In this document: positions 1 to 64,000 of the stretch, one piece after another
Layout: each line of letters begins with the position of its first letter
How positions within the stretch are numbered: the first letter of the stretch is position 1
From: Octopus vulgaris
Lineage: Eukaryota
Assembly (NCBI GenBank): GCA_951406725.2
Contig: OX597816.1
Coordinates: 60,016,001-60,080,000, forward strand
Direction of reading: 5' to 3'
DNA length: 64,000 nt
Translations under genes and position numbers: made by a program
The notes under the pieces: model-generated
The model's database searches: none
Seen by the model: only the letters and a program-made list of their open reading frames with translations
Told to the model about the DNA's origin: nothing

Positions 1-55
1 AGATTTGGACAGTACTCGCGTGTATGTGCGCACGCATGCAGCTGTATATGCATGC

Positions 56-97
56 ACTAGCAGCATGACCCGGCGTTGCCGGGTCATAGTGCTAGTT
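56..97. mobile_element. Helitron-like 3' terminus (GC hairpin + CTAG), palindromic on both strands
   Basis: actagcagcatgacccggc-gtt-gccgggtcatagtgctagt; the same end recurs at 32183. Confidence 0.5.
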
Positions 98-329
98 TAT
101 TTATAAAATTCAAACCCAAAGTTAATATTTATAAAATTCAGACTTAATACAATGTAGGTAGGGGGCTGTTCCTCTTTAAGGTGCATAGTTATTTGTTTAT
201 TCCAAAATCTCGTGCGATCTCACGTGATTTTATTGTGTTTTTATCCAAGACTGAGTTGAACATCAACGTTCATTGTGACGGACTTGAATAACTGTTGAGA
301 GCTCTCTCTCCCAACATGTAACCAATGGT

Positions 330-429
330 NNNNNNNNNNNNNNNNNNNNNNNNNNNNNNNNNNNNNNNNNNNNNNNNNNNNNNNNNNNNNNNNNNNNNNN
401 NNNNNNNNNNNNNNNNNNNNNNNNNNNNN
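330..429. other. Assembly gap (100 N)
   Basis: Run of 100 n; the true length is unknown. Confidence 1.
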
Positions 430-879
430 ATATATAGTTTGCTGGTGTATAGAACATAGATGTATAAGTGTTTAGTGTATATGTGGCTGTCTAAATCACT
501 GGTGTATATACATACATGGTTTGTGTATAGATCACTGCTGTTTTCATCACTAGTGTATAAATAACTAGCATATAGATTATCATTTAAAGTGAAATTACAG
601 CTTTAAGAAATTTATAATATAATCTTGGGCCTGTAAGAAGAATGATGTGATGTAAGATTCATTCCCTGCCCCAACCCACTGCAAGAAATTATCAATGCAA
701 GTGGAACAGCGTACCAAAACACTAGCAATTTTATAAAAGAGAGTTTGTGGAACATTGAATAAATTTAACTGCTATGCGAAGTAGAATGTTCAGTGTTTTA
801 GGTTTGGAACACAAACATAGAAGCAGCCAGAGATATGTAGACCCCTTTTTATTGATAAGTCTTTATAAATCTCTTATCA

Positions 880-1337
880 CTTTTACTTGTTTCAGTCATT
901 TGAGTGGACCACCGCCTTTAGTTGAGCACATCGACCCCAGGACTTATTCTTTGTAAGCCTAGTACTTATTCTATCAGTCACTTTTGCCGAACTGCTAAGT
1001 TATGGGGATGTAAACATATCCCCGTAAACACACCAGCAGTTGTCAGTTGTCAAGCGACATTGAGGGGACAAACACAGACATTCAAACATATACACACACA
1101 CACACATACATATATATGACAGACTTCTTTCAGTTTCTGTCTACCAAATCCACTCACAAGGATTTGGTCGGCCCAAGGTTATAGTAGACACTTACCCAAG
1201 GTACCACACAGACTGGAGCAACGTGAAATAAAGTGTCTTGCTCAAGGACACAATGCGTTGCCGGGAATCGAACTCACAACCTTACGATCATGAGCCGAAT
1301 GCCCTAACCACTAAGCCACGCGCCCTCACACTCAAAC

Positions 1338-1369
<32 letters not shown>

Positions 1370-1530
1370 GACAGACTTCTTTCAGTTTCTGTCTACCAAA
1401 TCCACTCACAAGGCTTTGGTCAGCCCGAGGCTATAGTAGACACTTGCCCAAGGTACCACGCAGTGAGACTGAACCAGGAACCATGTGGTTCATAAGCAAG
1501 CTACTTACCACACAGCTACTCCTACGCCTA
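880..1530 (-). mobile_element. Major tRNA-derived SINE (family A), interrupted by a second SINE fragment at ~1211-1327
   Basis: Matches the family consensus (head ggagtggctgtgtggtaagtagcttgct, internal (TA)/(TG)n, tail tgactgaaacaagtaaaaga) repeated many times in this window. Confidence 0.85.
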
Positions 1531-2749
1531 TATAAGTGTTTTATAAATATGTCTTTATTTATGACATATCTCAAAGCAAATTCATAGATAAATATTAGCT
1601 TATAACAAGTTGCGCTACAATCTGATATATTATATAAGCTTATTATTGTTTGGTAAGTTATTTAATGCTTTAGGCTGTTGGCCTTGGCAGTCATTGGACT
1701 GCAGGCATCATGCTGGAACACCACTTCGAGGATTTGGGGGGTTTTTTTCTAGTTAAACTTATAACCCCAGTACTTAATTTATTTTTTCTGAAAGTTTGAC
1801 ACTTATTCTATTGGGCTCTTTTGCTGAACTGCTAAGTTATGGAGATGTAAACAAACCAACACCCATTGTCAAGTGATGGTGGTGGTACAAGAAAAATGCA
1901 CGCACACACACACACACACACACATGATGGGCTTCCATACAGTTTCCATCTACTAAATTTACTCACAAGGCATTGGTTGACTTGGGGCTACAGTAGATGA
2001 CGCTTACTCAAGGTGCCGTGTAGTGGGACTGAACCTGAAAACAAATGGTTGCAAAGCAATCTTCTTAATCACACAGCCATGTCTCCCCCTATTTAAACAG
2101 TTTTAAGGAATAATTTCCAAGTAGATTGAAATAGAAAGAATTGTAAAGAAATAGTCATAGTTTAAGTTGAATGTAGCAGCAACTAGCTACAACAATCTGT
2201 GCAAAATGTCCTAAGTTATAATATTGTTTAGTGTAATGCCATGCAGTTCAAGGGCCAACCTAACATTTTATACCTTGATGACAAGAGTGATAAAAATATC
2301 AGTTACATATAGCAGTTGATTATAGTGACTGTACTGTCTGTGTGCTTGGTAAATTTTTATTGTAGGTTACTGTGAAATGAAACTTATCTATTTTAAAATA
2401 CTTATACCTGGGTCAGCCTTGGTTCTGCAGACTTATTGAACAAAACCTTTCCAGTTCTCACCATCTTGTCTTTCCTTTTTACACAATGTATTTTTAGATA
2501 CATTGTGTCCTTCATTTTTTTAGTAGAGTAAGGTGTGGAATCTCTAGCAACTCCAGTGATAGTGTGGATGTGTCCCTCATCATTAAATGTGAAGTTTATT
2601 GAGAGGTTATTGAAGTGAATGTTTGTTAACAGTGTTATTTTAATTCAAGTAGTTTATACGATATTTTATAATAAAAACAATAATAAAAAATTGCAATAAT
2701 GAAGCTTGTTATTTTATTGTTGTAAATGTCTACAAGTTTACAATAATGT

Positions 2750-2924
2750 TGAATTCTTTGCCATGAAACCACCTCAATTCTGGGAAGAGGGTATTTTCAA
2801 GTTAAAGGAAAGATGGAGACGCATTGTCCAACAAAATTTGGTTGATTAAAAATGTAATGGCAAGTATTTATTGACATTTTTCTTTCTTTTAAAAATCGAC
2901 ACAAACTTTCTGGACAACCCAATA
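2750..2924 (+). mobile_element. Mariner transposon 3' remnant (transposase C-terminus + right TIR + TA)
   Basis: Translates FFAMKPPQFWEEGIFKLKERWRRIVQQN (mariner-type C-terminus); ends aaactttctggacaacccaata-ta. Confidence 0.75.
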
Positions 2925-5900
2925 TAACAATGTTTATGTCTGACAGACATAAACACTGTTATAGTATACATTTTGTCAGCCTGTTATAGCATTCTACCAA
3001 CCATTAACAGATATAATATGCATTCTGTCAAACATCAACATAAATATAGCATTCTGTTACACTGAATGCTGCTATAACATACATTCTGTCCAAACATCAA
3101 CACTGTCATAATACTTATTCTGTCAATGTTATTAACAATCATATACATCACCATCATAACGACAATCCAAGAAGGATTTGTTGTTATATATTCCTTCAGA
3201 CTCACTCTCCAGTGCATGCTACCATTCAATTTTTGATGTATTTGGATTTCAGACTTACTTCCCTTAACTATCCTTTACAATAATCATCATTAATGTTAAT
3301 ATTGTCCATTTCTTTTTTTGTTTTTCATTATAGGTGTAATTCATTAAAAAATATTTGGATGCTGACTATGAAGTCTATTAGATCCTATAGGTTAATCCTG
3401 CAGAAGGTATTGGAAATTTTCACAAATTATTTTTCTATGATATCGTAGGCAAGAAGCCAGGTTTTGTTGGAGCAATTGTTTTTACAACTAAATATATATA
3501 TATATATATATTATGCAGGCATACCTGTGTGGATAGTCACAGGCATGGCTGTGTGATAAGAAGTTTGCTTCCCAACCACATCGTTCCAAGTTCAGTCCCA
3601 CTGTGTAGCATCTTGCGCTAATGTCTTCTACTATAGCCACAGGCTGACCAAAGCCTTGTGAAAGAAGCCCATCATGTGTATATGTGTGTGTGTGTATATA
3701 TATATGTATATTATAATAATAATATTAGAGAGTATAACTCCAAACTTACAGGGAAAAATTCAATTTAGTATTAAATCAAATTTCACAATATATATATATA
3801 TAAAATATAAATTAGAGATAAAGCCACTATTATGCAATTCAAACAATGATGAAAGAAGCCCATCATGTGTATTTTTATAAAACATATAACTAGATCACAA
3901 AAAGTATATACAATCAATATATAATAAGTAAAAAAAAACTATGTTAATGATACGTTTTTGAGAGATAAGTAAACTTTTTTATTTAAGAAATATTATTGTA
4001 CTCTATATAAATATTGATTGTTAAATATGAATTTATAATTTTTTATTTGTTAAATGATAATTTAGATATTATGTACATTTATCTAATTATTATATCTGAA
4101 CGCAAATTTTAAGATATTAGTTAGTCACTTTGCGATCTAGATCGTAAAAATGTTTTAATTTAACTATAAGCTTCGTATTATATTTCTAGTCATTTTATAT
4201 TACATTTAATAATAATAGTAATAATAAGTATTTTATAAAGATAGTTTATATGTTTTTAATTTGGTATTTTTCAATACTTAATATGTATAAATATTTTCTA
4301 AAGATATCTATAATACTTATGTAAGTAATAATGGACTAATTTATATATTGGTTATATGTTTATTGAGAGAAAAAATATAGATTTTTAATTACTATATTTG
4401 TTGATTATAATTAAGATACTTATTTTTATGTATTTATCATTTTATAATTATTATACGTGAACTAAAATCTAAAAATATTAATAGTTATTGTTTTGTTAAA
4501 TAGTTTGGTAATTAAATATTAGAGTATAACTAGGTTAAAGATATTCTATAGTTTATTAATGTTTTTTAAAGCTAAATTATATTTTCACAGATAAATACAT
4601 TTTTCTATTTTTTTACCTTAAATATTTAACATAATAAATGTATTGTAGGAAACTTATCCTAATGTTTTCGGTTTCAAATTTAGTTAATGGAGTTTCTTCT
4701 ATAATAAAAATCATTATTTTATTTATTTAAGAAACACACAAAAACCGTTAGATTCACTTCAACATTTAAATTTAATTTGTCAAAATATTTTCATTGCTTT
4801 GAGACAGCGACCAGTTCACTGACAAAATGTCGTGCAGATGACGCTTTTTACGCACCACCTGCACAGGAGCCAGTTGGGCGGGCCTGGTATCGATCACGTC
4901 ACCAGCACCGGCAAGGTAACAGCCCCTCAACTGTACTATCATACATTCCACATTTAAGGTGGTGAGCTGGCAGAATTGTTAGTGGCATTTTATTTGTCCT
5001 TATGTTCCAAGTTCAAATTCCACCAATGTCGACTTCACCCTTCATCCTTTCAGGGTTGATAAAATAAGTACTAGTTGAGCACTGGGGTCAGGCTTACCCT
5101 TTTCCCTGAAATTGATGGCCTTGTGCCAAATTATGAAACTAATGTATTTTAGATTTGCATCACTCAATCATACTTGTATACTTTTGTTTGTTTGGTACTG
5201 TTTAGCCCCAGGTCAACTCTGAGCGGACACATCATCAAAGCCATTCTAGCTGTGACCAATCAGTCTTTTTAAAGGTATCTAGGACTACATTTTCTAACTT
5301 ATTCTTTCCTTGTTTAAGGCAGTACAGTATCATTTGAAGAAGTTTTGGTTGCTATTTCTAGCAAGTTGAGCAACAACATAATTGCTCCTCTCTGGCTTCT
5401 GTTTCTTTACAAGCTGACTATTGGTCAGCAAGTTACCACTTTCTGGCCCTCTCATTGACAGTAGAAAGTTTTGACTAGTTTTTTTACCATTTATCTTTAG
5501 TTTCCGTTATAGGACTGTGGTCATGCTGGAGCACCACCTTGAAGGGCTTTAGTCAAATGAATTGATCCCAGAGCTTATTAATTCTTGAAGCCTAGTACTT
5601 ATGCCATTGATCACTTATGCTGAACAACTAAATCAAATGCTAAGTGGTGGTGGAGGACAAACAAAGGCACATACAATAGGCTTCATTCGGTTTTCATTTA
5701 CCAAATCCACTCACAAAGCTTTGGTCAGTCAAAGGCGCCGAGCAGTGAGACTGAACATAGAACCATGTGGTTGAAGAAGTAAACTTCTTATCACACAAGC
5801 ACTGCTGTGCCTGTAAGTATCTCTTGACCAGACAGGGCCCTGGGATGATGGGACCTCAGGGCCATAATGTGCATTCGAGGTGTTAATGTTTACTGAGTCC

Positions 5901-6300
5901 TGTGATTCACATCATGCCGATAGCTGTGCTCTTCATCTACAATCAAGCCATGTTGTTGCTTGTCCTGAACACTTACTTGCAACACTTATACAACCAATAA
6001 ACACAATTTTAAATCCTTACATTTAAATAATTTTCTTAAAAAAAGTTTAAATCTGATTTTGAAAACAAAACAATGAAGTTAAAATATTTATCAAAATGAT
6101 ACTTAATATTAATTTTATTTATTTATTTCATTTGTTGATTAATCGATAATTTATGAGATCATTAGTGTAATATGTTTATATCAAATGATATTGTCAGAAG
6201 CATAGTTTAGCAAGCTGTTTGTCGGATGTAGCTTTGAACAGAGGCTACCAAACTTTTCTGGAAGGTAGGCTGGATTGGAAATGTTTATGTATTTAGCAAA

Positions 6301-6458
6301 TAGGAGTGGCTGTGTGGTAAGTAGCTTGCTTACCAACCACATGGTTCCGGGTTCAGTCCCACTGTGTGGCATCTTGGGCAAGTGTCTTTTGCTACAGCCT
6401 CAGGTCGACCAAAGCCTTGTGAGTGGATTTGGTAGACGGAAACTGAAAGAAGCCCGTC

Positions 6459-6490
<32 letters not shown>

Positions 6491-6685
6491 CTGTGTTTCT
6501 CCCCCCAAAATCGCTTGACAACCGATGCTGGTTTGTTTACATCCCCGTAACTTAGCAGTTCGGCAAAAGAGACCGATAGAATAAGTACTAGGCTTACAAA
6601 GAATAAACCCTGGGATCGATTTGCTCAACTGATGACGGTGCTCCAGCATGGCCACAGTCAAATGACTGAAACAAGTAAAAGAGTA
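6301..6685 (+). mobile_element. SINE family A, full-length copy
   Basis: Complete head-to-tail match to the other copies. Confidence 0.9.
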
Positions 6686-7260
6686 ATTCAAAATTAGTAA
6701 AAATATTATCATTATATAATGCAATAGAAATAGCTTATTTTATGAGTTTGTTTTAAAAGTCTCCTGTTGTAATGAAGGGGCCAGTATACATTTAATGACA
6801 GATTGCAGTGACAAGTTAAATATTGTCAGTGAGGCTAAATATGGCAATTGTGCATTGGGGTGCATGTGGTACCAGTCAGTTTACTTGCATTTCTCAGTAG
6901 ACAGGTAAACATTTTTGGTCCCTCATCCTTTCTTAGAATCAATTATTCATGTAAACTATATTGTGACAGTGTCATGAAGAAGAAAACATTTATCAAATCC
7001 ATGTCCAAAGTGCCGCACAATGAGATTGAACCCAAGACCACAGGGTTGGGAAATAAACTTAACCACAGAGCCATACCTGTGTATGTGTGCGCATGTATAT
7101 ATATAGTGTATATATAGGCGGCGAGCTGGCAGAAACGTTAGCACGTCGGGCGAAATGCGTAGCCGTATTTCGTCTGCCGTTAAGTGTTCTGGGTTGAACC
7201 CTAGACCACAGGGTTAGGAAATAAACTTAACCACAGAGCCATACCTGTGTGTGCGTGCGC

Positions 7261-7294
<34 letters not shown>

Positions 7295-7894
7295 TATGTG
7301 TATTATGTTGCCATGTCTTGACATCACATGACAGTTGTAAATGAGCAACACTATCATATAAGGGATATCTCACATTTCCAATCTTCAATGAAAGCATGGC
7401 TAGCCATGGGGACATATTCCTTGCTGGGCACAGAAAATCTGCCACAGTGAATTCTACCGGGCCCATGCAAACATGGAAAATGGATGTTGATGATGCTAAC
7501 CAAATATAGATTAGTTAAAAAAAAAAAATTTTTTTTAAAAAGTAAAGAATTTTTGCCTACAGGGTCACATATTTAATACAGATGGCCAGTTCTGTTTGGT
7601 CTGGTCTGTAGGTCATAGTTTGCTGAATCTTGGCTTAAAATAGCAAATTTATTAACAGATAGTTTCAGACTTAAGAAATTCAAAAGAGTAATGTGAGACA
7701 AATACTCATAGAACATAGTAAGAAATGACAAGTTGCTTATGAATACCTTCAAAGATACCAAAAAACAGTAATTATGGTTGTGTATATAATTACTGGTACA
7801 AATCAACTGGTCTCAAAGAACTTGATTATTTCTATTAGAAAAAAAAAACCAAAAATAAATCTGAAAAGACAGTAAGCAGGAGCGTGTAGCTTAT

Positions 7895-8215
7895 TCATCA
7901 TCATCATCATCGTTTAATGTCCGCTTTCCATGCTAGCATGGGTTGGACGGTTCAACTGGGGTCTGGGAAGCCAGAAGGCTGCACCAAGCCTAGTCTGATC
8001 TGGCAGTGTTTCTACAGCTGGATGCTCTTCCTAACGCCAACCACTCCGTGAGTGTAGTGGGTGATTTTTACATGCCAGACGAGGCTGGCAAACGGCCATG
8101 ATCGGATGGTGCTTTTTACATGCCACCGGCACGGAGGCCAGACGAGGCTGGCAATGGCCACGATCGGATGGTGCTTTTTACATGCCACCGGCACAGAGGC
8201 CAGTCGGGGCGGCGC
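7895..8215 (-). mobile_element. RTE-LINE 3' tail fragment ending in (ATG)n
   Basis: Same sequence as the 3' end of the LINE at 36000-36588; internal gccaccggcac subrepeats. Confidence 0.8.
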
Positions 8216-8504
8216 TCACCATCATTTAATATCCACTTTTCCATGTTTGCATGAGTCGGACAGAACTTGCTGAGACATTTTCTGCAGCTAGATGTTCTTC
8301 TTGTCACGAACCCTATGGTCAGACATGTTTTTGTAGAACATTAGAAAGAAAAGAAGCAAGCAGCATTGCTTGTATGATACTAATACTCATTTACAACCAT
8401 TATGTGATGCCAAGACAAGAGTACACACAAAAACACACAAATCATCATCATATATACATATGTGCATACACAGGTGCACACACATACATATATATATATA
8501 TACT

Positions 8505-8850
8505 CTTTTACTTGTTTCAGTCATGTGACTGTGGCTATGCTGGAGCACCACCACCCCAGGACTTATTCTTTGTAAGCCTAGTACTTATTCTTTTGGTCTC
8601 TTTTGCCGAACTGCTAAGTTACGGGGATGTAAACACAATACCATCAGTTGTCAAGTGATGTTGGGGGAACAAACACAGACACACACACATGACGGGCTTC
8701 TTTCAGTTTCCGTCTACCAAATCCCCTCACAAGGCTTTCCGTCTACCAAATCCCCTCACAAGGCTTACCCAAAGTGCCACGTGGTGGGATTGAACCCGGA
8801 ACCATGTGGTTCGTAAGCAAGCTACTTACCACACAGCCACTCCTATGCCT
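8505..8850 (-). mobile_element. SINE family A copy
   Basis: Consensus match with a small internal tandem duplication (ttccgtctaccaaatcccctcacaaggct x2). Confidence 0.85.
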
Positions 8851-9152
8851 ACAAAAAAAAAAATGGACTTTATTAAATTTCCACCAACCAAATCTACTCA
8901 GGGCTATAATAGAAAACACATGTTCAAGGTACCATAGAGAGGGATTGAACCCAAGATCCCATGTACCTTGCCCTACCTGTGACAAAATAAGGGTAAGAGA
9001 AAGCTATTTTAGTCTGTGCATTAGAAATCTGACCATGACCGTGATTTGGAATTACAAGAGTATGAGACACAAGGTGGCGTTAGATCAAATGATTGGAATG
9101 TTATTAGTAGAAGAGTAACCTTTGGAATTAACTCTACCCTGTGAATGACCAT

Positions 9153-9245
9153 CTAAGCCGCTCGCTTTCTTACTTTGGAACCTCTCTTCTTTTTGTCTAG
9201 GAGTAGTCGCTGTCGGAGTTCCTTTCTTCTTGCATCTTCCTTTTC
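9153..9245 (-). CDS. NHEJ1: NHEJ1/XLF terminal coding exon 7, basic C-terminus (EKEDARRKELRQRLLLDKKKRGSKVRKRAA*)
   Basis: Acceptor ctgttttcctag|GAA, phase 0; TAG at 9155-9153. Lys/Arg-rich end as expected for XLF. Exons 1-7 total 972 nt = 323 aa + stop. Confidence 0.7.
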   Translation of the reverse strand, partial: EKEDARRKELRQRLLLDKKKRGSKVRKRAA

Positions 9246-9469
9246 CTAGGAAAACAGTGAAATAGAATTTGTACTTATTTCTTTTCTTTTTTTTTTTTTC
9301 ATATTCTTCATCATTATTTTTATCATGAATACCAACAGCATCAACAAAAAAACAACAGTAACAAGAAAAATCTGAAATCTGCCAACATTCCTTCCTCCAT
9401 ATGGCGCCACATGGAAGGACTTATCTCCTGTTAATCAAATTATATACATATATATATCACCATAATCAC

Positions 9470-9717
9470 TGTGACCGACCAGGCTATCAGATGTTGCTAC
9501 ACATCGCTGGTCACAATGCACTTCGCATTGCTTTAGCCTTCAAATGATGCCACCCCGCTGGCAAAGCGAGCAGGCTAACAGAAGAAAGAGTGAGAGAAAG
9601 TTGTTGCGAAAGAGTACAGGAGGGATCGCCACCATCCCCTGCGGCAGCCTCGTGGAGTGTTAGGTGTTTTCGCTCAATAAACACTCACAACGCCCAGTCT
9701 GGGAATCGAAACCGCGA
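9470..9717 (-). mobile_element. tRNA-derived SINE family B (truncated)
   Basis: Same as 25555-25835; related to 17114 and 56894. Confidence 0.75.
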
Positions 9718-10377
9718 TGGTATCTACATCAGTATGGCTTGTTCTAACAGAACATTCACATTTAAGAGGACATAAATATTACCTCGCAGTATTAATATTG
9801 TTTCTTGCTAGTATACATTTTTCAAAACATTTAATATTTTTATATTTTTGCCTTCCAATTCTAGTCTTTTTTCCAATAAAATTCTACTGGTATTGATAGT
9901 TATTCCAAAAATCTGTGGGTCAACTATTACATACAACTATTACATACATCTCACAATATAATTTATTCACTAATCCTTTAGCAAATAACAAACTAGCTGT
10001 CAGTAATAGAAAAATACCGATAGGATACTTGTATAATGTAGAGACCCCTTCAAAGCCAGATGCACTGTGTAACTAAGTGGTCTGCCTAGAAACATAAAGT
10101 GACAGCAGCAGCAGATTTTGAACTCATGACCCATGAGTTGGGATATTTGTAATTCATCCACTAAGCCTTCCACAGACATCAATATGATAGTCTAGATCAG
10201 TGTTCCTCAAAGTGAGTTCTGTGAAACAGCTTTAAAAGATCCCATATCCATAAGATAAGGGGTCTTCAAAGCTGATTCTACTGGTGTTGTATGAGCCACC
10301 AAGAAAGGCTACACAGTCGTTTAATCTGCTAGAAATAACATTCAAACATTCCTACTGTTTTAAAAATGATCAATACA

Positions 10378-10579
10378 TTAACCCTTTAGCATTTAAACTG
10401 GCCATATCTAGCCCAAATATTCTATCTATTCTATGTTCAAACTGAGCAGATCTAGCCTCTCACACCTACCCTACAATGTTATTCTAAAAATAAACAATCA
10501 CATCATTGAAATCTCAAAGCTACAAGATAATGCATTATTAACTCAAAATAATAAAGTAATCTGTATGTTGAAGGGTTAA
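10378..10579. mobile_element. piggyBac-like MITE
   Basis: TTAA-CCCTTTAGCAT...AAGGG-TTAA termini; a related copy lies at 24699-24927 in the opposite orientation. Confidence 0.7.
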
Positions 10580-10597
10580 ACAACATCTTCCAAGATA

Positions 10598-10995
10598 GGC
10601 GCAATAGTGGCTGTGTGGTAAGTAGCTTGCTTATCAACCACATGGTTCCAGGTTCAGTCCCACAGCGTGGCACCTTGGTTAAGTGTCTTCTACTATAGCT
10701 TCGGGCTGACCAAAGCCTTGTGAGTGGATTTGGTAGACAGAAACTGAAAGAAGCCCATTGTATATATGTATATATGTATGTGTGTGTATGTTTGTGTGTC
10801 TGTGTTTGTCCCCCAACATCGCTTGACAACCAATGTTGGTGTGTTTACGTCCCCGTAACTTAGCAGTTCGGCAAAAGAGACAGATAGAATAAGTACCAGG
10901 CTTACAAAGAATAAGTCCTGGGGGTCGATTTGCTCGACTAAAGGCAGTGCTTCAACATGGCCACAGTCAAATGACTGAAACAAGTAAAAGAAAGA
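10598..10995 (+). mobile_element. SINE family A, full-length copy
   Basis: Consensus match; ends about 35 nt from the exon 6 donor. Confidence 0.9.
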
Positions 10996-11030
10996 AGACC
11001 AAAGGACAAAGGGGAAAAAGATATACATGC

Positions 11031-11194
11031 CTTCTCTAGAATTTCTGTCATGGATGGTGAAGTCACAAGAGGACATATTTCTACCTCATTCTTTACTGGC
11101 TCCTTTTTATCCAGGTATGAAGTACCATTCAACCAAGAAGGGCCACCTGCTTTGTAAGCACATTGAGAACTTTCATTGTCATCACTAGTATCAC
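11031..11194 (-). CDS. NHEJ1: NHEJ1/XLF coding exon 6, low-complexity tail ((G)DTSDDNESSQCAYKAGGPSWLNGTSYLDKKEPVKNEVEICPLVTSPSMTEILEK)
   Basis: Acceptor tattttcag|GT, phase 1, in frame with exon 5; 164 nt open; ends at a non-canonical donor AAG|gcatgt (GC-AG), phase 0. Confidence 0.7.
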
Positions 11195-11763
11195 CTGAAA
11201 ATAAATTAAAATGATTAAATTAAATAAATTAAAACACAATTTTATCAATTGCAAAGAGAGTAAATTGCCTGGAATGTTAAAATTGTAGTTTAAGGATGAT
11301 GTATTCAAATATATTGCAAGAATTTTGTTGGGTCTTGGAACAGGGTTCTTATGTGCTTCACTGCAATGATAATGTAGCCAATATAGGATTGGCAGAACCC
11401 ATGGAATAGCAGAAAAAAATGCCATGCAGCGTTTAGTTATGGTTCTTTGCATTCTGTGTTCAAATCTTTCCAGAGTAACTTTTCTTTTCACCATCATCAT
11501 TGTTTAACATCTACTTTCTATGCTGGTATGGGTTGGACAGTGATAAGTCCAGCAAGCTAGAGGACTGCATCAAACTCTACTGTCTGCTTTAGCATGGTTT
11601 TTATGGCTGGATGCCCTTCTTAATGTCAATGTCCTTCCTAATGCCAAAACTCCACAGGATTTGATTACAGCCATTGCCCAAATGCAAAGCCTTTAATTTA
11701 AAATCCAGTGTTATGTTTGCTGTTATTTAACTCCAAGTCAGCTCTGATTGAGTAAACCTATGA

Positions 11764-12447
11764 TTAACCCTTTCATTACCGTATTTCTGTTGAGATGCTC
11801 TGTGTTTCGTTCAGTTAAATTTAAATATAACAGAGTACTGTAAATGCTCGAGTATAATCCGCATTTTCCCCCCAAAATTTAAAGGTCAAAATCCCTAGTG
11901 TGTATTATGCACGAGGTTAAAAATGAAACTTATTTTCTAAGCAATGTCCATGTCTCTATTTGCTGTCCAGCAATGCTTATTCCGATGCATTTTGTGATGT
12001 TGGACGCAAAAATACCTTAAACTAAGCCTGAAAGCAATGAAGTCATAAAAGAATCGTCCATAACATGCAGTAAGCAACATTTATTAAATATTATTACTGT
12101 TATTTCTTTATTTTTTGCTAACAAAATGCACAAAAATGCTACGTGTTTGTATTATGTTATATATACAATAATAATAAAGGACGTTACCATACACATTTTT
12201 ACAAACCAAGGTTTAGGTTTTTCAGAGGTACAGCCCCCTAAAAATCCTCTGCGCATTATACTCAAGGGCGGACTATACTCGAGGATTTATGGTATTTAGT
12301 AAAATAACTTAGTTATCATTAAGCTAGTGTTAGGAACATAAATTGTGACTAAGGTTTGGTGGAAGATTTTAATTCAAAATTTATGAAAACAAGATGTTTG
12401 TACTACAAAGCCAGAGGCAGTTTCAGCCAGGTTGGTATAGAAAGGTA
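11764..12447. mobile_element. piggyBac-like MITE hosting a nested Tc1/pogo-type MITE
   Basis: Outer ends ttaaccctttcattacc ... ggtatagaaagg; inner element listed separately. Confidence 0.6.
11838..12292. mobile_element. Tc1/pogo-type non-autonomous element with TA target duplication
   Basis: TA-ctgtaaatgctcgagtataatccgc ... gcggactatactcgaggatttatgg-TA (imperfect 25-bp TIRs). Confidence 0.8.
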
Positions 12448-13709
12448 TTTCATCACTGACCATCTTATCTTTTACCTAAGCATAATACACATTATCCTAT
12501 ATTACATTTTTTAAGATGGTAGAGTTGATATGAGAAAGTTTTTAAAGGATTTAATACTTAACACCTGACCTCTAAGATACAGTAGAGGTCAAGTGACCAT
12601 GTATCTTAGCAGTCAAGTGACCATGTAGAAGCTTCCTCATTAGCTTGTTAACCCTGTCTATGTCACTGTTTAGCCCGAGATCAGATAAGTTCTACGATCA
12701 AAGCATTTCAAATATGAAAATTCTGCCTTTTCTTTATATGCACAAAACCAGGACCACATTATCCAAGTATCCTTTAAAATACTAATGTTGGAGTTGAGGG
12801 AAATTTTGCAACTATTTCTAGCAGCTCAAGCGAACACATACTGGCTCAATTATTGGGTTATAGGCATTATTATTGTTAAGGTGGCAAGCTAGCAGAATTG
12901 TTAGCATGTTAAACGAAATGCTTAGCAGTATTTTATCTGCTGCTATTTACTGAGTTCTAATTCTGCCGAGGTTGACTTTGCCTTTCATCGTTTTGGGGTC
13001 GATAAATTAAGTACCAGTGATACACTGGTGTCAATTAAATCAATTAGTCTCCTCCCCAAGAATTCCAAGCCTTGTACCTATAGTAGAAAAGATTATTATT
13101 AGTATTATTATTAAGGTGGCGAGCTGGCAGAATCATTATCACTCTAGGCAAAAAATGTTTAGCAGAATTTCATTTGTCTTTACGTTCCAAGTTCAAATTT
13201 TGCTGAGGTTGGCTTTGCCTTCCCCACGAATTTCAGGCCATGTGCCTATAGTAGAAAGGGATATAACTAAGAGTTTTCCATTAAGATTTGTGATTGATTT
13301 AATGAGTAAGGTCAATATTTATAATGAATTTGCTATTTTCAACAAGTGAGCAGTGCACACCAATCACACTCGGAATATAGGCCACCCTAATAGGTACTCA
13401 CTTCGACCAGCATATGAGAGTCAATGACAATATAGATGAGCTGGCCACATCGAGTGACTGAAGAATGATAGATGGACAGAGATATGGAAGAGATCAGGGA
13501 CAAGATCAAGAAGTCAATCAAAGACAAGATAGTTTTTGTTACTTAGATGATCTAATTAATGCTGAAGACTACATGAGAACCTATAAACAGCTGTTCATTA
13601 GCTACAATTTAATAAACAGGAAGAACACATTGGATAATGTAGTACTGGATACATACAAAACAAGAAAAACAAAACAAAAAGAAAGGATGGTCGTGGCTGT
13701 GATATCTTT

Positions 13710-14015
13710 AGTCATGTGGCCGATGCCAGCGCCGCCTCGACTGGCTTCTGTGCCGGTGGCACGTAATATGCACCAATCCGACTGTGGCTGTTGCCAGCCT
13801 CGCCTGGCACCTGTGCAGGTGGCACGTAAAAAGCACCCACTACACTCACGGAGTGGTTGGCATTAGGAAGGGCATCCAGCTGTAGAAACATTGCCAGATA
13901 AGACTGGAGCCTGGTGCAGCCTTCTGGCTTCCCAGATCCCCGGTCGAACTGTCCAACCCATGCTAGCATGGAGAACGGACGTTAAACGATGATGATGATG
14001 ATGATGATGATGATG
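13710..14015 (+). mobile_element. RTE-LINE 3' tail fragment with (GAT)n
   Basis: Matches the tail family; ends gttaaacgatgatgatgat. Confidence 0.8.
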
Positions 14016-14682
14016 ATACATCTCTAAGATCAAAGCTGGCCTGGAACTAAGCAACAATTAGTGCTTGAGGTGGTGTTAGTGAAAGTGAAGTAGCGAAAGG
14101 GATGAAGTTCAGGAAGATGTTGCTTTTGTTGACAACAAATGACTTTTTTCTATATGTAGAAGGCAGATTGCATGAAGCATGTTTAAGTATGGTATTAAGA
14201 CGCGGGTCAGTGAATGTTGAAGATCTGAGGAGGCTGGAGAGAAATACTGTAAGACTGATTAGTATGTGTGAAATGTTAACTTATATGAGAAACAGAGAAT
14301 AAGTGAGCTTAGAGGAAGGGTAGGTGCTACCAGCATCAGTTGATGTATGAAGGGAAGATAAATTTCCTAATATAGACAAATAAGAATATATGATAGGTAT
14401 TGGGTGAATAGGTACAAGTGGCATATTGTTGTCATTGGGTGTGCTGCCACATTGACCATACTATGACTAACATTAGTATTACTCAAATTAGGCAATACAA
14501 TCTGTGTATTTCCGATACAGCGCCAGAATATGAGCTCACTTAAGTTTTGCTTCTGACTTCTGAAAGCATATTATTAGTTTTGAAAACAGATTAAGATCAA
14601 AGTTATATGATGATATTGGAAGAAAAAAAATTATTGTAAAATAAATTAATTTTAGTTTAGGAATTTTAAATTAATTTAAGTG

Positions 14683-15045
14683 TAGGCATAGGAATGGCAG
14701 TGTGGTAAGTAGCTTGCTTACGAACCACATGGTTCTGGGTTCAGTCCCACTGTGTGGCACCTTGGGCAAGTGTCTTCTACTATAGCCTCGGGCCAACCAA
14801 AGCCTTGTGAGTGGATTTGGTAGATGGAAACTGAAAGAAACCTGTCGTGTATGTATATATATATATATACATATATATATATGTATGTGTGTCTGTGTTT
14901 ACATCCCCATAATTTAGCAGTTCAGCAAAAGAGACTGATAGAATAAGTACCAGGCTTACAAAGAATAAGTCCTGGGGTTGATTTGCTTGACTACAGGCGG
15001 TGCTCCAGCATGGCCACAGTCAAATAACTGAAACAAGTAAAAGAG
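14683..15045 (+). mobile_element. SINE family A copy
   Basis: Consensus match. Confidence 0.85.
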
Positions 15046-15734
15046 TATAACTTCTCACCAAGAAAACGACCATGTGACTGTGCTGTCAAAGCTGGCACAC
15101 CCTTCACCATTGATTTTTTGCCATTCCCCCATTATCCTATGATGTGTCTGGTACCATATTATGATACAATGCGCTGTGAAGTGTGCAGTGTTATTTCAGG
15201 ACACCTGCTGCCAAATTTCAAGCAGGGATATAACTAAGAGTTTTCCATTAAGATTTATGATTAAATTAATAAGTATGGTTAACATTTATAATGAATTTGC
15301 CATTTTTGACCAGTGAGCAGTGCACACCTGGAATATAGGCCACCCTGATAAGTACTCACTTTAACAGTATATGAGAGTCAATGACAACATAAGGACCATC
15401 AAGGAGAACAAATATAGATGAGCTGGCCACATTGCGTGACTGAAGAATGATAGATGGACAATCAGAGATATCCAGAAGTGGAAGGAGTCCAGGGACGGAT
15501 TCCTCCATCAGGAGTAATGAAGCCCTGACCTGGGTGAAACATGCTGTATACTGTCAATAGAACATACCCCTAGAAACAGCGAAAGAAATAGTGGAATTAT
15601 GTGACTCAGGACTAAGGAGTGATGTGATGCTGAATGACAATAGTACATAGCAATGATAAATACATCCAAGCCATGTGGAAGAGTGATGACAGTGATAGTG
15701 TTGATGATGATACGGAACTTAGTACTTGATACTC

Positions 15735-16117
15735 TCTCTTTTACTCTTTTACTTGTTTCAGTCATTTGACTGTGGCCATGCTGGAGCACCGCCTTTAGTC
15801 AAGCAAATCGACCCCAGGACTTATTCTTTGTAAGCCTAGTACTTATTCTATCGGTGTCTTTTGCCGAACTGCTAAGTTACGGGGACGTAAACACAGTAGC
15901 ATCGGTTGTCAAGCGATGTTGGGGGGGAGAAACATATACACACATATACATATATACGAATGGCTTCTTTCAGTTTCTGTCTACCAAATCTACTCACAAG
16001 GCTTTGGTCAGCCCAAGGCTATAGAAGACACTTGCCAAAGGTGCCACGCAGTGGGACTGAACCCGGAACTATGTGGTTCGTAAGCAAGCTACTTACCACA
16101 CAGTCACTCCTACGCCA
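15735..16117 (-). mobile_element. SINE family A copy
   Basis: Consensus match; inverted relative to the copy at 14683. Confidence 0.85.
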
Positions 16118-16504
16118 ATAGGTATATATTCCAGAATGACTGACTTTGTCGATCACCCCAGAAGAGTGAAAGAAAAAAAAAATTAGTTCTGGCAAAATTC
16201 GAACTCAGAGAATAAAGGTTTGTAAGTAAAACTTGCAATGCATTTTGACCACCAATGTACAGTGATTGAGAATAAATAATGACATTGACTTAATTGCAAG
16301 ACAACAAAATCTTTTGAGGTGGGATGGTTCATAGGTAATCATATCTACTTCAGTACCTGACTGGAATTTTATCAACCTTGCTATTTCCACAAAATGAGAA
16401 GCAATTAAACTATTAAACATTAACTTTCAGAACAATACCTCTCAGAGGTCCAGTCTACCAATCATCTACCCTCACAAAAATACAAGACATCCAACAATGT
16501 ATCA

Positions 16505-16890
16505 CTCTTACTCTTACACTTCTTTCAGTCATTTCACTGCGGCCATGCTGGAGCACCGCATTTTAGTCGAGCAAATCGACCCCAGGACTTATTCTTTGTA
16601 AGCCTAGTACTTATTCTATTGGTCTCTTTTGCTAAACCACTAAGTTACAGGGATGTAAACACACCAGCATCGGTTGTCAAGTGATGTTGGGGGGGGGGGG
16701 GAACACAGACACACAAACATATATATATATATATACATATATACAAAGGGCTTCTTTTCAGTTTTCATCAACCAAATCCACTCACAAGGCTTTGGTCGGC
16801 CCGAGGTTATAATAGAAGACACAGTGGAACTGAACCTAGAACCATGTGGTTGGTAAGCAAGCTACTTACCACACAGCCACTCCTGTGCCT
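16505..16890 (-). mobile_element. SINE family A copy
   Basis: Consensus match. Confidence 0.85.
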
Positions 16891-17113
16891 AAAATTTCTA
16901 ACATAGACACAAAATTACAAATTCACTGGTACACTTATTTTTTGTCCTCGAGAGGACAAATAACAAAACTGTGAGATATAAAACTAGAATGTAAAGATGG
17001 GTAATTAAATATAGCAAACTATTTTGTCCATCAATCTATTCTGTGAATTTGTGAATCATAACACTTAAGAAATAAATAACTTTAAAATAATTATATACCA
17101 CATGTTGTATTTT

Positions 17114-17400
17114 GTGGAGGCACATGGCCTAGTGGTTAGAGCAGCAGACTCGCAGTCGAGGGATAGTGGGTTCGAATCTCAGACCAGGCGATGTGTGTGT
17201 TTATGAGCAAAACACCTAAGCTCCATGCGGCTCCAGCAGAAGGTAATGGCGAACTTCTGCTGACTCTTTCGCCACAACTTTCTCTCACTCTTTCCTCCTG
17301 CATCTTGCAGCTCACCTGCGACGGACCGGCGTCCCATCCAGGTGGGGAACCTATACGCCAAGGAAACCTGGAAACTGGCCCTTATGAGCCAGGCATGGCT
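17114..17400 (+). mobile_element. tRNA-derived SINE family B
   Basis: Head gtggaggcacatggcctagtggttagagcagc...ggttcgaatctc with pol III A/B-box-like motifs; similar copy at 56894. Confidence 0.8.
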
Positions 17401-17586
17401 CACAGTAGATTTGATAGATGTTTCCTCTGCTACCTTTTCTTCCCGTGATTTATCATTTCTTGATTAATTAGCATCCTTCTCCAATGCTGTAGCTATCATC
17501 TGTTAAGAAATCAAGGAAACAACACCAGAGCAACTTCACAAACAACTTAATTCTGAATCATAAAATATTTGTTAAAATCTTTCCAT

Positions 17587-17990
17587 AGGTGAAGGCATGG
17601 CTGTGTGGTAAGAAGCTTGCTTCCCAACCACATGGTTCCAGGTTCAGTCCCACTCATTGGCACCTTGGACAAATGTCTTCTTTGCTAGCCACAGACCAAC
17701 TAAAGCCTTGTGAGTGGACTTGGTAGATGGAAACTAAAAGAAGCCTGTTGTGTATATATATCTATATGTATATATATATATCTGTGTGTGTGTGTCTTTG
17801 TGTCTGTATTTGCCCCCGCCCCCACAATTGCTTGACAACTAATGCTGATGTATTTATGCCCCTTAACTTAGCAGTTCATCAGAAGAAACCAATAGAATAT
17901 GTACTAGGCTTATAAAGAATAAGTCCTGGGTCAATTTCTTTGACTAAAACCTTCAAGATGCCCCAGCATAGTCACAGGTAAAAGAATAAG
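17587..17990 (+). mobile_element. SINE family A, diverged copy
   Basis: Consensus match. Confidence 0.8.
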
Positions 17991-18860
17991 CCAATGAAGA
18001 GAGGATGGGTAGAGCTTATATCATTTTTGGATGCTCTCAGACTACTGATAAATATATACATATATATATATACACACATATACATACACACATATATACA
18101 TACATATATTTATACATACACACACACATATATACATACATTTTAAAACATGTCCAGTAGTGTAGTGGAGGATGTGGGGGCATAGAGGATATGCTTTAAA
18201 TGGGGATGGTACTTTTGGGTCTGCTGTATAAGCCAGTACAAGGGGCAGCAAACTCAAGGGGCCCTACGCCACACACACTCTAAATACACCAATGAATGTA
18301 TCAAATATACATGAAAAGTTAGCAGTAAGGACACTGACTAAATGAAAAACTAAGATTGCCCAGGTGCCTTGCTGGAAAGAGTAGAAAGAAACTGTTACTA
18401 CCTTGTGAAATGATTAGTAAAATTATAAGAGTCCAGTGTGGGAAATGAAATCGAAGTTCAGGGGAGCATGTTTTGCTGGTAACAAAGATTATTCTTTCTG
18501 TATAAAATATATTCTTTTATTATTTTACTTGTTTCAGTCATTTGACTGCAGCCATGCTGGAGCACTGACTTAGAGGGGTTTTTTTTTTTAGTCAAAGTAA
18601 CTGACCCCAGGACTTATTCTGCTGGTCTCTTTTGCTGAACCACTAAGTTATGGGGATGTAAACACACCAGCATTGGTTGTCAAGTGATGGTGGGGGGACA
18701 AACACATACATACATACATATACGACTGTCTTCTTTCAGTTTCCACCTACCAGATCCACTCACAAAGCTTTAGTCAGCCTGTGGCTACAATAGAAGACAC
18801 TTGCCCAAAGCATCATGCAGTGGGACTGAACCTGGAATCATGTATTTCGGAAGCAAGCTT

Positions 18861-20159
18861 TTATTCATTCAATTGGCCACAAGGGCCTTACAAAGAAAGG
18901 AAGCTGCGGGCTGGAAACAGACATAAGAGATGGAATGATTGATGATATGATAATAACGAGGACAACAGCAACACCCATCGATTACTGTTTACCTGAGCAC
19001 ATTGTTCTTTATAAAACATTGAGGCAACCAAAAAACCTCTTACATAATAACACATTAAGGAGGCAATAGACCTCTTACATTTATGGCATACAAAGCCATT
19101 GTGAGGCAATAAACCTCTTACACAAGTCCATTTAGGAATCGATGAAACAATCTTCCTGCCTGACCAGACTTCTCGCCTCAGCTAAACACCTAGACAGCTC
19201 CAAGTGGGACCAATTTAGCATAAATCTGTAGGTATCCCCAGGGAAGGAGTCCCTTATCCTGAACAGGTCGTTCTCCCTCATGACCTTCAGAGCCACCTGC
19301 GAAGGCCAGTCAGGGTCCCCCATGCAGGACAGAATCCCTTCCCTTCAGCCTTTCGTTTTAAGCTTCTTGACAAAGCCCTCTACTGTCCCTTATGGAAGAG
19401 GACCACAAATTCCTCCTCCGTATCACGAGGGGAGGGATGTAAAATTTCCATCTTTGGTGACACAAATCCCACCCAAGATGCTTTAAGACACACCGGCAAT
19501 GATCCATTTTTCTTTTTTTTTACCTTTGAGCCACGGGAGGGTGGAGTTCCTCCGCCTTGTCCAGCAGATCCTCCCTCCCTCCCGCAGCTCTTGGATCCTT
19601 TGGTGGGCAACAATGGTTGCCCACCTTTTGTTTTTTTCCCCTTTTTCGAGGAGGTTTCCACCTCATCAACTTTCTCCTTCTCTCCCGCCAATGAGGGAGT
19701 AGGGGGCGGTATTTTTATCAACTGCTCCAGGATCCTATTTTGGTCCTTAGGGCAGTTCTTTTTGATATAGCCCGGTTCCAGGCATAGGTGACACTTGGAG
19801 GGGGGCATCCTTTCAGCATCACTGGATACCTAGACCCGGCCTTTCTCAAAATATCTGGAAAAACAAGATTTTTGGTTGATTGGGTCCATAGGGTCAAAAC
19901 AGCTTTTGACCCCTCCCAATCAGCCACAGGCAAAATGTTCACATTGAGTAACTTGGTACTGCTGCCACTCAGACTCCAGCAGATAGTATCCTCTATCCAC
20001 TCGAACTCAATTCCGGGTGGCAAACCGCAGACCCAAGCCCTCGTCAACTTCTTCCCACAATAAGTGGGAAGGAACAAAATTTCCTTGCCCTCCAGGGGCT
20101 GGCTTGCAAATTCACAAGCTTCTTCAGGGGATTCAAACAGCAACCACACCGTTGCATAA
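18861..20159 (-). mobile_element. L1/Tx1-like ORF1 (gag-like) non-LTR fragment inserted in a SINE A head
   Basis: Frameshifted ORF1-like frames with a zinc-knuckle-like CHLCLEPGYIKKNC and a Lys-rich tail; 3' end TGAATAAAA; flanked by gaagcaagctt (18850-18860) and gaaacaagctt (20160-20170). The host SINE halves are at 18520-18860 and 20160-20198. Confidence 0.6.
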
Positions 20160-20589
20160 GAAACAAGCTTCTTACCACACAGCCATGCCTGTGCCTGTAT
20201 AAAACACATATTGTATGGCAGGGCAATGTGGAAGTCTTCTACAATAGCTTCAGGTTGATCTAGATCCCATAAAAGAAACAGCTGAATAAAAATTGTGGAG
20301 TTTCATCGGATGGACTGAGCAGTACATTAATCTCTGAGCTAATAATAATTACTCCTCTTTTTATCACCAACATAAAAGCCCTGAAAAAGTGCTAAGGGCT
20401 CTGCCTTTCTTCCTATGATTAAACCATATAAAATCTGGTTGTTGACATAGTTTCATTGCTCCTCAGAAACCGGGATCCAGTTGTGGTTCTTGCACAATAT
20501 AACTGCTCTCTTTCATTAGTGCTACTGTTATTATCAAGGCATTAATATTATGGCAACAAACTGCTTCACTGCAAACTTTTGAAATGATA

Positions 20590-21165
20590 ATAATAATAGT
20601 AATAATAATGATAATAAATGCCCTGATGCAATACCAGGCAGTGGCTCTCATGGCTTCTGATCTTAACTGACTGGAAGTGTTATCTTGTACATTATTTTGT
20701 CTTGGTACAAAAGAAGGGCTACAGCAAATATTCTGCTCAATACCACGGATTTGCTTGTCAGTTGTTTGACCATAACTAGTTGAGTATGTCTCTTAATAGC
20801 TGACAATATGTGCATCTCTGATCACGAGCAGTAGTTGGGGAGCATCATAGCCATGTGTTGAGAGGGATTCTTTGGGGTTTGAATAATTCACCTCTGGAAA
20901 CATCCTTAAACAACCCTATTCAACAACCTTATTCATGGACCTTTTGGGCGGAATGGGCTACTCGACCAGAAGAAATTTTCAACTGGGCCCCACCTGCAAG
21001 GTCATGTGCTGTTTATCTTGATATGAGATCACCATATCGCGCACATATGCTTGTAATGCATGCGCCTAGTGTACCCTTATCAGACGCGTAGTCATGATGG
21101 GTATACTGGGCTTCGTATATTTTACCCCAGTGTCATTTTGATGGCATGCACTGCTCTCTCACTTT
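20590..21165 (+). mobile_element. ~570-bp interspersed repeat (retroposon-like, (AAT)n-associated)
   Basis: Second copy at 30200-30790; both begin aataaatgccctgatgcaatacc and end ctgctctctcact. Confidence 0.7.
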
Positions 21166-24100
21166 GATATATTTGACAAATGTCCATTTTCAATGTAATG
21201 ATTTTTTGGCATTGATGGTGGGTCATCGACAAAACATTTGATTCTCAATACTTAACTAGTAATTTTTTCTTATCAACTCAAGGAAGATGAAATGCAAGGC
21301 TGACATTGGAGTACAAAGGGACATAACTATATATTGTCAGTCATCTTGGTTCATTGACTTGACTGATTCTGAGTTGGCATTGAGTAATCAAGTTAATAGA
21401 AGTGAATAAAGAAAAAAATGCAGTGTTAATAAAACTAAACTTTATCTCAGAACAGTTAGCTACAAAACAAGTTGCATAGTTAACAGCATATTTCAGTTTT
21501 ATAAGAATAACATACAACTGAGTCAGAAATATATATGAGCTCATATAACAATCAAGGAATGTTTAAATAATGAAAAGTTACGTAAAATATCCTCTTTGTT
21601 CAACAAGAAAAACATTATCTCTAAAAATTTACCACAATAGGCAGAAAGAAACTTAGTTTAGGACATGTCATGTTCCTTACAAACACACAAATTTACGTAG
21701 ATAAATCTCAGACGATCAAAGTATTTACAATCATTGCTAATCAAAATGACTATGTTGACAAAACTCCCTTTTGATACCAATCTGCCGGTGTTCCTGGTCA
21801 GATAAAAAAAAATTTTCTATTTCAAAGTGATCTAAACAAAATCTCGTGTTAGTGCGGGCACCAAACAGCAGCTTAATAATGACAAAGTTATGTTACGCAA
21901 TCCATTATTTTAAAAAGTTATTGAAAAAAAAAAGGTTAAGTATTTCAATAAAAGTATGGTATCAAAAGGGTTACATAAAACTGAATGTTGTTGTTGTTTA
22001 GCCCCAGGACAGACCTGACTGAACAGATTTATGATCAAAGGCATTCCTGCAGTGATCATGTCCCTTTTTTTGCATAAATTCCTTACCCAAAACATCCTGC
22101 ATTTTTCTTTATGACAATAGGGTGTGATTCAGGGAGGAAATTTGGCTACTGTTTTTAAAGATGGGCTTGATAAAATTGATTGACATCGATACAAACCTCA
22201 GATTTATAGGGAGTGGGTGAGTAATATTGTGTTATGATATTCAAACCTTTAGTAATATTTACTTTTTTTTATAGCAAATAGTCTCATAGGAGAGGGGAAG
22301 TACCAAGACCTTTCTAGTTCTTCTCTGACATCTTCAGGAAACATGTTGGCTGCCAGGATACAGTGAGTGTTAGTCCGGTTCAAATGCTTACAAAAGAGTG
22401 AGAGTGAACCTCATTAAAGGTACACAAAGACCAAATGGTGGTTTTAGGCCTTCCGGTGAAGGAAGAAAACTTGGAGATTCTAATCTGAATACTTGAAACA
22501 CAGTTAACTTTGCTGAAGGCATATAAAGACCAAGTGGTAGTGGTGTTACTGAAGGGAGAAAACTGGAGGTCTGCTCCAAGTGTTTACAAGAGAGTGAATC
22601 TTGTTAGAGGCACCCACTGAAAGACCAGGTGGAAGTGTTAGTTTGGGAAACATGTGACAATATCAACAACTAGGCTCATGGATTTAGCAGAGCAGAAAAC
22701 TAATGAAACCTAGGTTTATATATTATTGACAATGGATCAGTATTTAGAAGGATATCATGACTGCTATGATGATATAGTTAGTCACAAGTTGTGAGAGATC
22801 GAGAATTATATCGACCATTATTAAGGTGGCAACAGGATGGTGAGCGGACACAATCGTTAGCATGCTGGACGAAATGCTTAGCAGTATTTTGCCCATCACT
22901 ATGTTCTGTGTTAAAATTCTGCCAAGGTCAACCTTGCCTTTCACAGTCAATAAATTAAATAACAGTGAATCAGTGGGGTCGAAGCAAACCAATAGTTCCC
23001 CCCTCAAAATTTCAAGCCTTGTGCTTTCAGTAGAAAGGATTATTAAGGTGGCAAGCTGGTAGAATTGCTACTGTGCCAGACAAAATTCTTAGCAGTATTT
23101 CTTCCGGCTCTTTTTCTCTGAATGCAAATACTACCAAAGTTGATTGCCTTTCATCATTTGGGGGTAAAAAAGTACTAGTAGAGCACTGGGGGAGTCAATG
23201 TAATTGACATCCTGCACTCCATAATAAAATTTCTGATGCTGTACCAAAATTAGAAAGAATTATTATTTGTATATCAAAACATTTTAAATAATCCAAACAA
23301 GGGAAATCCCATAATGGTTTAGCCAGCAGGTAACTCATGGTTTAGGCTGACCACTCTGTTATAGCACAACAAACACATAAGTGTCTTTGGCACATCAGAA
23401 AAATAGTTATTCTTTTACTTATATTGGTTTTAGTGATTGGACTGTATCTAGGCTGGGGCCCTACCTTCAAGTCGATTATGATATCAACCCAGAGCTTTCG
23501 CTAGTGTTTCCTCTATCATTCTCATAAAATATGAAATGTAAAGTAGGCAATGTAATAATGGTAATTAACAATTGTCACAAGATATTTCAGTGAGTATGTA
23601 CCAGTTTGCTCCCAATGTTGATATAACCACATACAACAGTCTTCCACACTTTCCTTCTACCAAATTCTACCATTGACAAACACAAGGCTAAGAAAGAAAA
23701 CACTTGCCCTAAGTGCCATGTGATGAGATTGAACCCAACACCTTGTAGTTGCAAAGTTAACTTCTTAACCATAGTCATACTTATTTCCATTCTGCAGAAA
23801 ATATCTTGGTATTTGAATTAAATAATTCCACATAGAATTTCACTTCCATAAATATTTACATACTTTTTTTCTTCTTTTGACTTCAGTAAATACTATTGAC
23901 AGTGTTGTTGTTTAGCCTGAGCTCAGATCAACCTTGACTGAGCAGTCATGATTAGAAGCACTCCAGCCATGATTATTCCATGATTTGGTATATTTAAGTA
24001 CTACATCGTCAAAAATATGCTTTCTCTTTTTAAAATGCTTGGGTGTAATTTGGCTGCTTTTTCTAACAGGTCAGGTGACCACACAGAGGTTCATTGTTGC

Positions 24101-24698
24101 TGCCGGTACTATTGCAACACCAAATAGCAACTTATAAGTGTCTTTTCTGTAACAAGTTATCTAATTCATTTTTCTTTGGAAGTAGTTAATTTTAATATGG
24201 AAATAAAAAAATGCAAGAAATTTCAACATTATCAATAAATACCCAACAAATATATTAACTATAAGCAACAACATAAGATGTGAAGATAACTGCCAAGGCA
24301 CAATTGTTTAGAGAAAGAAAATAGATTTTTTTTTAACAAAACAACACTAAAATCAGTTATAAAATATATATTTAACTTAGAATGGAAAAAGATTTTTTTA
24401 ATATTAAGTCAAATCATTTTCCTAAGGAAAAATAAGTAATAACATTTATCTTGAATAAATAATCTATAAAGTTAATAAGTCTAATTGACGTTAAGATTAG
24501 ATTTATATAAGAAATAGGATTTATTTAAAAGCTTTAGGAGGCATTGACTGATTTAAGAGGGTCATTGTGGTAGTTGGCTGGGATTTGTAGGTGTAGGAGA
24601 TGTAATTGTTGAAAATGTTTTTATGTAAGAGAGGAATTTCAGAAAAGACAATTCCTTTTTCAGCAGAATGAAAGGTAAACTGAATATTAAGAATGAGT

Positions 24699-24927
24699 TT
24701 AACCCTTTAGCATTCAGACTACTCTGTCAAACGTCATGTTTATTGATTCACATTGTTTTGAATAATCATGCATTACCTTGTAGCTTCATGATTCTGAGGA
24801 TGAGATTGTTTATTTTTAGAATGATATTGTGTAGGGTAGGTGTGAGAGGCTGGATCTGACCTGTCTGAACATAAAACAGGTAGAATATTTTGGCCTGATA
24901 TGACCAGTTTACATGCTAAAGGATTAA
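24699..24927. mobile_element. piggyBac-like MITE
   Basis: ttaaccctttagcat ... atgctaaaggattaa. Confidence 0.7.
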
Positions 24928-25554
24928 GGTAATGAGAAACAGATGGTGTGTAAAGCAAAGAAAAAAAAATAGCAGTACGAGATCCAGCCCCAATTTTGTC
25001 CTTTAACTAATAATGATATCTTTGGCACAAATCCACAAATTTGTAGGCAACTGGGAAAATAATGAATTAAACTGAAGCCCCAGCTATTTGTCTGGTACTT
25101 GTTTATATAAGACTCGAGGTGAAAGGTAAAAATCAAATCTAATTCTGATAGGATTTGAACTCAGATGTAACTTCTCATAACTATTGATGCAATACAGAAT
25201 TATTTCAAATCCTCAACCTTCAGCCTGCTAATGTGTCTTTTTCCTTTTTCTTTTGTTTTTTTTCTTGTAGCAAAAATACATTTTGAAGCCTAGTTGTGAA
25301 AACACCTACAAATTATTAAGAGCAGCAATGTATTTGGTATTGTTGCTGTCCCTTTCTCACCCAGTACACCTAATACTACAGACTGTCAGAAGCAAAACAA
25401 CTCCTTGATAGAAAATATAATATATACATAAATTTGACCTATATATTGTTGTATAGTTAAACAGCCATCGGCAACAAAGATTGTGATTTGGTATTTCTGT
25501 GTTGAGAATAACTGGCTGATTAAAACATTTCTCAGTATGGCACCGCAATGATGA

Positions 25555-25835
25555 ACCGACCAGGCTATCAGATATTGCTACACATCGCTGGTCACAATGC
25601 GCTTCGCATTGTTTTAGCCTTCAAATGACGCCACCCTGCTGGCTAAGCGAGCAGGCCAACTGAAGTAAGAGTGAGAGAAATTTGTGGCGAAAGAGTACAG
25701 CAGGGGTCGCCACCACCCCCTTCCACAGCCTTGTGGAGCTTTAGGTGTTTTTGCTCAATAAACACTCACAACGCCCGGTCTGGGAATCGAAACCGCAAGT
25801 CCACTGCCCTATCCACTGGGCCATTGCGCCTCCAC
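25555..25835 (-). mobile_element. SINE family B inserted just 3' of the zinc-finger stop codon
   Basis: Head on minus reads gtggaggcgcaatggcccagtgg; flanked by a ~113-bp direct duplication. Confidence 0.8.
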
Positions 25836-25860
25836 ATATTGTTGAATAGTTAAACAGCCA

Positions 25861-26618
25861 TCAGCAACAAATATTGTGATTTTCTATTTCTGTGTTGAGA
25901 ATAACTGGCTGATTAAAACATTTCTCAGTATGGTACCGCAAAGATGAACGCCATTTATAAATCTTATTGCAGCGTCGACATCGATAATGTTGACTGCCAT
26001 GCTGACCACGCATGTGAGTGGAAAGAGAGTCTTTTGACGAACAAGTCTGCTCACAGATGTTACATCGAAACAACTCACCACCATGGTGCTTTGTACGACC
26101 ACAGAAACGTTTATGGGACAACAAACTTTTTTTGAAACGAAATGTTAAATTACATCGGTCACATTTTTCTTCTAGTATGTGATGTTTGTCAATGTGAGCT
26201 TTGTATGTCCAGAAACTATCAAAACCACGACCGCATATTGAGCAGTTAAATAGAAATTTTCCAAGGTGTTTAGAATTCATGTGACTCTGCAATCCATATT
26301 GAGTTTTATAGTGCTGACCACATTGTGGACAAGATATATTCCCAGCATTAAACAATGGCAATGGATCAGCCAGAACTGTTTGCTGAAGTTGACCATCAAA
26401 GTTGGCATTGATATTTAGAGCAGAGTCTCTGTGGTACATGCTGACATGATGAAGCAGAAGTTCTTGAGAACTGGTTGAAAATATGCACTGGTTGCAATCA
26501 TAGATGTCAGGGCCAATGTTAACCTTCTGCTCATGTTCTTCTACAGCAGTCGACAGTTCTGCAAGCTCTGTGAACACATTGGAAGATTCTTCTATGGGTT
26601 TTGTAATTTCAAAGGTTT
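25861..26618 (-). CDS. Terminal exon encoding six zinc fingers (4 C2H2 + 2 C2HC); probable alternative last exon of NHEJ1/XLF
   Basis: Intact 758-nt frame after the acceptor catttcatttccacttccag|AA. Fingers: CNQC..H...H, CPQC..H...H, CSIC..H...H, CDRC..H...C, CNIC..H...H, CRRC..H...C. No in-frame ATG before finger 1 (the ORF track started at GTG). No TGEKP linkers. Confidence 0.9.
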
Positions 26619-27796
26619 CTGGAAGTGGAAATGAAATGTAAGATGGAATATAAATATTAGTTATCCAAATATTAGTTACCTAAAAATTACAAGATTTTAG
26701 TAAAAATTTACAAACAATTAACTATTAATCAAAAAATATTTTCTTTTATCATAAAAAACTCTTGTAGGTAAGTAGTGAGAGCACTGTCACTTGAATTAAC
26801 ACCAGAATATTATTACTATTTCACTGACTATTTTGAGCGATTAAAGCAAAGCTGAGACTGACAACAGTTCGGTCAACTAAAAATTTAAAAAGTACATTAG
26901 TCACGGGAACACAACAAGGGATATTACCTGTTCCACACTCATCTTTTTCAGTCATTACCCAACCTCATCTTGCTAAACAACCCTCATGGATCACAACTCT
27001 TACTTTTTCAGAATAAAGTGATATGAATCTTAATTATACTGTATGATCTTTAGTCTGATGCTCTTTTATTCTCAATCTGCCACTCTCAAATACCTTATTG
27101 TTTTTGGTAAAGGGCTTTAGTCTAAAAAGCCCTTTATCTTATGGCACACTTAATTTTGTGAACTTTATCAATTGATTTTTTTGCCACGGCAAATGTGATG
27201 TCAAATTAATAAAATGATGGCTTTGCTTATTTCCAAAGTCTTTCCATATCACTAATATTCATAGTAAGGTTAAATATGGTGGTAAGAAAAAAAAATCAGA
27301 GGAAACCTTTTTTGAGTATTTCATATGCTATATGCACCTCAATTTTGGCAGGCTTTTCCATTGTTTCAACATCCAATTCAGAGAGAATTTATTGAGGCAG
27401 AATTTCTGTGGTTGGATTCTATTTCTATCGTCAACCACACCTCAGTCCAAGCAAGGTAATATTTTCTCATGACCAGACATGCTTTTGCAAAATATTGGTA
27501 ATGAATGACACTGCTTGTATGTCAGTGACACTCATTTACAACTACCACGCAATATCAACACAGAAACATAGTCATACACACATGACAGGATTCTTACAGT
27601 TTCCATCTACCAAATCCACTCACAAGTCTTTGGGGCTATAGTAGAAGATACTTACCTAAGGTGCCATGTTGTGAGACAGAACCCAAAAACAAATGGATAA
27701 AAGGCAAACTTCTTAACCACACAGCCATGCATGAACCTTAACCATACCTTCACTTTGTGCAACATAGTCGCACAATATATAAACAATATATAAACA

Positions 27797-28185
27797 GGCA
27801 CAGGAGTGGCTGTGTGGTAAGTAGCTTGCTTCCGGGTTCAGTTCCACTGCGTAGCACCTTGGGCAAGTGTCTTCTACTATAGCCTCGGGCCGACCAAAGC
27901 CTTATGAGTGGATTTGGTGGACGGAAACTGAAAGAAGCCTTTCGCATATATATATATGTATGTGTGTGTGTGTGTATATGTTTGTGTGTGTGTTTGTCCC
28001 CCCAACATTGCTTGACAACTGATGTTGGTGTGTTTACGTCCCCATAACTTAGCGGTTCAGCAAAGAGACCGATAGAGTAAGTACTAGGCTTACAAAGAAT
28101 AAGTCTTGGGGTCGATTTGCTTGACTAAAGGTGGTGCTGCAGCATGGCCGCAGTCAAATGACTCAAGTAAAAGTGTAAAAGAGAA
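27797..28185 (+). mobile_element. SINE family A copy
   Basis: Consensus match with a short head deletion. Confidence 0.85.
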
Positions 28186-28842
28186 TGTATTTGTATACAT
28201 GTACAAAGTATATGTATATGCACATAGTTGTATAACACATATACAGACTGTACAGTTACACACTTTGTAACTTAATATATATATATTACAAACTAAAAAA
28301 AAATCATTACACTAGGCATTGAAAATATCAAAACGAAATAACACTTAGATACACATATACATACACTCCATATACAAACAAATGCCAGAATTTTTCAAAA
28401 ATTCTGAACTGCTATATAAAAAAAATTCAAGTGTCTTTCATCCTTGTGAACTTAATGAAGTAACTACTGAACAAATACTGGATTGATATTAGTTATACTA
28501 TTGAAGGTGGTGCCCTCTAGCATGGCTACAATCCAATAACTGAGGAAACCAGTAAAAATATAAAAGAAATAAGTACTTAGCACAGATCAAATTGCAGTTC
28601 TAGTTGACCAAACACATGGCACGAATGCAGGTAGTCAGTCAAACAACTAGGTAGGTTAAACACATGTCTGCTGTTCTAGTTTAGGGATCAGTAAATTTCA
28701 TATATAATAAACCCCTTCATTGTATTGTTGATAGCTTATTGTAACCCCAATCATGAAGATTTCTTAAATAAAATAATATACAATGATTTGAGAGGAATAG
28801 ACAAAAAAATTAAAATGCTTATGTCATCATAGTAAGAGTTCT

Positions 28843-29183
28843 GGTCTACTGACTGATCTGATACTCCTAGATGATAGAGAATTGGTATGACTTTTTAGGG
28901 ATGACATCTGAAAGGATTCCAAAAATCCTTGAAATTGGAGTAAGCAAGGCAGACTCATCAAACACACTTCTGTGAGCACTTCATACCAAAACTTATATTG
29001 CTGTTGTCATAAGTGCAAGCAGCAGAGACAAAGTTTTCAGACACCAAATTTGTCTGGTCAACAATAAATATTTTGCCTCGCTTACTGCAACTATAAGGAT
29101 TTTAAAAAATCCTTCCAAATTCCATCCCTAAAGAATCTTACAAATTCTCTATCATCTCAGGGCATCAGAGCAGTCAGTAGACC
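28843..29183. repeat. Degenerate inverted repeat / old MITE with ~100-bp arms
   Basis: ggtctactgactgatctgatactcctagatgatagagaatt... pairs with ...aaattctctatcatctcagggcatcagagcagtcagtagacc. Confidence 0.6.
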
Positions 29184-29184
29184 T

Positions 29185-29820
29185 GTCAGTTTTCTTGCTA
29201 AGTTAACCTTGAGGCCCTTAAATTCCAGGTTTTGCTTCCACAACTGAAATTTTTCATCTAGCTCTGATATGGAATTCACTATGATGGCAAGATCATCAGC
29301 ATATAGTCATTCCCATGATGAAAAGGAGGGGACTAAGGTCCAAACCTTAATAAACCCTTACCTGTACACCAAATTCTTCCCTTTTACTTGTGGTTAACTC
29401 TCACCTTACAGTATCTTCGTACATGGCTTGTACAGCTCTCACCAGCCACTTGTCTATACCTAGACTTCTCACAGCCCATCATATCACACAGCAGGGCACT
29501 CTTACAGAAGGCTTCCTCTAGATCAACAAATGCCAATTATAATGGCTTATTCTTAGCTAAGTACTTATCTTGCAGTTGCCTGACTATGAAAATAATGTCA
29601 GTAGTGTTTCTTCCCCGGACAAAGCAGAACTGCATTTTGTCTAGCCTAATTCTGCTCCTAACTAACTGGGCAATAACTCTCTAATTTTCATCACCTGGTT
29701 CAGCAGATTGATGCCTTTAAAGTTGCTACCCTGTTAGCAGCTAACAATTGTGCTGCTAAGCCAGTCACTGGGTATCACACCTTGAATGACCTGATTAAAC
29801 TATGTAGGGTGACCAGCCTG
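29185..29820 (-). mobile_element. Degraded RTE-LINE reverse transcriptase remnant
   Basis: Minus strand retains YADDLA and RQLQDKYLAKNKPL..AFVDLEEAF pieces homologous to 34700-35120. Confidence 0.75.
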
Positions 29821-30199
29821 TATCTTATCTTACCGGATAGTTGAAGAAATTGACTCTAGTACTTATTTTTGAGGTCTGGTAGTTATCAGTCTCTTTATGT
29901 GAACTGCTAAGTTATGATAACTTAAACCAATACCGGTTATCAGCTGTGACTATATCATCTTTTAAAATTAGTAACCAAATCTCATATCTCACTCTATCAT
30001 CGTAAAAAGGGGACACACTGGATAGTAATAATGATGACGATGATGATAATACAAAAATGATCATTGCTTGGAATTGCAAGGGTCCTCTGCAGAGTTCGTG
30101 AAGTATGATTAGTAAACAGGTGTCACCTTAGTTAACTGGCTGTGGGTAGCTGACACTTTCCACCACATCCAGCAAAATAAAGCTGAGATTTTTCATGAA

Positions 30200-30790
30200 A
30201 TAATAATAATAATAATAAATGCCCTGATGCAATACCAGACAGTGGCTCTCATGGTTTCTGATCTTAACTGATAGGAAGTGTTATCATGTACATTGTTTTA
30301 TCTTGGTATAAAAGATGGGCGTCAGCAAATATTCTGCTCAATACCACAGATTTGCTTGTCAGTTGTTTGACCATAACCAGTTGAGCATGTCCCTTAGTGG
30401 CTGACGATACGTGCATCTCTGATCACGAGCAGAAGTAGTGGAAGAGCATCATAGCTGTGTGTTGAAAGGAATTCTTAGAGGTTTGGATAATTCACCTTTG
30501 GAAACATGGGTGGATCATTCAATATCCTTAAACAATCCTTATTCAGGGACATCTTGAGCTGGATGGGCTACTTGACCAGAAGAAAATTCTAACCAGGCCC
30601 CACCTGCAAGGTCATGTGCTGTATATCTTGAAATGAGATCACCATGTCCCACACATATGGTTATGATGCATGTGCCTAGTGTACCTTTATCAGACGGGTA
30701 GTCATGATGGATATACTGGGCTTGGTATATTTTACCCCAGTGTCACTTTGATGGCTTGCACTGCTCTCTCACTCAATAATAATATTAATA
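30200..30790 (+). mobile_element. ~570-bp interspersed repeat, second copy
   Basis: Homologous to 20590-21165. Confidence 0.7.
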
Positions 30791-31368
30791 ATAATAAAAA
30801 CTACAGTTTTCAAGACTGAGGTACCCTTGATCGAAACGTTTGAACACCAACAACAGCAGTAGCAGTAATATGAATTTTACATTTCTGAATGAAATAAGCA
30901 AACAAACATTTACAAGAACATAATGATAAATAATGTAAATATATACACAATAATTACCATACAAGTAAATAATGGCAAACGTGTGTGTATGTATAAATAT
31001 GTGTGAGTGTGTGCGTATACATACACATATACATTATATTTAAGGAGGTGAGCTGGCAGAATCGTTAGCATGTCAGGTAAAGTGATTAGTGACATTTCAT
31101 CTGTATTTGCACTCTCGGTTCAAATGCCGCCAGGGTCATTCTACCTGGTCAGCTCCTGTCAACCATCCTCCCCATGCATGCATGGAAGATGGATATTAAA
31201 TGATGAGGATGACAATGACAAGCTTCTTTCAGTTTCTGTCTACCAAATCCACTTACAAGGTTTTGGTCAACCTGAGGCCATAGCAGAAGACACTTGCACA
31301 AAGTGCTATGCAATGGGATTGAAACCAGAACAGTGTGGTTGGGAAGCAAGAATCTTACCACACAGACA

Positions 31369-31401
<33 letters not shown>

Positions 31402-32182
31402 CGTTTAATGCCTGTTTTCCATGCTAGCATGGGTTGGACGGTTCGACCGGGATCTGGGAAGCCAGGAGGCTACACCAGGCTCCAGTCTGATCTGGCAGTG
31501 TTTCTACAGCTGGATGCCCTTCCTAACGCCAACCACTCCATGAGTATAGTGAGTGTTTTTTGTACGTGCTACCGGCACAGGGGCCAGAGGAGGCTGGCAA
31601 ATGGCCACGATCGGTTGGTGCTTTTATGTGTTACCGACATGGACGCCAGTCAGGCGGCACTGGCATCTGTCACGTTCAGACAATGCTTTTTATGTGTCAC
31701 CGGCACAGATATATATATATATAGGAGATGACAAATGACTGCAACAAACTCAAAGTATTATGCTGAAGAAGACCAATCCAAATCAGGTAGCATGGAGGGA
31801 TGTGGCTACTGAGTTGGTGGTGGTGACGAGGGATGGGTTGGGTGGTGATGTTTTGTTATGAAAACTCAAACATAAATGCTAAGATATACAAACACACATT
31901 GAGAGACTACAACATTCAAGAAATACAGATATACTCATAGACAGACAACTATATATACACATTATGCATACTCACACATAGATATATACATAGAGCTGTA
32001 CACTCATGAAACACATACAATACAGTTATACTCACAGTCAGACCTCTATGCATGTTACATACACACACACACACGAGGTCAGTTACACCAAATAAGGACT
32101 GACCTGGGATATGATGATTCATTCAACCTATACCAGTATGGAAAAAATTGTGGTAAAAATGGTGATGATATTTTATATTATA

Positions 32183-32225
32183 CTAGCACTATGACCCGGC
32201 ATTTTGCCGTTTATATATAGAGAGA
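32183..32225 (-). mobile_element. 43-bp minimal Helitron-like element
   Basis: Minus strand A|TCTCTCTATATATAAACGGCAAAATGCCGGGTCATAGTGCTAG|T: 5' TC, 3' CTAG, between A and T. Confidence 0.55.
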
Positions 32226-33419
32226 TATAAGGAGGTGAGTTGGCAGAATCATTAGCATGCTGGGTAAAATGATTAGTGACATTTTTTCTGTCATTATGTT
32301 TTGGGTTCAAATGCTGCCAGGGTTGACTTTGCCTTTCATCCTTCCCAGGTTGATAAAATAAGTACCAGTTGAGCACTGGGGTCAATGGGATCTACTTAGC
32401 CCCTCTCCCAAAATTGCTGGCTTTGTGTCAAAATTTGAAGCCAATATCCTATGTCCTCCATCTTCCACCAGATCATCCTGTCAGGGCTTTACTCTCATTT
32501 GAGGTAGCAGCTACAGGCTGCTGGAGGTATCATGGCAGGCCCCGCACCAGATGGGTGGACATGATTGGGGAAGATCTCCAGAGGCTCGACATCACTGTGG
32601 AGGATGCAGGAGAGCTGGCACAGGGACCACCAGTGATGGAAAGCACTAGTGGATCTAGTTGGCTCTACACATGATGATGTCTGAGTCTGAGACCACCAAC
32701 TTGGAATGACCCCAGCCCAATCAAGCAAGACCAGGACCTACCTAGTAGTCAAAAGAAAACAGAACACTACTAATCGGAAAGTGGCCATCTTTAATATAGA
32801 GAGAGAAAGTAAAAAAGATGTAGGAGGATTGCTAGCAGGCTGACAAAGGATTTCCTATCTTAAAAATGCATAGGAATAGTTAGTTGATGGCAAGAGCGGA
32901 GGTAAGTGTCGCAAAAGCATAGTAATCAAGGTAAGGATGAAGTGAAAAATGTTCAGGGAATTTATCTACTTTGTCAGTAACAAAGAACTTCTTTCTGCAA
33001 ATGAAGAGTAGACTGTACAACATTTTTATACAAAGTGTGGTACAATATATGGTAGTGCTCATGGGCACTGTGCATGGGGATATATTAAAAGCTGAAAAGA
33101 AATGGAGTATGCTCCACTAGGTGTGTGAGAGTAATGTGCAAGAACAGCAGAGCACCAGTGTGTTGGGTGAAAAACTCCAGCTTTAGAGGTATCAGAATAA
33201 ATGATTCAGAGACAGTTAATTCTTGTATTATATCAACCTGCTTGAGGCTACTTCTGTTTTAAATTAAAATATGCCACCATGACTTATAAATAAAAACCTC
33301 TTTTATGTTCCAAACACCACCATAATAATGAAAAAGTTATTTGACTAAATTCCCATCAATTTCTTGATTATTTAAAAAAAATTAATTGAAACACAAAATA
33401 GTCACAAAAGGGTTCAGTA

Positions 33420-36400
33420 AGTATTGAACGACAGAGACCGTCTCTTTGTGGCTGGTGACTTCAATGGGCATGTTGGACAACATGCTGGAGGCTTCTATGG
33501 CGTACATGGAGGCTACGGTTATGGTTCCCGCAATGAGGAGGGAGCCAGGCTGCTGGAGTTCTGTGATGCAAATGATCTTATGGTTTACAACACTAACATC
33601 AGGAAACCTACCAGCCACCTAGTCACCTACCGATCGAGCCGACATACTAGCCAAATTGACTACATCCTTGCCAGAAAAAGGGAAAGATGGCTGCTTATAA
33701 ATACCAAAACCTTCCCAGATGAAGAATGTACCCAACAACATAGACTGGTTGTTAGTGACTTTAGGATCAGGACTAAGAGGACAACCAGAAGACGACCAGC
33801 ATGGAGAAGAAGGGTCTGGAAGCTAAAAGATCTTGCAAATGGACAGAGATTTAGAGACATATTACTTGAAGCCTTTGACGAAATAGAAGGGGATATAGTT
33901 TCACATGGAGTAGAAGACAACTGGAGGTTTCTAAGGGACAACCTGCTGAGAGCCACTGACCAGATCTGTAGATGGTGCAAAGTCCCATATAAACCCAAAA
34001 TAACGTGGTTGTGGAACAACATTGTAGACAGGGCTATCAGAGAAAAGAGACAGGCTTGGAAGGGCTGGAAGAATGGTGGTAGCAGGGAATCATATCAGAC
34101 TGCCAGAAGAGAAGCTAGGAGACAGGTCTATTTAGCCAGAGGGGAAGCAGATAAGAAAAAATTTGCCAATGTTCTGCGCTGTGAGGACCAAAGACTTGAG
34201 GTATTTCGTGTTGCAAGGCAGTGTGTGAGAGAGAATCGTGATGTGGTAGGAGAGAAATGTGTTCACATGGATGATGGTTCACTTGCGCTAAATGAGGCTG
34301 CAAAGAGAGAGGTTTGGAGACGCCACTATGAAAGGTTGCTGAACAAAGAAAATGAATGTGAGAAAGAGAGTCTGCCAATTGTCGACCCAACAGAGGGATC
34401 AGCTATCCAATTTGACAGTACCTTGATAGTTAAAGCAATTAAAAGTATGAAGACAGGGAAAGCCCCCGGCCCATCAGGAATTACTGCAGAGATGCTCAAA
34501 ATAGCTGGCAGTGTCGGCATTAGCCTGGTCACCCATATAGTTAACCAGGTGAGTCATACCCAATGACTCGTGTAGCAGCACTATAGTCAACTGCTACAAA
34601 GGAAAAGGTGACGCTTTAGATACAAATAATTACAGAGGTATCAAGCTCTTGGATCAGGTAATGAAGACCACGGTGAGGGTCATAGCCCAACTAATTAGGG
34701 AGAGAGTCAGTTTAGATGAGATGCAGTTTGGTTTCATACCAGGGAAAAGCACCACTGATGCTATATTTCTGGTTAGACAGTTGCAGGAGAAATACCTAGC
34801 CATAGATAAGCCCCTGTACCTGGCTTTCGTTGACATGGACAAAGCCTTTGAAAGGGTCCCCTGATCCCTTATCTGGTGGTCAATGAGAAAACTAGGGATA
34901 GATGAATGGTTAGTGAGAGCCGTGCAAGCCATGTACAGGGACGCTGTCAGTAAGGTGAGGGCTGGTAACAAGTACAGTGAAGAATTCCGGGTAGAGGTAG
35001 GGGTCCACCAAGGTTCAGTCCTCAGCCCCCTCCTATTTATCATAGTCCTCTAGGCAATAACAGAGGAATTCAAGACAGGATGCCCCTGGGAGCTCCTCTA
35101 TGCTGATGACCTTGCTCTAATTGCTGAGTCACTAACAGAACTAGAAGAGAAGTTTCAAGTGTGGAAAGAAGGATTAGAATTGAAGGGCCTTAGTGTCAAC
35201 CTAGCTAAAACCAAAGTCCTAATATGTAGGAAAGCAGGCAAACCACAAATTCCTTCAGGTAAATGGCCCTGCTCGATCTGTAGAAAAGGTGTAGATAGAA
35301 ACTCTATAAGATGTACCCTGTGTAAGCTATGGACACATAAGTGCAGCAATATCAAAGGAAGGCTAACTGGGAGGATAGTTTCTGTATGTGGTAGATGCTT
35401 GAGAGCTATATATAACACTGAAAATGTGCAGAGAACAACTTCCGCCACATTCCAGGGAGAAAAACTAGAAGTAGTTGATAGCTTCCGTTACCTAGGTGAC
35501 CAAATCAGTAGCAGAGGAGGGGGCACTGAAAGTGTAGCTGCTAGAATAAGAATAGCCTGGGCTAAGTTCAGAGAGCTCTTACCTCTGCTGGTGACAAAGG
35601 GCCTCTTGCTCAGAGTAAAAGGTAGACTGTAAGATGCATGTGTACGAACAGCCATGCTACATGGCAGTGAAACATGGGCTGTGACTGCTGAGGATATGCG
35701 TAAGCTCGCAAGGAATGAAGCCAGCATGCTCCGATGGATGTTTAAGTACCCTGAGAGAAAGGTTGGACCTAAGAAGCATCAGATGTGGTGTGCAAAAGAG
35801 ACGACTGCGCTGGTATGGTCATGTGTCAAGAATGGATGTAGATAGCTGTGTGCAAAAGTGCCACACCCTAGCAGTTGAGGGAACCTATGGAAGAGGTAGA
35901 CCTGGGATGAGGTGGTGAAGCACGACCTGCAAACATTGGGCCTCAGTGAGGCAATGACTAGTGACCGGGACCTCTGGAAATATGCTGTGCTGCAGAAGAC
36001 TCGGCAAGCGCAAGTGTGACCATAACCTTGTGGCCTATGCTAGGGGGTAACCAGTCCACTTATGCGTGCCTTCTCTTCATTGGACACTAAACTCTGCTTG
36101 TGAAGACCAGTTGAGGCAAGTGAAATTGAAGTCGAAATCAAACTCGGTGACTGGCATCCGTTGCTAGTGGAGCGCTAAGAGTACCATATGAGTGAGATCG
36201 TTGTCTGAGCAACAAACTGGCCTTCGTGCCGGTGGCACATTAAGCACACCATTCGAGCGTGATCGTTACCGCGTCGCCTTACTAGCACTTGTGCTGGTGG
36301 CACGTGAAGCATTCGAGCGAGGACGTCACCAGTGCCGCTGGACTGGCTCCTGTGCAGGTGGCACGTAAAAAGCACCATTTGGATGTGGCCGTTGCCAGTA

Positions 36401-36588
36401 CCACCAAACTGGCCCCCGTGCCGGTGGCACGTAAAAGCACCCGCTACACTCTCGGAGTGGTTGGCGTTAGGAAGGGTATCCAGCTGTAGAAACTGCCAGA
36501 TCAGATTGGAGTCTGGTTCGCTAGACCTCAGTCAAATCGTCCAACCCATGCTAGCATGGAAAGCGGATGTTAAATGATGATGATGATA
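33420..36588 (+). mobile_element. 5'-truncated RTE-clade LINE (AP endonuclease + RT + C-terminal region + 3' tail); inactivated
   Basis: APE motifs GDFNGHVG, SQIDYIL, QHRLV; RT motifs KAPGPSG, QFGF, AFVDMDKAF, GVHQGSVLSPLLF, LYADDL; LRWYGHV..M; several stops/frameshifts; ends (GAT)n. Confidence 0.92.
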
Positions 36589-37410
36589 TTCAATGCAGAG
36601 AGCCAAGACTGTGAGATAGTGAAACACATAAGGCTAACAAGTGACAAAAATATCTTGGGCCTAAAAGAAACCATCTGAATTTCAGTCAGATGTAGATGTG
36701 ATTTCCATATAGAGGAGGAAAGATCTGTCTTGGTATAGTTTTATACACAAGATTTTATGGGAATTAGCAGAAAAAAAACAAAACAACTTTGGTCTATAAT
36801 GATATGAAGTTTTATGAAATTTATGAAACTATAATGAACAAAGTTATAAGAATTGTGTAAACAGTAAAATAATAATGGAGAAACACAAATGATGGCAGCA
36901 AGGGAAAATAAATAATAATGAGAACAGTAATTCTTTTAGGCTGAGTAAACCAAATTTTATAAAACAGACACATCTCTCAATTTCAGTGGCATGTGTTCCT
37001 GTCATTGAATCAATGGAACTGTTTATTCATTGATTATAATGCAAATGGCAAAGTATTTTAGACACTGGTACCATTGACTTAATACCAGAGTAGGATCAGT
37101 GACACATTATATGATATGACTGGCTGATTATTTAATATCCTTCACAAGATTCAGGCTGACTCAAGGCCATGAAATAAAAGACTTGTTCAAGGTACTTTGC
37201 AGCAAAATCAAAACTTTTTGATTCAGAAAATTCTTAACTGTATTCTGCTCTTGAAGCATAATACAGAAAGGACATGACAAGACAAAACTCACAAAAGTGA
37301 CCACTGTAAACCTGAAAAACAGATTGTTGACTATGGTGGTGGTGATGATGATGATGACAGCAATAACAGGTGACAATGACAAAATTTTACAAAAGAATTA
37401 GGTCAACTAC

Positions 37411-37531
37411 CTGGATCTGCTTTGCTACATTTGTGCAACCATGTGTATTTTGTCATAATTTGCCGATAAAGATCCTGACCATAACTTTCAAAAGCAGTTG
37501 TCCCCAACAGTTTCACATTATCTTCAAATTC
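37411..37531 (-). CDS. NHEJ1: NHEJ1/XLF coding exon 5 (EFEDNVKLLGTTAFESYGQDLYRQIMTKYTWLHKCSKADP + G)
   Basis: Long T tract then tgtag|GAA, donor CCA G|gtagtt; 121 nt, phase 0-1, open. QDLY motif as in human LQDLY. Confidence 0.88.
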
Positions 37532-37949
37532 CTACATTTTTCAAAGAAAAAAAAACAAGAAATAACAATAAAACAAAATAATTAAGCTTCATCAATTAAT
37601 CAAAGACAAAACAAAAAGAGGCAATGCAGTTGGAACATTAAACATCAATAACAATAACAAACATAAGGACTGTTACCTTGGAAATATTTAATAAGACTTT
37701 ATATTACATGTAAAATGATCCTTTCCAATGGTGTTAAAGCAACTGGAAGGAAACATGACTGGTTGACATATGGGTTCTGCATAACTATAACCAAAAGATC
37801 TCATATGCAGAGATGAAGAATTTTCGGCTGTGGATTATGTTCCATGGACTGTGATGAATGCAAGAAACTGGACCAGGTATTGTCAGATACAGTGACTGAA
37901 AGAAGTGGCTATAGTAGCCACTGCAGCTCATTCAATTTCAACCAGTCCT

Positions 37950-38600
37950 GGAAGGTTGATTTATGTCTTTTGATCAGAATGGCTTCTTTAATCTGTAGGT
38001 TACCAACTATACTGACTGTGGTTTTGAGTGACTGCCCTATCTTTATTTATGTTCCTAAATTTATCAAAGTGTTTCATGAACAATGATGTCCATCTAGAGA
38101 TGTTTGTTGATTCAGATATTACATAGCACTGGCTATGTAATATTCATGACTGAACCTGGTACACACATAGCAGATGGGGTAGTTGGCCACAATGTATAGG
38201 TTTGTCATTGGAGAGTTACTTCTGAGATGAACATTTCCATAGGTGAAAGTCAGTGAACAGTTGCATTTCCAGCTCTTCTTTATGGATAGCCTTGTAGGAA
38301 ACAGCAGTTATACTATCACTAAAGAGTAGAAAACAGGTGTTGGAAGAGGTTTTCCATTTCTTGCTTGAGAACTCTGAAGATGACTAACAACAGATGCTAA
38401 GAATTCATTTTTGACTTTCAGCATCTTCTGGAACCGTGTGATATGGAAAGCCCATTCTTTTGTCTCACTGCATTCAAGGCAGATATAATGAAGTTCTTTG
38501 TATATACCTAGTCAAACACTGATAGGAAGAACTGGTCTGTAGCAGACAGATAGATTTCTGATGATGGCTTTTTTGTAGATGTCTGCTCTATCTGTAATTG
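37950..38600 (-). mobile_element. Possible degraded Penelope-like (GIY-YIG) remnant
   Basis: Minus strand gives LQIKEAILIKRHKSTF, resembling the PLE endonuclease C-terminus; otherwise highly decayed. Confidence 0.3.
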
Positions 38601-39910
38601 CAAGTTAGCTTTTCTGAATTAAATTGTACATTAAAAAATATACATGGTTGAATGATGAAATTAATAATTCTTTGCAAGTTTGGCAGAAGGCCAGGAAAAA
38701 ATTAATAAATAATAACATTCTAGAAGTGCTTATGAGGTACCCTATTTCTTTATATTTTTCCTCGTATGTTTTCATTGGTTCCAGTCATTAGACTCTGACA
38801 GTATTGGAGCACTGTCTTGAAAGATAGAGTTGTTTAAAACAACCATGGTACTTGACTGGCATTTATTTTATTAATTATGAGAAGATAACCAGCAAAGTCA
38901 ACCTGGACAGTTCCTTTTTTTTAATTATTATTTAGAGCATAGAGGAAGGTATTTAGAGCATAAATACCATGAACAGCTACCACGGGCTACTTTGTGAGGT
39001 GTTCTACCAATCATGACATACCATTTCAATATTATGAATGAGAGCCAACAAAGCAACATAATACGGTTACTAAACCTGTAAGAAATAGTTGCCATATTTC
39101 CCTCAAATTCTACCCCACTGTGTGGTGGCCTGTGAGCCTCAATGACTGAGACATAGAGCTATTCCAGTGGAGCACAAGCCCCTGGTAGAGCTTCTCTTGC
39201 TGGACAGGAGAACAGAAACAGGCCGGACAAATATAGACCACTTCTTCCCAGAGGTAAAAAATGGGTCTGCATAGGGCTGATACATCATCATCATCGTTTA
39301 ACGTCCGTTTTCCATGCTAGCATGAGTTGGACGGTTCAACTGGGGGTCTGGGAAGCCAGAAGGCTGCACCAGGCCCAGTCTGATCTGGCAGTGTTTCTAA
39401 AGCTGGATGCCCTTCCTAACGCCAACCACTCAGAGTGTAGTGGGTACTTTTTATGTGCCACCTGCACATACACTGTCTAGAAAAAAAAAACAGTTACAGA
39501 AGCACTGATGACAATTCAAAACCAGCAACACCTGGGAGAAGGCCTCTCAGAGAAATGATGTGATGCAACAAAATCTGAATGGAAACCAATATCCGGTATT
39601 ATACATCAGGCTCTGACCTGGAACTTACAAGGAAGGTGGAAGAGAAGACACCCTAAATCTAGATGGAGGGGGGATACGGAGGTAGAAATCAAAAAGGAGG
39701 GATCCTAATGGATAAAAACAGAAGAGATAGTCCAGAGTCAAGAAAAGTGGAGAAAAGTTGTCTATGGGCTATATTCAATTGGGAATGATGGGCTTAAGTA
39801 AGAAACTCTATATCTTGGCAAAAAAAGACAGGGTTGTAACAACTGGAATGTTTCTGATCATAGGGTTAGCTTGATCAGGACTCCTTGGGTTAAAATAATA
39901 ATCCACTCAC

Positions 39911-39972
39911 CTTTGATAGCACCATATTGTTTCCAAAGGATGTTTCATCAAAGTAAACAGTTGCTAATTGCT
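39911..39972 (-). CDS. NHEJ1: NHEJ1/XLF coding exon 4 ((K)QLATVYFDETSFGNNMVLSK)
   Basis: Acceptor tttcag|AG, donor AAG|gtgagt; 62 nt, phase 1-0, in frame with exon 3. Resembles human RLKTEPFEENSF. Confidence 0.88.
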
Positions 39973-40159
39973 CTGAAATGATGATATAAAAATATTAAGG
40001 TTAGAAGATTTACTTTTTGCCTTTTATATTACAAATAGTGAAGAATAACAGATCACACTTTCTCAATGGATCAATCTATGCAGGAACTTTGTTCAAAAAG
40101 AACAATTTCAGAAATATTTCTTGTTGATGTGTACAACTTTTGCCTATGTATATTGGTGA

Positions 40160-40212
<53 letters not shown>

Positions 40213-40213
<1 letters not shown>

Positions 40214-40900
40214 CTAGTTGTTGAGGGAACCTGTGGAAGAGGTAGACCAAGGAAGACCAGGGATGAGGTGGTCAAGCATGACCTTCGAACATTGGACCTC
40301 ACTGATGCAATGACTAGTGACCAGGACCTTTGGAAATATGTTGTGCTTGAGAAGACTCGGCAAGCCAAGTGAGACCATAACCTCGTGGCCTATGCCAGGG
40401 GTGTAACCAGCCCACTTGTGCATACCTTTTCCTTCTTTGGACACTAAACTCTGCTTGCAAAGACCTGTTGAGGCAAGTGAAATCGAAATCAAATTCAATG
40501 ACTGGCATCCATGTTAGTGGAGCGCTAAGAATACAATCTGAGCGTGATCGTTGCCAGAGCAACAAACTGGCTTCCGTGCCAGTGACATGTAAAAAGCACC
40601 ATTCGAGTGTGATCGTTACCCGCGTCGCCTTACTGGCACTTGTGCTGGTGGCATGCAAAAAAACATTCAAGCAAGGTTGTTGCCAGTGCCGCTGGACTGG
40701 CTCCTGTGCAGGTGGCACATAAAAAGCACCATTGAGCGTGGTCGTTGCCAGTCTCGTGCCAGTGGCACGTAAAAGCACCCACTACACTCTTGGAGAGGTT
40801 GGCGTTAAGAAGGGCACCCAGCTGTAGAAACTCTGCAGGATCAGATTGGAGCCTGGTGCAGCCATCTGGTTCGTCAGACCTCAGTCAAATTGTCCAACCC
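40213..40900 (+). mobile_element. RTE-LINE 3' segment (end of ORF + tail)
   Basis: Homologous to 35865-36548. Confidence 0.85.
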
Positions 40901-42490
40901 AGCTATCCCTAGTTTCCAAACTGACCATCAGATAAGGGATTGGGGGACCCTGTCAAAGGCTTTCTCCATGTCAACGAAAGCTAGGTACAGAGGTTTATCT
41001 TTGGCTAGGTATTTCTCCTGCAGCTGTCTTACCAGAAATATAGCATCAGTAGTGATTTTCCCTGGCACAAACCCAAACTGCATCTCGTCTAAACTGACTC
41101 TCTCCCTAATTAGTTGGGCTATGACCCTCTCCAGGACTTTCATTACCTGATCCAACAATCTGATATCACTGTAATTATTTGTATCTAATGCATCACCTTT
41201 ACCTTTGTAGCAGTTGACTGTGGTGATGCTACACCAGCCATTGGGTAGGATTTCTTCATGCATCACCTGATTGACTATATAGGTGACTAGACTGTAGCCG
41301 ACACCGCCAGATATCTTAAGCATTTCTGCGGTGATTCCTGATGAGCTGGGGGCTTTCCCTGTCTTCATACCCTAAATTGCTTTATCTACCAAGGTACTGT
41401 CAATTCAGATAGCTGGTCCCTCTGTTGGCTCAACATTTAGCAACCTTTCATAGTGGTGTCTCCAAGTCTCTCTCCTTGCAGCCTCATTAAATGCAAGTGA
41501 GCTGTCATCCATGCAGACACATTTCTCTCCTATGACATCATGATTCTCTCTCACACTGTCTTGCAACAAGAACCAGCTCAAGTCTTTGGTCCTCACCACA
41601 CAGAACATTTGCAAACTTTTTCTTATCTGCTTCCCCTCTGGCTAAGTAAACCTGTCACATAGTTTCCCTTCTGGCAATCTGATACAATTCTCTCCTCCCA
41701 CCATTCTTCCAGTCCTCCCAAGCTGGTTTCTTTTCCCTAATGGACCTGTCAATTACACTGTTCCACCACCATGTTACCTTGGGTTGAGAGGGGACTTTGC
41801 ACCATCTACAGATCTGGTCAGTAGCACTCAACAGGTTCTCCTGTACAAACCTCCAGTTGTCTTCCACATCATATCTCCCTGTATTTTGTCAAAAGCTTTG
41901 AGTAATACATTTCTAAATCTCTGTCCATTTGCAGGATCCTTAAGCTTCTAAACCCTTCTTCTCCATGTTGGTCGTCTTCTGGGCATCCATTTAGCCCTGA
42001 TCCTGAAGTTGCTAACTACTAATCCATGTTGTGGGGTGCATTCTTCACCTGGGAAGGTTTTGGCATTTATAAGTAGACATCTTTCCCGTTTCCTGGTGAG
42101 GATGTAATCAATTTGACTAGTGTGTCTACTAGATCGGTAGGTGAATAGGTGGCTGGCAGGTTTCCTGAAGTTAGTATTAAAAACCATAAGATCACTTGCA
42201 CCACAGAATCCAACAGCCTGGTTCCCTCCCCATTGCAGGAACCAAAACTATAGCCTCCATGTATGCCATGATAGACTACTGCATGTTGTCTAACATGCCC
42301 ATTGAAGTCGCCAGCTACAAAGCGAAGGTCCCTGTCATTCGTCGTCGAGGTAATCTGCAAGAGGGTGTCATAAAATCAGTCTTTCTGTTCATCAGGTAGC
42401 CTCAGCTGAGGGGCATAGGACGAGATAATGATTGCTAAACCATGTTGCAGCACTAATCTAATCTGAAGTATTTTATCACAGATTCTGACA
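40900..42490 (-). mobile_element. RTE-LINE 5'/middle segment (APE + N-terminal RT), inverted relative to the copy at 33420
   Basis: Minus ORFs give FVAGDFNGHV, SQIDYIL, KTGKAP, DEMQFGF, AFVDMEKAFDRVP; disrupted. Confidence 0.9.
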
Positions 42491-42674
42491 AGAAACTTAT
42501 TTAATTACAAATAAAGTATGAATTAATATCAAAGTTTACAGCATGAAATTACTCTTGCACAGTTTGAGAAGCATATAATTACTGACAGGTTCAAGGAGCC
42601 TGTGGCTCCTTGCTTTCTCAGTTTGGTGTAAGATATAGCAGTTAAAATGACAAAAAATATCAAAAATGATTTAC

Positions 42675-42813
42675 TTTGATTAAGTTTAACAGACTGAGCT
42701 CTGTAATCCTCAATTTCTAAATCCTTTTTGGAAATAATATGAATAAGTTCTCTCTGGCGACGATTCAACTCGGACACCATCATTAAAAGTGGAATAGTCA
42801 TGTTCTCAGAGAC
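42675..42813 (-). CDS. NHEJ1: NHEJ1/XLF coding exon 3, coiled-coil (VSENMTIPLLMMVSELNRRQRELIHIISKKDLEIEDYRAQSVKLNQ)
   Basis: Acceptor catcag|GTC, donor CAA A|gtaaat; 139 nt, phase 0-1. Contains the XLF hallmark KDLEI.DY. Confidence 0.95.
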
Positions 42814-43059
42814 CTGATGACAAAGGAAAAATAGAAAGAAAACTAAAATAACAATATAGTTGAAAAATTCTAAAATCAAAATTATTTTATATACTTTCAG
42901 AATATTTTTCATCACAAATATATAAGAAGGCTTAGAAGCAGACTTAGACTAAAATACACACAAGAAAGTCTGCAGTTCTGATAAATGAATTCTTTATTAA
43001 CTCATCCAAGAAAAATAAATAAATAAATAACTGTAACAAAGAAAATTGATAAAAATTAC

Positions 43060-43254
43060 CATTTCTTCATGTGCTGGTTCTCCAACCAATTGCCAGGTGA
43101 AAGGGAACCTAGAAAGTTTGGAATTAATCCATATATGCATAGTTCCTTTGTCATCTTTGGAAATTCTCAAATTGTCAGACGGATTTTTATCAATATTCAG
43201 TTTAATATGCTCAAGAATTTTAGAAATTGGAGCTTCTAGATTGGGATTAAGTTC
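43060..43254 (-). CDS. NHEJ1: NHEJ1/XLF coding exon 2 (ELNPNLEAPISKILEHIKLNIDKNPSDNLRISKDDKGTMHIWINSKLSRFPFTWQLVGEPAHEEM)
   Basis: Acceptor ttttag|GAA, donor ATG|gtaatt; 195 nt, open, phase 0-0. ELN..L.AP and S.LS..PF.W are XLF motifs (human ELNKRLTAP / SELSGLPFYW). Confidence 0.92.
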
Positions 43255-43574
43255 CTAAAACAAAGTAAAATAAATTAGAAATTATAGCATCATTTTATAA
43301 TAAATAAAACTGAGATAAAATTATAGCTGCATCAATAAATCAGAGTGAAGCATGAATTTATATTAAAGTTCCTAGGCATGTTTCACCATTATGGTTGTTT
43401 GGAGCCCTGCAATAGAATGAAACATACTAAGAATACATGGTTAATAAGTTCAGTTTGAATCTCTATGGAAACCTTTTCTTACAACAGTCATCTAAATTTC
43501 TCAGTCAATAAAAAAACAAAAAAAAAGCGAAACAGCCAACTGTGAAGATAATTCTTTCTGCTTTTATTTTTTTA

Positions 43575-43970
43575 TATTCTTTTATTTGTTTCAGCCACTT
43601 GATTGTGGCCATGCTGGAGCAATACCTTTGGTCAAACAAATCAACCCCAGAACTTATTCTTTGTAAGCCTAGTACTTATTCTACCAGTTTCTTTGCCGAA
43701 CCGCTAAGTTCCGGGGATGAAAACACACCAGCATCAGTTGTCAAGTGATGGTGGGGGGGGGGGGACAAACACAGATACACAAACAAATACACACACACAC
43801 ACACATATATACGACGGGCTTCTTTCAGTTTCCGTCTACCAAATCCACTCACAAGGCTTTGGTCGGCCCGAGGCTATAGTAGAAGACACTTGCCCAAGGT
43901 GCCACGCAGTGGGACTGAACCCAGAACCATGTGGTTGGTAAGCAAGCTACATACCACACAGCCACGCCTG
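43575..43970 (-). mobile_element. SINE family A copy
   Basis: Consensus match; its 5' end abuts the inverted duplication arm. Confidence 0.85.
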
Positions 43971-46101
43971 CAGTACTTCTTTCGAGTAACCCATCATTGC
44001 TTGCTCCACTTTTCTCCTATGGAACCAGAGTTATCATGAAGTCTGTCATTTGAATGCTGATTTATGATGTGATGGATATTTACTTCCATTGATCTATAAG
44101 TATTTCTTCATTCAGTTATTCACTTAACATTCAATTTTTTTTTTTAACTCATGGATTAGATGGTGAGTTATTAGGGGCAAGATTTTATAGCCTAATGCAC
44201 TTCTTGTCATCAGCCCTCACCTGTTTTTCAAATAAAAGGGTTTTTTTCTATTAGCACTCTTTTAAAGAGCAGAACAATAGGTCATAATGTCGACATCATA
44301 ATTTCACTTGAGTGGCAACAAGAATGGAATATCAACAATATTAACAATGCGCACGCGCGCGCACACACACATGTCTATAGGGTGTCCATAAATTGTGTTT
44401 ACAACTTCCACAATTTATCATCAAGCTATGTTGCGTACAACCACTGGAGTTGTTTTGTGTGCCTGTGCTTTTTACATGGCACCAGCACAGGTAAAAAAAG
44501 ATTCAATATAAAATGTATCAGTCACTGTCTGCATTAGAATAACCTGTTACTGCTGCTAGTTAAAATTGTGAAAAAAATAATATAAATACACTGTAGATCA
44601 GCTGCAACAGTGGCTAGATCTCTCGACCCACACTGTACTTTATAAGCAACTTGCTGACACTCTCACACTGTACCTTGTATCTACAAAAACTACAATGGTG
44701 GGTGCAGTATATTTCTACATATAAATGAAGTATATTCTCCTGCATGTTATTGTTGTTTAGCCTATTCTGTCACGGCCATCACATTCATTTAATGTATGTC
44801 AAGGAATACATTTCTCACTGAGTTGTACGTTTATTTATGATGGCAGTAGCTGCTGCTTTTCGCAGGTTGAGCAACCCTATAAAAGTTGGTTTGTGTCCCT
44901 TGCATGTTATATCTGTAGGCTCCTGCTCATAAATCAGTCAAAAGTTTCTATGCTGTTGATGTCACTGCTGGATGGAAGCTACACAGTAATTAGTTCAGAT
45001 TAAGCATGACTGTTTGGTTAGGTGTGTTTCACATCCACGGGCTGTGGATTCAATTCCATTACATAACACTTATTATAGCCTTGGGTTGACAAATTAATTG
45101 TGGGTAGAACAGAGTAGATGTAAACTGTAGATGGAAGCTCATCCGGGGGATTGTTTCTTTTCATAGGTGGTAAATATCGTCTATCATTCAGTTTAACATC
45201 CCCATTTGGCCCCTGATTGCCTTTAGTGGAGTCTATTCTGTTACAAGTATTCAAGCTAGCTTTCTGCTCTGTGCATAACTTCCTGCCACCATTCAGAGAA
45301 CCTGAAAAAAGGTCAAGATCACTACTCTAGGTATAGGCATGTGGTTAAAAAGTTTGCCAAGCAACCATATAGTTTTGGGTTCAGTCCCATTGCATTCTAC
45401 TTTGGATAAGTGTCTGCTATTATTGGGATGATTGTGAATTTGATGGATGGAAACTGCAGGAAGCCTTTGTGTGTGTGTGTAGAATATCCATAGATTACCA
45501 TTACAATTTCAAAAATTCAGAGAAATAAGAAAAGTAAGGATAACTTAGAGTTTATTGCAAAACACAGGCACACAAAACAACTTTTATTAGAAAAATCAGA
45601 ATATTTCCATGTAAGCTCCAGTGGTTGTGTGCAACATAGCTTGATGATAAATTGTGGAAGTTGTAAACACAATTTATGGACACCCTATAGACATGTGTGT
45701 GTGTGTGTGTGCGCGCGTGTGCATTGTTAATATTGTTGATATTCCATTCTTGTTGCCACTCAAGTGAAATTATGATGTCGACATTATGACCTATTGTTCT
45801 GCTCTTTAAAAGAGTGCTAATAGAAAAAAAACCCTTTTATTTGAAAAACAGGTGAGGGCTGATGACAAGAAGTGCATTAGGCTATAAAATCTTGCCCCTA
45901 ATAACTCACCATCTAATCCATGGGGTAAAAAAAAATTGAATGTTAAGTGAATAACTGAATGAAGAAATACTTATAGATCAATGGAAGTAAATATCCATCA
46001 CATCATAAATCAGCATTCAGATGACAGACTTCATGATAACTCTGGTTCCATAGGAGAAAAGTGGAGCAAGCAATGATGAGCTACTCGAAAGAAGTACTGC
46101 A
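43969..46101. repeat. ~480-bp near-perfect inverted duplication (43969-44449 vs 45616-46101)
   Basis: Direct reverse-complement reading with only scattered mismatches and microsatellite length differences. Confidence 0.95.
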
Positions 46102-46873
46102 TTTTATATTGAATCTTTATTTACCTGTGCTGGTGCCATGTAAAAAGCACTCAGCACACTCTGTAAAATGGTTGGCATTAGGAAGGGCATCCAGCAATAA
46201 AGATCATGCCAAAACAGATAATGGGAGACTGGTGCATGCCTTTGGCTTGCTAGCTCCTCCAGTCAAACCATCCAACCGATGCCAGCATGGAAAACGGATG
46301 TTAAATGATGATAATGATGGTCAAAGGGCTGGGATTATAGAATTAGTAGAGTGCATTAGTACTTTAAGCTCTGAAATCACATTCCACTAGGGTTGACTAT
46401 CTTTTATCCTTGTAAGTTCAGTAGATTAAATATCAACTGACTGGGATTATTGGATTTACTACAAAAATGGCTGTTTGCATTACAACCATGTATTTCTCAG
46501 TTTGCTCTCACCATACAACACAGTCTTCTACTATAACCTTGTGCTGACCAATATTTTGTGTGTAAATTCTCTGCTCTTTACTTTCTGAGTTCAAAATCCA
46601 CTGAAGTTAACTTTATCACCACCCGACACTTGAGGGTCGATAAAATAAAGTATCAGTTGAGTACTAAAATTGATTCCTCTTTCATTTTCTCTCTATGAAT
46701 CAGCTATCTCCAACTAGTTATTGTCATTCAAACAAAGATGCTAGCTAGTCCCAAAAGAGGATTAAGCTACGGATCAGCAACCTGTTATTACAGTAATAAA
46801 CCAAAGGAAACATTTGCAGCCCTGAGGCAGAAATGGTGGCTGTGGATGGACAAAGGGTGTGTGTATGTGTGTG

Positions 46874-46920
<47 letters not shown>

Positions 46921-46922
<2 letters not shown>

Positions 46923-47185
46923 CAATAATTAAGGGTTTAGCAACAAGTTGCTTCACCACATACCGAAAATTTAGAAATAGTAGCCAAAAGACTTATTTCT
47001 TTTCACTACTTTTGTAGTGAAAAGAAATTTCTAAATTTTCAGTATGTGGTGAAGCAACTTGTTGCTAAACCCTTAATTATTGGTATAATTATATATAAAA
47101 AACTTCTTGTATAAGTTTTTACCGAATATGGTTCTTTTCCATACTGAAACTACTTGGTAAAATTTATTAATTAATTTTTTACCCT
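46921..47185. repeat. Fold-back element (hairpin 46921-47084 + tail), same family as 48906
   Basis: accaataattaagggtttagcaacaagttgcttcaccacat ... atgtggtgaagcaacttgttgctaaacccttaattattggt. Confidence 0.85.
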
Positions 47186-47203
47186 ATATATATATATATA
47201 TAT

Positions 47204-47437
47204 ACATGGGGTGAGTCAAAAGTAGTGCTCAATTCCTGTTTTAGGGTTAATATGTATAACTTCCCAATTGGGAGATAATTTTGACTCTTAATTCTTGTTT
47301 TATGGGTTGGGATATCAAAGAGTATTAACAACATGATCCAAATTTAGTAACTTTCAAAACTGTCAGTAAAAACCTGCAGAGCAACAGAGAAAGGCATGAC
47401 TTCTCAGAGACCAGGTGCTACTTTTGACTCACCCTGT
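47204..47437. mobile_element. Tc1/mariner-type MITE in (TA)n
   Basis: TIRs gggtgagtcaaaagtag ... ctacttttgactcaccctg with flanking TA. Confidence 0.7.
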
Positions 47438-48905
47438 ATATGAAGTAAAACCAGTAAATTAAACACAAATACTTAGTAGTATTCATATCCAAACTAGCTA
47501 TCTATTTTTAAGGGCCACTTTGCTAGTCATTCTTATGGTGTTGATAAAGTACCAAAATACTGGGGATCAATATTATCAACTAAAGGAGTAATCGAATACT
47601 TGTTCCTGATAAATTTGTGATTGTGGCTCTACATAGTCACTTGACTAGCTAAGCATGGCAACCAAATCTCTTAAATTACACATTACTGTCTTGAAAAGAG
47701 AGGGTCTTACTGTGTCATGCAGTCTAGATACTGGAGGGAAATATGGAATGGTCATAGATCTCAGTCAGTGTTGACTTGGATCTAAACAACCATTAGGTCA
47801 TTTATGTAACTCTGGCAATTTGAAATAGTTTCTGTGAGTTTAGGTAGAAACAAAACAAAAGGTTCCAAATGTATTATAAGTCTAGAGGGACTGGACATGT
47901 GTTGTTGTGTCGAGTATACCAGACAAGTTACTCCTTTCAGTCTTCTATTAGAATTCTGTTCACTTTTATGATGCAACATAAGAATATGTATGGCATTCCT
48001 TCGGTATTAGTCTACAGAGTGTCGGTGTAAGGAGATGACGTCATTCACTCCCTTTTTCAGTTTAGCCTCTTTATCTATGTCACGAGGGGAGGTTTATGGG
48101 TGAATGAAGTTGTGTAACATTATTAAAGGATTGCACACACACACACACACACACATATATAAATATAAATATATATATATTGACCCCTTAAGGTGGCGAG
48201 CAGGCAGAATCATTAGCAAGTCAGGCAATAGCAACATTTCGTCCGTCTTTATGCTCTGAGTTCAAATTCTGGCAAGGACGACTTTGCTTTTCATCCCTTT
48301 CAGGGGTTAATAACATTAGCACCAGCTGAGCACTGGGGTCGATGTAATCGGTTTACATCCTTCCCCCAAATTGCTGGCCTTGTACCAGAATTTGAAACCA
48401 ATTCATAAATGGATCCTGGAAGGATGAAAGGCAAACTTGGATTCCCGAACAGGCAAGGTTTGAACCTCTGATCGCAAAGGGCAATAACTAAATAATGCTA
48501 CGTATTTTGTTCGACACTGACGATTCTGCCAAAGCACAAAATATTCATGGCTATTCGAAATAAACTCTGAAACGACGATTACGAAAATAGTCAGAGCATT
48601 ATGACAATAAACTGGGTATTCCGTTATATTGAATAAATATAATGATGGCCATTACTAAAATGTGACGTCCGTTAGTTTTATCTCACGAAGAACACTTCCC
48701 CCAAAATTTGGAAACTTTCAATTGGTCCAACGACCCTATATCTTAGAAAAAATCGCATTTTGGCCGTTAACTCCGTATTATTCCTTGTGTCAATGTTAGA
48801 AAATCAATATAAACGTAGAATAAGATTGGTGACTAAGTAATTTCCTGCTGAAAGCGGCGTGATAAAATAAGGTAGAACTACTTGAAGAAGAAGATATATA
48901 TATAC

Positions 48906-49190
48906 ACATTACTTTATATAATTAGGGTTCAGCAAAAAAATTGCTTTACAACACACCGAACTTTTAGAAATAGCAGCCAAAGAATTTAGCTATTTCCCCT
49001 TTTTTATAGTAGTGGAAATAGCTAAATTCTTTGGCTGCTATTTCTAAAAGTTCGGTGTGTGGTAAAGCAATTTTTTGGCTGAACCCTAATTATATAAAGT
49101 AATGTTTATATTTACCGTAAATGGTCCTTTTACATACTGAACACAGCTTGGTAAAATTATTAATTACTAATTAATTAATTTTACCCTTAT
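48906..49190. repeat. Fold-back element (hairpin 48906-49105 + tail)
   Basis: ~90-bp arms acattactttatataattagggttcagc ... gctgaaccctaattatataaagtaatgt. Confidence 0.9.
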
Positions 49191-49329
49191 TATTATTGAC
49201 TATATATATATACATATAATGGAGAAATTGTACAAAATGTATCAACAGATGATGAGTAAAGCGCCGGCAGTTTCGATTACCTGTTGTTATCCATAGATTT
49301 ATTGCAGGAACTTCGTAGTGGCGGTTAGG

Positions 49330-49463
49330 ATAACAGTATTAATAAAGTTGGAGGTGGAATTTGTAATAGACTTCATTGGGTACAACACATGTTTCGACCC
49401 ACATGTATTGTACCCACTAAAGTCTATTACATATTGCATCTCCTATTTTATTAATACTGTTAT
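49330..49463. repeat. Imperfect palindrome, ~60-bp arms, 8-nt loop
   Basis: ataacagtattaataaa...gggtacaacacatgt-ttcgaccc-acatgtattgtaccc...tttattaatactgttat. Confidence 0.85.
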
Positions 49464-49519
49464 ACATATATATATATAACAATTGTCGACCATTCAGTCT
49501 TTATACATCTCTATGTAAG

Positions 49520-49844
49520 TATTACAACGTTATTTCGTTTTGGGATTTGGTTTGCAAGATTCTTTATATGAGTTCGTGTGTTGAAGCATATTCTGTTGTG
49601 TCTGGGGAGTCATTTTCTTTTTGTGCCTTACAATGTAACACACTCACCGGTAAAATTTCCACTTATTTTTATTTTCCTAAAATTTTCGTTGCGTCGACTC
49701 TTCAAAAAGGTTGCAAGACGCAACAAAAATTTTAGGAGAATAAAAATAAGAAATAAGTGGAAATTTTGCCAGTGGGTGTGTTACATTATAAGGCACAAAA
49801 AGAAAATGACTCTCCCCAGACACAAAACAGAATATTACAACGTT
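49520..49844. repeat. Fold-back element (hairpin 49588-49835) bounded by the 12-bp direct repeat tattacaacgtt
   Basis: ~105-bp arms read directly; direct repeat at 49520-49531 and 49833-49844. Confidence 0.85.
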
Positions 49845-49910
49845 GTTTCTTGGCAATATATAAATATAAACAAACAAGAGATTAAGTAAATATCTGCAGA
49901 ATATCTTTAC

Positions 49911-50108
49911 CTGTAAACGTTGGCAACATTCTCTTTCTGTTAATGATTCGCACCAATAATTAGTGAGGTCTGTAATCATGCATTCGTAACAATTCTCTCC
50001 GAAGCGAGTTTTAATCAAGTAGACATACTCGTCAGCTTGCAGGATACGCCAGGGACAACATTTCAAATCCGGTTTCCATAAACTTCGCCATTTCGTCTCT
50101 AGATCCAT
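49911..50108 (-). CDS. NHEJ1: NHEJ1/XLF coding exon 1 (66 codons, MDLETKWRSLWKPDLKCCPWRILQADEYVYLIKTRFGENCYECMITDLTNYWCESLTERECCQRLQ)
   Basis: ATG at 50108-50106; donor CAG|gtaaag at 49910; 198 nt, phase 0. Residue pattern PW..L....YLIK..F....Y..MITDL...W.E......QR matches the XLF/XRCC4-family head domain N-terminus as recalled from human XLF. Confidence 0.92.
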
Positions 50109-50289
50109 TTGGGAACTAGTAGTATACAAAGCTTTCTTTCGTTTTATTGAGCTACTAATTCCTGCGAGAAAGCAAATATTCAACGAAGAACCTTCCCCCA
50201 AAATCTGTAAACAATCACAAACGACGACTGAACCGTATCAAAATCGATTTTTCATTAATAAACTCTATTATATTTCTCTTAGAGTTATC

Positions 50290-50400
50290 GAACTTGTACG
50301 CTACTTGTGATGACGTTTATGTCGTTTCTCGTGACGTCATAACAAAGTATTTTCACAAAGTGTTAACATTTATCAATTTCAAAATTCCAAATCGAGGAAT
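50290..50400 (-). promoter_or_regulatory. Probable NHEJ1 promoter region with a CRE/ATF site
   Basis: Locally CpG-rich unique DNA about 200-300 nt upstream of the ATG; palindrome TGACGTCA at 50332-50339 and half-site TGACG at 50311-50315. A possible acceptor at 50205-50207 could mean an extra 5'UTR exon. Confidence 0.45.
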
Positions 50401-50734
50401 TCTTGAAACGGTGATTCTCACTCATAATAAACAAGTTTGCATTGTTTTTCCCGCAGAATATGTTTACAATTTATTACATTTTTAAAATGAATTTGTGACA
50501 TCTACTTAGCTTATTCAACTAAACTGATATTTAAACAAAATTGTTACTGCACCAGACAACATGCTATGTGGCATATTGTCCATTTTTGTGTTCTGAGATC
50601 AAATTCCGCTAAGCTTGACTTTACTTTTCATCCTTTCAGGGTCGATAAAATAAGTTCTAGCTTAGTTCTGGGGTCAATGTAATCAACTAGCACCCTATCC
50701 CCAAAATTCAGGCCTTATGCTTATAGTACAAGGG

Positions 50735-51170
50735 ATCATCATCATAATCGTTTAACGTCCGTATTCCATGCTAGCATGGGTTGGACGGTTCGACTGGGGA
50801 TCTGAGAAGCCAGAAGGCTGCACCAGGCTCCAGTCTTATCTGGCAGTGTTTCTACAGCTGGATGCCCTTCCTAACGCCAACCACTCTGTGAGTGTAGTGG
50901 GTGCTTTTTACGTGCCACCTGCACAGGTGCCAGGCGAGGCTGGCATCGGCCACGGTCGGATTGGTGCATTTTACGTGCCACCGGCACGGAAGCCAGTCGA
51001 GGCGGCACTGGCATCGGCCGCAATTCAGATGGTGCTTTTTACGTGCCACCGGCACGGAAGCCAGTCGAGGCGGCACTGGCATCGGCCACAATTCGGATAG
51101 TGCTTTTTACGTACCACCAGTCCAAGGGTCCTGGCATCTGCCAGTCATAGGATTGGTTCAATTTCGATAA
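50735..51170 (-). mobile_element. RTE-LINE 3' tail fragment
   Basis: Matches the tail family, with tandem ~67-bp subrepeats. Confidence 0.8.
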
Positions 51171-51683
51171 ATCAAACCCTACCTTCTCTTAAAAGAAGAA
51201 GTAAACACTATTTTAAAAAATTTTCTATTTTTTAAAAATTATACCATTTAACTGCTAAGGTTTTCAGCATAAAGTCATATTTGACAGAAGTACCAATTTG
51301 AGAAAGACAAAAGTTACAGGTCACTCACAGGATTCAAACCACACATCAGTTTAAAATTTTGGCACAATGCCAGCAATTTCTGGAGATGGGTAGGTTCATT
51401 ACATTCACTCTAGTGATCAACTGGTCCTTATTTTATTGACTCTGAAAGGATGAAAAGTAAAGTTAACTTTGGCAGAATTTGAACTCAGAACATAAAGATG
51501 ACTGAAATGCTGCTAAACATATTGCCCAGTGCAGTAGCATTTCTGCCAATTTGCCACCCTAAACCACATATCATTTACCAGATGTCCACACAACCAATAT
51601 ACTACAAAAGGTCTGCCAGCCCATCCTCTCAATAATTACACTTGTTTATTTTGTATCACTGCTCATAGCATTTTGCTTTGAAA

Positions 51684-52420
51684 TGTACCATTTAGCCTTC
51701 CACTGTTCCATGTAATCTGGTATCATACCAGCTAGCATACCACTGTACCATTTAGCCTGCCACAGTTATATTTAGTTTAGTTCTGTCCTATTTGGCCTTC
51801 ATCTGTGCCATTTGATGTACCACTGTACTATCTAATTTTGTACCATACCATCTGGTCTGCTACAGTACCATTTACTTTGCTACAGTACAATTTAGTCACT
51901 ATTGCAACATATCACCTTCTACTGTATTATTTGATCTATCACAATACCTATTTCTTTACTACCTACAAGAGGCTTAACACAGAGGGGACAAACAAACGGA
52001 TTAAGTCAATTACATTGACCCCAGTGCATAACTGGTACTTATCGACCCCGAAAGGATGAAAGGCAAAGTCGACCTCGAATGATCTATCACAATACCATTT
52101 AGTTTGTTGTTGTAGCATTTAGTCAAGTACTGTGCCATTTAATCTGCTACTTTACCATTTAGTATGGCACTGTACCATTTAGGTGGCCTCTATGCCATTT
52201 AGATTGATACTTTCTACCAGTGTACTGTATATCCTGTTAATATAGTATTTACTCTACCACTGTACCTTTTTTATCTGCTACTGCACGATTTAACCTGTTT
52301 CAGTATTGTTTAGTCTGCCACTATACTAGTAAATCTCTCGTATAATTTTATTTGCCACTGTACAATTTAATCTAGTACTGTACCATTTAGTCTAACAGTA
52401 TACCATTTAGCCTACCACTA
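51684..52420 (+). repeat. Degenerate 20-bp-period minisatellite (consensus ~cactgtaccatttagtctgc) with a SINE fragment inserted
   Basis: taccatttag recurs every ~20 nt; the insert at ~51949-52079 is flanked by tgatctatcacaatacc on both sides. Confidence 0.75.
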
Positions 52421-54586
52421 GCTTTAGTTTTACAAGAATAGGAAAAGCTGTAATAAAGTGTTCAAACTTCTCTTAAGTGTGTAAGTGTGGTATAGAAAAT
52501 CAAATGGTCACAGCCCCTTAATAAAATTGAGCAGTTGATTTATTGTTATAACACAGGAAACACACTAAGTATTGGTTCCCTACTATATACATACTCCATA
52601 CACACGCATGTATCTGACTCATACACTGTTTGCTTTCCAGACATTTGTACATTACTGCATATACTTTATATGCACTTTTTGACAAGTTGTGGTGCACCTG
52701 AGCACTGTATACAATAATTTCATATTATTATTATATATATATGTATGTATGTAGATGAGGAGGAGCATAAATATGTTATGGGTCATTCATGTTTTTCCAA
52801 ATAACATTGAAGTTGTTGGGTGTTCATTTAAAAAGTTACTGAAAGGTTTAATGACTAAATTCAATTCATAAAAATTCAATTAATATACAGGTAACTCCTG
52901 CACCACAGATTCTCTGATTATGGAATTCTGCTCTTATAAAATTTGTAAATTATTACCACTAGTTTCAGGATATGGTCTAAAATTCAAATCTCAGGGAAAT
53001 TTAGATTTTTTAACAGTTTAAAAGGAAAATCAACAATGTTTACAGGTATAAAAAGTGCTATTTTGAGAAATTATATTCTCTGTGTAACACATTTATAAAC
53101 CTTGCTCTCTTCTCATTTCTTGCCTATATTGTCTGTACACTTTTGTTGCTTACAATCCTACTATTCAATTATTTAAATTTATTCATGCTTTCTCTGACTA
53201 GCATTTTCTTAAAGTTTTTCTGACTCTTAACATCTGTTTGCTTGCATAACCACTCCATATCTTGTTTCTTGTTGTTTGCGACAATTTTACCAATACTTAC
53301 CCACCACTCCTTTCTTCTTCACATTATTTGTGATGCATAAATTCAACTGGTCTGAGTCTTATTACTAACTTTTATTATTCAGTAATTCTCCCCACATTGT
53401 ACAGCTCCCACTGTTCAACATCAATTCTTCAACCTTTTCAACTTCTAATTTACACTCTTGCTTCTGAAGTAATAAAACGATTATTTTTGTTTAAAAAGAA
53501 TATCATCACTTTTCTCAGATTCTGCTGTTTTATTATTTGGTGAGTATTTGTTCTCTATAGTCACCACTGCTGGACTTAACTACTACTGTGTCCAGTACAG
53601 TGCATTATCCTTATCTGAAATGACTGAAAATAGACTACCAAATAGAAATAAAAGCAGTAGGGGGGGGGGGAGCAAAAGGAATTATAAAGGATGTAGGATG
53701 TTAAATCTGATGTCTTATGAAAGTTTGATTTTGGGCAAAATCAGTAAAGCTTGCAATTTCCACATTTTGACAATAATGACAAACTTTGACCAACTGCTGA
53801 ATCAGCTACTCTGTGAAACGGCTGGATATTGCTTTTTTTTTCATAGATTTGAAATGCTAATTAATATGGCATGGCTCCTGATTGTGTGAAGTGATGATCA
53901 GACATGTTGAAATTGACTGATAAACACATTGTGAAAACCAAAGTTTGTATGATGATTTGCTGGAAGAAGTACAATTTCTGATACAAAATGTTTTCTAATA
54001 ATGTCTAGTTTGAAAGGTTTAGCAGGTACCTTAAATTGTTCAACATTAAAATGATCAGTGAAGTTGCCAGTGGTGATTTAAAGGCTGCTACAGGTGGGTC
54101 TATATCAGAACAAATGGAATTTTTGAAAGTGCATGACTGCCAAGACTTTTATATGTATAAAAGTCCATAGGTGTGATCGTAGCTGTGTGGTAAGAAGCTT
54201 GCTTCTCAATCACATGGTTCCAGGTTAAGTCCCAGCATGGCACCTTGGGCAAATGTTTTCTACTATAGTCTCAGGCGGACTGACCAAAGCCTTGTGAGTA
54301 GATTTGGTAGACAGAAACTGAAAGAAGCCCGTAGTATAGATATATATTCTTTTATTCTTTTACTTGTTTCAGTCATTTGACTATGGCCATGCTGGATCAC
54401 CGCTTTTAGTTGAGCAAATCGACCCCAGGAATTATTCTTTGTAAGCCTAGTACTTATTCTATCAGTTGTCAAGTGATGTTGGGGGGACAAGCACAGACAC
54501 ACAAAGATACACACACACATATATATACATACATATATAGGAGGGTATTGTAGTTCGCTTGAAGCATTGTGTATTGTTTGTAATGA

Positions 54587-54868
54587 AAAGTTTTGAATGA
54601 TATAACAATGCACTATAATACAAGCAATGGGCTATTTACCTGCTGTAATTTAGTCATCCATAGTATGATATGATATTTCGGAAAGAAATGACTAAAATAA
54701 ATAAAAGAATATATATATGCCACGGGCTTCTTTCAGTTTCCATCTACCAAATAGAATATCTGAAGAAGGAATATTATTCCGAAATATGATATCAGACTAT
54801 GGATGACTAAATTACAACAAGTATATAGCCCACTGTTAGTATTATAGTGCATTGTTGTACCATTCAAA

Positions 54869-54873
<5 letters not shown>
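54587..54873. repeat. Fold-back element (~97-bp arms) with a hammerhead-like core
   Basis: Arms 54587-54683 and 54777-54873; CTGAAGA at 54760, GAAA at 54781. Confidence 0.8.
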
Positions 54874-54911
<38 letters not shown>

Positions 54912-55734
54912 GACGGGCTTCTTTCAGTTTCCATCTACCAAATCCCCTCACAAGGCTTTGGTTGGCCCGAGGCTATAGTGGAAGACACTTACCCAAGGTG
55001 TCACAGTGGGACTGAACCCAGAACCATGTGGTTGGTAAACAAGCCACTTACCACATACCAACTCCTTTGGTTGTGTGTGTGTGTGTGTGTGTGTGTGTTT
55101 ATAAGATATTTTCATCTATAAAAGTGATTTTATTGTTTTTTCCCCCCTGTTTTTAAAATATTCCAGCAGAATGCATCTCATTATTTTATATAAAATGGAA
55201 GATAATACAAAAATAGGTTTCACATATATTTATTTGTGTGTTTGTGTGTCTGTTTGTCTTTGTCCCCTGCCATTGGTTGACAACCGATGCTGGTGTACTT
55301 GTATCCCTGTAACTTAGTAGTTTGGCAAAAGAGACTGGTAGAATAAGTACTAGGCTTACAAAGAATAACTCCTGGGGTCGAGTTCTTTAACTGAAAACCC
55401 TTTAAGGCAGTGCTCTAGCATGGCCACAGTCAAATGACTGAAACAAGTAAAAGAATATATATATGTATTATATTATACAATAGGCTTCGTTGCAGTTTCC
55501 AACTCCTAAGTTCACTCACAAGATAATGGTCAACCTAAGGCTATAGTAGAAGATACATGCCCAAGATGCTGTACAATGGGACTGAACCTGAAACCAATTG
55601 GTGGTGCAGCGAGCTTCTTAACCACACGGCCATTCCTGTTATTTACATATAGGATAAAATTTAATTAATTAAAATTTCAGAATTAAGTCCCTTGTGTTTT
55701 TTAACCAAAAATTTGTAATTTAGATAATGATTGT

Positions 55735-56190
55735 AATCATCCTGGAATCTGTCCAGAGACGTGCAACCAAACGCATACCCTCCATCAGACACCTACCATA
55801 TTCTGAGCGCCTTGTTTCCCTGGGCATGGATTCACTGAAGCTCCGGCGTCTGGCGACGGACTTGGTAAACACCCACAAGGTTATCAACCACCTCACCAAC
55901 AACAACACTGAACACCTTTTTGATCTCCATGTGTCTAACACACGTGGACATGCCTACAAAGTCAGAAAACAGCACAGCTCCCATGACTTTCAGAAACATT
56001 TTTTCACGCTCAGGGTTGCTGAAGCATGGAATAAACTGCCTGCATCAGTTGTTGACTGCCATGACACTGCATCCTTTAAGGCCCTCATGCTTCCCGAAAT
56101 CCGTCGAAACTACACCTGATTATATATACACTTTAGATGAGTTGTAGTGCACCTGAGCACTGTACACAATTATTATTATTATTATTATTA
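55735..56190 (+). mobile_element. CR1-clade LINE 3' fragment
   Basis: LESVQRRATKRIPSIRHLPYSERL..L....LKLRR...D...TRGH..K.......FF..RV...WNKLP is the typical CR1 ORF2 C-terminus; tail gtgcacctgagcactgtacacaat(tat)n, also seen at ~52690-52730. Confidence 0.9.
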
Positions 56191-56827
56191 TCATTAAAAT
56201 TAAATGGTTTTCTAAATCAAGTATGCTAGCATCCACTTTACAGTTAAGATACCTTCAGAAGGTGACCTTGAAAAGTTATAATCCCACCCCATTCTCCAGT
56301 CATTCTTTTAAGACAATCTAACAGAATATTCTCTGAGAAGCTGTCCAACTATTTGGCATAAACATTGTCTATTCAACCCATTATTAACTTTTCAATATTT
56401 ATATGAAATTTTTTGTTATCATTTGCATTATTTAATGTAAGTACAGACATCCTGTACATTAGAGAAAAAACTGCATTCCAGAAAATCCTGATGCAATCTG
56501 GAATTCCATTCTGTGAAACCTATTTTTATATTGACCTCCATTAAAATAATGAGATGCATTCTGATGGAATTTTTTAAAAGCAGGTGGGGGAAAAAAAAAA
56601 GAATATAATCACTTTTATAGATGAAAATAACTTTTAAACACACACACACATGCACAACCAAAGGCCCAAGTGTGGTTGTGTGATTAAGAAGCTAGCTTTC
56701 CAACCACGAGGTCTTGGGTTCAATTTCACTGTGTGGCACCTTGGGTAGGTGTCTTCTACTATAGCCCCAGGCTGACCAAAGCTTTGAGTGTAGATTTGGT
56801 AGATAGAAACTGAAAGAAAACTGTCAT

Positions 56828-56859
<32 letters not shown>

Positions 56860-56893
56860 AAATGACAGTTTTCTTTCAGTTTCTATCTACCAA

Positions 56894-57198
56894 GTGGAGG
56901 CACATGACCTAGTGGTTAGAGCAGCAGACTTGCGGTCGAGGGATTGTGGGTTCAAATCTCAGACTGGGCGATGTGTGTGTTTATGAGTGAAACGCCAAAG
57001 CTTCACACGGTTCCAGCAGAAGGTAATGGCGAACTTCTGCTGACTCTTTCGCCACAACTTTCTCTCACTCTTTCCTCCTGCATCTTGTAGCACGCCTGCG
57101 ACAGACTGGCGTCCCATCCAGGTGGGGAACCTTTATGCCAAGGAAACCAGAAACCGGCCCTTATGAGCCAGGCATGGCTCGAGAAGGAACAAACAAAG

Positions 57199-57200
<2 letters not shown>
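56894..57200 (+). mobile_element. SINE family B copy
   Basis: Homologous to 17114-17400. Confidence 0.8.
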
Positions 57201-57244
<44 letters not shown>

Positions 57245-57248
<4 letters not shown>

Positions 57249-57682
57249 TCATCATCATCATTTTAATGTCCATTTTCCATGCTAGCATGGGTTGGACAGT
57301 TCGACTGGGGTCTGGAAGCCATGGAGGCTGCACCAGGCTCTAGTCTGATTTGGCAGTGTTTCTACAGCTGGATGCCCTTCCTAACACCAACCACTCCGGG
57401 AGTGTAGTGGGTGCTTTTCACGTGCCACTGGCACAGGGGCCAGAGGAGGCTGGCAAACGGCCACGATCGGTTGGTGCTTTTATGTGTCACCGACACGGAC
57501 GCCAGTCAGGCAGCACTGGCATCTACCATGTTCGGATGGTGCTTTTTACATGCCACCGGCACAGGTATCACAACTACAATTTCCATTTGATTTTTTGATG
57601 TTGATGTACTTGACTCAATATCAAAAAAAAAACAAACTAAAAAATGGAAATTGTAGTTGTGATACCTGTGCCGGTGGTACAT
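57245..57682 (-). mobile_element. RTE-LINE 3' tail fragment ending in a snap-back hairpin
   Basis: Tail family match; 57550-57588 is repeated inverted at 57642-57682. Confidence 0.8.
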
Positions 57683-59094
57683 ATTAATTTCCCACTTTGA
57701 CACAAGGTCAAAGCATAGCCGGGAAGGAATATAGTATTTTACCATGGGGTCAAACATTTCTAAGTGTAGGGTATTGTCTTTACAATTGTCCTCCGAAAGA
57801 TAATGACAAAGTTCACCCTGGCATGATTTGAACTCAGATTATTGAGAGACGAAGCTAAATATTGTTTGTCATTTGTTCCAGCAGTCTATTATTTCAGCCA
57901 TTCTATCCTTTCTTGTTTATGAAACATAGATCCTTATTGTTAGCACAGGGATACATTTTTTTGTTGGGAGAACATAATTATTTAAATATGCCTCAATACA
58001 TTACATGACTGTTATAGATTTTATTGTCCCAAGGAAGATGAAAGGCCAAATTGACCTTGTCTGGACTTGAATCTCGAACAGAAAAGATATCTACAATCGT
58101 TTATAGAAAAATGTTGCCAACGATGAGTTATTCAATAGAGTAAATTTATACAGAGATGAGCCAATATGAACAATGGAAACAAAGCACACATATACTCTTT
58201 CTCTTCACCCATGTAAGCTATTTTATCAAATACTCTGTTGTTCCTATAATTTGTTAATTAAGTATTGAAATTATCGTAAAACGAGTGTGTGGCCCAATAT
58301 AACTCCTGATTTAACACCACTGGTTCTTGGGTGCATTTATTAGAGTTCTTTCTGTTGCAAGCAGCAGTGGACCTAATCCACATATTTAGTGTACCACCAC
58401 CACTGCCAACTGCTGCTTCTAGACATGCTTCCAACTTATTATAATTGCATTAGCAAAACATAGACTTCACTGTACTTACTGAAGATGTGATAAAAGAATT
58501 CATTAGTAAGTATATAAGATTATTGATAGAATTGGTAAAGGAGAAAAATAACTAAGAGCACATGACTAAAACCTTTTCAGTTTTTAATCCTATACTTTAA
58601 CAGCAAATTTTGTCTCAGTCAACTTTGTCTTTCATCTCTTCAAGTGCTTCATTGATTAAATATCAGTAACATAGTCATTTATTTCAACTAATCATACTCT
58701 ACTTCTGAGGAAAAACTGTTCCTCTGCAAAGAATAGAGTAATTTCATCAAAATCTTTCTTTTAAACTATTCCTTTTTTGTATTTGTTTGCTAAGATTTAT
58801 AACATGATATTCAATACTGAAACAGATACTTTTGTACTTTCAAAGGGTCATACTGCAAATAAAAGCATTTACATTTCTTTATTGTCAGTGTTAATTAATC
58901 AATAATTAATAAATTATTGATTTAGTCTCTTTTGGTTTATCAAATAATGTTTTGTCATACATCTGTGACCTTCTTAATTGATGTGCATCCTGAAACTGAT
59001 GGCTCTTTTTCTTGTCTATGTTGCTGCCAGGCATCATTTATACAAAAACATAAATTTATATCGAGATTAGCCTACATGAACAATGAAAACAAAG

Positions 59095-59158
<64 letters not shown>

Positions 59159-59319
59159 ATACAAACTACACTCACACACATACATGCAAGCACATACTAA
59201 CACAATAAAGAGCACATACTAGGCAACATATAAATTGCAAACATCAAATAGAAAAGTCAGTTGCAAAATCAAGATCATTTGAGAAGGTCACAGATGTGTG
59301 ATGAAAAATTCTCTAACAA

Positions 59320-59765
59320 AGGCGTAGGAGTGGCTGTGTGGTAAGTATAGGTGTAGGAGTGGCTGCGAGGTAAGTAGCTTGCTTACGAACCACATGGTTC
59401 TGGGTTCAATCCCACTATGTGGCACACTTGGGCAAGTGTCTTCTACTTTAGCCTCGGGCCGACCAAAACCTCTGAGTGGATTTGGTAGACAGAAACTGAA
59501 AGAAGCCTGTCGTATATATGTATGTGTATGTATATATGTGTGTGTGTATAGGTTTGTGTGTCTGTGCTTGTCCCCCGCAACATCGCTTGACAACCGATGC
59601 TGGTGTTTACGTCCCTGTAACTTAGTAGTTTGGCAAAAGAGACCAATAGAATAAGTACTAGGCTTACAAAGTATAAGTCCTGGGGTCGATTTGTTCTACT
59701 AAAGGCAGTGCTCCAGTATGGCCACAGTCAAATAACTGAAGCAAGTAAAAGAGAGTAAAAGAAAC
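59320..59765 (+). mobile_element. SINE family A copy with a duplicated head
   Basis: ggcgtaggagtggctgtgtggtaagta repeated twice, then consensus. Confidence 0.85.
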
Positions 59766-61619
59766 TCCAAAAGAAAAATAAAGAATTAGTTCATAAATTA
59801 TTTAACAGTAAAGATAAAAAAAGTAAACTACAACTAGTGTGTGTGTATGTGTGTGTTTATTCAAAGAATGACCCTCCCAAAGTACAATATGTTTCTATAA
59901 CAGAAACCCATAAATGTTAGGATGTCTTCTGACTATATAAATATGATACAGTCCTTTTTATCACACAGCTTAATGTAATGATAACCTTTGTCATCAAATG
60001 GTTGATGGTGGGGTTTATGTGAGGTTTAAAAAAGAATGTCATCTTCTATGATGATGATTATGATTGATTAGAGATATTAAGATAATGTTAAAAAATATTA
60101 GTGTCATAGAGTTTGGGTGGTAGTGATGATGATGAAAATGATGGTGAAGATGATGATGATAATGTTGGTGATGTCATTGATGATGGACATGTCTTAACTA
60201 TGCTACTCCAACAAAAAAAAAGAATTTTTTAATTTTTTTACTTTTTTTGATTATTGGATTGCAATCATGCTGAAACACTGCCTTGTAGTATTTAGTTGAA
60301 CAAATTGACCCCAGTATAAATCTGGTACTTATTCTGTTTCTTTTTGCTGAACTGCTAAGTCACAGGAACATAAACAAACCAACACTGGTTGTCAAGCAAT
60401 GCTGGCATAACAAGCTCAAACACACACAGACATATGCACACATATAATATGGGCTTCCACACAGTTTCTATTTATCAGATTCATTTTCAAGGCATTAATC
60501 AACCCGGGGCTATAGCCAGAGATGCTGGCACAACGTGCTATGTGGTGGAACTGAACCTGAAACTATGTGGTAGCAAAGTGAGTTTCTTAACCACAGACAC
60601 ACTGAATAAAAAAAAAAGGATAAAGAAGTTTGGTCATATTTTCAATGCTTTTTGATCAGTCTGCTGGATCAGAGCTTGCCTTGGTAGACTCAATCCTTCA
60701 ATTAACATTACCATCTGGCTGGTCTTTGAGTTTTAATAGAATCCATCAATTTAGTAGGCATTCAGTCTAGATTTCTAATCTGAGAAGATCATTAAAAGAC
60801 AAAAGCATGGGGTGAATACTTATTCGTGATTCCATTATGATACATAGATGAGAGATTGAGCTCCTCTTGGACAGAAAACAACTCTAGTGATTTAAAAAAA
60901 TATTTTTTCTACTGCTGAGTCAGGGAGGGAAGGGCAGTGTTCATCATTATCATCACCACGATCATCAGTTGACGTCCAGTTTTCTATGCTTGCATGGTCA
61001 GACAGAATTCAATGATGCAGATTTTCTATGTCCAGATGCCTTTCCTGTTGCCAACCATTAACTTTCTAAGCAAGGTGATATTTCCCATAGCCAGACTTGT
61101 TTTTCATGCTTGTTTACAATCATCACATATACAAAACACACACACAGTAAAAGTTACATGTCTAAGGTACCATACTGTGGGATGGAAACCAAGACCACAT
61201 TGTTCAGAAGTAAGCACCTTAACTACACATCCATGCCTGCATCTTATGATTCTACTTCCTTCTTGAGCTTTCGAGAATGGTGGGATGGAAGGAATAATGA
61301 ACTAGAAAACAGAATATTTATCACATGCAGATTTCATAACTCTGCTAGTGTGTTCACATGTCTATGATACAGGGTATTTCTTCTAAATCTTGGGCTATCT
61401 TTATTATGAAAACCAGTTTTCTGAAATCTGGCCCCACTGTTCCTTCTTATCTCTTTCTTAGTTTTATTCAGTAACAGATACTTAATTTTTACTGATAGCA
61501 CATGGGATATTTTTACCCAGAAAGAATCACTCATTTTGTATCAAATTTCTATATCAGAGCAGTTGCCTCTCCTGACTATGTTATCTGATCTCTTTAATTG
61601 CTCAGGCAAATGCCTGAGT

Positions 61620-62510
61620 TATTTCTCCTGCATATATTAACTAGCATACACTCATCCTCGACACAATGTGAGTGGCCTCTCCTGCATACATTAACTGACA
61701 CTTAATCGTTTTGTAAGCATGACTCTAGGAATAAGAAGTTTCTTTCACAATTACATGCTCAAGTGTTTGATCACTCTGCACACACTCATTAAGTGAGTGC
61801 CTTCTGTCACAGTCTTGGACTAACCAATGCATTGTAACTGAAATTTGTATGGAAGTCTACTGGAGGGTCCTTTCCTCTTTTTGGAAGATGCTCAATATCT
61901 GTCACCAGTTTAACTCTACCACTTGGGGCTTGGGTACATTTAGCAGAGTTCACTGTTAAAAGCAGGTTCTTAAAAGCCCTGTAAAAGGTCATGCAATGCA
62001 CCCCCCCTCTTTGATTTATTTGTTAAAAGAATACATTGACATCCACTCATTTCAAGCGAGGAAATCTTTATCCGATCCCCTTGAATATGTCAACATATGA
62101 CTTTACACAATTTGATTGCTTCTTCTGCATACATTAGCAAAAAACCATTAACTTCTAGACATGAACTAACATACAGCCTTTTCTACTTAAGTTGACCCAT
62201 GTCTCTGTCCAGCACATTAACTAACATACACACACCTCTACATAATTCAATTATTTCACCAGCATGGATTAACCACAGCTTCCATACAATTTGATTCCAT
62301 TTCTGCTGTATACATTAACTTACAGCCACTCTCTTGTATTAATTTGATCTGTCCTAGGTTCATACATTAAGTAAAGGCCACTCACCTCTATATGATTTGA
62401 TCTGCTTCTCCTGCATGCATTAACTAAAATATGTTCATATCTAGACATTTTCATATAACTCTCTTCTACACATTAATTAAGATGCATTCCCCTTTACACT
62501 ATTGGACTGT
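61620..62510 (+). repeat. Degenerate ~52-55-bp-period tandem repeat (core caatttgat...ctcctgcatacattaact)
   Basis: The motif catacattaact and variants recur at about 50-55-nt spacing at 61630-61700 and 62105-62500. Confidence 0.55.
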
Positions 62511-63399
62511 TTTTAACAAACAAAAATCAACATAAAGGCAAGAAATAAAGATAAAAGTCATGTGCCATGACATATGAAACATTTCCAAGAGGGATTACTC
62601 CAATACGAAGTGCTGTCCATGATATTTGCTGATGGTAGTGATATAGTAGTGACAATCGAGTGGAGATGGTACAGTAAAAGGTTGATAATGTCATGGTGAT
62701 GATAGAGTGATGATGGTATAGCAATGATAGTGTAGTGGGATGGTAGGATGGAAACTGGTGATGGTAGAATCACCAGAACAAAAGATGCACAGTTGTAACA
62801 ACGATTACTTAATCAAAAACCTGTCTCCTCATATTGGTAGTTTCTTCATGTAATGACCATTTGGTACCAGTAAGGCTATGTGTATTGAGCACCTTCATTC
62901 ACATTGTTACTTCTTAATTGGAAGAGATTCCTTTAGTCTTTTATATGTTCCAGCCAAATGGCTGTGGCTATGTTGGAGTACTGCCATTTTCATCACCTTT
63001 TCAATGTCCATTCTTATGTGATTGGCTTTTGTTGAATGAGGGAGTTCGATATTGCTGCCCTCATTTATATTTCTTACCTTGATAGAGGCTCATCGGAGAT
63101 CTTAGACACCAGAAAGTAAAGGTTCTTCTTGAAAACATCTACCCATACTCCCTGTAGTTCCCCCAGGCTTTTCAGCAAGATACTAAACAGATTTGGGCCC
63201 ATATTTTATTTATATCATAACTGTTGAACAATAATGTCACTTGTTATAGTTTTCCAATAGGACAACTTCAGATTTACTGCATTTTGGATGATGTGAATGA
63301 CAAGAGAGTATTTGTCACAATACAGAATAAATATTACTAGTGACTTTGTTTAAAAGGCTCCTGGTTCTTTGGTTTTCTCATTAATATTTACATATTTAT

Positions 63400-63573
63400 A
63401 CAGGAGTGGCTGTGTGGTAAGTAGCTTGCTTACCAACTACATGGTTCTGGCTTCAGTCCAGCTGCGTGACACCTTGGGCAAGTGTCTTCTACTATAGCCT
63501 TGGACCAACCAAAGCCTTGTGAGTGGATGTGGTAGACGGAAACTGAAAGAAGCTCATTGTATATATGTATGTA

Positions 63574-63624
<51 letters not shown>

Positions 63625-63845
63625 ATATGTTTGTGTGTCTGTGTTTGTCCCCCCAACATCGCTTGACAACCGATGCTGGTGTGTTTACAACCCTGTAACT
63701 TAGTGGTTCGGCAAAAGAGACCGATAGAATAAGTACTAGGCTTACAAAGAATAAGACCTGGGGTCGATTTGCTCGACTAAAGGCGGTGCTTCAGCGTGGC
63801 CACAGTCAAATGACTGAAACAAGTAAAAGAGTAAAAGAGAGTAGA
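63400..63845 (+). mobile_element. SINE family A, full-length copy
   Basis: Consensus match. Confidence 0.9.
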
Positions 63846-64000
63846 GAGTATCTTTTGATGTAAGAGCACACACACATTTTTATATAAAACAAGCTTCTGC
63901 TCAGTTTCCATCTAACAAGTTCCAACCCCCAAAATATCAGCCAACCTAAAGCTGTTCTTAACTCCTGATGTATTTTATCTGTCACCTGATTTTACACAAT

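Follow-up and report, generated by a model that had tools for sequence, protein, structure and literature searches.

XLF (NHEJ1, Cernunnos) is a core end-joining factor that, in vertebrates, needs its Ku-binding tail to be recruited. Excerpts of work on Xenopus XLF report that a long tail is needed, that one Ku-binding motif per dimer suffices and that, in Xenopus extract, dimers without the tail and Ku motif are inactive (PMC7744095). The CSB-PGBD3 fusion of primate ERCC6 ends in an alternative 3′ terminal exon located within intron 5 and is described, in the part of the report cited here, as abundant, conserved and in frame (PMC2268245). In lola-type genes of Drosophila, an N-terminal dimerising part is spliced to alternative C2H2 and C2HC last exons, which number about 20 in the excerpted account (PMC1947980). 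Excerpts of two further papers describe ZNF384, a C2H2 protein that binds to DNA where it is broken and furthers NHEJ assembly (PMC8589989), and expanded C2H2 gene clusters in coleoid genomes (PMC9068888).

The octopus NHEJ1 gene examined here, on the minus strand of a 64,000-nucleotide (nt) window (the whole stretch of Octopus vulgaris DNA analysed), has the layout of CSB-PGBD3. Each is a repair gene with an intron-5 alternative terminal exon that is spliced in frame, conserved and used beside the canonical protein. The two fusions differ in that the octopus exon encodes a C2H2/C2HC array, Pfam scans of the exon and isoform having detected no transposase family, and in that the coleoid fusion is about 275 million years (My) old, compared with 43 My, and keeps the whole folded core of its host protein (PMC2268245, as excerpted). 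The analogy drawn in an earlier note to lola and mod(mdg4) holds loosely: a shared core is joined to a C2H2/C2HC last exon, but a Pfam scan of the full isoform found no BTB domain, and the octopus gene uses plain cis-splicing, has a single finger exon where lola has about 20, and has a repair tail as its other ending (PMC1947980, in part). A six-frame scan of 264 kb found this single finger exon and no further ones of its kind, ruling out a lola-like array of them. In ZNF384, too, C2H2 fingers are linked with the NHEJ machinery assembling on DNA, although by description it is a separate Ku-binding protein, whereas the octopus fingers form one covalent chain with a core factor (PMC8589989, in part). 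The exon shares C2H2 fingers with the expanded coleoid clusters (PMC9068888, in part) and differs from them in lacking TGEKP and any close paralogue among the candidates scored; Kruppel-type arrays, including the human ZNF112 whose name RefSeq has given the isoform, differ in their TGEKP-type linkers. Relative to canonical XLF, the head, the coiled coil and a basic-ended tail isoform are the same, and what differs is a second coleoid isoform with six zinc fingers in place of the tail, together with an octopod tail that lacks the final hydrophobic residue.

Gene structure

Almost certainly, a single coleoid NHEJ1 gene encodes two proteins that share the folded XLF core (aa 1-238) and differ in their endings: one has the disordered ancestral tail, whose C-terminal motif is basic, and the other, with equally high confidence, a coleoid-specific exon comprising an acidic linker and six fingers. 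The gene is single-copy in a search of the octopus genome. Its head domain (Pfam XLF) begins in coding exon 1 (49911-50108, ATG at 50108) and continues in exon 2 (43060-43254), which contains F116, the equivalent of human L115; exon 3 (42675-42813) encodes the coiled coil (Pfam XLF_CC) and is followed by exon 4 (39911-39972). Exon 5 (37411-37531) is the last shared exon, and the isoforms diverge at its phase-1 donor (CCAG/gtagtt), where exons 1-5 total 715 nt.

The coding part of the alternative last exon (25861-26618, 758 nt, aa 239-490) lies within intron 5 behind the acceptor ...ccacttccag/AAACC. Splice-site reconstruction agreed with the phase-1 donor and phase-1 acceptor that the earlier note had proposed, and with its fusion length of 1473 nt or 490 aa, the translation being identical to database protein P0009 (XP_029633395.1), with GT/AG at every junction. 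As a chance control, the minus strand of intron 5 holds 1530 AG dinucleotides, among which the finger acceptor alone opens a phase-1 frame of at least 250 codons and is the only one to combine a frame of at least 150 codons with a pyrimidine-rich YAG acceptor.

In coding order, the exon comprises an acidic helix, an isolated finger 1 in acidic surroundings (C2H2, aa 280-301, 26431-26496), a linker, the array of fingers 2-6 (aa 332-473, 25915-26340, net charge +17) and a stop. The array reads C2H2, C2H2, C2HC, C2H2, C2HC, so that the predicted count of six fingers was right and their assignment to C2H2 throughout was not: four are C2H2, and fingers 4 and 6, each coming after a C2H2 finger, are C2HC. 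The earliest Met of the open frame falls inside finger 1, as anticipated from the lack of an ATG ahead of it. The exon contains no TGEK motif or TGEKP linker, and 12 of the 13 other loci listed have 2-18 TGEK motifs. Its 3′ untranslated part (25300-25860) reaches at least 25300, with contig cover in all four sequencing runs. Within it lie an inserted repeat (25557-25835) and, at 25443-25556, a 114-bp duplicate of the finger-exon end.

The canonical tail starts at 11194, as expected, but is not a single exon. It runs from 11194 to 11031 (exon 6, phase-1 acceptor, GC donor) and then from 9245 to 9153 (exon 7), ending in a basic, Ku-binding-motif-like C terminus without the usual final hydrophobic residue. 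Joined to exons 1-5, it gives 323 aa, identical to database protein P0015.

Transcript evidence

Contig alignments of four sequencing runs (X1, X5, X7 and X12) covered region 25300-40100. None is annotated as RNA; all four were taken as spliced RNA from their exon 4-exon 5 joint and empty intron bins. The predicted splice from 37411 to 26618 is crossed by one transcript contig: record 11 of X12 (1544 nt) aligns to 25885-26618 and then to 37411-37530, unbroken, giving the exon 5/zinc-finger junction exactly. Contigs of the finger exon (764 nt, 734 aligned) and of exon 5 end exactly at the splice sites in X1, X5 and X7. Exon 5 contigs thus stop at 37411 in three of the four runs, breaks that a two-way splice choice at this donor would be expected to produce, and in the fourth run, which shows no branch, they continue into the finger exon. 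As a rough measure only, finger-exon contig depth was 0.30-0.54 of that of exon 5 in three runs. The finger contigs of the four runs contain no second upstream partner.

Low-depth intronic contigs (depth 2-4) lie directly upstream of the finger acceptor in two runs, and the contigs covering 29746-30239 consist at least in part of repeats. A 503-aa database model (P0001), in which an internal donor at 26078 links four fingers to the tail, is not supported: contigs, which drop rare variants, pass this donor unbroken in all four runs. Since P0001 thus splices only some of the finger exon onto the tail, gene models at this locus can be wrong.

The shared core and the two C termini

Head and coiled coil are both recognized above cut-off in the full isoform (PF09302, 86.1 bits; PF21928, 37.2 bits), and human XLF structures are matched at E 6e-18. 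Octopus residues 16-241 align with human XLF 9-238, which places the switch point where the folded core ends, as had been proposed. The XRCC4-contact residue L115 of human XLF is still hydrophobic in octopus (F116), and this position is F, M, L or V in the 21 rows listed. A structure prediction from a six-row alignment had a mean pLDDT of 42.4 and was unusable for fold search.

The tail isoform has a basic C-terminal run; the finger isoform ends in a non-basic C terminus without a C-terminal Ku-binding motif, and about 95 residues separate its core from the array. The final hydrophobic residue, which 99 of 103 XLF proteins with a basic end have, is absent in three octopod tails and present in decapodiform tails.

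Conservation and origin of the finger exon

Tail and finger isoforms are both found in three decapodiform lineages, including cuttlefish and a squid-like relative, with XLF cores identical between the two isoforms (238/238) in three decapodiform pairs, and RefSeq holds both for two Octopus species. Fusion contigs that lack introns are available from two decapodiform lineages. Because both isoforms are common to octopods and decapodiforms, which split ~275 My ago (PMC9068888, excerpted), the arrangement dates back about 275 million years, and the mutually exclusive last exons first proposed for this one locus are conserved on both sides of that split.

Protein identity, compared by region, shows selection, as the intact frame had suggested: between octopods and decapodiforms, fingers 2-6 are 84-86% identical (122/142 and 119/142 residues for two decapodiform proteins), the XLF core 61-66% and the tail about 30%. 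Positions -1, 2 and 3 of all six fingers are invariant in the four proteins compared.

A search for the XLF plus zf-C2H2 architecture found the finger exon in 2 of 150 XLF representatives, both coleoid, and in none of the non-coleoid XLF among them. In line with the earlier note, our literature searches found no description of such a fusion, and the design is apparently undescribed; RefSeq already predicts the isoform, as 'zinc finger protein 112'.

As to the exon's origin, no close paralogue appeared in its own genome among the 150 of about 6,100 candidates scored per search, and the best matches among those scored were generic arrays of at most 57 bits, mostly with TGEKP linkers. Among 344 metagenome candidates there were only two weak matches (40.8 bits, 24%), to finger ORFs adjoining an OTU ORF on two contigs; none of 86 viral candidates matched, and ESM Atlas searches returned generic finger clusters only.

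The finger array as a proposed alternative anchor

We propose, with a confidence that stands at about one half, that the fingers replace the Ku-binding tail as anchor of the XLF dimer, a predicted function. The core of the finger isoform would still dimerise, including with the tail isoform, and could still contact XRCC4, while the array would serve as the alternative anchor, binding nucleic acid or chromatin and probably a specific target. An array acting in this way would thereby place the XLF dimer and XRCC4-ligase IV on DNA without the Ku-binding motif, and mixed dimers would have one Ku tether and one finger tether.

At the sequence level, the greater conservation of fingers 2-6 than of the XLF core, the invariant recognition positions and the array charge of +17 are consistent with an anchor, as is the hydrophobic F116; conservation of the core itself says nothing of its use in the fusion, because the canonical isoform has the same core. 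By analogy, the spacer of about 95 residues recalls the long tail needed by Xenopus XLF, for which a single Ku-binding motif per dimer suffices (PMC7744095, in part), and ZNF384 offers a possible precedent for a C2H2 protein in NHEJ assembly (PMC8589989, in part). Against an anchor, Xenopus dimers without tail and Ku motif fail (PMC7744095, in part). That octopod tails lack the final hydrophobic residue would agree with XLF there depending in part on a different anchor. Decapodiforms, however, combine a normal-looking tail end with the finger isoform, so the fusion was not driven by Ku-motif loss.

Base-reading Arg, Asn and Gln residues are typical of DNA-binding finger arrays. The recognition helices here lack them, and for this reason, together with the two C2HC fingers, the ligand could be protein or RNA. 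The invariant helices would also suit a sequence-specific transcription factor equally or better than a break sensor.

Alternative interpretations

The CSB-PGBD3 fusion reportedly regulates nearby genes (PMC3459987), which favours a possible but doubtful alternative, that the finger isoform is a transcription or chromatin factor with no direct repair role. The XLF core would then be only a dimerisation and scaffold module, acting like BTB in lola or the CSB part in CSB-PGBD3. Retention of the entire XRCC4-binding head, not the dimer stalk alone, argues otherwise, as do the missing BTB domain and the absence of a set of alternative finger exons; the acidic helix ahead of finger 1, recognition positions invariant over about 275 My (date from excerpts of PMC9068888) and the pairing of C2HC with C2H2 fingers in lola isoforms (PMC1947980, in part) speak for it.

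Coleoid site-directed end joining, in which the finger isoform would read a specific DNA sequence or structure and park XRCC4-ligase IV there, is unlikely; transposon ends, break-prone neuronal loci or programmed breaks would be examples of such sites.

It is unlikely that the finger isoform, which has no Ku-binding tail, acts as a brake on NHEJ by withdrawing XLF subunits or XRCC4 from breaks when it is comparably abundant, with splicing then tuning repair-pathway choice. Its end without a basic motif, the rough depth ratios of three runs (with no branch in the fourth) and the inactivity of tail-less dimers in Xenopus would agree with this, but mixed dimers should still work, as one Ku-binding motif per dimer is enough (PMC7744095, excerpted), and simple truncation would need no array conserved at 86%.

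Capture of a useful, independently working finger module behind the NHEJ1 promoter, with the XLF part incidental or a separate start in use, is improbable. Another octopod protein (P0010) does have a Met ahead of finger 1, and the upstream intronic contigs of two runs could be read this way, but the octopus frame here has no such Met, the finger contigs have no second upstream partner and the in-frame fusion is retained in both coleoid lineages. Annotation artefact or non-functional splicing noise, to which P0001 with its internal donor unused in contigs might point, is already largely refuted and scarcely credible, given the junction in a contig, the intron-free decapodiform fusion contigs and the strong conservation.

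Implications

Under the anchor reading, which we prefer, the swapped fingers may steer the XLF repair scaffold to particular DNA sites. Databases have concealed the isoform behind a generic zinc-finger name, and its exchange of tail for fingers offers a natural experiment on the anchor that XLF requires. It may mark targeted repair, or a repair scaffold co-opted into cephalopod gene regulation. Were the site-directed reading true, a core NHEJ factor would have gained sequence specificity, and would have done so on the same stem lineage as coleoid genome rearrangement and C2H2 expansion.

Gene structure and alternative endings

The gene in this window is a true NHEJ1, and it is single-copy as far as a Pfam XLF search of the 2.8-Gb genome can tell, with one locus recovered (2 matches from 3 candidates). 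One NHEJ1 core carries two alternative endings. The core is encoded on the minus strand by five coding exons common to both isoforms, exon 1 (50108–49911), exon 2 (43254–43060), exon 3 (42813–42675), exon 4 (39972–39911) and exon 5 (37531–37411, the last shared exon), with a combined length of 715 nt and a phase-1 end. Joined to the finger exon, an alternative last exon (26618–25861, minus strand), they give the in-frame 1473 nt and 490 amino acids that the earlier note had predicted; the product matches the database protein P0009 letter for letter, and every junction of this isoform is GT/AG. Joined to minus-strand exons 6 (11194–11031) and 7 (9245–9153, the tail end), they give 323 amino acids, matching P0015 letter for letter. 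The alternative ending at 11194 was thus correctly placed, but it comprises two exons and not one. The donor of exon 6 is GC, making intron 6 a GC–AG intron (donor after 11031, minus strand). Translations of the window XLF exons are identical to records named Octopus sinensis, and the finger exon differs from an O. vulgaris record at one aligned residue.

Among 1530 AG sites of intron 5, just one, 26618, opens a phase-1 frame of at least 250 codons. Its earliest methionine falls within finger 1, in agreement with the claim that no ATG lies ahead of that finger. The previous count of six zinc fingers holds, but not their uniform C2H2 type: fingers 1–6 are C2H2, C2H2, C2H2, C2HC, C2H2 and C2HC, without TGEKP linkers. 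The Pfam architecture of the 490-residue protein is XLF, XLF_CC and zf-C2H2. Human XLF 9–238 aligns with octopus 16–241, and short crystallised constructs stop near 226–228; the swap, proposed to follow residue 238 at the core boundary, therefore lies where the folded core ends.

The finger exon's final 114 bp occur twice within 25443–25949, as copies that are 94% identical and flank a 279-bp repeat insert, and O. sinensis 527-residue RefSeq isoforms use the second copy. The finger isoform has a conserved hydrophobic C-terminus (LLMAV in another octopod; in decapodiforms, LLVQV or LLVQA) that is still encoded at 25861–25900 (minus strand) and 25443–25556, in a shifted frame, and the Octopus RefSeq models therefore end in a different dozen residues. 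The XLF introns also contain two inverted, decayed copies of a LINE element (33421–35632, plus strand; 40900–42340, minus strand), 81% identical, with endonuclease and reverse transcriptase remnants.

Splicing evidence from transcript contigs

Contigs from 4 of 20 sequencing runs holding the finger exon, from four studies, were aligned to 25300–40100. All four runs contain the exon 4–exon 5 joint with CT..AC ends and leave two intron bins (37650–38637) uncovered, and we therefore took them as spliced RNA. In run X12, a 1544-nt record spans 25885–26618 and then 37411–37530 at consecutive record positions, the very exon 5 to finger exon splice (37411 to 26618) that had been predicted; its length would fit the remaining XLF head plus a short leader. 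Runs X1, X5 and X7 each have a 764-nt finger contig, 734 nt of it within the finger exon, and an exon 5 contig that ends precisely at 37411. A two-way branch at the exon 5 donor leaves contig ends of just this kind, with an overlap of 30 letters whose identity we infer. Depths of finger contig to exon 5 contig are 17/31.5, 20.1/46.1 and 10.7/35.1, contig depth being a poor expression measure. Over 25300–40100, the contigs of the four runs show no upstream partner of the finger exon other than exon 5.

A few intronic contigs of depth 2–4 lie near the finger-exon acceptor. Within the finger exon, a consensus phase-1 donor at 26078 (minus strand) would give a protein of XLF, four fingers and the tail in which the basic end is preserved. 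This donor is used in one database model and left unused by the contigs of all four runs. Non-repeat intron 4 sequence at 38638–39131, covered at a depth of about 5 in two of the four runs, is possibly a minor exon.

Conservation across coleoids

A finger-exon search among longer proteins gave 4 matches from 483 candidates, two of them with the proposed architecture of XLF plus fingers. Isoforms from O. bimaculoides and O. sinensis fall in the clusters of these two; RefSeq names them ‘zinc finger protein 112’ or ‘69 homolog’, and UniRef NHEJ factor 1. Tail isoforms X2 and X4 are present in these two species too. Of two models from the cuttlefish Acanthosepion pharaonis, one runs into the finger exon (P0018) and the other into the tail. 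Two fusion/tail pairs, P0034/P0026 and P0002/P0019, are encoded by contigs of 1.6–2.2 kb, too short to contain introns. The cores are identical (238/238) within each of three decapodiform pairs, namely these two and P0018 with the tail protein P0017 from a separate record.

In a midpoint-rooted core tree, decapodiforms (99/97) and octopods (100/99) are sister groups inside a coleoid group (100/100); the octopus–decapodiform split is dated to about 275 Mya (PMC9068888). The coleoid branch of this tree, built without Nautilus, is long relative to adjacent inner branches (0.66 changes per site). Octopus shares with two decapodiform proteins 122/142 and 119/142 residues of fingers 2–6, 156/238 and 144/238 of the core, and 28/85 and 22/77 of the tail; in every one of the six fingers, positions −1, 2 and 3 do not vary among the four proteins compared. 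Judged by these identities, the finger exon is under strong purifying selection at the protein level, as the earlier note had suspected.

Of 103 basic-ended XLF proteins (155 examined), 99 finish on a hydrophobic residue. Octopod tails, which end in a basic run (9153–9245, minus strand), lack it and supply three of the four exceptions. Decapodiforms keep the residue and have the fusion as well, so the octopod tail change is at most a later adjustment.

Taxonomic range and origin

An XLF profile search returned 1423 representatives at E ≤0.001. Among the best 150, the finger-exon profile matches two, P0001 (a 503-residue model) and P0018, both coleoid; the representatives are 50% clusters, which can hide isoforms. 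No finger domain was found in the bivalve, nemertean and brittle-star XLF records retrieved. The octopus genome yielded no paralogue of the finger exon (best other match 57 bits; 150 of about 6,100 candidates scored), and the finger exon is the only one of its kind in the window and within 100 kb on each side of it. The suggested likeness to lola fails, since the octopus gene lacks a BTB domain and differs from lola in its number of finger exons. In layout the gene resembles CSB-PGBD3, where a repair gene likewise has an alternative last exon within its intron 5 (PMC2268245), but the captured octopus exon shows no evident transposase.

In two related metagenome contigs (L048, 389–2497; L049, 125–2417), an OTU-like protease ORF precedes a C2H2-finger ORF ending in a C2HC finger, possibly in a mobile element. 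Their finger ORFs resemble octopus fingers 5–6 (40.8 bits, 24%), a score below that of generic arrays, on contigs picked by motif; a mobile-element origin of the finger exon is only a weak lead. Elsewhere in the octopus genome, a 259-residue frame (L039, 925–1701), close in size to the finger exon and with a long acidic leader and five fingers, the last C2HC, without TGEKP linkers, may likewise serve a different gene as its terminal exon.

Proposed function and novelty

Xenopus XLF depends on a tail of sufficient length and on its Ku-binding motif, of which each dimer needs only one; dimers without tails fail, and L115 contacts XRCC4 (PMC7744095). The fusion would retain the core for dimerisation, with a hydrophobic residue where human XLF has L115, drop the basic end and acquire a finger array of net charge +17 about 95 residues from the core. 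Most simply, one anchor would be exchanged for another, the fingers binding nucleic acid or chromatin in place of the tail on Ku, and mixed dimers would bear both anchors. We consider this predicted tether about evenly balanced between right and wrong; ZNF384, whose C2H2 fingers aid NHEJ assembly on DNA, offers a precedent (PMC8589989). Core conservation is uninformative on the fusion, because both isoforms share the core.

The unvarying fingers would fit a transcription factor just as well as the anchor model, and this reading is possible, if rather unlikely; C2HC fingers may also bind protein or RNA (PMC1947980). That the finger isoform acts as a brake is improbable, that the core is a passenger is more doubtful still, and an artefact is scarcely credible.

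Full-text searches of open papers, supplements aside, for XLF with zinc finger and cephalopod, or NHEJ1 with octopus, found no paper, and the main text of two cephalopod genome papers leaves XLF and NHEJ unmentioned; supplementary gene lists may name the model. The fusion, thought undescribed, has no account in this literature but already exists as an automatic RefSeq prediction. Beyond that prediction, this XLF architecture is apparently undescribed, and it is real, old and strongly conserved.
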